DNA from: a virus
IMG/VR virus record: IMGVR_UViG_3300025655_000026
Coordinates: 1 to 64,000 of that record
DNA length: 64,000 nucleotides
Strand: one strand, 5' to 3'
The position numbers were made by a program, and so were the translations under genes. Below, in pieces: positions 1 through 64,000 of the stretch. Numbering within the stretch: position 1 is the stretch's first letter; each line of letters starts with the position of its first letter. Under the pieces are notes generated by a model. That model was not told the DNA's origin and searched no databases. It was given only the letters and a program-made list of their open reading frames with translations.

Positions 1-19
1 ATTAGTAGAAGCCGAAAAT

Positions 20-1669
20 TTGTTTGATTATATTGAAGAAAGAGTAAAGGCTAGTAAAGATACTGATGAAGATAAAGACGACGAAGATGAAGACGATGAT
101 TGGGAAGCAAAAGATATTATGGCCGCTTTTGAGGAAGTGAATACATATATTGAGGAGGATAAGGCTTGGAGGGCTAATGAAAGAGATGCGTATAGCATGG
201 ATGAACAAACTACTGACGATTCAATTTCTATTAGCCAAACTATTGAAACAGAAGAAGAAAGAAGAATGCTACAAGCACTATCGTATGCTGATGTAGATAT
301 TTTATTAGCAATAGAATTAATTCAAAATAAAAAAATAATTTCAGTAACAAAGGAAATGAAAAACGAATTAAGAACGGCATTAAAAAACATAAGGCAAATG
401 TTATCCCAAAGAAAACTAATGACAATAGAACAAAATCTTAGCCAATGGGAAAAAGAAATCAATAATTCTTTAAGTTTAACAGAGCGAGAAGATTACTATG
501 TTCCAGTTTCGGTCATGCCCGAAGAAATTTTTAAGAAAATACCCGAATTAGGGGAATATAATCCGAATGAAATCGTTGATAAAATCAATAAGTTTTTTAC
601 AGATTTAGAAGAGTTGCTAAAAGACTGGCAATCTCAAAATATTTATGAATATCGCCCAAGAACAGGTCAAGCCCAAACTGGTTTTGAAGAAATTAAAAAC
701 CCAAATGTTGATGTTAGAGCATTACTTAGTGCTAGCAATACTGTTCTTAGACCTTCAAGGAAACCAATTCCCCAATATCTACTAGACCAAAAAGAGGCTT
801 TAACAAAATTAATTGAAGCAATAAATAACTATTTTGTAAATCCGATTACTTCGGGAAGAATGCCTATTGCTATTCCCGACTATGCTAGAAGACTTGGATT
901 TAGAGAAGTCAATAATATTGCAGAAAGTCTAAACATAGAAACGACTATGGGTAGAGCATATGTAAGAGCAACGACAGATAGCGTTGCGACTATTGGAGTA
1001 GATGACATTGAAGCATTAACTAGTTTTTTTGGTGATGTTTTCACCAAAGGAGTAAAAGCAGAAAAAGGATTAATAGAGTCGGGTCAAAGAGCAGTTAAGG
1101 CATTAAATGAAATATTTGGTGCTAAAGAATCTAATGCTAATTATATTTCTGCCGTCATATATGATATTATGAATGAGACTAATGATTTTAAATTAAAGGA
1201 TAGTAAAATCAAATCTTCTCGTTCTTCTAGAAAAACAATAGAAGAAAGAAATAAACAATTTGAAGAGGATTATCAAAGTGGAAAATCATTTTCTGTATTT
1301 GGCTTACCTCTTTATTTAGATGAGAATGAAGGAATGTTTAGCCAACACCCCGATAAAAAAATGAAATCGGCCTATGATGCATTGGTCAATGTTATAAAGC
1401 AACAAGGAAATGACATAACTGTTATGCTTAAAGCCCTGCTTGAAGCACACGATGCAATTCGTAAAGCACTTGGCAAAGAAGTTCAATATGGCTTTATTCC
1501 TCTAAGTGACTACAATTCAGTTATGAACTATCTTGATGGTGAAAATTTTGATTTGACTACTTTTGAAATTGAGAATATTGTCAAGTCCTATGATTCACAT
1601 AAGAATATTGGAAATGAATATGGAATTAGTGACGAAGATGTGTATTTGATTAAGGCTAACTTTAGGTGA
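20..1669 (+). CDS. Acidic helical hypothetical protein, probably 5'-truncated
   Basis: 549-aa ORF; frame stays open to the window edge; no recognised catalytic motif. Confidence 0.6.
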   Translation: MFDYIEERVKASKDTDEDKDDEDEDDDWEAKDIMAAFEEVNTYIEEDKAWRANERDAYSMDEQTTDDSISISQTIETEEERRMLQALSYADVDILLAIELIQNKKIISVTKEMKNELRTALKNIRQMLSQRKLMTIEQNLSQWEKEINNSLSLTEREDYYVPVSVMPEEIFKKIPELGEYNPNEIVDKINKFFTDLEELLKDWQSQNIYEYRPRTGQAQTGFEEIKNPNVDVRALLSASNTVLRPSRKPIPQYLLDQKEALTKLIEAINNYFVNPITSGRMPIAIPDYARRLGFREVNNIAESLNIETTMGRAYVRATTDSVATIGVDDIEALTSFFGDVFTKGVKAEKGLIESGQRAVKALNEIFGAKESNANYISAVIYDIMNETNDFKLKDSKIKSSRSSRKTIEERNKQFEEDYQSGKSFSVFGLPLYLDENEGMFSQHPDKKMKSAYDALVNVIKQQGNDITVMLKALLEAHDAIRKALGKEVQYGFIPLSDYNSVMNYLDGENFDLTTFEIENIVKSYDSHKNIGNEYGISDEDVYLIKANFR

Positions 1670-1673
1670 TGTT

Positions 1674-2186
1674 TTGGCTGAAATATTTACTGCTAACGAC
1701 ATTTCTTTTAAGGAAATGAGTGAAGATGAAGCAGTAAAGACTTTTCAAAAAGATGGCTATTTTGATTATGTAAAAAGAGTCGTTAGATACAAAGCACTTC
1801 CTAATGAATCTGTTTGGGCGAGAAACCCCGCTACTATGTTTGTGGCTTTTAACAAAGAAACTCCTGTCGGAGTTATTGGGTTTTCAACTTATGGAAAATA
1901 TCTATTAGGTGCAGGAATTCATGTGCGAAAAGAATACCGTAATAGGGGTTTAACTCCTATTCTTATCAATGAAATGCTAAAACATAAAGGTGGCAAAAAA
2001 ATCCTCGTAAGTATAGCCAATAAAAATATTGTCAATTCTTATAGGAATGCAGGTTTTAAAGATATGGAGATTGGAAATCTACCTACTGAGATTAGAGAAG
2101 GAGCAGTTATTTCAAGAGAGGCTGGTTCGGAATTAGTTGAAAAATTTATGCTTCATGAAACAGGTTGGTTTGAAATTTTGAGGTGA
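1674..2186 (+). CDS. GNAT-family acetyltransferase
   Basis: Motif A-like GIHVRKEYRNRGL, later N...YRNAGF; GGTGA RBS; C-terminal WFEILR. Confidence 0.75.
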   Translation: MAEIFTANDISFKEMSEDEAVKTFQKDGYFDYVKRVVRYKALPNESVWARNPATMFVAFNKETPVGVIGFSTYGKYLLGAGIHVRKEYRNRGLTPILINEMLKHKGGKKILVSIANKNIVNSYRNAGFKDMEIGNLPTEIREGAVISREAGSELVEKFMLHETGWFEILR

Positions 2187-3610
2187 TTGTATTGAATATA
2201 AACAATCTCAATTTTGAACACCAAATGGATATGAATATGTCTAGGAATTCATTTCCATATTTCTTTGAGCATGTTCTTGGTTTCCAAATGACAAAACATC
2301 AAGCCGAATGGAAAGGCTTGATGGATGATACAAAGAGAACAGTTATTATGTGTAGTCGTGGTCATGGAAAATCTGTTTTTATGAGAGCATGGGTTGTTTG
2401 GAATCTATGTTTTCAAGAACCTCCATATCAAATGGTCTATATGTCTTCTAACCAAAAGCAGACAAATATGCACATGAAATCTATTTCAAAAATGTTTAGT
2501 CATCCTATCCTTGAGAAATTTAAGCCCGAAGGAAACAAAGGTTGGGCTGTTGAAGAAATGAATTTGGCCAATGGTAATTCTATTGTTGCTCGTTCAGTCA
2601 ATTCTCAGTTTCGTGGTCTTCATCCTCAAGAAGTTATTATTGACGACCCTTTGAAAGAGTTTAGCGTAAGCGGTATTCAAAAAGTCACAGATTGGTTTTT
2701 TGGTGACTTGACTCCTGCTATTCATTCTTCTGCTAAAGTTCGTATTATCGGAACGCCTTTCAGTTACACAGATATTTACCAACAACTCTCGGAAAATTCA
2801 GTTTATACGATGAGAGTTTACCCCTGTTTGAATTCTCTTAATGAACCACTTTGGCCTGAACGCTGGAACTACGAATCTTTAATGGAACGAAAAGAAGAAA
2901 TGGGTTCACTTCTATTTACTAGAGAATATATGTGTGTTCCTATTTCTACTGGAACTTCTCTTTTCAATCCCGAATTTTTAGAAAGTGCAAAGAACAAAGA
3001 TTTAGTTCTAAAACCAATCCGTAGAGAAGGCCACAAATACTTTGTTGGTATTGACCCTGCTATTTCTACTGATGGAGATTACAATGTCATTACTGTTCTT
3101 GAAATGGATGAGAATGAAAATAAATCTATTGTGTATATTGACCGAGCAAAGAATGTTGAGTTTAGAGAAAACATACAGAAGGTTAAAATTGTTAATAAAC
3201 TGTTTAATCCCGAAGCAGTATTTTTTGAAAGTAACGGGTTCGCTAAATCGTTCATTCAAGAGATTAGAAACACGGCTGATATTCGGCTACATGATTTCAC
3301 TACAACTCGTAGAAAGAAACAGGAGATTATTCTTAATTTACAAATGACTTTAGAGAACGGCAAAATGAATTTCCCTTATGGAAATGAAGAAAGTCGTAAG
3401 GTTACTGGAGAATTGATTAGTGAATTATCTATGTTTGCCATTAATGAAAATGGCAAATTTGAAGGTATTGGCGCACACGATGACATGGTTATGAGTTTGG
3501 CTTTGGCTAATGCCGCAACTTTCCAATCTACTGATAACTTTATTTTATTAGACGATATGGGAATATTTGACGACACTCCACGCTCTCCTATAATGGGGCT
3601 AAATTTCTAA
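2183..3610 (+). CDS. terL: Terminase large subunit
   Basis: Walker A SRGHGKS, Walker B IIDD, coupling motif GTP, LWPERW, RNase H-like GIDPA...DY and HDDMVMS. Confidence 0.95.
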   Translation: MIVLNINNLNFEHQMDMNMSRNSFPYFFEHVLGFQMTKHQAEWKGLMDDTKRTVIMCSRGHGKSVFMRAWVVWNLCFQEPPYQMVYMSSNQKQTNMHMKSISKMFSHPILEKFKPEGNKGWAVEEMNLANGNSIVARSVNSQFRGLHPQEVIIDDPLKEFSVSGIQKVTDWFFGDLTPAIHSSAKVRIIGTPFSYTDIYQQLSENSVYTMRVYPCLNSLNEPLWPERWNYESLMERKEEMGSLLFTREYMCVPISTGTSLFNPEFLESAKNKDLVLKPIRREGHKYFVGIDPAISTDGDYNVITVLEMDENENKSIVYIDRAKNVEFRENIQKVKIVNKLFNPEAVFFESNGFAKSFIQEIRNTADIRLHDFTTTRRKKQEIILNLQMTLENGKMNFPYGNEESRKVTGELISELSMFAINENGKFEGIGAHDDMVMSLALANAATFQSTDNFILLDDMGIFDDTPRSPIMGLNF

Positions 3611-3611
3611 G

Positions 3612-4973
3612 GTGATTAAGATGGTAGAGGCAGAAAAATTAATTGAGGCCAAGCCATTAATTGAACAATTAGAAGAGTTAGACCAAGAAGAAAAAGAAAT
3701 CCTTAGTCAAGTAGAAGGAGATTTGAAACTGTCTTTTGGCCTTACTCATGTTATGTCGGAGATTGAAGAGATACAGAAGTTATCAACTGATTACAACATA
3801 AATGCAACCGATGCTAGAAAACAATTAGATTTTTTCCCAAATGAATATATCGTTCAAGACCAAACAGTTCCCGACCTCGTTAAAAAGATGAGGAATGCTC
3901 GTAGAGGACTAAAAGGCGAGCAGAGAGAAAAGATGGCAAAGGCTATTGATACTATGATTGATGCTTATGCTGACCACATACACAAGTGCATTGATTCTAT
4001 TACATGGGTCACTCCATACAAAACAACTTTGCTTAAGATGCGATTTAACGAAAAGGACTTACAAAAACTCTACAAAATGAAAGATGTAGATATTCGTAGA
4101 GAAACAGTTGATGCTCTATGCAAGTATTGGGAAGCCGATTTGTCCCAAAGAGAAATGGCTTTTGGAAAAGAATATAGTCAATTACAAAAGACAATGAATG
4201 AGGCTAAGAAAGAATTTAGAGGGGCTATCAATAAAATTACAGACCAATCAATTACAAAGTCTAAAAGAGAAAGGATAGAAGATTTTGTTCTCAAGGCGGT
4301 TTGTGAAAATCAAGGAATTAATGCTAATAGAATTCATGACCTTATGCCAACTAATCTGTATAATGCATCTTCACCAAATACCATTGCTAAGATGATTAAT
4401 AAATTAGATATTGCTTCTGTTGATGGGGCATACTATAAGATGCCATCTATGTTAAAGAAAAATATTTGGGCTTATACTGCGGCATTCATTGACTCGGATG
4501 GATATATTACACTTGACCGCAATATGAATCCTAGAGTTGGACTGGTGGCTACGGGAGAGAGAGGAAAGGCTTTCATGCAGGAAATGCATAAGTCAATTGG
4601 CTTTGGTCGTATGCACCTTGACCAAAAATCTCCTCAAGACACACGGCTGATTAATAGATTGAACTTTTATTCTCAAGACGATGTTACTAATCTTTTAACT
4701 AAGTGCTTACCACATTTTAAATTGAAAAAATCAAATGCTGAATTGCTTCTTGAGTTGATTAGGATGAAGAAGTCATTTAAGAAAGAAGATTGGTATAAAG
4801 ATAGATGTGATGAAATTTTTAAACTTATGAAGTGGGAGAACCATAAAGACCATGTTGGATTTGATTGGTCTAAGGAAGGTATTTACCTTGATGACATTCA
4901 AAAGTATAAAGACAATTGTAAAATGTCTGTAATGGATTCTCTTGAACAAATTGGAACTCCTATGGTGGTTTAG
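3612..4973 (+). CDS. Helical/HTH protein with a C-terminal LAGLIDADG endonuclease domain
   Basis: AYTAAFIDSDGYI helix followed by GFGR and LPHFKLKK-type motifs; ~270-aa N-terminal extension. Confidence 0.75.
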   Translation: MIKMVEAEKLIEAKPLIEQLEELDQEEKEILSQVEGDLKLSFGLTHVMSEIEEIQKLSTDYNINATDARKQLDFFPNEYIVQDQTVPDLVKKMRNARRGLKGEQREKMAKAIDTMIDAYADHIHKCIDSITWVTPYKTTLLKMRFNEKDLQKLYKMKDVDIRRETVDALCKYWEADLSQREMAFGKEYSQLQKTMNEAKKEFRGAINKITDQSITKSKRERIEDFVLKAVCENQGINANRIHDLMPTNLYNASSPNTIAKMINKLDIASVDGAYYKMPSMLKKNIWAYTAAFIDSDGYITLDRNMNPRVGLVATGERGKAFMQEMHKSIGFGRMHLDQKSPQDTRLINRLNFYSQDDVTNLLTKCLPHFKLKKSNAELLLELIRMKKSFKKEDWYKDRCDEIFKLMKWENHKDHVGFDWSKEGIYLDDIQKYKDNCKMSVMDSLEQIGTPMVV

Positions 4974-4975
4974 TT

Positions 4976-5395
4976 ATGCCAATTACTCATAAAAAAGATG
5001 GTTGGTATTGGGGCGGAAGAGGGCCATTTAAATCTAGAAAAAAAGCAGTTGAAGTTGCACAGGCCGCTTATGCTAGTGGCTATGTAAAGAAATCTTGGAA
5101 AAGTATTCTTAAGATTGAAAGTGAAGTTGATGGTAGAAAGGTTAGAACTTCGCCCGAAGAATCAATTGACTTTTTGACTTACAGGAGTTGGGCTTGGCAA
5201 TCTAAAAAAGCGAGAGAATCAGAAGGAATGACAGGCGGATTTAAAGACAAAGAACATTTAGAATTGATTACAACTCCAAAAGGAAAAGCACTTGGCTATG
5301 ATGTTAAAGGCGATGAACTCAAAAGATGGATTAGAACTTGGAATGCCGAGTTTGGTGAAAAACTAGGGGCAATATATCCAACAGGTGATGAATGA
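4976..5395 (+). CDS. Small basic hypothetical protein (internal WKSILK)
   Basis: N-terminal GWYWGGRGPFKSRKKA...AAYASGY module joined to a second domain through WKSILK. Confidence 0.65.
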   Translation: MPITHKKDGWYWGGRGPFKSRKKAVEVAQAAYASGYVKKSWKSILKIESEVDGRKVRTSPEESIDFLTYRSWAWQSKKARESEGMTGGFKDKEHLELITTPKGKALGYDVKGDELKRWIRTWNAEFGEKLGAIYPTGDE

Positions 5396-5769
5396 TGTGG
5401 CAAGAAATTCTTAAGAAAGAAAAGGATGCTTGCTACTATAAAGTTAAATCAAGATATAAAGACTGGCCTAGTGCTTATGCTAGCGGGGCTTTAGTTCAAT
5501 GTCGTAAAGTCGGTGCAGATAATTGGGGAAATTCGGTTGAAAAAGGCGGAGATGATTTCGCAAGAGAAAAGAAAGAAGGACTTCATGGTTGGTTTTCAAG
5601 AGCAGGAGGAAGTGGTTCGGAAACAGGTTGGGTTTCTTGTCAATCTTGTGAAGATGATAAAGAAGGAACAAAACCTTGTGGAAGAACAGATGCTTCTAAA
5701 GGAACTAAACAAAGATGTAGGCCAACTTGTGCCGCCTGTAAAACATATAAAAGGAGGAAAGGAGAATGA
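5392..5769 (+). CDS. Small basic Cys-rich protein, candidate virion-internal protein
   Basis: DACYYKVKSRY..WPSAYASGALVQCRK, a motif I recall from marine phage proteins; N-terminal WQEILK; ATGA-coupled. Confidence 0.65.
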   Translation: MMWQEILKKEKDACYYKVKSRYKDWPSAYASGALVQCRKVGADNWGNSVEKGGDDFAREKKEGLHGWFSRAGGSGSETGWVSCQSCEDDKEGTKPCGRTDASKGTKQRCRPTCAACKTYKRRKGE

Positions 5770-6185
5770 GCGATTGGAAAGATATACTAAAAGCCCCACT
5801 ATTAACAGATGAAGAAGAAAAAGAAATTGCTGATTTGATGCGGTTTAGAAATATGACAAGAGAAGAAGCCGAAAGAAAAGTGAGAAAGGATGCTGGTAAA
5901 TTAGATTCTAAAACACCAGTAGGTAGATTTGTTAAAAGTAGTTGCGGAACAGAAAAAATGCATGGCGGTTGTGGTTGCGATGAATGCCGAGAAAAGACTA
6001 ACAAATCTTATTGTCCTCATTGTGATGGAAATGCACCAAAAAGCGAATGCGTTTGTGGAAAAATGGAAAAGAAATTGTTTGGTAATCAAAAGGTAATTGC
6101 GGCCAAAGCACCACCAAAGGATGAAATTACTGGTGCAGATTTCAAAGCCCTTCGTGGAGAAAAAAAGAAACTAATGAAAGAATAA
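5766..6185 (+). CDS. Small Cys-rich hypothetical protein
   Basis: N-terminal WKDILK; CGCDEC and CPHC..CVC clusters; ITGADFKALR; ATGA-coupled. Confidence 0.65.
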   Translation: MSDWKDILKAPLLTDEEEKEIADLMRFRNMTREEAERKVRKDAGKLDSKTPVGRFVKSSCGTEKMHGGCGCDECREKTNKSYCPHCDGNAPKSECVCGKMEKKLFGNQKVIAAKAPPKDEITGADFKALRGEKKKLMKE

Positions 6186-6191
6186 CATTGA

Positions 6192-6488
6192 GTGATGAAT
6201 ATGGATTGGAAAGAAGTTCTAAAAAAAGATAAAGAAGATATGCGAGTAGGAACAGTATATCCATCCGATAGAGCAGGTAAAAAAATAATGATGCTAACCC
6301 ATGAAGGTAAGAAAATCCATGCTGGTGCTAAAGGCTATGGTAATTGGAAAGGTAAAGGAAAGAATCGTGGCGGTGGCACACATCATAATCCAAAACGCAG
6401 GGCTAATTTTAAAGCGAGACATAACTGCGACCAATGTAAAGGTAGAATTACAACTCCTAGATGTTTAGCCTGTAAAAAACTATGGTGA
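6192..6488 (+). CDS. Small basic putative DNA-binding protein (DUF5754-like)
   Basis: SDRAGKK...KKIHAGAKGY...HHNPKRRANFKARH pattern; likely start ATG 6201 (MDWKEVLK). Confidence 0.6.
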   Translation: MMNMDWKEVLKKDKEDMRVGTVYPSDRAGKKIMMLTHEGKKIHAGAKGYGNWKGKGKNRGGGTHHNPKRRANFKARHNCDQCKGRITTPRCLACKKLW

Positions 6489-6536
6489 GAGTAAACAGTT
6501 AAAACCCATGCCCACTACAAATGATTTAGGGGAGTC

Positions 6537-8195
6537 TTGACTATGGCCGAAGAAAACCGCAGATTCTCCATAACGAATCTATTTAGGAGAAAAACCCCTA
6601 CTCCTGCTGATAGACAAATTTACAGCATGGGAATTCAAGAGAGGCAAAACAATAACATAATGACTGCGCCAATTATTTATTCAATTGTTCAGCAATCAGT
6701 TATTGTAAGAACTTGTATTACTCAACTTAAGCAGGAAGTATTTCGTAGAGGCTATCTTTGGGAAAAGGCATACGAAGCCCGTTGTAGAGACTGCGGGAAA
6801 GAACATCAACGGCCTGTTCAAGAATGCGCCCGTTGTGAATCAACTCAATTAGATAAGCCCGACCCAAAGCAATTAGAATACGCTGAGAAGTTTATGGATG
6901 GCTATGTGAATAAAGCCGAACAATTGTTTATTGATGTGCTACAAGAACTTGAAGATGATTTAAACATCATGGATGATGCATACATTGTTCTCGTCAAAGA
7001 ATATTTTATTGATGGCAATGGTCAAATTAGAATGCACCGAATCAAAGAAGTGTTTAGAGGCGACCCCGTTACTATGATGATTTATTGTGATGATGAAGGC
7101 ATTCGTGGAACAAAGGGATTTACTTGTGTGAATCACCGTCAATTTATTTCTACTGAACCCCATGAAGTTTGTGAGATTTGTAATGGAAATCTTTTCCCTA
7201 TTCATTATGTAAATCGTGTCGGTGGCCAAGACCAATATTTCTTAGAAGGAGAAGTTCTTCATTTTAGCAAATATAATCCTAGTCGTCTTTACGGTCTTTC
7301 TCCAATTCTAACTCTCTATAATCTTGTCATGACTCTTATTGCTATGGAGAACTATGTCAATTCATCTTACACAAAGAGTAGAATGCCGAGAGGACTACTC
7401 GCAGTCCAAACTAGAAACATGGACTCAATGAGGAACTTTTGGAGAGCAACAAAAGAAAAGATGGAAGCCGACCCTCATTTTATTCCTGTTATGGGAATTG
7501 AAGCCGAGAATGGAAAGGGTGCGGTTGAATGGATTAAGTTCATGGATAGCCTCAAAGAAATGGATTATGTTTCTGTAAAGGATGATTTGCGAGATAGAAT
7601 TTCAGCATTCTATGGAGTAAGTAAAGTGTTTATGGCTGATAATACTACAAGCGGTGGATTGAATAATGAAGGTATGCAAATCCTAGTAACCAATAGAGCC
7701 GTTCAAAAAGCACAAACTGTTTACAACAATTATGTTTTCCCGTTCCTCATTAGGCAATTTGGAATTACTGATTGGAATTTGAAACTCCCACCAAGCGAAG
7801 AAGAAGATGAAATTGCCATACTTCGTAAGCGTGAAATTGAAGTTAATATTGCCGCATCAATTAAGAATCTTGGTTTTGAAATTGAAATGGATGAAGATGG
7901 TAACTTTACTTATAGTAAGCCCGAACCAAAAGAAGAGAAGCCTCCAATGGGTGAAGAAGGAAACAATGCAGAACTTGACCCTCTTGCTGGCTCTAATTTA
8001 GACCAAAGGGATTTAGATGAAATGCAAAGGAATTTTGCACAAGGCGGAGAACAACAATCAAAGCCACAAGAGAACCCGCCAGCCACAAGGAATAAAAGGA
8101 GAATGAGCGTAGGCCCAGATAAGAGATTAACTGGTTTACCCAAAGAAGCAGGAAACCAAAATGTAGATTCAAGAAGCGAAAGGAGAGTTGGATGA
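6537..8195 (+). CDS. Portal protein with zinc-ribbon insertions
   Basis: EVLHF, YGLSPI, MPRGLL, ISAFYGV portal motifs; lies between terminase and protease; CxxC pairs. Confidence 0.9.
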   Translation: MTMAEENRRFSITNLFRRKTPTPADRQIYSMGIQERQNNNIMTAPIIYSIVQQSVIVRTCITQLKQEVFRRGYLWEKAYEARCRDCGKEHQRPVQECARCESTQLDKPDPKQLEYAEKFMDGYVNKAEQLFIDVLQELEDDLNIMDDAYIVLVKEYFIDGNGQIRMHRIKEVFRGDPVTMMIYCDDEGIRGTKGFTCVNHRQFISTEPHEVCEICNGNLFPIHYVNRVGGQDQYFLEGEVLHFSKYNPSRLYGLSPILTLYNLVMTLIAMENYVNSSYTKSRMPRGLLAVQTRNMDSMRNFWRATKEKMEADPHFIPVMGIEAENGKGAVEWIKFMDSLKEMDYVSVKDDLRDRISAFYGVSKVFMADNTTSGGLNNEGMQILVTNRAVQKAQTVYNNYVFPFLIRQFGITDWNLKLPPSEEEDEIAILRKREIEVNIAASIKNLGFEIEMDEDGNFTYSKPEPKEEKPPMGEEGNNAELDPLAGSNLDQRDLDEMQRNFAQGGEQQSKPQENPPATRNKRRMSVGPDKRLTGLPKEAGNQNVDSRSERRVG

Positions 8196-8419
8196 TGACA
8201 GAAGATACACGACAAAAAGAAATTAGACTAAAGAAAGAGTTAGCACAACTTCGTGCAAAACATGCGAATGAAGATAGAGTGGTAAAACCAACTAGAGATT
8301 TTTCTATGGGAATTCCTGCTGATACTTCACACAAAGCAAAACTAAGTTCGGCAGATTCGCCCGATGTAATTTTACTTCCCAAACACCGAAGAGGCAATAA
8401 AGAAAACATTCCATATTGA
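8192..8419 (+). CDS. Hypothetical protein
   Basis: 75-aa ORF overlapping the portal stop codon. Confidence 0.55.
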   Translation: MMTEDTRQKEIRLKKELAQLRAKHANEDRVVKPTRDFSMGIPADTSHKAKLSSADSPDVILLPKHRRGNKENIPY

Positions 8420-8429
8420 GGTGAAGTAA

Positions 8430-10487
8430 ATGAATTCTTCAAATGTGCTTAAAGCAAAAGGAGATAAAACCTTTAGCAGTTTTGATGAATTATATGCTTA
8501 CGAAGCACAAACAGACCCCAATTTGAAAGATAACTTTGCATCTAATGAATTAAAACTTGAGGGTCTAAAACAATATACTCTTTCTAACGAAGATAAAAAA
8601 CAAATAGATAATGCTAGAAAATTCAATAAGCAAATAGATGAATTAAATGATAGTCTAGGTGTTAAAAGAAAAAAAGGAACTGACTATAAAATTTATTCAA
8701 CTACGCCATCTTCTAAAAGTTTATTTCCATTTATTACAAATTCTTATTTATTTGTTGAGTTTTTAAATTTCCTTAACAGTTGTATGACAATGAGAGCGAA
8801 TGAGAAAATCGCTAATTACTTTTCATCTGGTATTTTAAACTACATTAAGATGGCTGAATATGAATCGCCAATTGAAGAAGATAAATATACTCAAGAGGAT
8901 ATAGATAAGGCAAAAGAATTAGAAGAAGAATTGTCTATGATTTGTGAAAAAGCACAAAATTTTGCCCTTAAAAAATATTCAAATATTAATGGATTTAAAG
9001 CAGTATCTTTGGCCTATGAAAAAATGTATAATAAAAAATATCTCACGGCAAAAGATAAGAGATTAAAGGGTTCTGCTATTAAAGATATTATTTATTATTT
9101 GAATACTGATTTAACTCCTAAAGAAGAAATAACTGGAATAATTACTATTATGAAAAAACATAAAATAGACATAGATAATAGAAATAAAATTCTAGAAGAT
9201 TTAGACGAAGCCAATAAAAAAGCATTGGAAGAAGGCAGATTAAAGGGAGAACTAACTCGTAAACTCCAAAGAGAACATAGAAATAAAGAGATGGAGTTAG
9301 CAAAAGAAACGGATTCAGTTAAAATAACAGAATACATGGATTCTCTACCTGAAGGAATTAAAGAAGAAGTTATTGAACAATATAAAGAAATAGTAATACC
9401 ACAGATTAAATCTCGCATTGAAGCAAAAGAAAATAAAGATACACCTTTTAATTCCACAGAAAAGAATGAATTAGAAAAAAGACTTGAAAATTACAAAAAA
9501 ATGCTAGTAGAAACTAAAAATAAATATGATTCCTTTATGAAAGAAAGAAATAAAGAATTGAAAACTATTGAAGATAAAATACAGAATGCAAAAAAAGTAT
9601 TTCAAGAGTGGAGTGAATCAACAGTTGGAAATAGAAAACCAAATGAATATAGTCTCAAAGACCAACAATTAGAAAAAAAATTAGCAGAGTTTAGAAAACA
9701 AATAGATGAAATTAATCAAAAAAATAAAAAAGAGAAAGAAAATTTGTTAGACAAAATAAAAATTACTAAAGAACAAATTAGTTCAACAGAAAATGCTTTA
9801 AAAGAAAAGGGAGATAGTGAGTCATCAATTGATGAATTACAACTTTTTTTGGATGAGTATAATTTTAATTATATGCATTTAGATATTTTACATAGGAAAT
9901 TTATGAATGATTTAGTGGATGAACAATTACAAGATTACACAGATGAAATCAATCAAAAATTTAAAGATATTAAAGAAAGTAAAAAGATGGAGTTTAATCG
10001 CATTGAGAGAGTCAAAGAACAAATTGATTTTTTAGTAGATAATGCAGAAGAAATCATACGAATAGCAAATCTAGTTGATTCAATTAATGCTAATAAAGGA
10101 GAATTATTTATTGAATCCAAAGAGGATGAAGAAATAGATAAGAATAAATTTATAAAACAAGTTAAAGAAGCAAAGGATGCCTACATTGAATCTGGAAATC
10201 ACATTGAAGATATTATAAAATTACTTTCTAAATTGGAAAAAGAATATGAAGAGGTTTCGGATTTCTTAGAAGAAATAACAGAAGATAGCGAATCCGAAGA
10301 AGCAAAAACAGATATTAATGAAATCATAGAAGATATAGATGAGGAAATAAATGATTCCTTAGTTAATAGAGATAGAATTTTTAGAGAAATAAATAGCAAA
10401 ACAAAAGACCTCAATGAAGAAATAGAAACATTAACTCAGTTGATAACAGAAACAAAAAAGATTGGATTTAAAAAATATAAGGAGTGA
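8430..10487 (+). CDS. Long E/K-rich coiled-coil protein
   Basis: 685 aa, GAGGTG RBS, extended heptad-like stretches, very A-rich DNA. Confidence 0.65.
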   Translation: MNSSNVLKAKGDKTFSSFDELYAYEAQTDPNLKDNFASNELKLEGLKQYTLSNEDKKQIDNARKFNKQIDELNDSLGVKRKKGTDYKIYSTTPSSKSLFPFITNSYLFVEFLNFLNSCMTMRANEKIANYFSSGILNYIKMAEYESPIEEDKYTQEDIDKAKELEEELSMICEKAQNFALKKYSNINGFKAVSLAYEKMYNKKYLTAKDKRLKGSAIKDIIYYLNTDLTPKEEITGIITIMKKHKIDIDNRNKILEDLDEANKKALEEGRLKGELTRKLQREHRNKEMELAKETDSVKITEYMDSLPEGIKEEVIEQYKEIVIPQIKSRIEAKENKDTPFNSTEKNELEKRLENYKKMLVETKNKYDSFMKERNKELKTIEDKIQNAKKVFQEWSESTVGNRKPNEYSLKDQQLEKKLAEFRKQIDEINQKNKKEKENLLDKIKITKEQISSTENALKEKGDSESSIDELQLFLDEYNFNYMHLDILHRKFMNDLVDEQLQDYTDEINQKFKDIKESKKMEFNRIERVKEQIDFLVDNAEEIIRIANLVDSINANKGELFIESKEDEEIDKNKFIKQVKEAKDAYIESGNHIEDIIKLLSKLEKEYEEVSDFLEEITEDSESEEAKTDINEIIEDIDEEINDSLVNRDRIFREINSKTKDLNEEIETLTQLITETKKIGFKKYKE

Positions 10488-10494
10488 AATAAAC

Positions 10495-10845
10495 ATGGAT
10501 TGGATGAAAGTTCTAAAAGAAGAAATTGTTGAGACTGATGCTGATATTTTATCTTCTCTTGATGATAAACAAAGAAAGCGACTTAAGAAAACACTTCAAT
10601 CAGCCGAACCGACTGAATTTTTCGGTCAAGATTTTACAAAACTCGGAGAACTTATTGAAATTATGAGCGAACTAAATTTAGTTAAAGCCGATAAGAAACT
10701 CAACAAGAAGATGAAATCAATGGATGAACGGAATATTGATATTGTAGCCACCGCTACCAAACTTCGTAAGGAGTATGAATTGTTGTTTAGGCAACTCTAT
10801 GATATGGTCTATCCTAAGAGAATGGAGGATGAAGTAAATGAGTGA
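10495..10845 (+). CDS. Hypothetical head-module protein (starts MDWMKVLK)
   Basis: GGAGTG RBS upstream of ATG 10495 favours this start over 10462. Confidence 0.65.
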   Translation: MDWMKVLKEEIVETDADILSSLDDKQRKRLKKTLQSAEPTEFFGQDFTKLGELIEIMSELNLVKADKKLNKKMKSMDERNIDIVATATKLRKEYELLFRQLYDMVYPKRMEDEVNE

Positions 10846-11083
10846 AGATAATTCAATTAATGAAGACCTGTTAGCCATCGTTAAGGCATTGGCTGATAAG
10901 GTTGAGAGTCTAGAAAAAACAATTTACGCTAAAGATAGTCTTTTGATGAAGGCTGGCTTAGTCGTTACCCAAAGTCCAACTCCAAGCATGAATAGAACTA
11001 TTGGTGGTTCTTCTACCATTAGCGGAGATATTTCTAAAATGGATTGGAGTGATATTCATAAGATGATTAAGGAGTATGAGTAA
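10838..11083 (+). CDS. Small coiled-coil protein with a scaffold-like C-terminus
   Basis: DISKMDWSDIHKMI matches the protease/scaffold end DIASMDWADVHRLV. Confidence 0.65.
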   Translation: MSEDNSINEDLLAIVKALADKVESLEKTIYAKDSLLMKAGLVVTQSPTPSMNRTIGGSSTISGDISKMDWSDIHKMIKEYE

Positions 11084-11318
11084 AATGCCTGAAAGAGTAA
11101 CTAAAGAAGAAAGAATGATTAGTCTAGCCATTGAAAAGGCTCGCCTAGCAAAAGAAATGCTACAAGAGGAATCTATTCATGAAAGACTTCCTGTTGAAGA
11201 TGATAGCCAAGAAGTGAAAATCACAAAGCCAAAGAATCTACGAGCAGAAAAAATTCAAAATCAAACTGCTAAAGATGAAGGCTACGGATTGGCTGGAGAA
11301 GTTACAGACAATTCGTGA
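11076..11318 (+). CDS. Hypothetical protein
   Basis: 80-aa ORF with GGAG RBS, overlapping both neighbours. Confidence 0.55.
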   Translation: MSKMPERVTKEERMISLAIEKARLAKEMLQEESIHERLPVEDDSQEVKITKPKNLRAEKIQNQTAKDEGYGLAGEVTDNS

Positions 11319-13831
11319 TTTCCATGAAACTCTCTAGCATTGAGAAAGATAAGCAACCTTCGGTTGAAATTCTTCGCCTATTTGAAAAGGTTAGAGTCGC
11401 CTATCTTTCTGCTAATGAAGACCCAAAAGAATATGGTAATCGCTGGAGAAGCGCAGTTAAGTTAATAGAAGAATCATATAATGAATATGATTCTGCTGGA
11501 AAAGAAATGAAAAACTTCGTTGAAGAAAAAGACTTAGAGGATAAGGAAGTAAATAATCCTCAAAGCCAAACTGCTAGAAGAGTATATCAAGGAATAAAGC
11601 AACTAAGATATGCTTCGGAATTAGTAGATGACCCATTTGCTAGAAGATTTAAAGAAAATGTATTAGAAGAACTCTTAGGAAATCCCGAAAGCATGATTAA
11701 ATTCGTTCACTATGCTTTGAGAAGTGATTCTAAATCTTTGCCTAAAGAAGTATGGGCGATAAAAGATATGGGAGAAGACACTTTAACTGATGGACTACAA
11801 GGGCTTGATTTGCAGGAAGAAGATATTGCTCTTTACATCATTGAGCATTATGGTGACGGTAAAGATTCAAAGAAAGTAGAAAAAGAAGTTAAACAGGCTT
11901 TAGATATGTTGGAACTTCTTTATTTCTCAAGATATGATAAAGAAGATTATTCAGCATTAAAAGATATTGAAAAGGCTGAAAAATCAGAAAGTGATTTTAT
12001 AATTCCAAATAAACCAATGTATCGCATTTTTGATATTGATGATATTAATGAACTTAAAGGCTTTAGTGGTAATTGGGTCGTTCAAGAAAAATACGATGGT
12101 ATGAGAGTTCAACTCCATAAGATTGATAATAACATCAAAGTCTTTTCTTACAATGAAAAAGATATTACTGATAAGTGTGAAGATATTGTGAAAGAACTTC
12201 GTGCAAAGAAGTTCGGAGATTGTATTCTTGATGCTGAACTTATTTTATTTGATGGAGATGAAGCCCTACATAGAGCAGATACTATTGCTCATGTTTTCAA
12301 AAATAAATATCCCGATGCTAAACTAAGATGTTCAGTATTTGATATTCTAAGACACGAAGAACAGAATCTAGCAGATGAAGAACTAGAAAAGAGAATTACT
12401 ATTTTGTTCAATAATTATTCGGGTGACTCTACTGATGCTTTGGCTTTCCCATCTAAGAAAGATACTAGAATGGCTGACAACTTAAAAGATATTGAAGAGT
12501 ATGCTAAAGAGATTATGGAAATGCCTACGGCAGAAGGAGTTGTCATTAAAGATGCAACCTCTACTTATTATATCGGCACAAAGAAAAATCCAAAGTGGAT
12601 TAAGTGGAAGAAGTTTGTAGACCTAGATTTGATTGTCCTTGATAAAAAGGAAACAAAATCCAATTTATTCTCTTATAGTCTAGGGGCAGGGCCAGTAAAT
12701 GAGGAAAATAAGTTCACTAAAGAAATTGATGGAATCCTATACTTAGATGTGGGTAAGGCACTCAATACTTCAATTGAAGTTGATGTAGGTGACATTGTAA
12801 GAGTTAAGGTAGATGAAGTAAAACCTAGTGAGGATAGATTTACTGTTTATTCAGCAAAGGTCATTGAAGTTCCCGAAGTAGAATATCCCGATAAGATTGT
12901 TACTTTGGAAATGTTGGCTCAAGATACAAAGAAGTCGCTTAACTATAATGTAGAAGCACTTGAAAAAGGAATTAGAATTACTGACCATATTCACGGAGAG
13001 GCCACCATTATTATGAAAGGTGAATTAGATGGTTTTACTATCTATGGCTTTGAACAAAATAATCTAATGTCTAAAAATGCAATTGCTGATTTGAATGTTT
13101 GGAAAGAGGCGGCAGTTGAAATCATGAAAACTAAAAATAGTGAGATGTTTAATGCTATATTCCAATTCCTTAAAGAAAATGGTGAAAAAGATTTAGCAGA
13201 CATTGATGAATTCTTAAAGAAACAAATTCCTTCTTTATACGAAGATACTGTTGGCTCGGATAAAAAAGAACTTGTAAAGTGGCTTAAAGTTAGAAAAGAT
13301 GATGGGATTCAATTTGTAAATAAAAAATTCCAAGCCGACCCAACAAAAATTCTTTCGGAAGATGAAGATGAATTGAATGGTGAAATTCTAAAACAATACA
13401 AAACTCCCGAAGAATATAGAAAAGGCAACTTTAAGATTTATGACCGTGAAGATGGTAACTTGAATGTTGTTATGTCTTTAGGCGATGAAAAAATCAATTG
13501 GTTTATTGATATTGAAGATAGTGTAGATATTTTTGATTTGTTTGGAAAAGCAGGTAAGTTTCCAGCGAGAGTTGCAGATACTATACAAAGAGATAAGGTC
13601 ATTGATTCGGGAGAAGTGGAATTAGGTATTCAAAGAAATGGCTATCATGAATATTTCTTAGAAGGAAATAAATTCCAAACTAAGTTTCATGTTAGATACC
13701 TTCCCGTTAAAGATAAGAAAATGTGGTTAGCATGGACTGGATATAAGCAAAAACCTGCCAAAATAGAAGGGGATGAGGGTTTATGGAATATAAGAGAAGA
13801 TAAATATGCAAATGCCGAAATACCAAAATAA
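11315..13831 (+). CDS. lig: Multidomain ATP-dependent DNA ligase in the head module
   Basis: Motif I QEKYDGMR, ILDAEL, VFDIL, EGVVIK, WIKWKK, OB domain; extra N- and C-terminal domains. Confidence 0.85.
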   Translation: MISMKLSSIEKDKQPSVEILRLFEKVRVAYLSANEDPKEYGNRWRSAVKLIEESYNEYDSAGKEMKNFVEEKDLEDKEVNNPQSQTARRVYQGIKQLRYASELVDDPFARRFKENVLEELLGNPESMIKFVHYALRSDSKSLPKEVWAIKDMGEDTLTDGLQGLDLQEEDIALYIIEHYGDGKDSKKVEKEVKQALDMLELLYFSRYDKEDYSALKDIEKAEKSESDFIIPNKPMYRIFDIDDINELKGFSGNWVVQEKYDGMRVQLHKIDNNIKVFSYNEKDITDKCEDIVKELRAKKFGDCILDAELILFDGDEALHRADTIAHVFKNKYPDAKLRCSVFDILRHEEQNLADEELEKRITILFNNYSGDSTDALAFPSKKDTRMADNLKDIEEYAKEIMEMPTAEGVVIKDATSTYYIGTKKNPKWIKWKKFVDLDLIVLDKKETKSNLFSYSLGAGPVNEENKFTKEIDGILYLDVGKALNTSIEVDVGDIVRVKVDEVKPSEDRFTVYSAKVIEVPEVEYPDKIVTLEMLAQDTKKSLNYNVEALEKGIRITDHIHGEATIIMKGELDGFTIYGFEQNNLMSKNAIADLNVWKEAAVEIMKTKNSEMFNAIFQFLKENGEKDLADIDEFLKKQIPSLYEDTVGSDKKELVKWLKVRKDDGIQFVNKKFQADPTKILSEDEDELNGEILKQYKTPEEYRKGNFKIYDREDGNLNVVMSLGDEKINWFIDIEDSVDIFDLFGKAGKFPARVADTIQRDKVIDSGEVELGIQRNGYHEYFLEGNKFQTKFHVRYLPVKDKKMWLAWTGYKQKPAKIEGDEGLWNIREDKYANAEIPK

Positions 13832-13840
13832 CCGTGTAAC

Positions 13841-13848
13841 TTAAATAG
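13841..13848 (+). promoter_or_regulatory. Candidate late promoter (TATA-like TTAAATAG)
   Basis: In the intergenic gap before the protease gene; same octamer at 17000-17007. Confidence 0.4.
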
Positions 13849-13868
13849 TAGATTGTTGAACGAGGAGG

Positions 13869-15032
13869 ATGAAAGCCATGACGCTTATGCTAAAGGCTGA
13901 GAGAAATGATGAATTTCAAATCCTGAAAAGCGATGAACTAATGATTGGAGGATATGCGAGTATTGAAATCGTAGACAAACAAAACGATTTGATTACACTA
14001 AAAGCACTTAACGAAGCAGTTCAAAAATTTATGGAGAAAGATAGATTTAGAAATGTAATGACAAATCACTCAAATGTTCAAGTTGGAGAAGTAGTAAAAT
14101 CATACAGAGATAAAACGGGGAGGATATGGAAAACAGAAGTAGACGATGTGGGCTTCTTTGTTGTAATTAAACTCCGTGATGATATTGAAAAAGCAAAAGA
14201 AATAAATAGAGGTATTCGCAAAGGGTCGTTAAGGTCGTTTAGCATAGGAGGACAAGCGTTACAGAAGGTGAAAAAATCTCATCCCGAATTAGGTGAATAT
14301 AACGAGATTAGTAAACTAGAATTACACGAAGTAACTATATGCGAAAAAGGAATTAACCCCGAAGCGAAGTTTGACATATTAAAACAAGAAAAAGGAAGTG
14401 AAACAATGAGCAAAATGGAAAAAGCATTGGCAGAACTAGACGCACTTATGGCAGAGGTAAACACTTTGCGTAAGGAAGAAATGAACGAAGAAATGGAAAG
14501 CATGGCTATGCCCGAAGAAGAGGAAGAGTCTATGGGATATTCCGATGAGGAAGCAAAGTCTCTTGTTCCAACAGAAGACGGTGCTGGAGTTGAAATCGGT
14601 GAGCCAGCAGACCGTGTTGTGATTGACAACGGAAACCCAACAGGTAGCGATATGCCAGTTGTTAAGGCTTTTAACAACGATGAAGTTTCAACTCTTAACC
14701 TTACAAATGGAAACATTGAGAAGGCTTACGAGGCTTTCCGAGCAGAACAACTTGAGAAGTTGGCTTTCTCACAATTGCAGAAGTCTTTTGAGGCTCGCTT
14801 TGAAAAAGAACTTTCAAGCCGAGAAGATATGCTCGCAAAGCAAAACTATGATGCGGCAACTGAAATTGCTTCTCTTAAAGAAGAATTTAGTGAACTCCGC
14901 AAATCTTTGACTGCTGAAAAAGATGCCATTGTAAAGGCTCAAGAAGCAGTTCGTGCAAACATTCCATCAATGGATGACATTGCCTCAATGGATTGGGCTG
15001 ATGTTCACCGCTTGGTTGGAGGAAATTATTGA
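13869..15032 (+). CDS. Prohead protease fused to a scaffold domain
   Basis: IGGYAS, DKQND, catalytic His (TNH), FSIGG, LHEVT..GINPEA (HK97-type protease); acidic coiled-coil C-terminal half. Confidence 0.9.
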   Translation: MKAMTLMLKAERNDEFQILKSDELMIGGYASIEIVDKQNDLITLKALNEAVQKFMEKDRFRNVMTNHSNVQVGEVVKSYRDKTGRIWKTEVDDVGFFVVIKLRDDIEKAKEINRGIRKGSLRSFSIGGQALQKVKKSHPELGEYNEISKLELHEVTICEKGINPEAKFDILKQEKGSETMSKMEKALAELDALMAEVNTLRKEEMNEEMESMAMPEEEEESMGYSDEEAKSLVPTEDGAGVEIGEPADRVVIDNGNPTGSDMPVVKAFNNDEVSTLNLTNGNIEKAYEAFRAEQLEKLAFSQLQKSFEARFEKELSSREDMLAKQNYDAATEIASLKEEFSELRKSLTAEKDAIVKAQEAVRANIPSMDDIASMDWADVHRLVGGNY

Positions 15033-15041
15033 GGTGATATT

Positions 15042-16343
15042 ATGGGATACATTAACACAATTGCAGATTTAGAAGCACAAAGTTACGGACTGAACATGGC
15101 AGGATATGCTGGAAACGATTTGTTGAAAGCGGCTGGCGGACTAAGTGGGCTACATACTCCCCACGATGGAGCGCAAACCGCACCAACAGGTTATTTGGCT
15201 AACCTTTACAATCAAGTTTATGGCCAAAAAGTTTGGTCAATGTTGAACCGAGAATGCAACGCACTTTCAGTTATCTCAAAGCGACCATACACTTCAAGCG
15301 GTTGGAGAGTTCTAAGTGAGCGACCTGCTGGTGGTTCAAGCGCACAACTTTCAGTTGGAACATCGGGTGCTATTGGTGCTTCCGCAACTTCGGCTGATTT
15401 GATTGGTGGTGTGCCAGAAAATCAAAGCATTGGTAGCGGTGGTCTTCAAGCCATTGCACCAACATATGCTCAACTATACCTTTCTCCAAAGACTGTTGCT
15501 CATCAATTTGAGTTCAGCGAAATTGCTTTGGAAATGGCAAAAATTGATGATGGTATTGGTGACATTAGAGCGCAAATGAGAGAAGACATGGGTAAGCATC
15601 ACGCTGAAATGCAAAACAAGATGTTGGTTATGCCTTTGGAATTCTACGGTGAACCTACCGCTTTGTCTACTCTAGAAGATAACTACACTTCACTTTACAA
15701 AGTTGTTACTTCCACCGCAGAAATTGACATTGCTGATACAGACAACCTTTACTCCGAAGCACAAGGCGATTTGATTAACAACATTTACGGCTCAAACAGA
15801 ACAAGTGCTTCTTTCCTTGATGCTACTGTTGATTACGGTGACGGATATGTTGCGGCAGATGTGCGAAGTCTTACACTTACTCGTCTTAACGCAATGATTC
15901 GTGATTTGAGAATTGAAGGCGGTTCACCAAAGGTTATTTTGACTGGTTACGATACTATTCAAGCATTGGCTGACCTTCTTCAAGCACAAGAGCGATTTAT
16001 GGATAGAAAAGAAATTGTTCCAACTGTGAACGGTGTTCGTGGTGTAAAGGGTCAAGAAGTTGGATTCCGTGTTTCAACTTACTACGATATTCCTTTGATT
16101 CCAGTCAAAGACATGGCTTCAACCACACATTCATCTGTTACTGGTATTTCCGATATGTTGTTCCTTGATACTGACCATTTGTGGCTTTCAGTCATGAAGC
16201 CAACTCAATATCTTGAGGATGGTATTACCAACGGAAACCCATTCGGTGTTGGTCGTCTAGGTAATACTGGACTTTACCGAACCATTGGTGAAGTCGGTTG
16301 TTCATTCTTTAAGGGTCAAGGCAAGATTACGAACCTTCAATGA
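15042..16343 (+). CDS. Major capsid protein (HK97 fold)
   Basis: 433 aa directly after the protease; GAGGTGA RBS; PKTVAHQFEFS, YYDIPLIP, MLFLD patterns. Confidence 0.9.
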   Translation: MGYINTIADLEAQSYGLNMAGYAGNDLLKAAGGLSGLHTPHDGAQTAPTGYLANLYNQVYGQKVWSMLNRECNALSVISKRPYTSSGWRVLSERPAGGSSAQLSVGTSGAIGASATSADLIGGVPENQSIGSGGLQAIAPTYAQLYLSPKTVAHQFEFSEIALEMAKIDDGIGDIRAQMREDMGKHHAEMQNKMLVMPLEFYGEPTALSTLEDNYTSLYKVVTSTAEIDIADTDNLYSEAQGDLINNIYGSNRTSASFLDATVDYGDGYVAADVRSLTLTRLNAMIRDLRIEGGSPKVILTGYDTIQALADLLQAQERFMDRKEIVPTVNGVRGVKGQEVGFRVSTYYDIPLIPVKDMASTTHSSVTGISDMLFLDTDHLWLSVMKPTQYLEDGITNGNPFGVGRLGNTGLYRTIGEVGCSFFKGQGKITNLQ

Positions 16344-16353
16344 GGTGATTTAA

Positions 16354-16620
16354 GTGGCTTTTTCATATACAGTTACTTCAAACACCGTGTTTGGTAATAA
16401 GCGAATTGTCTTTGGAAGTTTCACCAATGGCGTAAGTGATACTGGCGGAGAAGTTGCTACTGGTCTAAAAACAGTAGATTTCTTCATTCCTATCGGTAGT
16501 AGCCTACCTCTAACGGCTCAAATCAATGAAACTTTCCCTCTTTCTAGCGGGAATGTTACGATTGTTACTGACCCTGATTTAGACGGATATTGGATGGCTA
16601 TTGGCGACGGTTTGGTTTGA
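16354..16620 (+). CDS. Putative head decoration/structural protein
   Basis: Small beta-rich ORF after MCP with GAGGTGA RBS. Confidence 0.5.
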   Translation: MAFSYTVTSNTVFGNKRIVFGSFTNGVSDTGGEVATGLKTVDFFIPIGSSLPLTAQINETFPLSSGNVTIVTDPDLDGYWMAIGDGLV

Positions 16621-16629
16621 GGGATTTTT

Positions 16630-16971
16630 TTGGCTTACATGGAAATCTCTGAATCATCACCATTAAGAAGATTCAAGTGCAATATTCGCTTTACAGAAGT
16701 TTCTGTGGTGAAGGGGGAAAGAGTAGAAGTTCCTAATGATTGGGCTATTTCTGCTTTGAGTCATAACGACCTTCTTTTCTCCTTCACCGCAGAAGATGAA
16801 GCATTCTTCAAGGGATTGAACGAGGCTCGCATTGCTTTAATTAACAGACAAGTGGAAGAAGAAATTCTTTCCCCAAAGGATGCGATTGCTTTATTCATTC
16901 CAAAGAAGTCTAAGCCAATTTCTGTTCCTAAAGCAACACCTGCTAAGAAGTCTAAGGCAAAGAAAGAGTAA
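16630..16971 (+). CDS. Hypothetical protein with a K/P/A-rich tail
   Basis: GAGG RBS; basic low-complexity C-terminus. Confidence 0.55.
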   Translation: MAYMEISESSPLRRFKCNIRFTEVSVVKGERVEVPNDWAISALSHNDLLFSFTAEDEAFFKGLNEARIALINRQVEEEILSPKDAIALFIPKKSKPISVPKATPAKKSKAKKE

Positions 16972-16999
16972 TCTTTCAGCCATAGATTTTGGAATTGAA

Positions 17000-17007
17000 T
17001 TAAATAG
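17000..17007 (+). promoter_or_regulatory. Candidate late promoter (TTAAATAG)
   Basis: In a 71-bp intergenic gap; identical to the 13841-13848 octamer. Confidence 0.4.
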
Positions 17008-17042
17008 GTGAACACATAAGGACATAAACAGGGGAACTTAGT

Positions 17043-17336
17043 ATGGGGTTTGCTGGTGGTTGTAGAACAAGTGGAGTATTGACTGCGAGTGCAGTTGTCA
17101 CAAAGGGTAGAGCATTATTGGTTAGTGTTCATGCTTGTGAAGTTGGCGGAACTACACCCGTTACAATTAAAATCTACGATGGCACTTCATCAAGTGGAAA
17201 AGAAATTGCTAGGCTAAATATTGCCGCAGGTCAAACAATTGAGTTTGATATGCATGGTGTTATTTGCGACAATGGAATTTACTTTGAAGAAGTTGCGGCA
17301 GGTGGAGATTCAGCAGTCTCTATTGAGTTTGCTTGA
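17043..17336 (+). CDS. Small beta-sandwich putative structural protein
   Basis: IKIYDG...G..I...NGIY pattern typical of small virion beta proteins. Confidence 0.5.
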   Translation: MGFAGGCRTSGVLTASAVVTKGRALLVSVHACEVGGTTPVTIKIYDGTSSSGKEIARLNIAAGQTIEFDMHGVICDNGIYFEEVAAGGDSAVSIEFA

Positions 17337-17345
17337 GGCGTTATT

Positions 17346-17750
17346 ATGGCGGCATTGAATCACGATACTAGACTAGTTATGACTATTCTTTTTGTTGGAA
17401 CACTTAGCGGAGCGAATGTATTCTTTTATGCTCAATACGGAACAGGATTTCCTTATGGGCCGATGACGCATTCTGTTCTCTTTGGGCTAGGAACAATTGG
17501 TTCTATTATGGTCATGAAAGCCGTCTTTGATTTGGCTCTCAATGATAAAATTGAACTATGGCTTCTTGATAGAAAGATTTCAGCATATTGGGCTAGAAAG
17601 GCTAGAGATGCTGAACAGCGAACTAAATTAGTAGAAAGCGCAAAGCAATACTCTAACAACTTCGGTTCTTCTCCATTCCAACAACCTCAAATGCTAAGTC
17701 AAGAAGATTCCAATTCAGTTGGAAATGAATTTTTGATTGGGCTACAATGA
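17346..17750 (+). CDS. Two-TM membrane protein
   Basis: Hydrophobic segments LVMTILFVGTLSGANVFFY and VLFGLGTIGSIMVM; polar C-terminal tail. Confidence 0.7.
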   Translation: MAALNHDTRLVMTILFVGTLSGANVFFYAQYGTGFPYGPMTHSVLFGLGTIGSIMVMKAVFDLALNDKIELWLLDRKISAYWARKARDAEQRTKLVESAKQYSNNFGSSPFQQPQMLSQEDSNSVGNEFLIGLQ

Positions 17751-17759
17751 GGGTTATGA

Positions 17760-17975
17760 ATGCTAGGCGACATACTAGGTATGACCGATACTGACTTCAT
17801 GTATAACCAAAGCAGAGCGCATTCTGCTGACATTTTCTTTTTGAAAATGAGAGCATGGTTTTGGGGCAGTTGTGCTACATTGTCGGCTTTATTGATTGGT
17901 AACATCATGGGAGTATTTGATTTAAATATCATGGGTTGGTTGATTGAGTCTGTAAAGTCCTTTTGGGGGCATTAG
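17760..17975 (+). CDS. Small membrane protein
   Basis: AWFWGSCATLSALLIGNIMGVF TM segment plus an amphipathic C-terminal helix. Confidence 0.7.
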   Translation: MLGDILGMTDTDFMYNQSRAHSADIFFLKMRAWFWGSCATLSALLIGNIMGVFDLNIMGWLIESVKSFWGH

Positions 17976-17976
17976 G

Positions 17977-18639
17977 GTGTCGCTACTAACAGGCTTTGCC
18001 GTTGTAATAACAGAAGCGGTCTTCTCTGTTTACAAAAAACTACACGCAATTAACTTCGGAGTCTATGGGGCGACAATGGTTGGCAAAACTACTTTGGCTC
18101 ATCAACTTACTACGAGAGGAGAAGTTCAACAAATAAACGAAAGAACGGTTGGGCTACATAGAGCATCAAGAAAGTCAATAAAAATTGATGGCCAAACAAA
18201 TACCATTAAGAGTGCTGATTTAGGAGGAGAAGCAATCTATTGGAAAGAATGGGTTAAAGATATGCAATTAAGAAAGCCAAAATATATTATTTTCATGATA
18301 GACCATAGGCACTTAGATAATTCTTCAAATCTTGACCATCAAGTAGCATGGAAGTTTCTTGTAGATACTGTTTGCTCATCAATGTGGCCTACTGGAAAGA
18401 AAAAGAAAGAAGAAGACTATCCTTTAGCCATAGGTATTTGGGCTAATAAATATGATATTTGGGGAAAGAAATATGATAACGATGAGCCTATTGAAAAACA
18501 TGAAATATTTGAACCGTTTAAGTATGGAATGAGGAAGTTGAACGAGAAGGGAATACCCTGTTTCAAATATATTGTTTCAGCAAAATCTGACCCCGAAATG
18601 GTGTATAGAGGAATTATTACAATGATAAAGGATTACTGA
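17977..18639 (+). CDS. Ras-superfamily small GTPase, Arf/Sar1-like
   Basis: G1 GATMVGKTT, G2 ERTVG, G3 DLGGE, G4 ANKYD, G5 SAK; hydrophobic N-terminal helix. Confidence 0.85.
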   Translation: MSLLTGFAVVITEAVFSVYKKLHAINFGVYGATMVGKTTLAHQLTTRGEVQQINERTVGLHRASRKSIKIDGQTNTIKSADLGGEAIYWKEWVKDMQLRKPKYIIFMIDHRHLDNSSNLDHQVAWKFLVDTVCSSMWPTGKKKKEEDYPLAIGIWANKYDIWGKKYDNDEPIEKHEIFEPFKYGMRKLNEKGIPCFKYIVSAKSDPEMVYRGIITMIKDY

Positions 18640-18644
18640 TTATT

Positions 18645-19172
18645 ATGTGGAAAGATATTCTTAAGGCTCTTGAAAGAATTGCTTTGAGTGATAAGGATAA
18701 AATAAAAATAGAAAAAGTTCCACAAGAAGTTTCATTCAAACCCAATGGACTATGGTATTCATTTAGTTTAGGAAGTGGCTGGATGAGAGGAAATATGTTA
18801 GATTATGGCTGGTTAGAATCATATCAATATATGTTATACTTAGATACTTCCGAATTAAACATTTTACAAATTAAAAACTTAGAAGATGCTAATGCTTTTT
18901 ATAGCAGATGGAATCGTGGAAAACGCAGAAACCAATGGGATAGTGTTGCTTTTTACTATGATGGAGTAGAATTATTAAACTATAATAATTGGGTTGAAAA
19001 ATATGGTAGCGATAATCCTGTTATGGAAGAATTTGGTGGATGGGATATGGATTCGGGATGTATTTGGAATACTCAAAATTTAAAAGTTAAAAAAGTCAAA
19101 CCTATTGAAGAACGCCACTACAAAAGACAACATAAAGAACAATTGAGTTTATATGATGATATAGAGGAGTGA
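18645..19172 (+). CDS. Hypothetical protein, possible ADP-ribosyltransferase-like fold (starts MWKDILK)
   Basis: KPNGLWYS...YDGVEL...WDMDSGCIWN; fold assignment tentative. Confidence 0.5.
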   Translation: MWKDILKALERIALSDKDKIKIEKVPQEVSFKPNGLWYSFSLGSGWMRGNMLDYGWLESYQYMLYLDTSELNILQIKNLEDANAFYSRWNRGKRRNQWDSVAFYYDGVELLNYNNWVEKYGSDNPVMEEFGGWDMDSGCIWNTQNLKVKKVKPIEERHYKRQHKEQLSLYDDIEE

Positions 19173-19176
19173 TTAA

Positions 19177-19887
19177 ATGTATCAACAACCAAACATTATA
19201 GGAATGCAACAACAACCAATGGGTTTTCAAAATCCACAAGGGGCAAATGTAATGAATGCTTTTTTACCAAAATTACCTAGAGCGAGAAGTGCAGGTATTA
19301 TTGAAGAGTATATTTACGATGAGCAAAAGCCAAAGAAAAAACTTAAGGAAATTAAAAAAGTTCTTCTTCCCGAAAAGAAAAAGTTTCTTTTCTTTAAATA
19401 TGGTAAAAAGTTTAATTTAAAAGACAGATGTATTGTTTGCGGAACTCAACATTTTTGGGAGGCTGGAGATACATTAAGACCGCCTATTCCATTAACAGAA
19501 GTTACAAAAGGTAGACCGATGAAAGGAACATATTGTCCTAAACACGCTAGCACATTTATGCAAATGGAAATGCTTGAACAACAAATACTTGCAGAAGAAA
19601 ATGGGTTAGAATTTACTGCGTTTAAACCTAAAATGCCAAAGGTTCTAAAAAGTGGCCCAATCAATAACCTTAACAAAGCAGATGTTATGGCTCTAACTGC
19701 GACAGGATGGATAATCAAGCCACCGAGCATTTCTACAACGGAGTCGGCCACACAAGAAGCGCATAGAATCGTTAATGAAATTAATATTTTAACAGAACAA
19801 TTAAACTACTTGATGATACACAAAGGAGTTGAGGCAAATGGGAGTAAGCACGAATACATTGAATTCAGCAATGACGGCACAGAATGA
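19177..19887 (+). CDS. Zn-binding hypothetical protein with a Q/P-rich N-terminus
   Basis: CIVCGTQH and YCPKH ligands; C-terminal coiled coil. Confidence 0.6.
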   Translation: MYQQPNIIGMQQQPMGFQNPQGANVMNAFLPKLPRARSAGIIEEYIYDEQKPKKKLKEIKKVLLPEKKKFLFFKYGKKFNLKDRCIVCGTQHFWEAGDTLRPPIPLTEVTKGRPMKGTYCPKHASTFMQMEMLEQQILAEENGLEFTAFKPKMPKVLKSGPINNLNKADVMALTATGWIIKPPSISTTESATQEAHRIVNEINILTEQLNYLMIHKGVEANGSKHEYIEFSNDGTE

Positions 19888-20479
19888 TGCGACATTTAAG
19901 ACGGTGAATAACCTCTTGTCGCTTCAAGATAATCATGTTGAAGAATTTCTTCAATATCATGGTGAATCGTTTTTGGGCGCATTAGAAAAAATGATGGAAG
20001 ATGTTACTGAAAGAGTAGTTTCACAAATGTTAGCAAAACTAGCATTTATTCAAGACGGTGGAAACATAAAGGTTAATGCTGATTCTTTAAGAGAATATGA
20101 AAGAATTACTCAAGAGAATATTGATTTGGATATTCAAAAGATTCTAAGTGCGGCATTAAATGCAGAAATTATTAATCAACGAAAGATGGCTAAATCTCAA
20201 TACCTTGAATCACAAGGCTTTGGTAATCCAGCAGGAATGCAGGGAGTTCAAGTTGCTCAAGGTGCATATGGTCAAAGCCAACAAATGTATGCTCAAGGAT
20301 TTAATGCTACTCAAAACGGAAGTGGCTATCCAGTTCCACCAGCAGGACAAGATGGATATGGAAGACCATATTGGATTGACCCACAAACAGGACAAATGAG
20401 TTATGAGCCTCCTAAGAGTGGTTTGGGATTAATGAATGTTGCACAAAAAGGGGCGGCTTGGGCTAAGTGGTTAATGTGA
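19829..20479 (+). CDS. Helical protein with a Q/G-rich linker and C-terminal amphipathic helix
   Basis: Likely start ATG 19838 after GAGG; ends LMNVAQKGAAWAKWLM. Confidence 0.6.
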   Translation: MRQMGVSTNTLNSAMTAQNDATFKTVNNLLSLQDNHVEEFLQYHGESFLGALEKMMEDVTERVVSQMLAKLAFIQDGGNIKVNADSLREYERITQENIDLDIQKILSAALNAEIINQRKMAKSQYLESQGFGNPAGMQGVQVAQGAYGQSQQMYAQGFNATQNGSGYPVPPAGQDGYGRPYWIDPQTGQMSYEPPKSGLGLMNVAQKGAAWAKWLM

Positions 20480-20489
20480 GGAGATTTGA

Positions 20490-22445
20490 ATGGCAGTTCA
20501 AATCTTTTGGAATAATCGTAAAATAGATATGAGCGATGCAAAGGCTCTTTTAAAAGCCGAAATGTTGGGCTATATTATGGGAACAGAAGAATCTAGAACA
20601 TTCATACCAAATCTTAATGAAGCCGAAAGAAAGTTTGATGATAGTGATTATGAAAATTATCCCGAAGAAGATATGGAAAAAATGTATATAGAATTTGAAA
20701 AAATGCTAAACGAAATTCTTGAAATGTCACTAGATGATGTAATCAGTCAATTACCACAAAAAAAATATGGTAATTTGGCAGAAAGAGTTCAAGAACGAAA
20801 AGAACAAATTGAAAATAAAAAACTTAAAGATTTATTAGAAGGCAACACTATTAATATGATTAGTGGTGCTGGCGCATATGAATTGGGTAGAAAACTAGAA
20901 GGACTACCAATGATAGATTTCTTTGAAGAAATTAAAGGACAGACTGTTGAATTAGATTTTGTTTTTAAACAAAGAATAAAAGATGATAAGTCTTCTTTTA
21001 TAATAACAACAACAAACCCTAAAAATGAAGAAATACACAATATTACAATTGGCTTTTCTGACCATTCTACCGTTAGAGATGTTAAAGAAAAAGCCTTAGA
21101 AAAATATGGTATTTACAATGCAGGTTTTACAGAAGCGAGAAAAAAAGACCCGTATGTTGTATCTAAAGGAAAGGAAACAATAAAATTTAATCTTGACTTG
21201 GCTGAAATTTTAAAAGATGGTAAACTTCTACCTAAAGGAACATTAGTAGAATTAACTCCTGAATTAGACGAAAATGGCGACCACGCATTTATAGAAATTG
21301 ATAAAGATGGTAAAAAAATAAAAAAACTATTGTATAAAGAAATTGGCAAAAGAACTCTTAAAACTAAAGAGTATGAAGAAATATTAGAACGAATCAAAAC
21401 ACAAAAAATAGATGAAGATATTATTTCAATAGATGATAAGCCATATCGTTTAATATTCAACGAACAAAGCCGTTCAACTAACATTACTGATTGGATTGAA
21501 GAAGATGTTAATAAATTCATAACAGATAACATGGAAAAATTTCAATCAGCCTTAAAACCTTATTTAGATGACCCGTTAATTGTGGCAACTGGAAAAGTTA
21601 ATTTAGATATTAAGACTAGTATTACTAAAGTTAGCGGAGGAAAAGAAGTAATAGAAGATATAGATTATGAAACTTACACACTAATGGAGGAAGAAGATTT
21701 ACTTCCCATTGTAGAAGAAGACATTGGGTATTTAAAAGAAGACATTACTATTTATGAAGAAAATCTTAAATTGCTCAATAAAACACAAAAGAATATTGTA
21801 AATAAAAATAAACCTATGAGAGATAGAGTAATGGAATATAAATCAAATATAAATGAGTTAAAGGAACAAAGAGAGAATCTAAGAGAAAGGATTGCTTCTC
21901 AGCAAAAAACATCTAATTCAGCAAAAAAAATAGGATTTTCGGATGAAGAAACATTAAGAAGATATGACAAACTTATTGAAGAATTTTCCGAAGTAAAAGA
22001 ACTTACTAAAATACTTAATTACATAGTAAGAGAAAGAGAAGAAATAAAAAATAAATTAGAAAAAACTAAATCGCTATTGTCTTCTCTTGAGAAATACCTC
22101 AAAGATAGAAATATTAGTGCTTTACAATTAATGTATAGGGAAGAAAAAGATAAAAAGAAACAGCCCTACGAAAAATATACTACTCAAGAAAAATATATTT
22201 CAAGAAATCCCTTTCAAGAACTTTCAAGTTTTTTGACTTTTATTGCAGAAGTAAAAACAAAAGGTTTGCCAATTTATTACGAAGTTATTGTTGATAGTAT
22301 AGGAAAAATTGACATAAATCCATCTAAGTATTCTAGAACAGGCCAAAAAGGAAGAATGAAAAGGTCATATGATAGCGAAATTGCCGATGGACTTAGAAAC
22401 ATGGTAAACAAAATTAATCGTTTAAAGAATGAAATTGGGGGATGA
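20490..22445 (+). CDS. Large E/K-rich hypothetical protein with a coiled-coil region
   Basis: 651 aa, GAGGAG RBS. Confidence 0.6.
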   Translation: MAVQIFWNNRKIDMSDAKALLKAEMLGYIMGTEESRTFIPNLNEAERKFDDSDYENYPEEDMEKMYIEFEKMLNEILEMSLDDVISQLPQKKYGNLAERVQERKEQIENKKLKDLLEGNTINMISGAGAYELGRKLEGLPMIDFFEEIKGQTVELDFVFKQRIKDDKSSFIITTTNPKNEEIHNITIGFSDHSTVRDVKEKALEKYGIYNAGFTEARKKDPYVVSKGKETIKFNLDLAEILKDGKLLPKGTLVELTPELDENGDHAFIEIDKDGKKIKKLLYKEIGKRTLKTKEYEEILERIKTQKIDEDIISIDDKPYRLIFNEQSRSTNITDWIEEDVNKFITDNMEKFQSALKPYLDDPLIVATGKVNLDIKTSITKVSGGKEVIEDIDYETYTLMEEEDLLPIVEEDIGYLKEDITIYEENLKLLNKTQKNIVNKNKPMRDRVMEYKSNINELKEQRENLRERIASQQKTSNSAKKIGFSDEETLRRYDKLIEEFSEVKELTKILNYIVREREEIKNKLEKTKSLLSSLEKYLKDRNISALQLMYREEKDKKKQPYEKYTTQEKYISRNPFQELSSFLTFIAEVKTKGLPIYYEVIVDSIGKIDINPSKYSRTGQKGRMKRSYDSEIADGLRNMVNKINRLKNEIGG

Positions 22446-23770
22446 AAATGGCAATATCATCATCACCTAGCGACTACACCAAAACTGTAAATGGTGTAAA
22501 TTATTCTTCGGGCTTTGGCTATTACACAGATATTTATGCCGTTGCTGACCTTTTACAAATTCCCGATTTTAGCGCATCTACTAATCCAACTGCTGAACAA
22601 GTCGGTGCAATTATTAAGCGAGTGGAGGGAACAGTTGATGATAAAGCAAAGCGTTCATATCGGCCTATTATCTATAAAAATGAAGTTCATGATTTTGAAA
22701 TCAGTAGACCTCCTGTTAAAGCATACTACGGTGGCTACTTGGGTTTTGTTCAACTTACTACAATGAAAGTGACTAAAATTATTTCTCTTAGAATTTGGCA
22801 GGGAGATTCATATAAAGAAATCGCTTCTGCTCATGCTTCAATTAAATTACTTGATAACTTTAGAGACATTTACCAAATCAAATTACAACTTCCCGATTCG
22901 GGAGCAACTTTTACATTAGTTGCCGATACTGCTAGCATAGGTGTAAATGAATTTGATGTTTCTTTAGGAAAGAAAACTGCGGCAAAGGAAATAGAATATT
23001 GTGTTAATGAAGTATTTCCATCCCAAACCTCTCAATTCACAGGGGCTACTCAACCAAAGAGTATTAGTGGAGATAGCCCAAATACAACCAAAAATATATC
23101 CGATTTCTTTTATGCTTATTCCGATGATGACGATTCTACGAAGATACAAATTTCTTCATTGTTAATGGGAGAAGATGGTTCGGATTGTAATATCATTATC
23201 TCTACTCAACAAACCTGCACTACGACAAATGCTAGTGTTAATCTCACAGTTGCCGATTCATCAAAACTAGTTGTCGGTATGGTTGTTACTGGAACAGGAA
23301 TTGATAGCAACACTACTATCTCAAGTATTACTGATTCAACAACAGTTGTTTTGAGTAAGATTGCTACTGCTGATGGAACAGATGAAACACTTACTTTTAC
23401 TGCTACTAACTTGAGCATTCCTACTATTGCCACAGTAGAACAATTTACTGATAAGCAGGATATGAAAAGATTAGGTTCATTTTGGGCGATTGGAGATGAA
23501 GGCAAATTATTCTTCTTGAGAGATTATCCTTATCATACAAACAATTCAATTATTGTTACTTATGTGGCTGGAGATGCTAGAGTTCCTGCGGCTATTCATG
23601 AAGCAACAACAAAACTAGTTGCGGCAGAAATTCTAAGGCACGATGACCAAACAATTTTAATTGCTGAAACAGGGGCAAATATTTCTACAAAGGAAAAATA
23701 TGACATACTTAGAAAAGAGGCTATGGATATATTAACAGGCGCATCGGATATGGTTTTCTTGATTGATTGA
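22442..23770 (+). CDS. Head-tail adaptor with inserted beta domains
   Basis: C-terminal VTYVAG..VPAAIHEATTKLVA connector motif; N-terminal helical segment; position before tail genes. Confidence 0.7.
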   Translation: MKMAISSSPSDYTKTVNGVNYSSGFGYYTDIYAVADLLQIPDFSASTNPTAEQVGAIIKRVEGTVDDKAKRSYRPIIYKNEVHDFEISRPPVKAYYGGYLGFVQLTTMKVTKIISLRIWQGDSYKEIASAHASIKLLDNFRDIYQIKLQLPDSGATFTLVADTASIGVNEFDVSLGKKTAAKEIEYCVNEVFPSQTSQFTGATQPKSISGDSPNTTKNISDFFYAYSDDDDSTKIQISSLLMGEDGSDCNIIISTQQTCTTTNASVNLTVADSSKLVVGMVVTGTGIDSNTTISSITDSTTVVLSKIATADGTDETLTFTATNLSIPTIATVEQFTDKQDMKRLGSFWAIGDEGKLFFLRDYPYHTNNSIIVTYVAGDARVPAAIHEATTKLVAAEILRHDDQTILIAETGANISTKEKYDILRKEAMDILTGASDMVFLID

Positions 23771-24011
23771 TATGTCACAAGAACTTTTAGAAACAATAAA
23801 ACAAATTAAAGGAATAGATGTTTCTAAGATACAAGAATTAATAGAGATTCATACTGAAAGACAAAAAGCAATGATAGAACTTTCAGCAATACTAGGACAA
23901 GATGTGAGTTTTACAGAAAATGAAATACTTCAAAATATTGCAGACCATTACGCTAATGAAGTTCTAAAAGATGTAGAAAAGAAATTATTGGGGGTTTTTT
24001 CAAATGGATGA
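23763..24011 (+). CDS. Hypothetical protein
   Basis: 82-aa ORF overlapping both neighbours. Confidence 0.5.
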   Translation: MIDMSQELLETIKQIKGIDVSKIQELIEIHTERQKAMIELSAILGQDVSFTENEILQNIADHYANEVLKDVEKKLLGVFSNG

Positions 24012-24513
24012 AGTTAGCCTCCTTATTGATTTAATTTCTACTAATTGGTCTAGTTCAGCAACAACTTTACTTTCCGAAGGAGTAATTACTGCTGACCATA
24101 TTACAACTCCTAATTTTGTAGATGTAAGAACTCTAGAAAGAGGTCGTGGAGTTCGCTATGACCTTTCTTCAAAAGATGTGATTATATTCTTTGAAGATAG
24201 CCAAACAATTGATTACCCTACTGTTGGATATGATATACGCAATGAGAGTTATTCTTTTACTATGCACATTCGCACGATTCAAGATGAAAGGGCTGGAGAA
24301 GATGGTGATTTTGGAAAAGATAGGTTAAGAGTTTTATACTTGATAGCCCGTCATGCGCTTGAGCGTAGTAGGAGGGGCTATACCGCAAGTGATGGTTCGT
24401 GTTTCAGTCAATTGTTTGTAGGAAACAGAAGCGAATCAAATGACCGAGCGAAAAGACTCTTTGGCTATAAGGTTACAGTAGAAGCCAAAAGATTTGCAGT
24501 TTCAATACCTTAG
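24004..24513 (+). CDS. Putative tail terminator/completion protein
   Basis: Size, alpha/beta pattern and position just before the tail tube gene. Confidence 0.55.
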   Translation: MDEVSLLIDLISTNWSSSATTLLSEGVITADHITTPNFVDVRTLERGRGVRYDLSSKDVIIFFEDSQTIDYPTVGYDIRNESYSFTMHIRTIQDERAGEDGDFGKDRLRVLYLIARHALERSRRGYTASDGSCFSQLFVGNRSESNDRAKRLFGYKVTVEAKRFAVSIP

Positions 24514-24540
24514 TTTGTTTGTATGTAAGAGGGAAAAGAA

Positions 24541-26499
24541 ATGACGACTGATTGTGGAGATATATTTTTAGGAAGCGGGGCGAGTATAACATTTGTTCCC
24601 GAAAATGACATTTACTTTCCTTCTACTAATGGCGGAAGTGCTTTTGACGGAGTAACTTCTCTTACCGAAATTACAGCCGCCTCTTCATTTAGCAATGTTT
24701 TTTCTCTTGTAAATAATTTGTATGTTGGTTGTATTATTGAGCGATATGGAGTTGGCTCAAATACATATACTGATGAAGTTACAACTGTTACTTTCAATAG
24801 CGATACTAAGACTGACTATTCGGCTGACTATTTAGTATTCACTATTCTCCCTAGTGATGGTGGGGCGGCTTCAACACACGCATTTTGGTTTGATGATACA
24901 GGTGCAATTTCCGAACCTTCTCATGGTGCTGATGCAAGTAGTTCAGTAGATATTTCCAATGCTGGTGTAATTACAAAAGAAGAATTTGCCGCACTTTTTA
25001 CTACTGCCGTAAATGCGGTTTCAAATATTTCTGCTACGAGAAGTGGTAATGTAGTTACTGTTACTAATACTTATGGTGGAAATAATTCTGCCGCTACAAC
25101 CACAAGCGATTCAACCAATTTATCTCTAGTAAGAACAGTCGCAGGAAACGAATCAGCAACTCCTGCTTCTTTCCAAGATTGCGCTAGAATTACTTCAAAT
25201 ACTGATACTACGATTACTTTTAGTCCTGCACTTACTCCTGCTTCGGGAGATTACTTCGTTATTACTCAATATGGCGCACCTGTTCCTGCACCAACTGATA
25301 CTGCAAAAAGACTTCTTTCCGATGAATGGCTTGGTTTGGTAGAAAGCATTACTTTCCCAACAACAGAAGTTGAAATGAAACAGGTTAATCTTGCTCTTGG
25401 AGGTTCTAGAAATTGGACTTATCAATATAAAGGAATTGAAACCGCTAGCGGTGGAAGTATTAATTTAGTTTCTAATCATGCCGCTTGGCTCTATTATTTC
25501 TTTGGCCGATGCACAGGAGTTAGCGCAACTACTTCTGTTGAAGCAACTACTGACAACTTTACTGCCGCTTCTTCGGGCGCAACTTACATTGATTATGGTT
25601 CAGTTACAGAAACAGGGCCAATCTTCTATCGTTCTGTCGGAGATAAACTTTGTCCTCCAATTGCTAAACACTTAGATAATTACGCTAATATGGATAAATT
25701 AACTCTTCCGATTATTGCTAGTGGAGAAATTGATAATGAAATCACCTATACTTTTGCAGAACAAAACGGAGAACTTCTCCCATCTTTCTCTCTTGAACAA
25801 GTATTCAGCAAATTACCTTCAAGTGATACTTATAGAACTACGACTACTACTTACGAAGATACAAATTTCGTAACGATTGCTAGAGGTAATAGAGTTAATA
25901 CTATGACAATTACTGCTAATGAAAATGAAGAAATTAAAATGACTATGGATTTGTCTACTCGCACAATCCATAATCTTGAAAGCGATGAAGTATATGATGC
26001 TAGAAGAGGAGTTACTGATGAAACTGCTTTCTTTAATTATGATTCCGAATCTAAATTTAGAGAACCTTTCTTTTTCTCAAGTGGCTACTTGAAAGTATTT
26101 GGTGTTCAATTCCTAAAGATTAATTCAATTACTTTAACTATGAATAATTCTCTAACAGAAAGAAGATTTATTGGCGTTGGAAATAAATCAATTCAAGAAG
26201 CAATTCCAGCACAACGAACTTATGAACTACAATTTACAGGTCATGTGACTGATGATAGACTTTATCAAGAATTATTGAATCAAGATGAGAATACTTCGGA
26301 AACGGATGGCCAAATGGTTGAACTTAACTTTTCTAAAGCAAATGGTGAATCATTTACATTAAAGTTTAAAGATTACATGGTTTCTGCTAATAATTTCCCA
26401 TTACCCGATGATAAAGGGCCAGTTGTCGTAGAAACAACAATTATGCCAAGAAACTTAGAAAGTTGCTCAGTAACAACCCATTGGATTTTACAGGGGTGA
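24541..26499 (+). CDS. Major tail tube protein with inserted accessory domains
   Basis: LPSFSLEQ, RVNTMTITA, ITLTMNNSL, RTYELQF tube-like strands; precedes the chaperone and tape measure genes. Confidence 0.75.
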   Translation: MTTDCGDIFLGSGASITFVPENDIYFPSTNGGSAFDGVTSLTEITAASSFSNVFSLVNNLYVGCIIERYGVGSNTYTDEVTTVTFNSDTKTDYSADYLVFTILPSDGGAASTHAFWFDDTGAISEPSHGADASSSVDISNAGVITKEEFAALFTTAVNAVSNISATRSGNVVTVTNTYGGNNSAATTTSDSTNLSLVRTVAGNESATPASFQDCARITSNTDTTITFSPALTPASGDYFVITQYGAPVPAPTDTAKRLLSDEWLGLVESITFPTTEVEMKQVNLALGGSRNWTYQYKGIETASGGSINLVSNHAAWLYYFFGRCTGVSATTSVEATTDNFTAASSGATYIDYGSVTETGPIFYRSVGDKLCPPIAKHLDNYANMDKLTLPIIASGEIDNEITYTFAEQNGELLPSFSLEQVFSKLPSSDTYRTTTTTYEDTNFVTIARGNRVNTMTITANENEEIKMTMDLSTRTIHNLESDEVYDARRGVTDETAFFNYDSESKFREPFFFSSGYLKVFGVQFLKINSITLTMNNSLTERRFIGVGNKSIQEAIPAQRTYELQFTGHVTDDRLYQELLNQDENTSETDGQMVELNFSKANGESFTLKFKDYMVSANNFPLPDDKGPVVVETTIMPRNLESCSVTTHWILQG

Positions 26500-26503
26500 T
26501 TCT

Positions 26504-26626
26504 TTGCCTAGTCGTAGAGAAAAAATAATGCTACAGACAATCGTAGTAGAAACACCTACTCCAGTTCCTAAAAAGAAAGGGCGAAAGCCAAAAAAGGAGG
26601 TTGTTGAAGAACAATCTAACGAATAA
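26504..26626 (+). CDS. 40-aa basic microprotein (not in ORF track)
   Basis: TTG start after GGGGTGA; MPSRREKIMLQTIVVETPTPVPKKKGRKPKKEVVEEQSNE. Confidence 0.45.
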   Translation: MPSRREKIMLQTIVVETPTPVPKKKGRKPKKEVVEEQSNE

Positions 26627-26674
26627 TATTCCACCAACACCGTTTGTTTGTTTGTTGGTTTTTGAGGTGGAAAT

Positions 26675-27040
26675 ATGGAAAAAAAAGTTGTAACTGATAA
26701 GAGTGTGCTATTTGCACTAAATGAGCCTAAGTGTCACTTTATTAAAGTGGCCGAAGACATAGACGAATACCTTAAGGTTTGGGTCAAAGAACCTACATGG
26801 TTAGAAGTTGATAAAGCCATGAATAGCATGATGAAGATTGATGCTAAGAGTCAAAACTTTGACCTTGACCTAAATGCAATGTATCGTTTTATGGTTGAAA
26901 ACTTTGTTGTAAAGACTGAACCAATGCTTTCAACCCTTGATATTCTCCGTTTGAGTCCTTATGTTGGAAATCAACTAAAGGAAATTTTACCTAATCCATT
27001 TGATGCTTTTAGCGAGGATGAGGAAAAAAACGAAAATTGA
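26675..27040 (+). CDS. Tail assembly chaperone (gpG-like)
   Basis: Between tube and tape measure; ends ...EDEEKNEN over a slippery site. Confidence 0.75.
   Translation: MEKKVVTDKSVLFALNEPKCHFIKVAEDIDEYLKVWVKEPTWLEVDKAMNSMMKIDAKSQNFDLDLNAMYRFMVENFVVKTEPMLSTLDILRLSPYVGNQLKEILPNPFDAFSEDEEKNEN
27025..27031 (+). other. -1 programmed ribosomal frameshift site A_AAA_AAC
   Basis: X XXY YYZ heptamer in frame with the upstream ORF; the -1 frame reads on into RKLRAAIK of 27037..27246. Confidence 0.8.
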
Positions 27041-27246
27041 GGGCGGCAATTAAAGGAGGTAAAGCCGAACCTTCTACTGTTTCCCTCATAATTGTATATA
27101 CATTAGCAAAGGCTTTAGGGATAAGCCCCCTGCAAGTGTATGAGATGCCAGCCGATTTGGTTCTAAGTATGTTAAGCATTCATAAGATATTTGAAGAATT
27201 AAAGGCAGAAGAAATTGAAAAAGCCACTAAGAGTTTAAAGAGGTGA
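27037..27246 (+). CDS. Frameshift extension of the tail chaperone (gpT-like)
   Basis: -1 frame relative to 26675..27040; LGISPLQVYEMP pattern; no clear RBS of its own. Confidence 0.7.
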   Translation: MRAAIKGGKAEPSTVSLIIVYTLAKALGISPLQVYEMPADLVLSMLSIHKIFEELKAEEIEKATKSLKR

Positions 27247-27252
27247 GAATAA

Positions 27253-28749
27253 ATGGCAACGAATCAAGATATTGTAAATACATTAAGAGAATTAATAGAT
27301 TTACAAAAAGGATATTCAAATGCCGTAAAAGAAACCTCAAAAGAATTAACTGCTCAAGAAAGAATTGCGAAAAGAAGAAATGAAAAAGCAGAAGAATATA
27401 ATACTCGTTTAGGAAAAACAATTGCTACATTAACTGCGGTTGATGGAAAAATGGGTAAGTTCAAACGATTTTCATATGGTTTCTTACCAAAAGGTTTCTT
27501 TCGTGCGATGAACGCAACTGCTTCAAGTTTAGAATCAATAGATATTGCTGTTGGAAGAGTTAGAAAAGGAATAGAAAAAACTAGTAAAATAAAATCTTTG
27601 TTTGGTAGAACTATGACTATGGGTTTTAAAGATTTTGATAAAATGGGTTCTCAAATACGGGCGGCACAAACTGCTCAAGAAACTTACTATGGTAGAAGCA
27701 CTAGTGCCGCATTTAATCGTAGAGGTAGACAATATTACATGACCCCCGATGCCGCAGAAAGGCAAATGATTGGTCGCCAAAAGGCTGAAAAAACACTTAG
27801 AAGAAAAAGAGCATTAGAAGTAGGCGGAATGATTACTGGAATAAGAAAAAGAGAAGAACCTCTAAGTTTACAGAATATGAAAAAAGCGGCAGTTAAATTC
27901 TATGAAGGAATAAAAAATACTGATTGGGGAAAGATTATAAATTTAACAAAAAAATATGTCATACGGGCGGCAATTCTATTTACAGGTGTAGTCTTTAGAG
28001 CCGTTGGTATAGTAGTTCTTTTGTATATGCTATTCAAAGGATTTTGGCCACAAATCAAAGAAAGCGTGATGGCCGCATGGGAAGCAATAAAGCAAGTTGG
28101 GATGATTGCTCTCGCTGGATTAAATATGGTTTGGGAAGGATTAAAAGGAGTTTGGAATGCTTTCTTTGGAGATGGCGATTTAGTTTCTTTAATTGATAGT
28201 TTATTAACAATTGCTGGTGGATTACTTATTTTTGCTGGAGGTCTTGTAATAACTGCCTTGACTGCTGGATTAGTTTTGCTTGGTGGCCTACTTATGGAAA
28301 CGGGCGCAAGATTACTTACCTTTTTGGGTAATTTTTTCAGTAAAACAGGGTCTTTGGTGAACAAAATCGCTACTACTATTGCGGCTATTCTTGGAGTCGT
28401 TATGTTTATTGTTTCGGGCGCATGGGCGGCAGTAATTGCGGCCGCTATTGGATATTATGTCGCTAAGAAATTTGCAGGATTTTTGGGCTTCCATGCTGAC
28501 GGAGGAACAGTTACTTCTCCTTTACAGATTGTTGGTGAGCGTGGCCCTGAAATTGCCGCTTTACCGAGAGGAACTAAAGTTATGACAAATACTCAATCAA
28601 AGAATATGGTTGGTGGAAATACTTTCAACATTACAATTAATGCTAGAGATACTTCGGATGCGGAATTAAGAAGAGTCGCTGATAAAATAGGACAAATGAT
28701 TAACGGTAAGATTAACAGAACTACTTCTTCTAGAACATTAGGTGCGTGA
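27253..28749 (+). CDS. Tape measure protein (short)
   Basis: Helical protein with hydrophobic segments; C-terminal HADGG...VGERGPE and FNITINA; follows the G/GT pair. Confidence 0.85.
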   Translation: MATNQDIVNTLRELIDLQKGYSNAVKETSKELTAQERIAKRRNEKAEEYNTRLGKTIATLTAVDGKMGKFKRFSYGFLPKGFFRAMNATASSLESIDIAVGRVRKGIEKTSKIKSLFGRTMTMGFKDFDKMGSQIRAAQTAQETYYGRSTSAAFNRRGRQYYMTPDAAERQMIGRQKAEKTLRRKRALEVGGMITGIRKREEPLSLQNMKKAAVKFYEGIKNTDWGKIINLTKKYVIRAAILFTGVVFRAVGIVVLLYMLFKGFWPQIKESVMAAWEAIKQVGMIALAGLNMVWEGLKGVWNAFFGDGDLVSLIDSLLTIAGGLLIFAGGLVITALTAGLVLLGGLLMETGARLLTFLGNFFSKTGSLVNKIATTIAAILGVVMFIVSGAWAAVIAAAIGYYVAKKFAGFLGFHADGGTVTSPLQIVGERGPEIAALPRGTKVMTNTQSKNMVGGNTFNITINARDTSDAELRRVADKIGQMINGKINRTTSSRTLGA

Positions 28750-28753
28750 TTAA

Positions 28754-29401
28754 ATGCGAGAATTCTATGTTTATTTAAAATTGAAATCTTTTGATGGAAC
28801 TGATTTACAATTAGATACAATTCCATTAAGAGCGAATTCTGTTAGCATTTCAACAGATAAAACAATCCCCGATTTCCCTATTCCTTTAAGTGGTTTAACT
28901 ACTGGAGAATCAGTTACATTGGCTTTAGATTTAGGTATGTCAAGTAAAAGAGTTTCAATTAGTGGATTTATTAACGCTACTCCTCTAAAAAGAAGCCATA
29001 CTGATTCCGAATCAAGAACTTTTACTGCACATGAAATTGCACAATTAATTGCTTCGGGAGTTGATTCAACAGGTGCGGCAGTAAATCAAGCATTGGATGA
29101 ATTAGTGGTTTTAATTCCTTCTTATGTTGATTCTAACTATGCTTATAGAAGTGGGGTTAATACTTTAAAACCAACATCAACAAGTGAAGCAGATACTCCT
29201 CTTATTCCTTTTACTTTTAGAGCGAGAGGAAGTAGCAATGATAAAGATAACAAATATGTTCCTATTTCATTTGGCTTTCCCGATACAACAACTGCTACTG
29301 GATTGAAAGGATATATTCGTTCTTTTAGTGTAGACTTTGCGGCAGATACAGTGGAACTTTCTTTTAGTATGGAGTTTGTTGTGGCGACTGTTGTTCCTTG
29401 A
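28754..29401 (+). CDS. Putative distal tail (Dit-like) protein
   Basis: Directly after the tape measure; DLGMSSKRVSISG and GYIRSFSV..FSMEF strands. Confidence 0.55.
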   Translation: MREFYVYLKLKSFDGTDLQLDTIPLRANSVSISTDKTIPDFPIPLSGLTTGESVTLALDLGMSSKRVSISGFINATPLKRSHTDSESRTFTAHEIAQLIASGVDSTGAAVNQALDELVVLIPSYVDSNYAYRSGVNTLKPTSTSEADTPLIPFTFRARGSSNDKDNKYVPISFGFPDTTTATGLKGYIRSFSVDFAADTVELSFSMEFVVATVVP

Positions 29402-29410
29402 GGTGGCTAA

Positions 29411-30532
29411 ATGTATTCAATCTTTACAGGAAATCAGCGTTCTCTCGTATTTCCTGTAATGTGTAATGGATTCGCAACTATTGATTATAGTGCCAATATT
29501 CCCGATGCTAATTCTCCATCTATTACTAGCGATGAAGCGGCATATGGAATTTGGGTTCATGAAGGAGATTTTACTTTTGAAAGTGTAATTACTCCATATG
29601 ATATTAATGGCTATGGAACATATGATGCCTCAAGAACTCCTCCAACTATTACTGCTTCAAAGAAAATTATGCCAGCATTAGGCCAATCTGTCTACGATGC
29701 TGGAAATGAAGGAAACTATGAAAGCGAACTATATCTATCAAGAGCGAATCGCTTGACTCATGAAATGATGATTTTTTACAGTAGTGATTTTCAAATTAGC
29801 CTAGTAAATACTTCGCTACACAATGAAAATCAGCCAGCAGAATACAAGATTAGAGTTAGAATAAGATTAGGAAGCACAACAGAAATTATTGATAGTGATA
29901 CTGTCATTAGTTCCAACATTACTAGAAACTATACTTATAGTGGAGTGGCTGGTTTCAATCAAGATGGTAAAATTAAATATGATAGTTCGGGTCAAACAGT
30001 TACATCAGTAAGTGGCTCAACTCTTGTGGTGTCAAGCACTAGTGATTTCTACGCTGGTTTAGAATTATTTTATCGCAATGGGTGGGATTATTTGAGCATG
30101 GGAAAAATTGTTTCAGTAGATTCGGCCACAGACCTCACCATGTCGGCTAATGTAGATACTTCTTCAACTGGAACTGTATATGTTTATGATGCACAAGACC
30201 CTCTCTACATCAACAATTTATTTCATATTGCCTGTTCTTGGAGTGATACTTATAAGACCTTGAATATTTATTTTAATGGCCTACTCGTCAAGACTGCTAC
30301 TCATTCCCAAACAGATACCTTTACTTTTGCGAGAGAAGATTTCTATATTGGGGCTAATGGTCAAGGGGCGAATGGGAGTGAATCAGCAATTACAAATAAG
30401 CAATTCATGGGAGAAATGCATGAAATGGCCATATTAAATTATACAAAAGACCAATTCGCAGGAAGAAATAATCTTCTTCCAAATTATGATAATACTCTTC
30501 TTTATCTTCGGTTTGAGGAGGTTGATTTGTAA
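29411..30532 (+). CDS. LamG/ConA-like tail protein
   Basis: FTFESVI, FHIACSW, IYFNGLL, FYIGA, FMGEMHEMAI. Confidence 0.75.
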   Translation: MYSIFTGNQRSLVFPVMCNGFATIDYSANIPDANSPSITSDEAAYGIWVHEGDFTFESVITPYDINGYGTYDASRTPPTITASKKIMPALGQSVYDAGNEGNYESELYLSRANRLTHEMMIFYSSDFQISLVNTSLHNENQPAEYKIRVRIRLGSTTEIIDSDTVISSNITRNYTYSGVAGFNQDGKIKYDSSGQTVTSVSGSTLVVSSTSDFYAGLELFYRNGWDYLSMGKIVSVDSATDLTMSANVDTSSTGTVYVYDAQDPLYINNLFHIACSWSDTYKTLNIYFNGLLVKTATHSQTDTFTFAREDFYIGANGQGANGSESAITNKQFMGEMHEMAILNYTKDQFAGRNNLLPNYDNTLLYLRFEEVDL

Positions 30533-33500
30533 TGACATTATCTGTTACTCCTTCAAGATATGAAGCACCTACCAATCCTCAATTTTACTCTACTTCCGTT
30601 ACAGATGGAAATAGAATATATACGGCAGTTGTTCCTAATGGAGATGTTTCTTTTACAGTTGAAGGATTTGGTGGTTCTGTTACAGAATATTCAAATCTTA
30701 CTAACACCAAAGGATTTAGAATTAAATGTTATGATGCCTTAACTGGAGAAGGAATTCAGTTTAATCCATCAACTATTGACTTTGAAACATACGATTATTT
30801 TGTTTTAGTTTATTCGGATGACGATTATCAGCATCACTTTGCTAGAATTAAGGAAATAATCACAGAAGATGAAGAAGGAGATGCTTTTGAATTTGAACCT
30901 AAACTCGGAAATGAAATTCCAAAAAATACTAAGTTTATTATTTTTAAAGGGCCAAGTAAAGCAACAGATGTAGTTGCTATTTCATTAGGAATACTTCAAG
31001 ATTCTACTAGGGCGCATCTAAGATATAGAATGTCATGTTCTAGGCCATTGTTTTATTTTTATGATGGATTGGATAAAGAAGGAGAACTTAATCATAATAC
31101 TAAGTATTATGTTATGAGAGAAGATGGAACTGCTAACAGTTACACTCTTGATAATACAAAAGATGTAGATACTTTTAGAACAGTTCAAGACTTTGGCCAA
31201 ACAATTGTAGATTATAGTAAATATTCTTTAAGAGTTACTTTAACTGATACACTAAGAACAATAGATGTAGAAAGTGGAGGAAATATCACTCTAAATGAAG
31301 GCGGAACAATGGTCGCAGATAGAACAGACTACAATCAGTTTCTACCGAATGCTAGAAGAGATTCCGATGATGACATTACAACAAGAGTTTATACTGGAGA
31401 ACAAAGATATTTGCACTACGATTATTCTCCTCTTAGGGCTAACTTTACCTATGGGGTATATACACATCAAACTTATGATTCAGTTAATGGAAGAGGTGGA
31501 TTTTCGGAAACTAAGATTGTAGATACCTCAAGAATTCTACAAAAGAAAATTACTGAATTCACAGACTACAAAGTTAGACATATTGTTCATAGAGCAAACA
31601 TAGATGATTGGTTTGCACTTGAAGCAACATTTAGTAGTGACGCAGGTTCTCATGTATTTACTTTTGATACTACTTTTGATTTAGATGGTTTCATTAATGT
31701 TGGAGATGAATTAAAAATTGATAGCCGAATTTACATTGTTCAAACAATTGGTTCGTTTAGTGGTTTTTCGCAAACAATTACAATGAGAAATAGAAGCCGT
31801 TTAGAAACTGAGTCTATTTTAACTTCGGGATATTATACTCCTACTTCTGAAGCAATTGTTTATAGAAGGTGTTACAATTTTACAGATAAAACATTAATGG
31901 TTGATTTTGACCTTATAGATAACAGATATTCTAAATTAAGCGTTTCTTTTTCTTCGCTTAATATGACAGAATTGTTTGCTACGGTTTCTGCCGTAGATGC
32001 AAAAAGAAAAATGATTACTTTGGCTTTTGATGGAGATTCATATTATGATGACCCATTAAGATACGCTTTAGGACAATTTTTAATTCATGTAGAACGGTTT
32101 AATGGTGAGATTGAAAACATTTCAAGTAAGAAAGAGAATGGCCAAACTGTTTTTGAAATTAAAGGAAGAGATAAATTCAATAAATTGATTTCTCCAATTG
32201 TGAATCTTAATAGTTTGTTTAGTGAAGATATTGTTTATTCTAGCAATAGTCCATATAACAAATTAGGGAATATCAAATCCTCTAGCACATATAGTATTGC
32301 ATTAGGGGCAACTACTTTAGCAACAGGTGCTAGTGGAAGTAATTTTGATATTCTTCCAGCCGTAGGAGATAACTTATTTACTGCTAATGGATATATTGGA
32401 AAGGTGACTGCTGTTTCTGCTGACCCGATAATTTTAACTTTTACTCCTGCAATTACAGAAGCAAATAGCGAAGCAATTTATGTTGAAACAGAAAAGAACT
32501 ATGTATTTACAAAGGCTCTAGGCTCTAGTTCGCTGGCTAATGCTACTACCACTTCTTTAACAGGTTCAGCAAATAAAGGAGTTTTCTTTACGGCAGGAAA
32601 TGAAATATCTTCTGTTGATGGTTCGGAAGGTAATTCGCTAACAGGAAGCAGTAGTAACACTCATCCAAAGGCAATAGGCTACTCAATAACTCACCCAAAT
32701 TCAATTAGTGAAGATTTTTCTTTCCAAGCGAAATTGACTGATGAATTTGGTGGAAGTGCTGATTCGGATTTTGATACTGTAAATGCTTTAATTGATTTTG
32801 AAATTGTTTCTATTTCTCAAAAAAATAATGTCAATGTTATTGAATTAGCCCCATATGTTCCAGTTACTTTAGGAAGAAAAGTAGAATATTATGATTATAC
32901 TGATGAACAAACATTTACTTCGCATGGAACAATAAGTTATATTGGTGGCTCTCCTCCATGTTTACTTCATTTAACTAATTCTTCTGCATATACTTTAAAG
33001 GTAGGAGAGGCATTATATGTAGGTTCTTCTAAAACATTTATAGGCAAAATATTATCAATTCATAGTTTCACTACTTCTTCTGTGATAGTTAAAATATTTT
33101 TAGATAGAACAATTTATAATTATGGTATTGGAGATGAAATTTTTTCTTCTAATAAAGTAATTACTGATTTAGCAGTAATTAATGGGGCGCACTTATGGGG
33201 AGGAAAAATATTAATTCACCCACATTTAAATTATACTAGCGATGGGTTAGTTCCATTTAATGTAGAAAATACGGTTGGAAGCGGAGATTATAATTCTAAA
33301 TACGGACAAATGTATTATAAACCCGTAAGTAGTAGTTTTGGTAAATTTAATTTAAACTTACCAATAGTTAAAGCATCTAACAAACAAATTACTAAATTTT
33401 ACATTAATAATAGTGCGTTAAATTATCTATATCAATCTTATCAATTTAAACCGAATCTAAGTTCTAATATCATATCATTTGGTCAAACAGACTCTTCTTA

Positions 33501-36500
33501 TAGAACTCTTCCTTTAGATTATAGAGGAATAGGTAGTCCTTTTGGATATAATATAGCGACTTCTTTGATTCATCAAAATGAATATAATAACCTACCACTT
33601 AGAAATTCTGGAGGAGATGGAGGACTAATATTTTATAATAGTAAATTTACAGATATAGACCAATCGGCCAGTAGACTATTCATGTATGTAGTTGGAGATT
33701 TACTGCCTTATTCTTCTTTAAGAAAAGATAGTTTAATGTCGGGCAATAAAACAATAAATAACTACGATTTGTTTTTATTAGAAAATAAAAAAGCAACAGA
33801 CTCTTCAATTGAAGGAGGAAATAGATTACTTTTGAAAGATAGTAATTTTCAATCAATTTCTTTCAATACTGATACTGATATATCTACATTGAAAAGATTT
33901 GGATTAATGCGACTTACAGAAATTTGCTTTGATTCACTTTATAATCAAGTAAATCCTGAAAAACCAATATTGAAAAAATATGGAACAAATTATTCCTCTT
34001 ATATTACCTCTTCTTCTATTACAGATTTAGGAGGAATAGTTTCTATTAGTGGAACGAGCATTGTATTTAGTGGAACTGTTTCTTTAGTTAATGGAGATAA
34101 GATTTGTGATGAATATGGTAATTTTATAGGAACGATTGATAGCGGTTCGGGAACAACATATACTCTTCAAGCAGATGGATATTTGACGAATGGCGGATTA
34201 GCGGCTTTAAATGCTATTAAAGTAGAAGCACACGGATATACACATCAAATATATGGAAGAAATGAAGTGGATTCTTTATTTGAATTAGATTGGGGGAATA
34301 TTCATCCATTAAAGGGTGCGGTTGTTCCCGAAGATTCGGCTTTGGGGGGAGACACTTCCGATGAAATATATATTGCTAATGGTGGCACAGTTTCGCAAAC
34401 AGACCAAGAAATTTATTTGTCCTTTGCATTAGAAGCCAGTAGTTCACCAATTAGTTCTTATTCTATAATCGGTGGCGGAAATAATGCTGATTTAAAAGTT
34501 ATTTTGGACTATTGTAAAAACCAACAATCGCATGAAGGACTCATAGGAGTGGCATTAGATAGATATGATATTGAAAATGGTGGTAAGCATCCATTGGTTG
34601 AAGGAAATACAACTCAGGTATTAAAGGACTCAAAAGCCAATAGTGTTGGAAATGTGGAATTACCAGTATTAACCTCCGACTATCATTTCAAAGAATATAA
34701 AGTTCCTATTTCTGCTTCAACTAGTTCTCCAAGTAATACTAGCGATGATTCTAAAAGCGCAGATGGAGCATATATGGTGTTTAAGCCTAGATTATGGATT
34801 GGAACTGCTTCAAATGCAACAATAAAATCATCAAATGATAATTTAAATAAAAGCACTATTAATATTAATCCTAGCGGTGGATATAGTAATGGATTTTTAC
34901 AATTTATTGATTTGACTGGTTGCTATTTGATTCCCGAAGATGGAACTAATATTGATGGTAGCGCAAAAACAGGCGGAACTCAATATCAAAGAATTTCTAT
35001 GACAGATGTAATCCCTAGTGATTTAATTTATATTTATTCACATGAAGTTAGTGATTCCGATGTGCATGACCACCATCTTATTACTGATGTGGGTTTAACT
35101 AATAATACTGCATATAGAATTCTACAACCAAATGAGGTTTGTTTTTACGACTTTATGCCTAAAGACATTTACATCAATATGCTACGACCTTCTTATACAA
35201 AAAAGGCTAATAGAAATGAAACTTATAATATCAATAAAGGCTATTTTTATAGAGATGGAACTGATAATGGAAATGAATTGACTTTAGACGAAGGAGTTCT
35301 TTCTATGTTCGTGCCAATTGATACTGATAATATTAATGGAGAAAGCAGAATGGTTGTTATCAATACTGATGAGTTTCATGACAATATTTTACCCGAAGGA
35401 GAACATGGATTGTATTTTAGTGATGGAGATAATTCTAGCAAAGTAACATTATCAGTTAAAAAACATGATACTAATAACCATTCAGTTGTTTTTTCAAAAT
35501 TATTAAATTTAAATGGTATAGTTTCTGTTTCCGAACCATTTACTGTAACTTCTAATTCCGAATTAAAGATTAATCCATCAAGAGCATGTATTGGAACAAC
35601 CGCTACTGTTTGTTTAGAAGCAGAAGATTTAATCAACGAATTATTTGAACAAAATGGAATTGATTTCTCAATTCCAGAGAATACTGATTACCCTCTTTAT
35701 TTAGCACCTAATTTCAAAGGCGTAGATTTGTATGCGGCAATTCGCTATATTATGGAAAGGAAGGATATGGTTTTGAGAGAAGAAAATGGAACTTTTTCTA
35801 TTACTCAAGATAATGATTCTACTCATTATAGTAATATTATTCTTAATGATACTGATAAATTCAAAATATATGAATTTGAAAAGGCCACGACTTTATTTGA
35901 CTTCTACAATGACATTATTGTTTATGGTAATACTCACAAAGCAGAACGCAAAGATTTGAGAAGTGTTCAAAAGCGAGGAAGAAAAACATTAGAACATCAC
36001 GATAAAACTTTACTAACTCAAGACGAAGTAGATAGAAAAGCCATTGAATTACTTCGCCTACATACTACCTTTAATCAAAAATTAATTATGACTGTTAGCC
36101 ACGAAGGACTTTCTCAATTAAGGGCTGGAGATATTATCAATGTTGAAATTAAACAAGAAAACATTGAGTTAGGGCAATACATGGTTCTTCAAATAGAGCA
36201 TGAATTAACAGGTCTTATGAAATTAGAATTAGGTAGATATTCAAAACAATTATCGGATTTGTTCTCGGAATTACTTGTCACTCAAAAGCAAATCAATTCC
36301 AATTTGAGAAATGAAACCTTCAATGAAAAGAGCGTAACATACAACTTTTTAGATACCATCAATATCAAAGAACTACGCCTGTTGATTCGTAAGCGACAAG
36401 CAATTGGTGGTTTTACTCTAGGCTTTAGTGAAACGCTAAATACAGGTGATAACCCATTAGGATTTGATGGGGGAACAATCACCATCACGGATTTGTATGA

Positions 36501-36516
36501 GGAGGATTTGGCTTGA
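30532..36516 (+). CDS. Large central tail tip/host-specificity protein
   Basis: 1994 aa; FNGEIE..IKGRD hub motif; C-terminal YNDIIVYG and LRAGDIINV..YMVLQIEH tail-tip motifs. Confidence 0.75.
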   Translation: MTLSVTPSRYEAPTNPQFYSTSVTDGNRIYTAVVPNGDVSFTVEGFGGSVTEYSNLTNTKGFRIKCYDALTGEGIQFNPSTIDFETYDYFVLVYSDDDYQHHFARIKEIITEDEEGDAFEFEPKLGNEIPKNTKFIIFKGPSKATDVVAISLGILQDSTRAHLRYRMSCSRPLFYFYDGLDKEGELNHNTKYYVMREDGTANSYTLDNTKDVDTFRTVQDFGQTIVDYSKYSLRVTLTDTLRTIDVESGGNITLNEGGTMVADRTDYNQFLPNARRDSDDDITTRVYTGEQRYLHYDYSPLRANFTYGVYTHQTYDSVNGRGGFSETKIVDTSRILQKKITEFTDYKVRHIVHRANIDDWFALEATFSSDAGSHVFTFDTTFDLDGFINVGDELKIDSRIYIVQTIGSFSGFSQTITMRNRSRLETESILTSGYYTPTSEAIVYRRCYNFTDKTLMVDFDLIDNRYSKLSVSFSSLNMTELFATVSAVDAKRKMITLAFDGDSYYDDPLRYALGQFLIHVERFNGEIENISSKKENGQTVFEIKGRDKFNKLISPIVNLNSLFSEDIVYSSNSPYNKLGNIKSSSTYSIALGATTLATGASGSNFDILPAVGDNLFTANGYIGKVTAVSADPIILTFTPAITEANSEAIYVETEKNYVFTKALGSSSLANATTTSLTGSANKGVFFTAGNEISSVDGSEGNSLTGSSSNTHPKAIGYSITHPNSISEDFSFQAKLTDEFGGSADSDFDTVNALIDFEIVSISQKNNVNVIELAPYVPVTLGRKVEYYDYTDEQTFTSHGTISYIGGSPPCLLHLTNSSAYTLKVGEALYVGSSKTFIGKILSIHSFTTSSVIVKIFLDRTIYNYGIGDEIFSSNKVITDLAVINGAHLWGGKILIHPHLNYTSDGLVPFNVENTVGSGDYNSKYGQMYYKPVSSSFGKFNLNLPIVKASNKQITKFYINNSALNYLYQSYQFKPNLSSNIISFGQTDSSYRTLPLDYRGIGSPFGYNIATSLIHQNEYNNLPLRNSGGDGGLIFYNSKFTDIDQSASRLFMYVVGDLLPYSSLRKDSLMSGNKTINNYDLFLLENKKATDSSIEGGNRLLLKDSNFQSISFNTDTDISTLKRFGLMRLTEICFDSLYNQVNPEKPILKKYGTNYSSYITSSSITDLGGIVSISGTSIVFSGTVSLVNGDKICDEYGNFIGTIDSGSGTTYTLQADGYLTNGGLAALNAIKVEAHGYTHQIYGRNEVDSLFELDWGNIHPLKGAVVPEDSALGGDTSDEIYIANGGTVSQTDQEIYLSFALEASSSPISSYSIIGGGNNADLKVILDYCKNQQSHEGLIGVALDRYDIENGGKHPLVEGNTTQVLKDSKANSVGNVELPVLTSDYHFKEYKVPISASTSSPSNTSDDSKSADGAYMVFKPRLWIGTASNATIKSSNDNLNKSTININPSGGYSNGFLQFIDLTGCYLIPEDGTNIDGSAKTGGTQYQRISMTDVIPSDLIYIYSHEVSDSDVHDHHLITDVGLTNNTAYRILQPNEVCFYDFMPKDIYINMLRPSYTKKANRNETYNINKGYFYRDGTDNGNELTLDEGVLSMFVPIDTDNINGESRMVVINTDEFHDNILPEGEHGLYFSDGDNSSKVTLSVKKHDTNNHSVVFSKLLNLNGIVSVSEPFTVTSNSELKINPSRACIGTTATVCLEAEDLINELFEQNGIDFSIPENTDYPLYLAPNFKGVDLYAAIRYIMERKDMVLREENGTFSITQDNDSTHYSNIILNDTDKFKIYEFEKATTLFDFYNDIIVYGNTHKAERKDLRSVQKRGRKTLEHHDKTLLTQDEVDRKAIELLRLHTTFNQKLIMTVSHEGLSQLRAGDIINVEIKQENIELGQYMVLQIEHELTGLMKLELGRYSKQLSDLFSELLVTQKQINSNLRNETFNEKSVTYNFLDTINIKELRLLIRKRQAIGGFTLGFSETLNTGDNPLGFDGGTITITDLYEEDLA

Positions 36517-36866
36517 TTACTGATGAATTAAAAGAGGCAATAGCGACTTATTTAGCAACTGCCGCTAGTCCGTATATTGATAGTGCTAAAATTGGTTTGG
36601 GTGGCAATTCCACAAACCCTACTTCTACTGATTTAGATGTAGAGATTGCTGGAGTAAGCCCTTCCATCATTCGTTCAAAATCAGACATAAATGTAATTGA
36701 AGTAAAATTATCTGTTAGTGGAACATATATTCAAGGAAAGGTTATTCGGGAAGCGGGGCTTTTTAATTCAACAGGCAATATGCTTCAAAGAGTAAACTTT
36801 GATGGAGTCGGCCCATTTTCCACAGATGAAACACTAGAGATTTTTATTATCATGGAGGTAGAATGA
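36513..36866 (+). CDS. Tail fibre attachment/baseplate-type protein
   Basis: MIT..., IGLGG..T..DL, IREAGLFN pattern. Confidence 0.6.
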   Translation: MITDELKEAIATYLATAASPYIDSAKIGLGGNSTNPTSTDLDVEIAGVSPSIIRSKSDINVIEVKLSVSGTYIQGKVIREAGLFNSTGNMLQRVNFDGVGPFSTDETLEIFIIMEVE

Positions 36867-36867
36867 T

Positions 36868-38955
36868 ATGGTAACAAACCCAAATTTTTTCGGACAAAGC
36901 ACAACTGGAACGCCTAATCAAATTGAAGATGGAGTAGATTTCCCTCATACTGGTTTAATCAAAACATTGGCTTTGGGAATGAAAGGCAATTATGTCATTA
37001 ATGGATTTGATATTACTCCTTCATCGGAAACTGCGGGAACAGTTTCAACTGGAACTATTATGAGAGATGGCCAAGTAATTAGCATTAGTGGTGGCTCTCC
37101 TCCATATGCAATTACATTAGATACTACATATACAAATGGCTATCATTTATTAGTTGTTGATTCTTCAAATACAGTTGTTGTAAGAAATCCTAATTCACCT
37201 ACAATTGGTGCTGATAAAGTTCCAGCATATAATGATGGAGATGTAATTATTGCAGTTTTAACTCATACTGGCGTTAATCCATTTGATATTCAATATCTTA
37301 CTGTTAGTAAAACCAAAAACAGTTTAAGCATTGGAGAAGGAAGTGGAACATATAGCGAAGAAATGTCTATTACGAGCGATGGAACTGATGTTACTTTTAC
37401 AGGTTCTACAAATACAAATATGGACTTTACACCTTCGGGAAGTGGGAAAGTAAGAATTACGACTGGAGATTTAGAGGTTCAAAATGGAAACTTTGAAGTT
37501 CCTAATGGTTATGCTGAAATTACAGTTGTTGAAAGCATTACTGATGGAGGAGGCGCAGGATTAAGTGCTGGTGCGCCAGTTTATCCAACCAATTACTCTT
37601 CGGGAAAAATTACAGTTCAATTGGCTGATGCTACAATTTCAGCAAGTAAATATCCTGCTATTGGATTAGTCTATGATACCATTACTGCTGGTGGGAATGG
37701 TAAAGTGGTTGTTCAAGGATTAACAGGAGATATTTCTGCAACTTTGTTTGATGCAGGTTCTTATTCCGAAGGTGACATTATCTATCTTTCACCGAATATT
37801 GGAAAACTGACTAATACTCGCCCAACGGCTGATGCAGACGCAATTCAAAACATTGGAAGAATTGTTCATCTTTCTACATTTACTGCTGGTTCTTCGGGAA
37901 CGGCTAAGATTCTCGTTCAAGGTTCGGGTCGTTCAAACGATGTAACGAATGATGGTTTCATTACTACAAATGCTTCTTCTATTCCTTCCGCTAGACAAAT
38001 TACTGCTGGAACTGATATTAGTTTCACAGATGCAGGGGCAGGTTCAACTTTAACTATTGATAATACTTCTACATTAGATTCTGTTACTACAAGAGGGGCA
38101 ACTACTGGAAATGAAATTAGTGTTGGCACTACCACGATTACAGGGGCTTTTTTACCACAAAAAATAGGAACTTTAGATGCTGATGCAACAGTTATTGTTA
38201 ATTATGCAGATGCTAGTCAAAATGCTACTGCAAATAGATTTACTTTGCCATCAGCCGCAATTAACGATGGAAAAATACTTTTCATTAAAAATTTAAATGC
38301 GACTACAATCATGGAAATTTTTACTTCCGATGTTTTTGAAAATGGTGGAGTAAGCACAGATTCAAGATATGTTAGTCCAACTACATTAAATCTAAAACCA
38401 TATCAAAGTATTATACTACAAGCCCTTACTGATTCTACAATCATCCCTTTAAGCCCAACTCCTACAACTTTAGCATCGGGATGGTATATTCTTGATAGCG
38501 ATGAAACAGGAAGTGGAGGTATTGCTAATGTTGTTGATGATACTTCCCCACAATTAGGTGGAAACTTGGATTTAAATTCACAAGACATTACAGGAACAGG
38601 TGATATAAACATTACAGGAACAATTACTGCTTCTTCTACTATTACTACTACTTCTACTATTAGTGCCGCAACACTTACTGCTACTAAATTAGATACTGAT
38701 ACTAAATCAATATCATCAATACTAACTTCTGCTGATGCTGGTAAATATCTTTTTGTTGATGCAAGTGTAACAATTACTTTACCCTCCACTCATTCCGCAG
38801 GTGAACAATATACTATTTTAGCGAAAGGCGTTAATGTAACTTTAGATGGTAATGGAAACAATATGAACGGTTCAACATCAACAATTACAATTACTGCATA
38901 TAATGGTGTAACTTGTATTTCCGATGGAACAAACTGGATTGTATTAGGTGCGTGA
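36868..38955 (+). CDS. Tail fibre protein
   Basis: T/S/G-rich; PAIGL..GDIIYLS domain, TLDSVTTRGATT, DTSPQLGGNLDLN, C-terminal ITLP..SDGTNW. Confidence 0.8.
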   Translation: MVTNPNFFGQSTTGTPNQIEDGVDFPHTGLIKTLALGMKGNYVINGFDITPSSETAGTVSTGTIMRDGQVISISGGSPPYAITLDTTYTNGYHLLVVDSSNTVVVRNPNSPTIGADKVPAYNDGDVIIAVLTHTGVNPFDIQYLTVSKTKNSLSIGEGSGTYSEEMSITSDGTDVTFTGSTNTNMDFTPSGSGKVRITTGDLEVQNGNFEVPNGYAEITVVESITDGGGAGLSAGAPVYPTNYSSGKITVQLADATISASKYPAIGLVYDTITAGGNGKVVVQGLTGDISATLFDAGSYSEGDIIYLSPNIGKLTNTRPTADADAIQNIGRIVHLSTFTAGSSGTAKILVQGSGRSNDVTNDGFITTNASSIPSARQITAGTDISFTDAGAGSTLTIDNTSTLDSVTTRGATTGNEISVGTTTITGAFLPQKIGTLDADATVIVNYADASQNATANRFTLPSAAINDGKILFIKNLNATTIMEIFTSDVFENGGVSTDSRYVSPTTLNLKPYQSIILQALTDSTIIPLSPTPTTLASGWYILDSDETGSGGIANVVDDTSPQLGGNLDLNSQDITGTGDINITGTITASSTITTTSTISAATLTATKLDTDTKSISSILTSADAGKYLFVDASVTITLPSTHSAGEQYTILAKGVNVTLDGNGNNMNGSTSTITITAYNGVTCISDGTNWIVLGA

Positions 38956-39853
38956 TATTTTGTATTGTTCTATTGCTGGCTCAAATGCCGAAACAAAAGC
39001 GAATGCTTTTACTTTATCCGAATTAACATTACATTCGGAAACAACAGTATCAGTATCAAGCGTAGTTACAGAATTAGATGTAAGTCCAACAGATATTGTT
39101 TTGGCTTTAGAGCAATCAACAGATACTATGGCGGCATATACCTTTACAGGAACATTACCTTCTTTTACTTCTACTTCTGCTACATTATCAGTAAGTGGAA
39201 ATAACCCAAGAGGTTCTTGTTTTAATAGTGATGGAACAAAATTTTATGTTACTGGAACAGATGCTTATATTCGTGGATATGATATACCCCTTCCTACACC
39301 ACCTACACCTAATGTCAATGCTTATAATATTAGTTTGGCTAGTATATCAAGTTCTAAAAGCGGAATTGGATATGGCGGTCAAGGTTTGTTCTTAAAACCC
39401 GATGGAACAATTTTGTATGTTGTTGAATCTGCTAATGTTAGAACTTTAACTTTAACTACGCCTTATGATGTTAGTTCTTACTCTTCCTCTACAACAAGTA
39501 TTTCTTCAGTTGTAGATAGTGATGGTGACACAATATCGGGATTAACTGGAATTAGATTCAATAATGATGGAACTAAATTTTTTGTATGTTATCGGAAATC
39601 TCAAGGAACATATGTTACAACTGCGAATCGTGCTAAGATAGCAGAATTCTCTCTATCAACTCCCTATGATGTTAGTAGTTATACTTTCGTATCAAGTATG
39701 GATTTTGGACTAAACATCGGAATACAGGTCGCCCCCGACACTACTACGCTTCCTGCTGGTTTCGCATGGAATGCTAACGGAACTGCCCTTTTTGTAGCGG
39801 GTGTTCATCAAGATACAACACAAAGCGCAGTTAAAGTTCTAATGTATTCGTAA
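38948..39853 (+). CDS. Beta-propeller putative receptor-binding protein
   Basis: Repeated F/W-[NK]-x-[DN]GT-x-[FL][YF]V blades; LTTPYDVSSY and LSTPYDVSSY repeats. Confidence 0.7.
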   Translation: MRDILYCSIAGSNAETKANAFTLSELTLHSETTVSVSSVVTELDVSPTDIVLALEQSTDTMAAYTFTGTLPSFTSTSATLSVSGNNPRGSCFNSDGTKFYVTGTDAYIRGYDIPLPTPPTPNVNAYNISLASISSSKSGIGYGGQGLFLKPDGTILYVVESANVRTLTLTTPYDVSSYSSSTTSISSVVDSDGDTISGLTGIRFNNDGTKFFVCYRKSQGTYVTTANRAKIAEFSLSTPYDVSSYTFVSSMDFGLNIGIQVAPDTTTLPAGFAWNANGTALFVAGVHQDTTQSAVKVLMYS

Positions 39854-39875
39854 AGTTTATTTTATACACTTACTT

Positions 39876-40721
39876 GTGCCGATTGTGAGAGTTTCCATCT
39901 ATGAAGTAAGTCCGAGAGATGGCCTCCAATCTCTACCACATTTTATCCCTACTGAACTCAAAAAGGAATTTATTTCTTCTTTGTATGAGGCTGGATTCAA
40001 AGATGTAGAAGAAACGAGCATGGCTCATCCTAAATTAGTTCCGCAAATGGCTGATGCTCAAGAAGTATTCCAACGAGGCGCAGTCTTAGTGATGAACCGT
40101 AAAGGATATGAAAGAGCAATAGAAATGGGTGCTAAGAAAATAAACTTAGTATTTTCTCCATGTGAAACTTTCAATATGAAAAACATGGGTAAAACCCGTA
40201 GTGAAATAATCTTAATGTATAAAACATTTTTAAATGTGCCAAAGAAAGATGTTAGAGTTTATATCTCAATGGCTTTCGGTTCTCCTTATTCTGGTAAATT
40301 TGACAAAAAATTAATTAGAAATTGTATTAGAGATGCTAAGATGTTTGGAAATACAGTTGTATTTGCTGATACTGTTGGTTGTGGAACTCCTAAACAAGTT
40401 AAGATATTTGCACAAATAGCAAAAGAAGAAAATATGCGGTGCGCTTTACATTTACATCATAAAGGAGATGAAGATAAAGCAATTGAATTAGTAAAGGCTG
40501 GACTATTTGCTGGAATAAAACAATTTGATTCTAGTTTGGGTGGATTAGGAGGTTGCCCTTTTACTGAAAATAGCGGGGCTAATATTTCTACTGAAACGCT
40601 AGTTAAACATTTAAATTCTTGGGGATTCAGTTGTGGGATAAGTCCTAGCGATTTAGTTACACCAAAAAGATTAGTTTCTAAGATATTAGAGATACAAAGC
40701 CAACCGCTTTTAGTCTTATGA
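39876..40721 (+). CDS. hmgL: Hydroxymethylglutaryl-CoA lyase (auxiliary metabolic gene)
   Basis: EVSPRDGLQ, VPQMADA, ADTVG.G.P, HLH metal site, GLGGCPF with catalytic Cys, NISTE. Confidence 0.9.
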   Translation: MPIVRVSIYEVSPRDGLQSLPHFIPTELKKEFISSLYEAGFKDVEETSMAHPKLVPQMADAQEVFQRGAVLVMNRKGYERAIEMGAKKINLVFSPCETFNMKNMGKTRSEIILMYKTFLNVPKKDVRVYISMAFGSPYSGKFDKKLIRNCIRDAKMFGNTVVFADTVGCGTPKQVKIFAQIAKEENMRCALHLHHKGDEDKAIELVKAGLFAGIKQFDSSLGGLGGCPFTENSGANISTETLVKHLNSWGFSCGISPSDLVTPKRLVSKILEIQSQPLLVL

Positions 40722-40732
40722 AATTTTGACCT

Positions 40733-40790
40733 AAAAAAAATCCAAAAAAAATTAGGGGGGAGAATCCTAAGACTCTCCCCCCGTTTTTCT
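40733..40790. terminator. Bidirectional hairpin terminator between the convergent arms
   Basis: GGGGGGAGA (40755-40763) pairs with TCTCCCCCC (40774-40782); TTTTT follows on +; two T8 tracts follow on -. Confidence 0.8.
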
Positions 40791-40937
40791 AACGAAGTTA
40801 GTTTTACTAGACCAAATGCCACCGCATTCTCTACACTCCCAAAGTTTAACTTGGTCACTAGAACCAACATAAAATCCTTGTAGACGCTTTGCCAAACTTG
40901 GCTTTTTACAATAAGCGCAAATCTGTTTCAATGTCAT
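40767..40937 (-). CDS. 56-aa zinc-ribbon microprotein, TFS/TFIIS-like spacing (not in ORF track)
   Basis: MTLKQICAYCKKPSLAKRLQGFYVGSSDQVKLWECRECGGIWSSKT...; CxxC-x24-CxxC-G-x-x-W; ATGA-coupled. Confidence 0.65.
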   Translation of the reverse strand: MTLKQICAYCKKPSLAKRLQGFYVGSSDQVKLWECRECGGIWSSKTNFVRKTGGES

Positions 40938-41086
40938 TTACGCCTAACCTCTTCTTTACCAATAAGGCGATTCATGTATTCTTCAACGGATTCCTCCGTG
41001 ATATTAGAACCACCGAATGCGGCAAAAAAGAGAAGCATAAGTGTAATAAGAAACAGAAGTAGCCAAAACCATTCCCAACCTGTCAT
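40934..41086 (-). CDS. 50-aa single-pass membrane microprotein (not in ORF track)
   Basis: MTGWEWFWLLLFLITLMLLFFAAFGG...; overlaps stop/start codons of both neighbours. Confidence 0.6.
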   Translation of the reverse strand: MTGWEWFWLLLFLITLMLLFFAAFGGSNITEESVEEYMNRLIGKEEVRRK

Positions 41087-41679
41087 CACCAATCAACCTC
41101 CAAATCCACAAACTTTTCACCATTAATAGAAAACGCTTTTACAATTCCGTTTTCTTTTCCATAATTCCACAAATCATAAACTAATTGTGTATCTTTCATA
41201 CAATACTCAACTACTTCATCATATTGACCCATTTTCCATAACTTAGGTGCATCAGCACTATCCATTAATTTAAAATCATTCATTGTGCATTTTACCAAAT
41301 TCTTTAATTGAAATCTTTCTCCATGATTCTTTAAAAGAATCTTAGAAGTGTCAATATATTGTTCTTCTTTCAAGAATTTATTAATACAGAAAATATCCAT
41401 TGAATCTCTTAGAACAGGCAAATCAAAGGCCGCTAAATTATGACCTAATAATAAGCCACCTTTTTCAAAATGGTCATCTAAATCATATTTTAATTCACTA
41501 AGAGATTTAATGACATGCCCCGACTTTGCGAAATTACTTACAGGTTCATCAACATAAACAGTTCCAGTATTTCCATCCCAAGTCGCTACGGTTGAAACTT
41601 GAAACATATGGGTATTTGAAAAACCGCCTATGTCATGCGACATATTTTTTGTTTCAATGTCTAAGGCTAGAACAGACAT
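41086..41679 (-). CDS. DEDD 3'-5' exonuclease (RNase H-like, YprB-type)
   Basis: LDIET, GHN...FDL, YCMKD. Confidence 0.85.
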   Translation of the reverse strand: MSVLALDIETKNMSHDIGGFSNTHMFQVSTVATWDGNTGTVYVDEPVSNFAKSGHVIKSLSELKYDLDDHFEKGGLLLGHNLAAFDLPVLRDSMDIFCINKFLKEEQYIDTSKILLKNHGERFQLKNLVKCTMNDFKLMDSADAPKLWKMGQYDEVVEYCMKDTQLVYDLWNYGKENGIVKAFSINGEKFVDLEVDW

Positions 41680-41684
41680 GGTGG

Positions 41685-41909
41685 TTATTCACCCGACCAT
41701 AGTTTAGAAACTTTTTCCTGTTCTTTGTCTACCTTCGGCTTTTCTTCTGTGACAATTGCTCTCTTAAGGAACACTACAATGTTTGACCCTGCTACTGTTA
41801 CCATAGAAGAACATTCCCATCCATCCTCTCCATAAGTGTTTAGCGTTTCAATAATTACTTTTGGCCCTTTCGTTACATCAAATACTAAATATGTGTTTTC
41901 CCACTTCAT
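41685..41909 (-). CDS. DUF4177-like small protein
   Basis: MKWE...LNTYGEDGWE...FLKR. Confidence 0.7.
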   Translation of the reverse strand: MKWENTYLVFDVTKGPKVIIETLNTYGEDGWECSSMVTVAGSNIVVFLKRAIVTEEKPKVDKEQEKVSKLWSGE

Positions 41910-43381
41910 TCTATATCCTCTCCAATCAATCGTATGTATCTATACTTTCCATGTGTCTTTTCATCAAACTTATGTTCAATTTCTTTAAAATGCCTGTAAA
42001 TCTGTGCTTTTGATTTTCCTGTTTTCTCAATCATTTCTTCTAGGAATTTGCTTTTATGAGTATATCCCTCTTCATCTTTTTCTGTTTCATCGTAAATTGT
42101 CATGAATTGAGGCTCAAGTGATTTTTCAGCGATGCTCGCCTTACGAACCTTTAGGCTCTGTTCAAGCCAAGAAACCAGACTGATATAACACTTCCTCATA
42201 ATAATGGCCGCTTCTCGCACATGCTGGCCAGTTACTAAGAAGCGGGAGTCTTTATCTTTAATGTTGAGACTGCGAGCAATACAAACTAATACGCTCATCT
42301 TTGTCAAATTGACCATCAATCGTGTAGTAAAGTTGGAAGCCAACTCAGCAACTTCTTTGCGACTCTTTGTTAGTTCGGCTCTCATATTCTTATATTCAAG
42401 AATCAAGTTAGCATTGAATCCGTCAGCAAAACGAATCGTCTTAGTAGCATCTCCACCCATTTCTTCATGATGTGTCTTTAACATAGTATAGATTTCTATG
42501 AGAGCATTGACATACTTATCAATGGGTTGATTAACTTCTTCAATCGTTCCAACCTTTGCTAATTGCTCAAGTCTCATTTGATGTTGAATGTGGTCGGGAA
42601 CATCAACAACATACATAACCATCCTTTGAAGCACACCCTTTTCAGCAATCACATTGTTAAGATTGGGTGGAGGATAAGTCATAGCCAATACTGAACGCTC
42701 GGAATAGCAGTTTAGGATTTGTCCTCCAAAACTTTGTAGGGCTTTTGAAATAACCCAAGATTCGCCAGCGAGAGTATTCATTAGTGTGTTTAGATAAACA
42801 ATTGAGTTCTCTTTGTGTTGGCTTTGCTTAAAGATACCCGAATATTCAAATTCATCCCAATGGGCTAAACCACTTCCTTCAAGGAGTCCAGCAACTCTTT
42901 CATATGACTTTTCTCCTTCTTCATCAATTTCTTGATTGTAAGTTCCTAAAAGAACAGAATCAGTATAATCAGTAACTCCAAAAATATCAAATCTTCTTGG
43001 CATAATAAGTCCATCAATAGGAGATACCAAATGAGGATGATTGTTTGTGGCATTTATTCTTTCAAAAGTTCTAGACGCAACTGGCCCTACAAAGTTCCAA
43101 AGCGTAGATTTTCCTGTTCCCGAAGTTTGAATCCAACAAAAGTGTATTCGGGAATCTTCACGGTTTCTTCCAGTTGGAATAGTCACAAAGTCTTTACAGA
43201 CTTGTCCTAAAATTGTAAAGAAAGACATTGCGGCAGGTATTTCATTATAGTGAGATACCTTAGCGGCATCTGCTTGAAACTCCGCTACAATTTTTGGTAG
43301 GTCTTCGGTTAAGGGTTTAGCAGTTTCTTCAACTACTTCCCAATCTTCTTCGTTTATTTCATATTCGCTATATTTACTCAT
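41906..43381 (-). CDS. MCM-like AAA+ ATPase/helicase with a C-terminal wHTH
   Basis: Walker A SGTGKST, Walker B HWDEFE, LQRM arginine finger, TTRL sensor-2-like, SKAQIYRHF. Confidence 0.7.
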   Translation of the reverse strand: MSKYSEYEINEEDWEVVEETAKPLTEDLPKIVAEFQADAAKVSHYNEIPAAMSFFTILGQVCKDFVTIPTGRNREDSRIHFCWIQTSGTGKSTLWNFVGPVASRTFERINATNNHPHLVSPIDGLIMPRRFDIFGVTDYTDSVLLGTYNQEIDEEGEKSYERVAGLLEGSGLAHWDEFEYSGIFKQSQHKENSIVYLNTLMNTLAGESWVISKALQSFGGQILNCYSERSVLAMTYPPPNLNNVIAEKGVLQRMVMYVVDVPDHIQHQMRLEQLAKVGTIEEVNQPIDKYVNALIEIYTMLKTHHEEMGGDATKTIRFADGFNANLILEYKNMRAELTKSRKEVAELASNFTTRLMVNLTKMSVLVCIARSLNIKDKDSRFLVTGQHVREAAIIMRKCYISLVSWLEQSLKVRKASIAEKSLEPQFMTIYDETEKDEEGYTHKSKFLEEMIEKTGKSKAQIYRHFKEIEHKFDEKTHGKYRYIRLIGEDIE

Positions 43382-44073
43382 ATTTTCACCTTTTCTTCGG
43401 ATTGAAGTGTAGATAGAATCCTTTTGGCTAGGGTTTCGCCAATTCCATCTACGGCCTGTATTTCAAATACAGAGCATTCACCTATTTCCATAATAGAACC
43501 AAAAGTGTCTATTAGGGCTTTTGCCTTTTTATAGGAAACGCCTTTGATTCCAGTTAATACATCTAATCTCAAATCATCTGTTGTTATTCTCTTAAATACT
43601 TCGGGTCTAATTACTTCTCTTTTCATTGGTTTTATTTTACAAATAGAAGTTATAATCTGTGCCGCTTCTTCTTCATTAGAAACCCAAAATGGTTTAGCAT
43701 CAGTATCTAAAGTAATTCTACCTATTGCACCTAGAAATTTATTCCTTAGCATTATTGCTCTTGAAGCAATTGGCATTTTACTATCAGCATTTTCAATAAC
43801 GGCCATGATTGCTTCATCAATTGAACCATATATGATAACGATGCAATGATTGTAATGTCTATCCATATTATCTAATTGAGTCCAAATCCGTTTAGACATA
43901 ACAGACCCTAAAAAGTCAATAGAAGATTTTGCTTCAAAACAAACATCATCAAAAACATAGTCACCGATTTCTAACCATCTTTTATCGGTTTTAATATTGA
44001 GAGCCTTTGCCTGTTTTTCTACAAGAGAATATAACTTAGACTTCTCAGTTTCTCTACTATCAATAATTAACAT
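43378..44073 (-). CDS. ERCC4/XPF (Hef-like) structure-specific nuclease
   Basis: IIDSRE, LEIGDY, EAKSSIDF, tandem HhH (IKGVS, VDGIGETLA). Confidence 0.9.
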   Translation of the reverse strand: MLIIDSRETEKSKLYSLVEKQAKALNIKTDKRWLEIGDYVFDDVCFEAKSSIDFLGSVMSKRIWTQLDNMDRHYNHCIVIIYGSIDEAIMAVIENADSKMPIASRAIMLRNKFLGAIGRITLDTDAKPFWVSNEEEAAQIITSICKIKPMKREVIRPEVFKRITTDDLRLDVLTGIKGVSYKKAKALIDTFGSIMEIGECSVFEIQAVDGIGETLAKRILSTLQSEEKVKI

Positions 44074-44077
44074 ATTC

Positions 44078-45118
44078 TCACTCCTTTGGGTATCTCCAAC
44101 ACTTACCTACGCAATATCCATCGGAAATCAATTTACCGCAAGAAGGAGTATTGTAATTACCATAAACTGTAAACTTGGCATGTTTTCTAGTAGTAGATTC
44201 ATCCCAATCCAGCCACACATCTTCTTTCTCTCCAAAGACGACCTTTAGTTCTTCTACAACTAGATTCAACACCTTTTGCTTATCCTCCATTGTTTTCAAA
44301 TTTTGATTGAGGCTTAACAAATCCCGATACCATGCTACTAGATAGGCTCTTGAAATGTGTGCTGGATTTTCGCTCATTGTAGCATGATATAGGCAGGGAA
44401 GTATGGGTAAAGTTCCATCGTGGCTAGGAACATCAACTTCTCCTTCTATGTCTTCAATAGGCGGTGCTTCGGGAAATATCACTTTGATTGAACCCTCCTT
44501 GCGATAGGGGATAGTGCGGGGGTATTTAGCCAAAGTGTGTAAAGTGGCTAAACCATTCTGTAAATCCTCGTAAAAGAGAGGGATGCAATAGTAAGGATTT
44601 CCATTTTCATCCCTTGATGAAAGGTTCACGGTATTCGGCACTCTACGCAATCTGCTAATTTGTCCTACTCTATCATCTAAAGTAGAGTTAGTTCCTAACA
44701 ACGATTTGATTTGTTTAAAGAATACCTGTATGTTGCGAATTGATTGTGTTCTTTCACCTTCAATAAAAAGGTGAAAGCCTCTACCCGAAAAGAATAGAGA
44801 ATGTTCCCAATCATTTTCTTTTACATAATCCATAACAATACATACATCATTGAATGCCTCTTTTAGAGATTCATCCTCATGTGCATCAAAATCAAGAAAG
44901 ACTCTATTGATGATAACTGAATGTTCCATCTTTGCATTGTCGCTAAACTCATCAAAATCATAAACCGTTGTGTAGACATTGGTTTTATTATTTTGAGTTT
45001 GAACAAACTCAAGATATTCATTCTTCGTTTGAACTATCTTTCTCTTCATCTGTGGTGCGTTCTTGATGTGACTCCCCGCCCACACTTCTCTCGGAAACTT
45101 CATTTTTATTACCTCCAA
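44078..45118 (-). CDS. Archaeo-eukaryotic primase with a PriL-like Cys-rich C-terminal domain
   Basis: FLDFD, FSGRGFH, LRRVPNT; LPC...PSC...YC..KC; likely start 45103. Confidence 0.85.
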   Translation of the reverse strand: MEVIKMKFPREVWAGSHIKNAPQMKRKIVQTKNEYLEFVQTQNNKTNVYTTVYDFDEFSDNAKMEHSVIINRVFLDFDAHEDESLKEAFNDVCIVMDYVKENDWEHSLFFSGRGFHLFIEGERTQSIRNIQVFFKQIKSLLGTNSTLDDRVGQISRLRRVPNTVNLSSRDENGNPYYCIPLFYEDLQNGLATLHTLAKYPRTIPYRKEGSIKVIFPEAPPIEDIEGEVDVPSHDGTLPILPCLYHATMSENPAHISRAYLVAWYRDLLSLNQNLKTMEDKQKVLNLVVEELKVVFGEKEDVWLDWDESTTRKHAKFTVYGNYNTPSCGKLISDGYCVGKCWRYPKE

Positions 45119-45392
45119 AATTTACAGTTGCGCTTTCAAGCATATTTCTAATTGTTCCTGCTACTTCTCCTTGAATATGTGCCATTACAATTTCACGGAA
45201 AGCATCTTCTAAAGTTAATCCTACATAGCCATCATTGATTTTAGTTTCTCTAGCCAATTGAAATCTTTCAATTACATTCATTTCAGAATAAACTTCTTGA
45301 GATAAAGAACTAATAGTATTTTTAAGATTGGAAATCTCAGTAAAAGACCAATTTTTATTCAATACCTTAGTTTTTATTAATTCCTCTATCAT
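45018..45392 (-). CDS. Hypothetical protein
   Basis: 124-aa ORF between the Cas4-like gene and the primase; 3' end overlaps the primase start. Confidence 0.5.
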   Translation of the reverse strand: MIEELIKTKVLNKNWSFTEISNLKNTISSLSQEVYSEMNVIERFQLARETKINDGYVGLTLEDAFREIVMAHIQGEVAGTIRNMLESATVNFGGNKNEVSERSVGGESHQERTTDEEKDSSNEE

Positions 45393-45395
45393 AAT

Positions 45396-46301
45396 TCACA
45401 CCCATGTATCATCTTGCGCTCCGTCACAAATACCAAAATAAGAACAATGAGCGCAGGTTTTGTAAAAGAACTTAGTTGGAAAATGTTCTGTTTCGTAGGC
45501 TTGAATTAATTTAGCAATGTTATCCTTAACAGAAGTCATTGTTCTTTTCTTAATTTCTTCAACATAGATATAATTAGAAACAGGGTAATACCATCCCCAA
45601 TGACTTACTTTCATATCTCTCGTTAATCCATTCTTTTCAAGAACTTCATCGGAAGCCTGTTCAATAAGCAATTGATAGAAAGCCATTTCTTGACGCATTG
45701 AACTTGATTTGTAGTCTTTCCAACCTCCAGTTTTAAACTCAAAAGGAATTAGATTACCATTCTCAATAAAGATGCGGTCAATAATACCTTGAATATGAAT
45801 AACATAATCCTGCTTCAATGGATATTTTTTACTTATATCTTTAGGAATAGTAATTTCAGCATCAAATTTACCTTCATTTACAATTGGTAAAAACTCATGA
45901 ACTTTATCTTCACTTCTAGCCTCAATATATCGTTGGGCTTCAAACGCCGCAACAGTCATTGAAACATCAAAATAATCATCAATAGGAAAAAGTCCTGTGC
46001 AATAATCAATGACTTCATCAGCAGACATATTTTCTGCTTTCTTAAGGTCAAATTGATTAAAGAAGTTCTCACGATGATTGTGAAGAACAGTTCCTTTTCT
46101 CATTGCTTCCGATTGGTCTTGAGGCAATCGTTGAATATACCCAAAGTCATATTTCTTAGGACACCATTCATGCGCCCCCAAAGAAGATTTAGTAATCTTC
46201 AAAATTGGCTTACTTGGGTCTTCATATGCGCTAGCATCCCATTGATAGGTAAACTCTCGCATTGATTTAATTCTCGCTTCATATCTTTCATCTTTATTCA
46301 T
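45396..46301 (-). CDS. Cas4/RecB-like PD-(D/E)XK exonuclease with Fe-S ligands
   Basis: WCPK, GTVLH, GIIDRI, EFKTG, QEMAFY, CAHC..FGIC. Confidence 0.85.
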   Translation of the reverse strand: MNKDERYEARIKSMREFTYQWDASAYEDPSKPILKITKSSLGAHEWCPKKYDFGYIQRLPQDQSEAMRKGTVLHNHRENFFNQFDLKKAENMSADEVIDYCTGLFPIDDYFDVSMTVAAFEAQRYIEARSEDKVHEFLPIVNEGKFDAEITIPKDISKKYPLKQDYVIHIQGIIDRIFIENGNLIPFEFKTGGWKDYKSSSMRQEMAFYQLLIEQASDEVLEKNGLTRDMKVSHWGWYYPVSNYIYVEEIKKRTMTSVKDNIAKLIQAYETEHFPTKFFYKTCAHCSYFGICDGAQDDTWV

Positions 46302-46530
46302 TTATTTTCACTCTCCTATGTGTTCCACATCTGTTTCCATCAAAGTCAGCCCAACTCTTACATCTTTCATTTGTAGAACCCGATATGGCTCTACATCTAA
46401 ATTCATCGGGTGTAGGCTTTCTTCTACATACTGAACAGATTGGAGTATAATTTGGTTTGCTAGACTTATGCGGCCTAGCATTAAATTTACCTTCGCATAA
46501 TATACAAAATACTGTTGCCATCAAAACCAC
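46294..46530 (-). CDS. Small zinc-finger protein
   Basis: CILC, CSVC, C-x-A...RC...RCGTH. Confidence 0.6.
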   Translation of the reverse strand: MVLMATVFCILCEGKFNARPHKSSKPNYTPICSVCRRKPTPDEFRCRAISGSTNERCKSWADFDGNRCGTHRRVKINE

Positions 46531-47432
46531 TCTTCTAAACTCATTTGCATTGTTCCGTTTCTAATACCCGAAACCAACCAGCCCATAGCATTGTAAATTG
46601 GTTCGGCTTTCTTAATTACCTGTTCTGCATAATGTTCCCAATCGGGAGTATAATTATCAAAATCAGCATAAGTTACTCCAGCAACATATTCTACTTGTCT
46701 AGTTTCTTTAGTTAAAGGATGAATAAAAGTTTCATCTGTTTTTACCTTTAAATGCAAATAAGAATCTTCAAACTCCATATCTTTCTGTTGCCAACAATAT
46801 ACAATACCTGCTATTCCAGCAGAAATACTGGGTCGCTTATTTTCTAAAGTTTTAAAATTAGAAACAGATTCTTGACAAGGCATTGAATTCTTATTCTTCT
46901 TATAGCCACAAATTTTCTTATCCCCAATTAAATCCTTAAGATTATGCTTATGATTAAATCTACATCGTAGATTAAATCTATTTTCTTTAAGACGGCTTCT
47001 TTTAATAATTGACTCTAAAGGTATTTGTCCTTTCAAGGTTTCTTGAAAGATATTGTAAAGATGCGTGTTGATTTCCTTTTGAGTCTTTTGAGACACCCAC
47101 ATTTTTAATGCATCAGTTTGAACTTGCTTTGCTAGTTTTGTTTCGCTAACTCTTTTAGCAGTAAACCCTGTCATTGTAAATTTAGGCTTATCTAAGAAAA
47201 CATTATCTTCCCAAATAATCATTCCAGCATTTCTGTTTTTCGTAGTGCCAACGCCAAGAGCCGAATAAAACTTCTCAAATTCCAACACAACGGGATGTTG
47301 TTCAAGTCCGAGAACATTCGGGAACTTTTTCCTAACTTCACTTTGAATCACCTCTAATTTTTCTTTTGCTTCTTCAATACTATCTACTTGAACATAGATA
47401 GAATCAGTATGACCATAGACTACTTTCATCAC
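46521..47432 (-). CDS. polB: Family B DNA polymerase, C-terminal part (motif C, thumb)
   Basis: YGHTDSIY, LEFEK, KNRNAG, GF..KR, DWEHY..Q. Confidence 0.85.
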   Translation of the reverse strand: MMKVVYGHTDSIYVQVDSIEEAKEKLEVIQSEVRKKFPNVLGLEQHPVVLEFEKFYSALGVGTTKNRNAGMIIWEDNVFLDKPKFTMTGFTAKRVSETKLAKQVQTDALKMWVSQKTQKEINTHLYNIFQETLKGQIPLESIIKRSRLKENRFNLRCRFNHKHNLKDLIGDKKICGYKKNKNSMPCQESVSNFKTLENKRPSISAGIAGIVYCWQQKDMEFEDSYLHLKVKTDETFIHPLTKETRQVEYVAGVTYADFDNYTPDWEHYAEQVIKKAEPIYNAMGWLVSGIRNGTMQMSLEEWF

Positions 47433-47677
47433 ATCACATCTGTAAAAATAATTCCTATTGGCTCATTCTTTAATTCAGCAATGGATTCTTGACATTCTCT
47501 AACTGCTAATCCAATTTTGTCTTCTTTATTCATATCAACATGAATAGCATTTATATCTTCTAAAACATCATCTAAATCATTTCTGATTTCTTTCAAAGAA
47601 TTCAGTAGATTGTTGATTGTTTTCTGCAATAATCCAATTGTTATAGTTTGTTCTTTAATTATTTCTTCTAAATTCAT
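47429..47677 (-). CDS. Small coiled-coil protein
   Basis: Heptad pattern; coupled to neighbours. Confidence 0.55.
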   Translation of the reverse strand: MNLEEIIKEQTITIGLLQKTINNLLNSLKEIRNDLDDVLEDINAIHVDMNKEDKIGLAVRECQESIAELKNEPIGIIFTDVM

Positions 47678-47829
47678 AATATTACCACCAGTAATGTAAT
47701 GATAGTTGCTATGTTTACAACATTAACCATCATTAATATTTTGTTGCTTCTTTTTACATTCTCCAGCAACTCGGAGAGAGTTTCTTGTGTTTCTTTTTGC
47801 ACACTAATTAATTCATCTAAATTAAACAT
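47674..47829 (-). CDS. 51-aa tail-anchored coiled-coil membrane protein (not in ORF track)
   Basis: MFNLDELISVQKETQETLSELLENVKRSNKILMMVNVVNIATIITLLVVIL; GAGGTGA RBS; ATGA overlap. Confidence 0.6.
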   Translation of the reverse strand: MFNLDELISVQKETQETLSELLENVKRSNKILMMVNVVNIATIITLLVVIL

Positions 47830-47833
47830 TTAA

Positions 47834-47983
47834 TCACCTCATAACTTCTATTAACTTTGATTTAAAATCACAGTTTTTATTATTACATACAATTTGTAGT
47901 TTGTTTAAACCTGCTTTATTATCGCTAGCAAAATACACCTTGAATTCTTTTTCAAGGCATTTCGGACAAATATAGTTCTTCAT
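47834..47983 (-). CDS. Zinc-ribbon microprotein
   Basis: MKNYICPKC...C....C; start 47983 preferred because of an ATGA overlap. Confidence 0.5.
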   Translation of the reverse strand: MKNYICPKCLEKEFKVYFASDNKAGLNKLQIVCNNKNCDFKSKLIEVMR

Positions 47984-48087
47984 TTCATAACTCTCCTCAT
48001 TCTTAAAAAACAGGGATGACAAATACCCCATTCGGGATGAACAACATGCACTATGTCATAACAAACTTTACAATTATACATACTCAT
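47980..48087 (-). CDS. 35-aa zinc-finger microprotein (not in ORF track)
   Basis: MSMYNCKVCYDIVHVVHPEWGICHPCFLRMRRVMK; ATGA overlaps at both ends. Confidence 0.5.
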   Translation of the reverse strand: MSMYNCKVCYDIVHVVHPEWGICHPCFLRMRRVMK

Positions 48088-48332
48088 AGCCCCCCTCGCA
48101 TCTCCTTTGTCTTAATAGACCAATTTTTATAAGATAAACCTTCTAAACAAATTCCCGTAATTAAGCCAACCACTCCATCAAGAGTCTCAACATTTAGTAA
48201 TATTAAAAGAATAAAAAAAGACCAAATCCAATGATGAATATGATACTTTCCTATGATAATAGAAGAAACTCTTGGTGTAAGATATTTTGCTAATGAATAG
48301 CCTAATATCAAACCAATACTGTATTCAATCAT
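48084..48332 (-). CDS. Small multi-pass membrane protein (HIHHW)
   Basis: Three hydrophobic segments; start 48332 overlaps the upstream stop. Confidence 0.55.
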   Translation of the reverse strand: MIEYSIGLILGYSLAKYLTPRVSSIIIGKYHIHHWIWSFFILLILLNVETLDGVVGLITGICLEGLSYKNWSIKTKEMRGGL

Positions 48333-48568
48333 ATTTCCATCTCCTTCACTATCCAAGCCATTACTCCATAAATAGGATTCGCCCCTTTAATGCACCAACA
48401 AAAGAAACTTCTTTCGTTTTCTTCTTCATATTTCTCCTGTTCTTCTTTACTCCAACGATAAAGACAAGGGCGATAAAAAGGAATATCGCCAGTTTCTTTT
48501 TCTGCTTCTTGAAAAACAATATCTCCTAAACCTTCATGGGGCGGCAATTTATTCAGTTGCGGATTCAT
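48329..48568 (-). CDS. Hypothetical protein
   Basis: ATGA-coupled to the polB N-terminal part. Confidence 0.5.
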   Translation of the reverse strand: MNPQLNKLPPHEGLGDIVFQEAEKETGDIPFYRPCLYRWSKEEQEKYEEENERSFFCWCIKGANPIYGVMAWIVKEMEI

Positions 48569-50238
48569 TCTTCCATCCCCTTTGCTACAAATGCCGCAGT
48601 TCTAATGGCTTCTCTCGCACTAGCAGTAATAGATGCGGCTAAATCAACATCAGCCCATCCAAACCCTTGAAATGCGACTATACCATAAAAGGAAGCCATT
48701 AATCTTTTAACTGCCATTTGATTATTATACCACTTTTGGTATTCACCAGTATTATTCTCTCTCGCTTCTCGCATTTTTTGTTTGTAGTCGTTTCTTAATT
48801 CCTTGAGTTCTAAGACTGCTCTAGGAAGAAGACCTAATTTATCAGTTTTGTAATAAAGCATCTTTTGCTCGGATGCAAGACTGAAATCTCTAGGAGTAAG
48901 AATATTCACGCCTAATTCTGTTGGCTTAGAGGATTTAGTTTCCCATGAGATATTTCTAGCAATCATCATACTCGGATAAAGACCAGCAAAATCAAAAGCG
49001 GCCACATTTAAATGAAGTCCTTGAGTTTGTTCACTAAGAGGGTCATAAATCATAGCCCCTTCATATTCTTCTCTAACTATATCTTTATTGCCAGTCGGTG
49101 CTTTCCAATCAGCATTACGCATGAAATAGATTGAACCCATGTGTGAAGCGTAGAAACATGCATCAAATGGCGCAACTAGAAGCCTTTGTAAAGAAATAAT
49201 GGCCTCACTAGTAAAATTAGTTTCGTCAATTTTTCTTAGTAACTCTACATCTTGAAGCGCATATTGAAAGTAGGCTACTGAATCTTCTAGCCATGCCCTA
49301 CGATAGAACTCATTAGGGTCTTCAAACTTAGTTTCAGCATGTTTACCTTCACCAAAAAGTGTTTGAGAGACATACTCTAAAGATAGAGAAGGCAATGTTC
49401 CTCTTTGAGAATCATTCCATTGTCGCTCAAAGGCTAAATCAAGATTCAATGTAATTCTACCACCGATAGGTTGCTCAATTGGAGAGTAGCCTTTTTCAGC
49501 ATAGGCAAAATGATAGCCGTTGGACTTAGTAAATCCTTTAATCTCTCCAATTGGAGAGATTTTTCTAGCATCAATATCATGAACTACACATCTTTCTAAT
49601 AATTTAGGCAAATCAAACTTTAATCCAAACCAAGCAATCAACATATCGGGGTCATGATTAACCATTAAAAACAGAAATCCATTAATCATATCTTTTTCAT
49701 TTGTGAAACAAAGAAATTTAGTTTCGTAATTTTCAATAGACAACTCTTTGTAAATATCTCCACTAAATTCATTATTAGGACACCAAACAAATTGATAAAA
49801 TGTTTTGGAATAGTTATCAAAAGTCACAATAGCAGTAATAGCCCCATCGTGTTCTCCTCCCTGTTGCCATTCCATATCCCAATACCATTTACGCATAGGA
49901 TATTCATGAAGTGATTTTAATTCATCAACGCAATAGCGAAAATGATAAGGAACATCGGCTTCATATGTTTTAGCGTGTGCATCTTTTGCATTTCTATCAC
50001 TATGCTTTTCATAATAACAACGAACTAAAGATTGTCCTTCTAAATTAACCCAATCTCCTTCAACATAAGTAAATTCTCCATCTAAAAATTTACTTATTGG
50101 ATAATTCGTTGGTCTAGGCGCATTTGAATCAATATAGAAATAAGGAATAAAGTCATTAAATAGTTCTTGTTTCTCACCTTTCTCATTTCTCCAAGAAACA
50201 TAGACTGTATTTTTATTTTTATATTTACTAATAATCAT
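48565..50238 (-). CDS. polB: Family B DNA polymerase, N-terminal part (3'-5' exonuclease, motifs A and B)
   Basis: YEADV, ExoI WDMEW, ExoII FDLP, ExoIII YALQD, motif A DFAGLYPS, motif B KRLMASFYG; stops before motif C. Confidence 0.9.
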   Translation of the reverse strand: MIISKYKNKNTVYVSWRNEKGEKQELFNDFIPYFYIDSNAPRPTNYPISKFLDGEFTYVEGDWVNLEGQSLVRCYYEKHSDRNAKDAHAKTYEADVPYHFRYCVDELKSLHEYPMRKWYWDMEWQQGGEHDGAITAIVTFDNYSKTFYQFVWCPNNEFSGDIYKELSIENYETKFLCFTNEKDMINGFLFLMVNHDPDMLIAWFGLKFDLPKLLERCVVHDIDARKISPIGEIKGFTKSNGYHFAYAEKGYSPIEQPIGGRITLNLDLAFERQWNDSQRGTLPSLSLEYVSQTLFGEGKHAETKFEDPNEFYRRAWLEDSVAYFQYALQDVELLRKIDETNFTSEAIISLQRLLVAPFDACFYASHMGSIYFMRNADWKAPTGNKDIVREEYEGAMIYDPLSEQTQGLHLNVAAFDFAGLYPSMMIARNISWETKSSKPTELGVNILTPRDFSLASEQKMLYYKTDKLGLLPRAVLELKELRNDYKQKMREARENNTGEYQKWYNNQMAVKRLMASFYGIVAFQGFGWADVDLAASITASAREAIRTAAFVAKGMEE

Positions 50239-50242
50239 ATTT

Positions 50243-51013
50243 TCAACCTTCTGTTACTACTGGTGCTTTTATTAACAATCTGTTATTTGACATAATTAAA
50301 ACTGGAAATTCATCTTTTACAAAGAAATTAAGCACTTCACCTTTTCTAAATAATCTATGAAGAGGAGAAGTAAATTGAACTGTTGCCGCTTCTCCATGAG
50401 TATAGACTGCATTCATTGTTTCTTCATATCTGTTTTCTGTGCTTATACGGGAACTAAACTTTACTTCACGATTATCTGTAAAATCTAATCTATATGTTCC
50501 TGCTTTCACTAATTCCATAGATTGCATACATGATTCAAAATCATCGGAAGTTAAAGTAAAGACTCCTTCAAATTTACCTGTTCCAAAAGAAGGAAGTTCA
50601 GTTGGTGAAAGAGTATAAGTTACATCGCCTAAATTCTTATTAAGAGCATTATACATTGCTAAAGAAGTATTATCTAAAATAATAGGTATTGTTGCTTTCT
50701 TACTTCCCGAAGAAAGAGTAATAAAGTCAGTCACATGAAACATTGTGTTTTCGCCAAAGGTTTTACAGTAAGAAAGAATTTGTGAAACATCACAACAACA
50801 AGTTCCATTTTCTTCACCTTGAACAGTAGTATCTGCTCGGACTAGAAAGGTTGCATCTCCATTATATACTCTCAATAAGTTATCATTGAGAACAAAATAA
50901 ACTTCTGTTCCTAAACTGCTATTGGAAAATCCATTTGAAGTAGAATATTTTCCCTTCATTTGAATGCTTTCAAGTAGTTCTCTCATTTCTTTTGTATTCA
51001 TTGTAAATTTCAT
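50243..51013 (-). CDS. Putative sliding clamp (PCNA-like)
   Basis: 256 aa, two-domain alternating pattern, C-terminal FPVLI...LIKAP; adjacent to polB and near RFC. Confidence 0.65.
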   Translation of the reverse strand: MKFTMNTKEMRELLESIQMKGKYSTSNGFSNSSLGTEVYFVLNDNLLRVYNGDATFLVRADTTVQGEENGTCCCDVSQILSYCKTFGENTMFHVTDFITLSSGSKKATIPIILDNTSLAMYNALNKNLGDVTYTLSPTELPSFGTGKFEGVFTLTSDDFESCMQSMELVKAGTYRLDFTDNREVKFSSRISTENRYEETMNAVYTHGEAATVQFTSPLHRLFRKGEVLNFFVKDEFPVLIMSNNRLLIKAPVVTEG

Positions 51014-51937
51014 ATTTTACCCTCCTGTAATTCTTTAATTCCATTCCATTTAATGTTGGGTGGTGTTCCTTCTCTCGTAGTAAAGCGAGTTCCCACTAAA
51101 TTACCATTAGTTCTAGAACCAATGAGTTCTGCAATATAGTGAATTTCACCTTTTATGTTTTTGCGAGAACAATAGATTTCCTGTTCTAATCTACCGCCCC
51201 AATCTTTCCATGCTGGTTGCACACCAACTGGAGAATTGTCTACATATCGTTCTGTTTCATGAGTAATGTAAATAACATCACAATTTAGATTGTAGATAGT
51301 ATCTAGAAGATGATAGAATGTTTTGTTTCTAGCACCATACATATAAGGCATAACCTTAGTAACAATTCTAGGGTTTGGATTAATCTTTAACATACATGAT
51401 TCAAACCATGTATCTACTCCATCAATGATGAAGATAGGATTCTCGCCATTATCAATCTTTTCACGGACATAGCGAATAAACATATGTGAATTTTCTTCAC
51501 TCACTTCAATATCAACCACATTGTCTTTGTTTAATTCAATAGGACAATAAATTTGAATTCTATCAGTAGCATTGTGGTGTTCAATCCATGTTGATTCAAC
51601 GCCTTTATCCCAATCAAGAACATAAATTGGCCTATTAGGGAAATCAAGAGCAATACCCGTCTTTCCAGTTTTAGGTTCACCCCAAATACCTAGAACAAGG
51701 CGAGATTTTCTTTCTGCTCTCTTCTTTTCCATTAATTCACGGAATTTATGATTAAGGAAAATCAAGAGCAATACCCGTCTTTCCAGTTTTAGGTTCACCC
51801 CAAATACCTAGAACAAGGCGAGATTTTCTTTCTGCTCTCTTCTTTTCCATTAATTCACGGAATTTATGATTAAACTCCTCCTGTTTCTTACCAAAATTCA
51901 TGGTAGTCGCTTCACCTGTTTTGCTTGTTATACTCAT
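51010..51937 (-). CDS. Sak4/RadA-like P-loop ATPase, interrupted in this sequence by a 118-bp tandem duplication
   Basis: Walker A GEPKTGKT (present twice), Walker B FIIDG, ITHE; removing one copy gives a single ORF from ATG 51937. Confidence 0.7.
51641..51873. repeat. Direct repeat, 115 bp x2 (51641-51755 and 51759-51873)
   Basis: Copies look identical on manual comparison, separated by GGA; period 118 bp. Confidence 0.92.
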
Positions 51938-52145
51938 TTTTATTCCTCGCATTTTTCCATTGTTTTACTAATTCATCTATTTCTCTTTGATTGCTACAAA
52001 CCAATCGGACTTCTTTTGTTCCGATGTGTAACTTAATGTGATGGTTTCCATCATCCCAATTTTCTTTCATTGTAATGAAGTCTACTCTCGTTAAGTCTAC
52101 TTCCCACTTATTTTCTATTGAAAGAAAAATATCTTTAAACTCCAT
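51912..52145 (-). CDS. Small beta-rich hypothetical protein
   Basis: 77 aa; pattern resembles the neighbouring 52135..52350 protein (possible paralogue). Confidence 0.55.
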   Translation of the reverse strand: MEFKDIFLSIENKWEVDLTRVDFITMKENWDDGNHHIKLHIGTKEVRLVCSNQREIDELVKQWKNARNKNEYNKQNR

Positions 52146-52350
52146 ATCCTTTCACCCCCATGTGAACTTTATACTTTGTTAATAAATATTCAGCATCTTC
52201 AAATTTCATTACTTGAATAATGAAATTAGACATTGAGTGTATCTTAACTTCAACATTTTCTTCATCATATTTATTCCAACTAATATGTTGAACATTATTA
52301 AAATGAATAAATGCTCTTTCTGTTTCAATTGCATTATCATATATTTTCAT
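52135..52350 (-). CDS. Small beta-rich hypothetical protein
   Basis: GAGGTGA RBS before ATG 52350 indicates the true start. Confidence 0.55.
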   Translation of the reverse strand: MKIYDNAIETERAFIHFNNVQHISWNKYDEENVEVKIHSMSNFIIQVMKFEDAEYLLTKYKVHMGVKGYGV

Positions 52351-52362
52351 AATATCACCTCT

Positions 52363-52453
52363 TTTGAATAGGGAAACAGGTTCATGCCGCAAACTGGCAC
52401 TATCTCCGTAGCCCAAACCTTTTCCTGTTATTACTGGATAAACCCTACTCAAA
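52363..52453 (-). ncRNA. Candidate structured intergenic RNA element
   Basis: UUUGAGUAGGG/CCCUAUUCAAA 11-bp closing stem, inner AACAGG/CCUGUU stem and small hairpins. Confidence 0.45.
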
Positions 52454-52471
52454 TTAAAGAGTCAATTCAAC

Positions 52472-53683
52472 TCAAAACCAGTCAAAGTCCTCCTCCGCAG
52501 GAACAGGAACATCAACTGGAGAACCATGTCGTGTTGTGACATAAATTCCAGCCGTATTGATTGTTGCTGGCTCAACTCCATCTTCACCTTGTCGTTGAGA
52601 TGTTCTACCAATAACAATAACAGTAGAACCAATACCAAAGTCAAGTTCAAGATGTTCGGGAATCCAACAAGTTACCATGCCAGTATCGTTTTCATAATCC
52701 ATTTCTGCATTAAGGTCAGTAATGTTGATGATACGATTTCCATTTGAAGTTGGAGTCATATTCATGTTACAAACCGTTCCATCAGTAATGATATATCGGT
52801 CTTTGGCAGGAAGTGTTTGGATAGCCATGTGCCTACGGTCTAATTCAACCAAAGGTGTTAGTTTATCACTAAACTTCTCAACAAGAATTTCTTGAATGTC
52901 ATAAGAACTAACATCACGATAGGCTTCGCTTTCGGGGTCAAGGCTGTCATTCAAAGTAAGACTGTTAAGAGTCTTAGTTGTAGCACCGTAAATATCTTCT
53001 CCGTTATCATTAGCAACACAAATAAAGTGAACCCATGTAAACGGTTGAGGTTGGAAATCAACGGCAGGTTGGTTTTTGTAAGAGAAATAATAAGGTTTCA
53101 TTTCTCCTCCCATAATTGAACCATAAAAGATACCTGCTCTACGATATTGTTCCTTTGGTAGGGGCTTACCGTAATTAGCATTCTTTCCACCACTCATATA
53201 AGATTCGGTTGCATCTAAAGGAATGTAGATTCGGCCATCTTCTAGAGTTTCAGCACCTTCGGGAAGGGCTGAAACAATCTTCTCTTGATATTGTCGGTTG
53301 TGGTATCGGGAGATAACAAACTTACCTAGAGCGTTTTCAGTTGCTTGAGCAACAATACCTTCTTCAAGAGCCTTATCGGAATCACGAAGAAATGCTTCCT
53401 TTGCTTTGTTTCTGTTCCAACTCATCATGTCTCTAGGAGCATCAAGACTTACAAAGAAGCCAAAAGCATTCTTGTAGAGACTGTCTCCACCTGTGCTTCC
53501 TTCATTTCCGCTTTGCTTGCTTCGCTTTACATTTGCTACATAATTTCGCCATAGAGAAATAGCAACAGGGTTTTCTTGTGTCAAGTTGTTCTCTTGACAG
53601 ATACCTGCATACTTCTCCATTGCTTCATCCAGTTCCATTTCTAGAACCTTCGCACCATTTTCAATTTCGGTTTCATAACTCAT
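52472..53683 (-). CDS. Putative single-stranded DNA-binding protein (OB fold, RPA/SSB-like)
   Basis: C-terminal OB-like ITDGTV...INITD..GSTVIVIGR; acidic-aromatic tail EEDFDWF; replication context. Confidence 0.65.
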   Translation of the reverse strand: MSYETEIENGAKVLEMELDEAMEKYAGICQENNLTQENPVAISLWRNYVANVKRSKQSGNEGSTGGDSLYKNAFGFFVSLDAPRDMMSWNRNKAKEAFLRDSDKALEEGIVAQATENALGKFVISRYHNRQYQEKIVSALPEGAETLEDGRIYIPLDATESYMSGGKNANYGKPLPKEQYRRAGIFYGSIMGGEMKPYYFSYKNQPAVDFQPQPFTWVHFICVANDNGEDIYGATTKTLNSLTLNDSLDPESEAYRDVSSYDIQEILVEKFSDKLTPLVELDRRHMAIQTLPAKDRYIITDGTVCNMNMTPTSNGNRIINITDLNAEMDYENDTGMVTCWIPEHLELDFGIGSTVIVIGRTSQRQGEDGVEPATINTAGIYVTTRHGSPVDVPVPAEEDFDWF

Positions 53684-53752
53684 TTTTTCACCTCATTTAC
53701 TTTTTTCTTTTTCATTTTTTTTTGCTTGTTCTATTTGTTAGTGAGTTCGTTC

Positions 53753-54664
53753 TCACATCAATTGACTAATCATCCAAGAGGCTAATACCTTTGGTGTCAT
53801 AGTCATTGACCGCCATTCTGCTTCTCCTATTGTTCTTAGAAACTTAAATTTGACATTACTATCAAGGCCATTAGAGGCAATGATAACATCATGTAGTCCA
53901 TGACAAATTTCTTTGATAGCCTTACCTTTGTAGAGCAAATCATGTATTTCACCTAAGACATTTGTATTTTTATTCAGTATTTTATCAATGATATTTTTGT
54001 ATTCGTCAAGTGTATTTTCTATCTGTTTTGCTAGGGTAGAATTACTAGACTTTGCCGCCTGTATTTCTGTAATTGCCCTACGCATATCACCGTTCATAGC
54101 ATATAAAAAGGATTCAATCTCTTCACTTGAAAACTTAGTAATTGCTTCCTTAGCGAGAATTGATGAAATGACATGCATCATATCAGCATGACCTAATGGC
54201 TTAAAATGATAGTTTGCACATCGGCTTTGAAGTGCAAAGATAATTTTGTTACGGTCATTACAGGTAATGATGAAGCGAATGTTAGAAGAGTATCTTTCCA
54301 TGATTCTCTTAAGCGCATTCTGTGCGTCTGTGGTCATCCCATCCATTTCATCTAGCAAACACATACGGAACGGAACAGAACCAATGCTGGCGTTTCTAGC
54401 GATGTTCTTAATGGCGTTCCTAACAGTCTCCAATTTTCTATCATCGGAGGCATTAATCTCAAAGAAGTTATCATTGAAATTCTCGCCTAGCATTTCTTTA
54501 CCTAGAATAATTCCAGCAGTTGTTTTTCCATTTCCCGAATTGCCATAAATTAAAACATTAGGCATTTCTTTTTCGTCAATCCAAGATTGAGCATCCATTG
54601 TAAAGTGTTGTTGTCCTACAATTTGGCTAATCTTATTAGGTCTATATTTTTCAGTCCATAGCAT
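53753..54664 (-). CDS. rfcS: Replication factor C small subunit (clamp loader)
   Basis: WTEKYRP, GNSGNGKTT, EINASD, LDEMD, AQNALKR, LQSRC, GDMRRA. Confidence 0.95.
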   Translation of the reverse strand: MLWTEKYRPNKISQIVGQQHFTMDAQSWIDEKEMPNVLIYGNSGNGKTTAGIILGKEMLGENFNDNFFEINASDDRKLETVRNAIKNIARNASIGSVPFRMCLLDEMDGMTTDAQNALKRIMERYSSNIRFIITCNDRNKIIFALQSRCANYHFKPLGHADMMHVISSILAKEAITKFSSEEIESFLYAMNGDMRRAITEIQAAKSSNSTLAKQIENTLDEYKNIIDKILNKNTNVLGEIHDLLYKGKAIKEICHGLHDVIIASNGLDSNVKFKFLRTIGEAEWRSMTMTPKVLASWMISQLM

Positions 54665-54673
54665 TTTTATTCC

Positions 54674-54829
54674 TCATGATACATATTGTAATACATTCAT
54701 TCTTTTAGCATAATTATATCTTCTACATTCTAAACAACGAACTTCTTTTGCTAAAGATACTTCGCAGTTATAGCAATTGTTACAGATATAAACTCTCCAT
54801 GTTAAATTTTTAATTTTTCTTAATCTCAT
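54674..54829 (-). CDS. 51-aa zinc-ribbon microprotein, Rpo12/RPB12-like pattern (not in ORF track)
   Basis: ...VYICNNCYNCEVSLAKEVRCLECRRYNYAKR...; GAGGAATAAAAATG start context. Confidence 0.55.
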   Translation of the reverse strand: MRLRKIKNLTWRVYICNNCYNCEVSLAKEVRCLECRRYNYAKRMNVLQYVS

Positions 54830-54831
54830 TT

Positions 54832-55071
54832 TTATTCCTCTTCATAAGTCCACATAGCGGGATAATCTTCATTCACTTTGGTAAATCTACCACTAAGAAT
54901 ATTGGTTAGAGTTCCCATTGAAGGGGCATCTCTCCATTTTTTTCTTATATTTCTTTTTTTATCATTATAGGCTACTAGATTTTGAAGCCTATCATAAATC
55001 TCAACAGTATCTAAAACATCGTCTTTCAACATTATCTTTAATTTTTCAATAATTCTTACATTTCTAACCAT
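54832..55071 (-). CDS. Small winged-helix-like protein
   Basis: LDTVEIYDRL...PSMGTLTNILS..F.KV...W. Confidence 0.55.
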   Translation of the reverse strand: MVRNVRIIEKLKIMLKDDVLDTVEIYDRLQNLVAYNDKKRNIRKKWRDAPSMGTLTNILSGRFTKVNEDYPAMWTYEEE

Positions 55072-55913
55072 TAAAAATCCCCCAAAGTTCTTTGTTTAGA
55101 TTTAATTTGTTGAACTTTCTTTCTAATTTTCTTTTCTCCAAGATTTAATAATCTACATTCAGCATTGTTCAATTTAGACTTTGCATATTTTCTAAAATCT
55201 TCATCTTTTAACAATTGCTTAAGTAAGCGTTCATCTTTAACTCCTAGCCTTTTTGCTAAGGCTGGAATCTTAGAATAAGTTCCACGCTTAGGCATGGTTG
55301 GTCTACCGAAAAAGTTTCCTGTATGTGCATAGGCTAACATCTCATAAAAGTAATCTTGACTCCATCTACGCTTTACAACTCCATCAACAAATATTAATTT
55401 ATTTGGGTGTAAACTTTCAATTAACCAACTTAGTATTTGAGTATCGGATGGTTTGTTGAACTTCAACAACTCCGCCATCAAATCCCTATTAGATTCTTTG
55501 AGATATTCCATAGTCAAAGAAAATGTATCTCTTTCATAAGAGAGAGGCTTTTCGCTACGAGGCGCAATGGATTCAATGTTTTCTCGCAAAAACTCTTTGC
55601 TTCCTGCTCTCTTTATTTGACACATTGATTTAATTTCATTAGGAACAGATTTCTCATTGATTGAAGTTAATACAACTAATCCTTTGTAATGTCTAAGAAT
55701 AAATAAGACACTTTCTTTATCTATGTTATAATGAATATCTTCAATAAGAATTCCTTTTGAAATAGGCAATGACAATAAATCATTTACAAAACATTCATCG
55801 CCATAAAGAACTAATGGTTCATTCAAGAGAGAAAGAGCCTTTGTTGTTTTACCTGTTCCATTTTTTCCTGTAATTAATATTGGTCTATTATTATTCATGG
55901 TTGTTAATCCCAT
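55071..55913 (-). CDS. Degenerate AAA+ protein, possible RFC large subunit
   Basis: ILITGKNGTGKTT, ILIEDIH; C-terminal QRTLGDF resembles a PIP box; near rfcS. Confidence 0.65.
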   Translation of the reverse strand: MGLTTMNNNRPILITGKNGTGKTTKALSLLNEPLVLYGDECFVNDLLSLPISKGILIEDIHYNIDKESVLFILRHYKGLVVLTSINEKSVPNEIKSMCQIKRAGSKEFLRENIESIAPRSEKPLSYERDTFSLTMEYLKESNRDLMAELLKFNKPSDTQILSWLIESLHPNKLIFVDGVVKRRWSQDYFYEMLAYAHTGNFFGRPTMPKRGTYSKIPALAKRLGVKDERLLKQLLKDEDFRKYAKSKLNNAECRLLNLGEKKIRKKVQQIKSKQRTLGDF

Positions 55914-56319
55914 ATTCGCATTCTCCTTTTATTTCTACTAATCTTTCTATTCCTTCTAAAGTTAAATGTCGTCTATCCGACATAATATCTACTGCTTCTC
56001 TAAACAACTTCCATTCATCTTTTGCATCGGGAAGTTCGGGAACGAGTTCTTTTGTTTTACATAAGTTCTTGACTCCACCAATATACAAAACAGGCATTGG
56101 TCTTTTTTTGTTTTCTTTTTCTCGGTATGTTGTTTCAATACCATGTTGAAGAAGGCTTCTTCTTAGAGCCAAAATAAATTCATTTTTTCCACGAATGACA
56201 AGGCGCAATCTAACATTGTAGCCTATTTGCATTCTTTCATCTACTGACATATGTAAATTCATCTTAGACGATGAAAGCAAAATACCCGTAATTATATCCT
56301 TACTAAACACCGTAATCAC
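55891..56319 (-). CDS. Degenerate LAGLIDADG-fold protein
   Basis: IITGILLSS in place of the LAGLIDADG helix, GYNVRLRL, RHLTLEGIERLVEIK tail. Confidence 0.55.
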   Translation of the reverse strand: MITVFSKDIITGILLSSSKMNLHMSVDERMQIGYNVRLRLVIRGKNEFILALRRSLLQHGIETTYREKENKKRPMPVLYIGGVKNLCKTKELVPELPDAKDEWKLFREAVDIMSDRRHLTLEGIERLVEIKGECEYGINNHE

Positions 56320-56668
56320 ACTTGCCTTTACCTAAGAAATCAAACTTGAATCTTAGATATTCAATGCCTTCACCGATAAGATGAACCATTGCTTCTTCAT
56401 GAGCCAATTCACCTCCAAAAATAAATGTTATCTTTGTTCCTTGAAAGCAATTCATTGCTCTTGCCTGTGTTTCAGTAATATAATCAACAATGACAACATA
56501 CGGTGTTTCTTTTTCAGTAATAGCAAAGAACTTACTAAACAAACCGAGACTCAACATATTAACTTCGTCTAAATCAATATCACCGTATGCTATAAAACTA
56601 AGTGTGGTCACAAAACCATATTTATTAATCAAACCTACAACTTCTTCATCGGTGAACATGATAATCAC
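56303..56668 (-). CDS. Hypothetical protein
   Basis: 121-aa ORF overlapping both neighbours. Confidence 0.5.
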   Translation of the reverse strand: MIIMFTDEEVVGLINKYGFVTTLSFIAYGDIDLDEVNMLSLGLFSKFFAITEKETPYVVIVDYITETQARAMNCFQGTKITFIFGGELAHEEAMVHLIGEGIEYLRFKFDFLGKGKCDYGV

Positions 56669-58197
56669 TAAGCCATTCTTTCTATATCTTCTAAGGTATT
56701 AATATCTGCAACATATTTATCATCTCTAATTCTTTCCATTCTTGGAAATCTTAATCCATAATTACCATTCGCATCAGTTGAAATTAAATCAGCCTTAACC
56801 TGTAAAACAATTCTAGGTAAGAAAGTAAATTTACCATTATTGAAACTTTCAACATTGCGTTTTAATTGATTCGTTAAAGTAACTAATTGTTGGTCACTAA
56901 ATCCTGTTCCTACTTTTCCTATGGAAGTAAACCCTGTTAATGATTTAACTCCGACTTCAAAGGTAGAGAACACATTTGATTTCTTACCTTCACCATATTC
57001 GGCTGATAGAATAACAACATCAAGTTCAATTCTAGGAGGTTTGTATTTAGCCCATCCTTGACTTCTTTTACCTGCTTCATAAGGAAGAGAGGCATCCTTA
57101 ACAATAATACCTTCAAATCCATCGTTGATGGCATTATTGTAAAAAGCGAGAACATCTTCTCCTTCGGTCATTCTATGTGCTTGATTAGGAACACTAGAGA
57201 AACGCTCTAATCGTTCTCTATAAGATAAGTTCATTGTAGTTTCATTGCCCCACTTCAAACAGTCAAAGATAACCCACTTGACTAAAACCTTACTTACTGC
57301 TTCTTGAGTATTCTTAGAATGAACTCTAGTAGCCATGTGTTTGTGTTCAAGAGGATAGCCATGAGAATCTACTGGATAAATCTCTCCATCAAATATTGCT
57401 TCTTCTACTGCATATCCTTGAAGAATCTCAACTACATCAGGAAATTGATTTGTTACTACACTTCCTTTTCTATTGAAGATAATAACTGAATTACCTTTCT
57501 TATGAATTTGATACCTATTACCATCATATTTGTAATCTACAATCTTATCCTTTGGCCACTTCGCCATAGGAATTTCTTTTGCTAACATAGGTGAAATGAA
57601 CTTACCATGAACTAAATTCATTGGAGGCTCATTCCCCATTTCATAATAAGATACAACATTAGAAAGGCTATTGAAATTACAATGTTTCTTAGTATCGGTT
57701 AATTTCTTATTATAGTGTTTAGCGACTGCCTTTTCACAAATACCCGAATTAATACCATTTCTAGGCACTCTTAACCAATAGCGAATAAACCACCTTCTTT
57801 CTAATGACGACATTTCAAAAATCGCATCTTTTACTAGTTCATAAGAAGTGCTGGAAATACTAGCACAATCTAATTCTAGAAGTCTAACAATATTTTTCAA
57901 AGAAGAATGAGTAGTTGTTTCTTTACTAGATTGAAGATAATAAACTGCATCACCTAAATCGTTATGCGCTGAATAATATTCTTCTATCTCATCATCAAAT
58001 ACTTCAAACATTTTAGCCATCCATTTCTTTGCTTTGGCTAAACCAATATTATTAGATTCTAAGTCTAAAGAAAGAATCTTAACTAAACTCTCTTTATCTT
58101 CAAAATTCCCCAATGCCGTTGAAATCAACTTGACCTGTTGAGTTGGTTGTTTCAAATCTGTTGCTTCTAATAGTCTGCTCATTGTCATCCAATTCAT
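56668..58197 (-). CDS. lig: ATP-dependent DNA ligase (replicative type)
   Basis: DLGD DNA-binding domain, PMLA, KYDGNR.QIH, FDGEI, IFDCL, EGIIVK, WAKYKP, KVGTGF, LRFPR. Confidence 0.95.
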   Translation of the reverse strand: MNWMTMSRLLEATDLKQPTQQVKLISTALGNFEDKESLVKILSLDLESNNIGLAKAKKWMAKMFEVFDDEIEEYYSAHNDLGDAVYYLQSSKETTTHSSLKNIVRLLELDCASISSTSYELVKDAIFEMSSLERRWFIRYWLRVPRNGINSGICEKAVAKHYNKKLTDTKKHCNFNSLSNVVSYYEMGNEPPMNLVHGKFISPMLAKEIPMAKWPKDKIVDYKYDGNRYQIHKKGNSVIIFNRKGSVVTNQFPDVVEILQGYAVEEAIFDGEIYPVDSHGYPLEHKHMATRVHSKNTQEAVSKVLVKWVIFDCLKWGNETTMNLSYRERLERFSSVPNQAHRMTEGEDVLAFYNNAINDGFEGIIVKDASLPYEAGKRSQGWAKYKPPRIELDVVILSAEYGEGKKSNVFSTFEVGVKSLTGFTSIGKVGTGFSDQQLVTLTNQLKRNVESFNNGKFTFLPRIVLQVKADLISTDANGNYGLRFPRMERIRDDKYVADINTLEDIERMA

Positions 58198-58336
58198 CTA
58201 TAATCACTTCCATATTCTTATTTATTTTTACAATCATTTCTTTAATCAAGGGAGAAATCTTCCCATTATTTGTTTCAGCATACTGCCAAAGAATACCTGC
58301 TAATTTTACCCACTCACTCTTCTTCATCGGGTTCAA
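58100..58336 (-). CDS. Hypothetical protein
   Basis: Fills the gap upstream of the ligase; 3' end overlaps the ligase start. Confidence 0.4.
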   Translation of the reverse strand: MNPMKKSEWVKLAGILWQYAETNNGKISPLIKEMIVKINKNMEVIIDELDDNEQTIRSNRFETTNSTGQVDFNGIGEF

Positions 58337-58664
58337 CCGCCTGTAATAATCTCAAGAAATTACTAATCATTTGATTAGTAACATGGGCTTCCTGTTCTTT
58401 TTCCTGTTCAAGAAACCGATGCATTAAATGAATTAATGTTGCTTGAGTAATAGCAGGACTCATCTTAAGAAGCCCTCCTCCCCTTTGAATCTCCCAATAA
58501 GAAACAAAGGTTGCCTTTGCTAAATGATTAGCATATCGCATTTCCCCTACACTAGAATTAAAATGGTCTAGAAGAATAGGAGTTCTTCTCAATCTTTTTC
58601 TTTGCTCATCAACCCACGATGCAAATTTCTTATCGTTTGTGCATATTAAATATAATTTATTCAT
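58314..58664 (-). CDS. Hypothetical helical protein
   Basis: 116 aa, ATGA-coupled. Confidence 0.55.
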   Translation of the reverse strand: MNKLYLICTNDKKFASWVDEQRKRLRRTPILLDHFNSSVGEMRYANHLAKATFVSYWEIQRGGGLLKMSPAITQATLIHLMHRFLEQEKEQEAHVTNQMISNFLRLLQAVEPDEEE

Positions 58665-58927
58665 TTCATTCTCTCCTCAGTATTTATGAACCATTCTTTC
58701 ATCATCTGTAATTCCACTAACATAATTTGTTCGTGAACATGACTCGGTTCTAATCTAGAACCTCTACCTGTTGTTGCTGGAGGCAATGACTTCTCAATAA
58801 TAGAAGCCATCAAATCAACAAATTCCCCCATTTGTTCTTGAAAAGCACTAACTGCATTCTTTGAATGTTGTCTTTTTGGATTTGCTTTACTAAGACTTTC
58901 TTTTGCTTGAACATAACTAATTCTCAT
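58661..58927 (-). CDS. Putative histone-fold protein
   Basis: Short helix, KRQHSKNA loop, ~27-aa helix, GRGSRLEPSHV loop, short helix; aligns by eye with archaeal HMf. Confidence 0.5.
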   Translation of the reverse strand: MRISYVQAKESLSKANPKRQHSKNAVSAFQEQMGEFVDLMASIIEKSLPPATTGRGSRLEPSHVHEQIMLVELQMMKEWFINTEERMK

Positions 58928-59120
58928 CTAATTCCCTCTTTAAAATCTCAAGAAGAAGTTTTGCTTCTTCTCTATTCATTCTAATTCCTTTAACTGTTGG
59001 TTTATCATTTTTAGCCCATCTAATATCAATGACTGGTATATTCCAATATACACCTGCACGAATAATAACTTCGTCTACATCACTTCTTACTACTCTTCCA
59101 ATCATAGGTAAGTCGCTCAA
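58917..59120 (-). CDS. PC4/Sub1-like (YdbC-type) ssDNA-binding protein
   Basis: VIDIRW...KPTVKGIRM..EE. Confidence 0.75.
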   Translation of the reverse strand: MSDLPMIGRVVRSDVDEVIIRAGVYWNIPVIDIRWAKNDKPTVKGIRMNREEAKLLLEILKRELDEN

Positions 59121-59512
59121 TTAATCCACCCCTGTTTAAATTTATCAAGTTCCTGTCTTGAAGTAAAATATCTAGGAGTATTACCTCCACTTAAAGGATT
59201 ACATATCCAACATGCACCACCAATACTTGAAATTTGAACAATCTCAAATTGCTCATCATTTACTTCGCACACTTCTATTGTATTTACTTCGGGAACTAAA
59301 CCATACATGCGAGTAATTTCCGAAGCAACATCATGAATGTTATCTACAACATACTTGATAATGTGCGCTCTTTGAATTGGAATTTTAGGTGCAACTTGAA
59401 ACTTTACTTGGCCTGTCATGCTACAAACCTTACATTTATTTCCTTCACAAATAGGACATTTAATTTCCGCATCGTAAGGAGCAGGTAATGTAACGGTGAC
59501 GGCTTTCTTCAC
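59117..59512 (-). CDS. Zinc-finger protein
   Basis: CPICEGNKCKVC...G. Confidence 0.55.
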   Translation of the reverse strand: MKKAVTVTLPAPYDAEIKCPICEGNKCKVCSMTGQVKFQVAPKIPIQRAHIIKYVVDNIHDVASEITRMYGLVPEVNTIEVCEVNDEQFEIVQISSIGGACWICNPLSGGNTPRYFTSRQELDKFKQGWIN

Positions 59513-59706
59513 TCGGCTTCCTCCACAAATTTGCGAAGTTTATATCTATTAAATCCTTTTAATAAATCATGCATAACTGTGGCATGAGTATTCCAAGCCC
59601 ATGTAAGAAAACTAACTTCTACTTCGGCTTCCCAACAATCAGCACAAAAATCACCATCAATCAAATGTTCTTTTAACATACTTCTATGACAAATACTGCA
59701 TTCCAT
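59509..59706 (-). CDS. Zinc-finger microprotein
   Basis: CSIC...CADC. Confidence 0.5.
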   Translation of the reverse strand: MECSICHRSMLKEHLIDGDFCADCWEAEVEVSFLTWAWNTHATVMHDLLKGFNRYKLRKFVEEAE

Positions 59707-59708
59707 AT

Positions 59709-61199
59709 CTATTCCTCCACTAATACGGCTACATCAGTTGTCAAGAACAAACTAGCAATAGACATTGCGGCAACAAAACTATTCTTTGTTACTTTTACGG
59801 GGTCAAAGACTCCAGCCATTTCCAAATCTTCATATTGGCATGTTAAAGCATTGTAGCCTTTATCTCTCAAGAGCGAGAGAGATAACTCTCCACCACTATT
59901 ACTAATCAAAGTAGTTAATGGTGCAATTAGAGAAGACTTTACAATTGTGTGTCCTAGAGAATCCCCTAGAGCCTCTCTAGCCTCATAGAGAGTCATACCA
60001 CCACCAATGACAATACCTTCGCTTAAAGCGGCCTTAGTAGCGTTAAGAGCGTCATCTAATCTCTCCTTCTTTTCTCTCATTTCAAGTTGAGAACCTGCGC
60101 CAACTCTAATAGTGGCTACTCCACCACTTAAGCGAGCAATTCTTGATTTGATTCTAGACAAATCAAAGCCCTCCATGTCTTGAGCAATCTCTCTCAATTG
60201 AGAAATCTTTTGAGAAGTATCGCCAACGCCTCCGATGATAGTAGTATATTCCTTGCCAATAATAATCTTCTCACATTGACCGAACTCTTCATATGAAATC
60301 AACTTAGGGTCATCTCTAGATTCATCATTGAATACTTTACCTCCGACTAAAGAACAGGTATCTTGTAATTCATCTAATTGAGCATCGCCAAAGTTAGGTG
60401 CTAGAATGGCCGCACATTGAATTGTCTTATTCATAATATTCATCATAAGATTAGCCAACGCTGAACCCTCAATTCCCTTTGAAATAATTAGAAGAGGTTG
60501 TTGCTTAACAGAAGCAATTTCTAACATAGGTAATAAATCTTGAAATGCCTTAATCTTTAGATTAGAAAGGAAAATCAAAGGATTCTCAAAAGTGCATCTT
60601 CCATCTTCATCAGCCATAAGATGAGAAATATATCCTTCATCTAAACGAACTCCTTCCCTAGTAATTAATTCAGTTCTATGAGATTTTGCTTCTTCAACAG
60701 TAACAATACCTTCTCTACCAACTGCACTAATTGCATCTTGAATCAATTGTCCTAGAGAAGCATCGTTATTAGCGGCAATCGTAGCGATGTTTAGAATATT
60801 ATCATCTTCAATAGGTGTTGCCTTATCATCTAAATACTTTAGAATGATTTCTTGGGCTTCTTCTAATTGAAGTCTTAACTCATGAATGTTAAATGTTTCA
60901 AGTTCAGCAATGCTATTACATAGAGCCTTAGCAATAACGCAAGCAGTTGTTGTTCCATCACCGCTAGAATCCTGTGCTTTACTGGCTAAGTTTTGAACCA
61001 TTTGAACTCCCATTTGAATATAAGGGTCTTCGCTTCTAACATATTTAGTGATAGTAACTCCGTCATTAATGATAATAGGAGGTTCACCTTGAAGAATAAC
61101 AGTTCTCGCTTGTGGCCCTAATGTTGGGCTAACTGTATCAGCGACTAAATTAATACCTTCAAGCAATTTGTTTTTTACTTCCTTTCCATATAAAATCAT
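59709..61199 (-). CDS. groEL: Group I chaperonin (GroEL-like)
   Basis: TLGPQAR, NDGVTI, GDGTTT, APNFGD, LSGGVATIRVG, DDALNATKAA, GGG, DPVKV; no GGM tail. Confidence 0.95.
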   Translation of the reverse strand: MILYGKEVKNKLLEGINLVADTVSPTLGPQARTVILQGEPPIIINDGVTITKYVRSEDPYIQMGVQMVQNLASKAQDSSGDGTTTACVIAKALCNSIAELETFNIHELRLQLEEAQEIILKYLDDKATPIEDDNILNIATIAANNDASLGQLIQDAISAVGREGIVTVEEAKSHRTELITREGVRLDEGYISHLMADEDGRCTFENPLIFLSNLKIKAFQDLLPMLEIASVKQQPLLIISKGIEGSALANLMMNIMNKTIQCAAILAPNFGDAQLDELQDTCSLVGGKVFNDESRDDPKLISYEEFGQCEKIIIGKEYTTIIGGVGDTSQKISQLREIAQDMEGFDLSRIKSRIARLSGGVATIRVGAGSQLEMREKKERLDDALNATKAALSEGIVIGGGMTLYEAREALGDSLGHTIVKSSLIAPLTTLISNSGGELSLSLLRDKGYNALTCQYEDLEMAGVFDPVKVTKNSFVAAMSIASLFLTTDVAVLVEE

Positions 61200-61303
61200 T
61201 CAATCATCTCCATATCTTCTTCCAAAAAACCATAACAATTAGGACACTCAATTAAATCACCCTTTACGAAATTGTGGCAATGAGGACATAATACTTCGCT
61301 CAT
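61196..61303 (-). CDS. 35-aa zinc-ribbon microprotein (not in ORF track)
   Basis: MSEVLCPHCHNFVKGDLIECPNCYGFL...; ATGA overlap with groEL. Confidence 0.5.
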   Translation of the reverse strand: MSEVLCPHCHNFVKGDLIECPNCYGFLEEDMEMIE

Positions 61304-61461
61304 TCTTTCACCAACCCATAATAGCCTTCTTCCATGACAGGAAGTCCAATATATTCAGCATAGCACTTTTCACTACAAAAGTTTCTAATCCCAATCGCAG
61401 TCGGAATTTCTTTGTAGATAGGAGAAGCATCACACATGGCGCAATAATTTCTACCCGTCAT
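61300..61461 (-). CDS. 53-aa TRASH/FCS-type zinc finger (not in ORF track)
   Basis: CAMC...FCSEKC; ATGA overlaps. Confidence 0.55.
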   Translation of the reverse strand: MTGRNYCAMCDASPIYKEIPTAIGIRNFCSEKCYAEYIGLPVMEEGYYGLVKE

Positions 61462-61682
61462 TCTTCCACCAGCCTAGTTTGAAGGCCTTTCCACAAATCA
61501 TAGTTTTGCTTCTTAGTTGGAATTGAATCTAAGAGCATATGAATAATGCTTACTAAGAATTGTAGTTCCCCTACTAAGTATCTATCAGTAATTTCTTCTC
61601 GGAATAAATCACCATTTTCTGTCAAATCTAACATTTGAGTTAGAATACTTTCATATAATTCAATATCATTCATTTTTTCCAC
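61458..61682 (-). CDS. Hypothetical protein
   Basis: ORF-track entry within a coupled gene chain. Confidence 0.45.
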   Translation of the reverse strand: MEKMNDIELYESILTQMLDLTENGDLFREEITDRYLVGELQFLVSIIHMLLDSIPTKKQNYDLWKGLQTRLVEE

Positions 61683-61751
61683 ACTCGCATAATTTTTCTA
61701 TTCTATAAAATACACCACATATTTCACATTCTACTGGAATTGCACCGCACA

Positions 61752-61979
61752 TTATTCTTCACCTAATACTGCTAAAATAGAACTGTATTCAACAAATAAG
61801 TAATTATCAAATTCTTCGTATCTATTCTTAGATGACCAAATTACTTTCTTACCAATGATGGATTCATCAACATCACATGAGATACATACTCCTTCATTGC
61901 GATGCATGGAAAGAATACCACTCGCTGATTTCCTTTGTTCAATTTCAACTATTACCCAATTACCAACTGCTTTCATCAT
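61752..61979 (-). CDS. groES: Co-chaperonin (GroES-like)
   Basis: KAVGNWVIVE...SASGIL...GKKVIW...SILAVL; near groEL. Confidence 0.75.
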   Translation of the reverse strand: MMKAVGNWVIVEIEQRKSASGILSMHRNEGVCISCDVDESIIGKKVIWSSKNRYEEFDNYLFVEYSSILAVLGEE

Positions 61980-62269
61980 TCTACCTCCAAAACTGCATCA
62001 TTATGCTCGCATATCCTACAAATATTGTTAGAGTATAAAAGAGATTCATAATATTCAATCTTTTCTTGAAGTAATTTATTCTCTTTTTTCAATTTGTTAT
62101 ATTGTATTGCGAGTCCTCTACTCATCATTCCACCTCATGCCTTTGTTTAAGAGTGCGGCAACCGCTAATGCTTCCTGCTCACTTTGGGTTAAGAAGAAAT
62201 TATAGTCGTCTTTCTTAACATACCATGAATCACCGAGAACTTTTGAGTCTACTTTAGTAATAATCCACT

Positions 62270-62779
62270 TCATTCTTCATCATCCTCACATTCACATTCA
62301 AAACAATTTTCACAACCGCTACATTCACCATTCTCGCATTCCCAATCAGCGTCGTCACGAAAAACAATATGGCCACAATTCCAACATGTAGTCATAGAAT
62401 TATCATGTCTGTCGTTAATATAAACAACACCGTCTTCAACATATAAATCGGGTTTTTTGTCAAAGAGCATACCGACACGGCTCGCCTCATATCGGGGCGC
62501 ATTAGGTAATTTATCAAGGTCAATGATACAGAAAATACCTGCATCAACACCGAATGAATTTGCACCATTTGTAGTTTCAACACCATTAAAAGTCCATGTG
62601 CCATCTCCACCGTTTGACCAAATAGTGAGTTCTTGACCTTTCCAATCAAATACAGAATCACAATGGTTTCCATAGTCTTGAACCTTCGCCCGATTAGATT
62701 GAAGGAATGTTGCTTCACAAAACTCACTCCATTCGTCATCGGGAATAATATAACAGGGGTCGCCAATATAATATTTCAT
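62270..62779 (-). CDS. Hypothetical protein (GDPCY/GGDG/VDAG motifs) with a Cys-rich tail
   Basis: YYIGDPCY, GGDG, FGVDAG; CWNC..C..CSGCENCFECEC. Confidence 0.6.
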   Translation of the reverse strand: MKYYIGDPCYIIPDDEWSEFCEATFLQSNRAKVQDYGNHCDSVFDWKGQELTIWSNGGDGTWTFNGVETTNGANSFGVDAGIFCIIDLDKLPNAPRYEASRVGMLFDKKPDLYVEDGVVYINDRHDNSMTTCWNCGHIVFRDDADWECENGECSGCENCFECECEDDEE

Positions 62780-62790
62780 TCTTCTTCACC

Positions 62791-63528
62791 TCATAAACTA
62801 AAATATGCATAAGTCATTAGAGCAATAGCACCAAAAGCAGTAAGGCCATACTTGATTTTATCCATCGTTGTAATTCTATACATTCTATTCAATAGTTTTC
62901 TTAATTCTTTAATTGTATAATGTTCCCATTCAATAACTTCATTTGTATTATCAGTAATATGGAAATGGAAACCATCAGTTACAATAAAACCATATTCGTT
63001 AATATTTGGAACTTCATCAATGAATTCTTCAACCTGTTCCATTCCTTTATGTGAACGGTTTGGGGCTTCTGCCTCAACGAGCCATTTGAAATTCTTAGTT
63101 CCTGTTTTTTGAGTAACTGTCAAAAGATAATCTAAATGTCTTTTCTTTCCACTAACTGTTGTAAAGGTTGGTTCTCTTGATGACTCAACTAAATAATCAC
63201 TATTTGATTTATCAAACAATTTAAAGAAAGGTTCAATCAAGGTTTCGCAAACTGCCGTTTCTGGTTTTACTGGATTAGTGAAATGACTACTATACATCAT
63301 TCTACCATTAAGTAGCGCATCCTTACCTTCGTTTGTTAAAAGAGCCAAAAGAGGTTTGTTATTTTTATTATCTCCAAAAGAGTATCTTTTGGATTTCTTT
63401 CTAGACTCTTTTTTACTTTTCATTTCTTCTAATTGCTCCGCTTCTTTCTTTTTAGAACAACTTCTAGAAGTGTGACCTTTGATGCCACAAAATCCACAAG
63501 TCATATCTTCTACTGTTATTTTTTTCAT
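62791..63528 (-). CDS. CCHC zinc knuckle + restriction-endonuclease-like domain + C-terminal TM helix
   Basis: CGFCGIKGHTSRSC; LDYLL...LVEAE...Q...GFIVTDG (HsdR-N-like); YGLTAFGAIALMTYAYFSL. Confidence 0.6.
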   Translation of the reverse strand: MKKITVEDMTCGFCGIKGHTSRSCSKKKEAEQLEEMKSKKESRKKSKRYSFGDNKNNKPLLALLTNEGKDALLNGRMMYSSHFTNPVKPETAVCETLIEPFFKLFDKSNSDYLVESSREPTFTTVSGKKRHLDYLLTVTQKTGTKNFKWLVEAEAPNRSHKGMEQVEEFIDEVPNINEYGFIVTDGFHFHITDNTNEVIEWEHYTIKELRKLLNRMYRITTMDKIKYGLTAFGAIALMTYAYFSL

Positions 63529-63995
63529 TCTTCTTCACCTCTTATTTTTACAACATATCTATCTTGCTTGCGATGTAAAACACCATCAACATAAATGTCT
63601 AAATGATTAGGATTAGTTTTATCCCAATATCCATAGTGTCCTTCTCCTCCTAAGACATACGCACTTTGCATATTCAATTCCCAAATGTTAATTGTTCGCC
63701 AATCAGTTCCACTAAAATACGCTGAACCAAATGGATGAGTATGAATCCAACACTTAATCGGCAACTTCATACCGATAAGATTAGATGGATTGATTGTCAA
63801 ATAATCAACATATCCAGCCGTTCCAGTAGAAACAAAGATTTGATTCTTAGAATCAATTACTGCTTGAACCTCAAGCGCAGGTAAGATTTCAGTTGAAGCA
63901 TACCAAATAGCCCTATGAAAATCAAGGGTGTGTTCCATATCTTCAAATTCTTCTACTTTAGAAGTAGAAGAAATACCATGCACACAAAGAATCAT
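63525..63995 (-). CDS. JAB/MPN+ (JAMM) metalloprotease, possibly 5'-truncated
   Basis: LEVQ...HTHPFGSAYFSGTD fits E-xn-H-x-H-x7-S-x2-D. Confidence 0.8.
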   Translation of the reverse strand: MILCVHGISSTSKVEEFEDMEHTLDFHRAIWYASTEILPALEVQAVIDSKNQIFVSTGTAGYVDYLTINPSNLIGMKLPIKCWIHTHPFGSAYFSGTDWRTINIWELNMQSAYVLGGEGHYGYWDKTNPNHLDIYVDGVLHRKQDRYVVKIRGEEE

Positions 63996-64000
63996 GTCCC

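Follow-up and report, generated by a model that had tools for sequence, protein, structure and literature searches.

What would a tailed virus of archaea use a small GTPase for, when the gene lies in a cluster of genes for membrane proteins? The question is raised by the locus at 17346-20479 of a 64,000-nt stretch of DNA (the window; positions 1 to 64,000 of the 77.5-kb IMG/VR record IMGVR_UViG_3300025655_000026), which comes from a magrovirus, a tailed virus of Poseidoniales (Marine Group II archaea). A previous reading of the sequence only had proposed that five genes at this locus form a GTP-gated lysis or budding module for a host that lacks peptidoglycan. Magroviruses are reported to be the third marine virus group by abundance, behind SAR11 phages and cyanophages (PMC5434244), and their hosts are uncultured. 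Gene clusters for murein and pseudomurein are absent from Poseidoniales (PMC11706807), and the mechanism by which archaeal tailed viruses are released is completely uncharacterised according to a 2024 review of entry and egress (PMC10791045). The literature searched gives no description of the five-gene block, and the magrovirus papers searched made no mention of the GTPase, whose existing annotation consists of automatic labels only, for example 'GTPase SAR1 family protein' (JGI).

Genes of the cassette

The cassette comprises five core genes, encoding in this order a protein with two transmembrane segments (2-TM), a protein with one (1-TM), the GTPase, a Cys/His protein and a Gln-rich protein, together with one variable insert. 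The open reading frames lie exactly where the sequence-only reading had placed them, all on the + strand, which is the late strand; they are spaced 1-10 bases apart and are best explained as being transcribed together with the late genes. The cassette is not a product of chance, because its proteins have more than 350 homologues at 70-90% identity and the dN/dS of each of the five genes (0.09-0.17) indicates purifying selection. By hydropathy, the 2-TM protein, the 1-TM protein and the GTPase form the only cluster of proteins with hydrophobic segments in the window, in agreement with the membrane-protein cluster described before; the remaining hydrophobic segments are all isolated, in a tape-measure-like gene, a 90-aa ORF and the C terminus of a chaperonin.

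The two proteins encoded upstream of the GTPase had been described as having two and one transmembrane segments, and hydropathy agrees. In the 2-TM protein (134 aa, 17346-17750) the segments at residues 10-29 and 43-61 are separated by a short uncharged loop rich in Gly, Pro and Tyr and followed by a basic (Lys/Arg-rich) helical C-terminal tail, which suggests an N-in/C-in topology. It is present in 78 of the 80 loci of lineage 1, to which the window belongs (median identity 68%, dN/dS 0.11). The same slot in lineages 2 and 3 is occupied by a 2-TM protein with a coiled-coil tail, and the cross-lineage profile match is weak (hhalign E 0.009). The 1-TM protein (71 aa, 17760-17975, transmembrane segment 44-62), whose stop codon lies one base ahead of the GTPase start, occurs in 79 of the 80 lineage-1 loci (median identity 69%, dN/dS 0.105). 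The other lineages always carry a 1-TM protein of 72-99 aa directly upstream of the GTPase, and hhalign gave no significant match for the 1-TM protein across lineages.

Between the GTPase and the Cys/His protein, the gene at 18645-19172 (175 aa) matches phrog_8582, a family of unknown function (PHROG E 8.7e-8). It is found in only 5/80 lineage-1 loci and stands outside the conserved cassette; other loci have different inserts at this site or upstream of the GTPase, after the 1-TM gene. The local gene set of the sequence-only reading thus holds as a five-gene module, and this sixth gene is a variable insert.

The Cys/His protein (236 aa, 19177-19887) has a Gln-rich N terminus, a basic stretch, a CxxC...GTYCPxH core (C85-x2-C88 ... 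C120-P-x-H123) and two long helices. C85, T118, Y119 and C120 are invariant in the alignment and H123 is nearly so, whereas lineages 2 and 3 have Asp in place of C88. Zinc binding is therefore only presumed, because the second Cys is not kept outside lineage 1: the core and the helices of the 'Zn/coiled-coil protein' named in the sequence-only reading are present, and its metal is a presumption. Homology across lineages was detected by profile (hhalign 95%, E 3.8e-8), and a protein with the TYCP motif follows the GTPase in 10 of 12 loci sampled through terminase. The AlphaFold2 (AF2) model is poor (pLDDT 56.6), and the protein gave no fold match (Z <= 5) and no match in Pfam, PHROG or NCBIfam. 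We consider it a candidate partner of the GTPase.

The Gln-rich protein ends at 20479 and probably starts with the ATG at 19838 (213 aa) and not with the TTG at 19829 (216 aa). It is helical, its core carries the motif 'ITQENID' and its tail is rich in Gln and Gly; the proteins of this lineage add a WW-like motif and, at the C terminus, an AAWAKWLM helix. The alignment shows an invariant C terminus, GRPYWIDxxGQMSYEPP...AAWAKWLM. Profiles align across lineages (hhalign 73.5%, E 3e-5), the ITQENID motif is also found in lineage 3, and dN/dS is 0.17. Its weak matches are to Pfam WW (E 0.047) and to phrog_14074, 'virion structural protein' (E 0.0011).

Family and fold of the GTPase

The GTPase (220 aa, GTG start, 17977-18639) is a divergent Arf/SR-beta-like protein with a hydrophobic N-terminal helix at residues 1-22. 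It carries G1 as GATMVGKT(T) (residues 31-39), G2 as RTVG (56-59), G3 as DLGG (81-84) followed by Glu85, Trp89 and Trp92 in switch II, G4 as NKYD (157-160) and G5 as SAK (201-203), so that the five G motifs, RTVG, DLGG and the switch II Trp of the sequence-only reading can all be read. With G1-G5 present in order and a G-domain fold, it is a small GTPase of the Ras superfamily (P-loop, TRAFAC class). G1-G5 and the Trp motifs of switch II are invariant among 26 relatives, and G1, G3 and G4 are invariant in 32 sequences drawn from three lineages and distant relatives. The Trp 11 residues past the G3 Asp has the same spacing in Arf1. The protein also has motifs of its own, IIFMIDHRHL and NLDHQxAWKF. 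It is the best-conserved local gene (median 77.9% versus 67.1% for the capsid protein), with a dN/dS of 0.09.

Sequence searches place the protein at the margin of known families. It had no match to Pfam Arf (PF00025) at E <= 0.1 and did not reach the gathering score; its Pfam matches are all sub-threshold (Roc, 22.4 bits with a cut-off of 27; MMR_HSR1, 20.2 with a cut-off of 21.9; SRPRB, 14.3), and matches to PDB sequences are marginal (E 0.17). Distant relatives retrieved with the GTPase profile do pass PF00025 (P0169 with 57.2 bits, P0184, P0182, P0193, P0194 and P0195), and hhalign joins the GTPase group to the prokaryotic group that passes PF00025 (99.8%, E 1.5e-29). For SRPRB, with a cut-off of 25, P0190 falls just under (24.7 bits) and P0193 just over (26.2 bits).

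The AF2 model of the GTPase (pLDDT 65, pTM 0.64, switch regions at pLDDT <50) had Ras proteins as its top Foldseek matches in PDB (E 4e-7). VIA-align, with approximately 150 residues aligned, returned Arf6 (Z 10.2), G-alpha (10.1), SR-beta (9.8) and Sar1 (9.2), and Z scores of 10.2-10.3 for Arf1/Arl1; the matches to Arf6, G-alpha, a Rag-like protein, SR-beta and Sar1 differ by no more than 1 Z unit and count as tied. There were 47 chains at Z >= 8, all of them G domains among the matches listed. The Arf/Sar1-like GTPase of the sequence-only reading is real, and by fold and profile comparison it is Arf/Sar1/SR-beta-like. That such GTPases are unusual in tailed viruses is borne out by a tblastn search of 50,697 phage records, which returned zero matches.

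The Arf/Sar1-style N-terminal helix requires a more qualified description. Residues 1-19 are hydrophobic, with a mean Eisenberg H of 0.63 and a hydrophobic moment of 0.25, and the AF2 model has a helix at residues 3-22. As judged from hydropathy, the uniformly hydrophobic helix of lineage 1 looks more like a membrane anchor than like a classical amphipathic helix; hydrophobicity was read correctly, but the helix of this lineage seems anchor-like. SR-beta likewise has an N-terminal transmembrane anchor. The moment is higher in lineages 2 and 3 (0.31-0.46) and reaches 0.58 in a cellular Arf-like relative. Arf proteins are defined by an interswitch toggle that responds to the bound nucleotide and frees the N-terminal helix (bioRxiv 10.1101/2024.02.28.582541).

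Conservation and genomic position

The order 2-TM, 1-TM, GTPase, Cys/His and Gln-rich is kept in three lineages, with a GTPase identity of approximately 30%, and the same order was found in the 12 loci sampled through terminase; profile homology across lineages was detected by hhalign for three of the five genes. The five genes are thus co-conserved across deep divergence, and the sequence-only reading withstands one of the refuting conditions named with it, a lack of co-conservation. The neighbours of the block differ. In lineage 1 it comes after capsid and decoration-like genes; in lineage 2 it is preceded by the gene for a 2203-aa protein and lies approximately 7 kb upstream of TerL; in lineage 3 it comes directly after the chaperonin. 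The cassette is an autonomous, portable unit.

The GTPase profile matched 19 of 23 records sampled through terminase, including 8/8 of the near-complete magrovirus records (at least 90% complete) among them. Four other archaeal tailed viruses gave no match to the profile. The cassette is virus-specific and core to magroviruses.

Possible roles and known systems

We tentatively suggest that the cassette is a GTP-gated switch at the host membrane that acts late in infection and controls virion release, a reading that we regard as possible and still short of probable. We infer membrane localisation, GTP switching, contacts among the partners and a role in egress along the following lines. The hydrophobic N-terminal helix would keep the GTPase on the cytoplasmic side of the host membrane, and the nucleotide state of the GTPase would time the oligomerisation of the two membrane proteins, by which the membrane would be permeabilised or remodelled. 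The Cys/His and Gln-rich proteins would be soluble partners, and the Cys/His protein might be an effector or a GAP-like regulator of the GTPase. The cassette would replace the timing by holin and antiholin, and virions would leave a host that has no peptidoglycan. Lysis or egress is a candidate role, suggested by analogy, by the late-operon position and by the absence of another candidate. Budding, which the sequence-only reading had also entertained, is unlikely for a naked tailed virion.

Several observations count against egress. All three genomic positions lie in or beside morphogenesis genes and would equally fit a structural or assembly role, none of the cassette proteins matches a described holin, lysin, ArvB, ArvC or Roadblock family, and no RNA run contained the sequence. 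An assembly platform, in which the cassette anchors the building of heads or virions (a 'virus factory') at the inner face of the host membrane and the GTPase recruits the Gln-rich and Cys/His proteins as scaffold or condensate, seems to us rather unlikely. It would be comparable in spirit to phage T4, whose prohead assembly starts at the membrane, and it would account for a block in or beside head-morphogenesis genes in all three lineages, for the low-complexity Gln/Asn/Gly-rich regions of the partner proteins and for a GTPase that is better conserved than the capsid protein. However, HVTV-1 and HCTV-1, which share the capsid module and are the nearest relatives in culture, assemble without such a GTPase; no cassette protein is linked to portal, scaffold or capsid, and the position of the block relative to the head genes is not fixed. 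The weak match of the Gln-rich protein to a virion structural protein also counts against egress, and it would favour the idea that the membrane proteins, the GTPase and the partners are packaged and injected with the DNA and either make a channel across the envelope of the recipient cell or regulate one, as do internal or pilot proteins of tailed phages (for example, T7 gp14-16 and P22 gp7/16/20). The block does lie within the late structural operon, and transmembrane segments are typical of ejection proteins; but from lineage to lineage the cassette changes place without the head and tail genes, and a small GTPase that is packaged and yet needs cytoplasmic GTP would, to our knowledge, be unprecedented. 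We regard an entry function as improbable.

No more credible is a role in host manipulation or exclusion, whereby a membrane GTPase complex alters vesiculation, transport, division or receptor display and so blocks superinfection or redirects resources, with no part in release. Vesicle production in archaea is governed by ArvA-type GTPases (PMC10927574), and the cassette is autonomous and portable; against this, co-transcription with late structural genes would be unusual for takeover or exclusion functions, universal core status is atypical of accessory exclusion genes and no PADLOC defence model matched the cassette. It is also conceivable that the GTPase binds nucleotide but is catalytically dead and serves as a static scaffold only. 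Glu85 stands at the position of Gln61 in Ras and Gln71 in Arf, as the sequence-only reading had pointed out, and is invariant in lineage 1; it is a lineage trait, however, and the residue that follows DxGG varies between lineages (E/Q/H/T/A). Many relatives retain Gln, or carry Thr or, as in lineage 3, a His as in Sar1 and SR-beta, and no variation is seen in any nucleotide-binding motif, the guanine-specific NKxD among them. The Q61E variant of Ras reportedly retains or increases intrinsic hydrolysis. We find a pseudo-enzyme very doubtful.

A gated membrane switch for release remains the reading that we prefer. We hold with less confidence, as a somewhat unlikely proposition, that the cassette is the egress machine of archaeal tailed viruses, in which a membrane-anchored Arf-type GTPase, responding to the GTP state of the cell or to a GAP-like zinc protein of the virus, would make two small membrane proteins open the membrane. 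If true, these viruses would time lysis with a small-GTPase switch of eukaryotic style, a clock without a counterpart in bacteriophages. For the release of archaeal tailed viruses, a conserved membrane-linked GTPase cassette offers a concrete, expressible target. It would also mean that a euryarchaeal virus has an Arf-type membrane switch with partners of its own, which bears on the origin and spread of small-GTPase membrane machineries beyond eukaryotes and Asgard archaea.

Compared with the Arf family, the GTPase shares the G-domain fold, a hydrophobic helix before the G domain and DxGG, and differs in scoring below the Pfam Arf threshold, in an N-helix that looks uniformly hydrophobic and not amphipathic, in Glu for the catalytic Gln and in its genetic setting, a fixed cassette of a tailed virus that also encodes membrane proteins. 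COPII (Sar1-Sec12-Sec23/24) and SR-alpha/SR-beta likewise combine a membrane-tethered Arf-type GTPase with a transmembrane partner and a zinc-containing regulator; this is an analogy only, as the cassette partners have no homology to Sec12, Sec23 or SRX and include no Roadblock or longin-type protein. Holin/antiholin systems also have small late membrane proteins with one or two transmembrane segments and a charged cytoplasmic tail, which are generic features. In agreement with the sequence-only reading, no holin or lysin family, and thus no canonical lysis cassette, was recognised in the cassette or among the approximately 30 window proteins, a subset of its ORFs, scanned against Pfam and PHROG; the cassette differs in having neither a holin family match nor an adjacent endolysin. 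No holin system regulated by a small GTPase is known to us.

The absence of a Roadblock partner, also noted before, speaks against a pair of the MglA/MglB type: a search of five magrovirus records for Roadblock/LC7 (PF03259) gave nothing at E <= 0.1, and the control matched five known genomes. Speaking against identity with the ArvABC operon (OapABC of Haloferax volcanii) is the absence of ArvB (OapB, PF09846) from the record of the window, with a control that matched Haloferax and Methanosarcina, and of ArvC (OapC, PF09845), for which there was no match at E <= 0.1 in that record or in four further magrovirus records, of which three are 100% complete. In Haloferax, the GTPase ArvA drives membrane vesiculation together with the Zn-ribbon protein ArvC (PMC10927574). 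ArvABC nevertheless resembles the viral cassette in having a GTPase with a membrane-interacting N-terminal helix and, in the same euryarchaeal operon, a zinc-type Cys protein, and, acting at the cytoplasmic membrane, it is the nearest functional precedent for the viral cassette (PMC10927574), which adds two integral membrane proteins and a Gln-rich protein.

A GTPase gene cassette on the late strand of a magrovirus

The window belongs to a magrovirus, one of the tailed viruses that infect archaea of the Poseidoniales (Marine Group II). Its plus strand encodes the large terminase (2183–3610), the portal (6537–8195), an ATP-dependent DNA ligase lying within the head module (11315–13831), the prohead protease (13869–15032), the capsid protein (15042–16343) and the tail tube protein (24541–26499), and its minus strand carries PolB and the chaperonin. 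Among deposited phage records, the capsid protein matches only Haloarcula siphoviruses (HVTV-1, HCTV-1/5) and viruses infecting methanogen-related archaea. The parent IMG/VR record is 77.5 kb long with an estimated completeness of 83%, and Poseidoniales virus YSH_150918 encodes a homologue of the GTPase described here with 77% identity.

The sequence-only reading had placed a small GTPase at 17346–20479, downstream of genes for a two-transmembrane (2-TM) and a 1-TM protein and upstream of genes for a Zn/coiled-coil and a helical protein. The coordinates were confirmed exactly: ORFs encode the 2-TM protein (17346–17750), the 1-TM protein (17760–17975), the GTPase (17977–18639), a Cys/His protein (19177–19887) and a Gln-rich protein (19838–20479), and the ORFs of this stretch are packed 1–10 bases apart on the late strand. 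Hydropathy analysis likewise found two TM segments in one upstream protein and one in the other, and a hydrophobic N terminus (residues 1–19) in the GTPase. All five G motifs reported for the 220-aa GTPase (GATMVGKT, RTVG, DLGG-E, NKYD and SAK) are present and invariant in 26 relatives, as are two switch II tryptophans (Trp89 and Trp92) and the Glu that follows DLGG at the catalytic Gln position. Elsewhere among relatives DxGG is followed by Gln, His, Thr or Ala; conservation in the family covers the motifs for nucleotide binding and not the catalytic residue. Some gene callers take the internal Met34 as the start; because residues 1–33 are conserved at the protein level (invariant G6, F7, A8, E13, H23, A24 and I25), the GTG start is favoured. 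One relative (locus L252, G018:C1:24368–25078) has an in-frame TGA at a conserved Trp position (...NIL*KQ versus ...NILWQ), for which sequencing error or a TGG-to-TGA variant is the probable explanation, and not recoding.

Distribution and conservation of the cassette

Magrovirus records were sampled by means of their terminase, so that the GTPase played no part in the choice. The GTPase profile matched 19 of these 23 records, including 8/8 of those with a completeness of 90% or more; completeness is 28–65% in the four records with no match. Two TM genes precede the GTPase in 12/12 loci taken from the matched records, and a simple pattern search found the TYCP motif downstream in 10/12. Outside the group, the profile had no match in the archaeal tailed viruses HVTV-1, HCTV-1, vir335 and vir519, and tblastn of the GTPase against 50,697 phage records gave none. 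A scan of prokaryotes, with one genome for each of 185,579 species, returned a single viral-looking contig of 12.2 kb in a bacterial MAG. This contig (NZMJ01000024.1, labelled 'MAG: Maricaulis sp.', alphaproteobacterial) encodes a GTPase 77% identical to that of the window and is almost certainly a mis-binned magrovirus fragment. In a 110,196-bp record (G014), the GTPase gene is split over both ends (109733–110188 and 3–230), a pattern consistent with a complete genome that is circularly permuted or terminally redundant. The GTPase is nowhere mentioned in the magrovirus literature that we searched; automatic pipelines tag some copies as 'GTPase SAR1 family protein'.

In the synteny check that had been proposed, 25 long loci of the window's own lineage (lineage 1) all showed one arrangement (2-TM, 1-TM, GTPase, Cys/His, Gln-rich), and across 80 lineage-1 loci each cassette gene is present wherever the contig extends far enough. 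All five genes have dN/dS values of 0.09–0.17, which are approximate because dS is near saturation. The GTPase is the most conserved local gene (median 77.9% versus 67.1% for the capsid protein), a comparison biased by the choice of loci through GTPase similarity. The GTPase gene is flanked by insertion hot spots on both sides. A 175-aa gene downstream of it (18645–19172, phrog_8582) occurs in only 5/80 loci, and inserts of 0.5–0.85 kb separate the 1-TM gene from the GTPase (junction 17975/17977) in other loci (L015, L031, L041 and L062). Beyond the 3′ end of the cassette, a gene for a 651-aa Lys/Glu-rich coiled-coil protein (20490–22445) has a weak match in only 3 of the 25 long relatives; the genes on either side of it are conserved.

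The identical five-gene order recurs in two divergent magrovirus lineages, one comprising 127 IMG/VR contigs with a GTPase approximately 32% identical and Gln after DxGG (lineage 2), the other having His at this position (lineage 3). Comparison across lineages by hhalign linked the GTPases (99.9%), the Cys/His proteins (95%) and the Gln-rich proteins (73.5%); the 2-TM proteins matched weakly (E 0.009) and the 1-TM protein gave no match, the two TM genes thus being conserved in architecture and position only. The cassette comes after the capsid genes in the window and after the chaperonin gene in lineage 3; in lineage 2 it lies about 7 kb upstream of TerL and is preceded by the gene for a 2203-aa protein. 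Because these neighbours differ, the cassette behaves as a self-contained unit, and the idea that it belongs permanently to the head module was rejected on the same ground. Lineages 2 and 3 also carry further genes for small membrane or signal-anchored proteins 3′ of the cassette (L119:12178–12435, L165:12295–13753 and L164:12317–15606), among them a pair of L165 paralogues bearing hydrophobic segments at the N terminus, which makes the membrane gene cluster of these lineages larger than the window's.

Relationship to Arf-like GTPases and the partner proteins

Taken alone, the window GTPase does not reach any GTPase threshold of Pfam or NCBIfam, its sole NCBIfam match being a sub-threshold hit to small_GTP, and a sequence-profile search of the PDB gave only marginal Ras matches (E 0.17). 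A family profile matched only 78 representatives among 1.84 billion. Its farthest full-length matches, distant prokaryotic proteins, reach Pfam Arf (P0169, 57.2 bits); for SRPRB, P0193 lies above the cut-off (26.2 bits) and P0190 just under it (24.7 versus 25). Profile–profile comparison connected the viral group to the group passing Pfam Arf (99.8%, E 1.5e-29). An AF2 model of moderate quality (pLDDT 65) matched G domains and had Arf6, G-alpha, a Lokiarchaeal Rag-like protein, SR-beta and Sar1 as tied best matches (Z 9.2–10.2); on second inspection Arf1 and Arl1 scored Z 10.2–10.3. The Arf/Sar1 likeness first seen in the motifs is supported and extends to SR-beta. We conclude that the viral GTPase is a highly diverged branch of the Arf-like GTPases of prokaryotes and, in the formal sense, only a putative member of the Arf family. 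One Pfam-Arf-type relative sits in a cellular-looking context without the cassette, adjoining an IS1-like gene and a TPR protein. A word-indexed search with P0169 returned the query itself and nothing else, and the query proteins P0131, P0138, P0169 and P0218 had no match in IMG/VR.

Downstream of the GTPase, the 236-aa protein carries CxxC...GTYCPxH, a putative zinc site. This protein is assigned no fold, because its model is poor (pLDDT 56.6) and helical hairpins with Z ≤ 5 were all that a wide fold search returned. The last cassette protein is helical; its tail is rich in Gln and Gly, and it has an invariant WW-like motif, GRPYWIDxxGQMSYEPP, for which Pfam WW reaches only E 0.047. Its C terminus (20340–20479) reads as a degenerate WW-like PPxGxDGYGRPYWIDxxGQMSYEPP followed by AAWAKWLM; both elements are invariant in lineage 1 and missing from lineages 2 and 3.

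Possible roles of the cassette

The positive-inside rule predicts a cytoplasmic location for both the G domain and the 2-TM protein's basic tail. Nowhere else in the window do membrane proteins cluster and, as the sequence-only reading had it, no Roadblock (MglB-type) partner, holin or endolysin is recognisable: Roadblock was unmatched in five magrovirus records, and no lysin or holin family was found in approximately 30 window proteins. Poseidoniales have neither murein nor pseudomurein gene clusters (PMC11706807), and a review describes the release of tailed viruses from archaea as uncharacterised (PMC10791045). For these reasons, and given the ArvA/ArvC precedent in Haloferax, we tentatively favour the cassette as a candidate GTP-gated membrane switch that would control virion release. 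Budding, which had been put forward as one release route, was rejected because the virion is naked and tailed.

Three other roles compete with a release switch for the same membrane-associated genes. A putative platform for assembly at the membrane is a doubtful alternative, and it is improbable that the products are putative entry proteins carried on the virion. Least probable of these is a putative device for host manipulation or exclusion; PADLOC defence models gave no match to a defence system. No RNA run was listed among the sequencing runs that contain the sequence.

The release switch that we favour has its nearest functional precedent in the vesiculation operon of Haloferax. ArvB had no match in the 77.5-kb record, and ArvC had none in that record or in four other magrovirus records. 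In Haloferax the GTPase ArvA and the Zn-ribbon protein ArvC control vesicle formation (PMC10927574).
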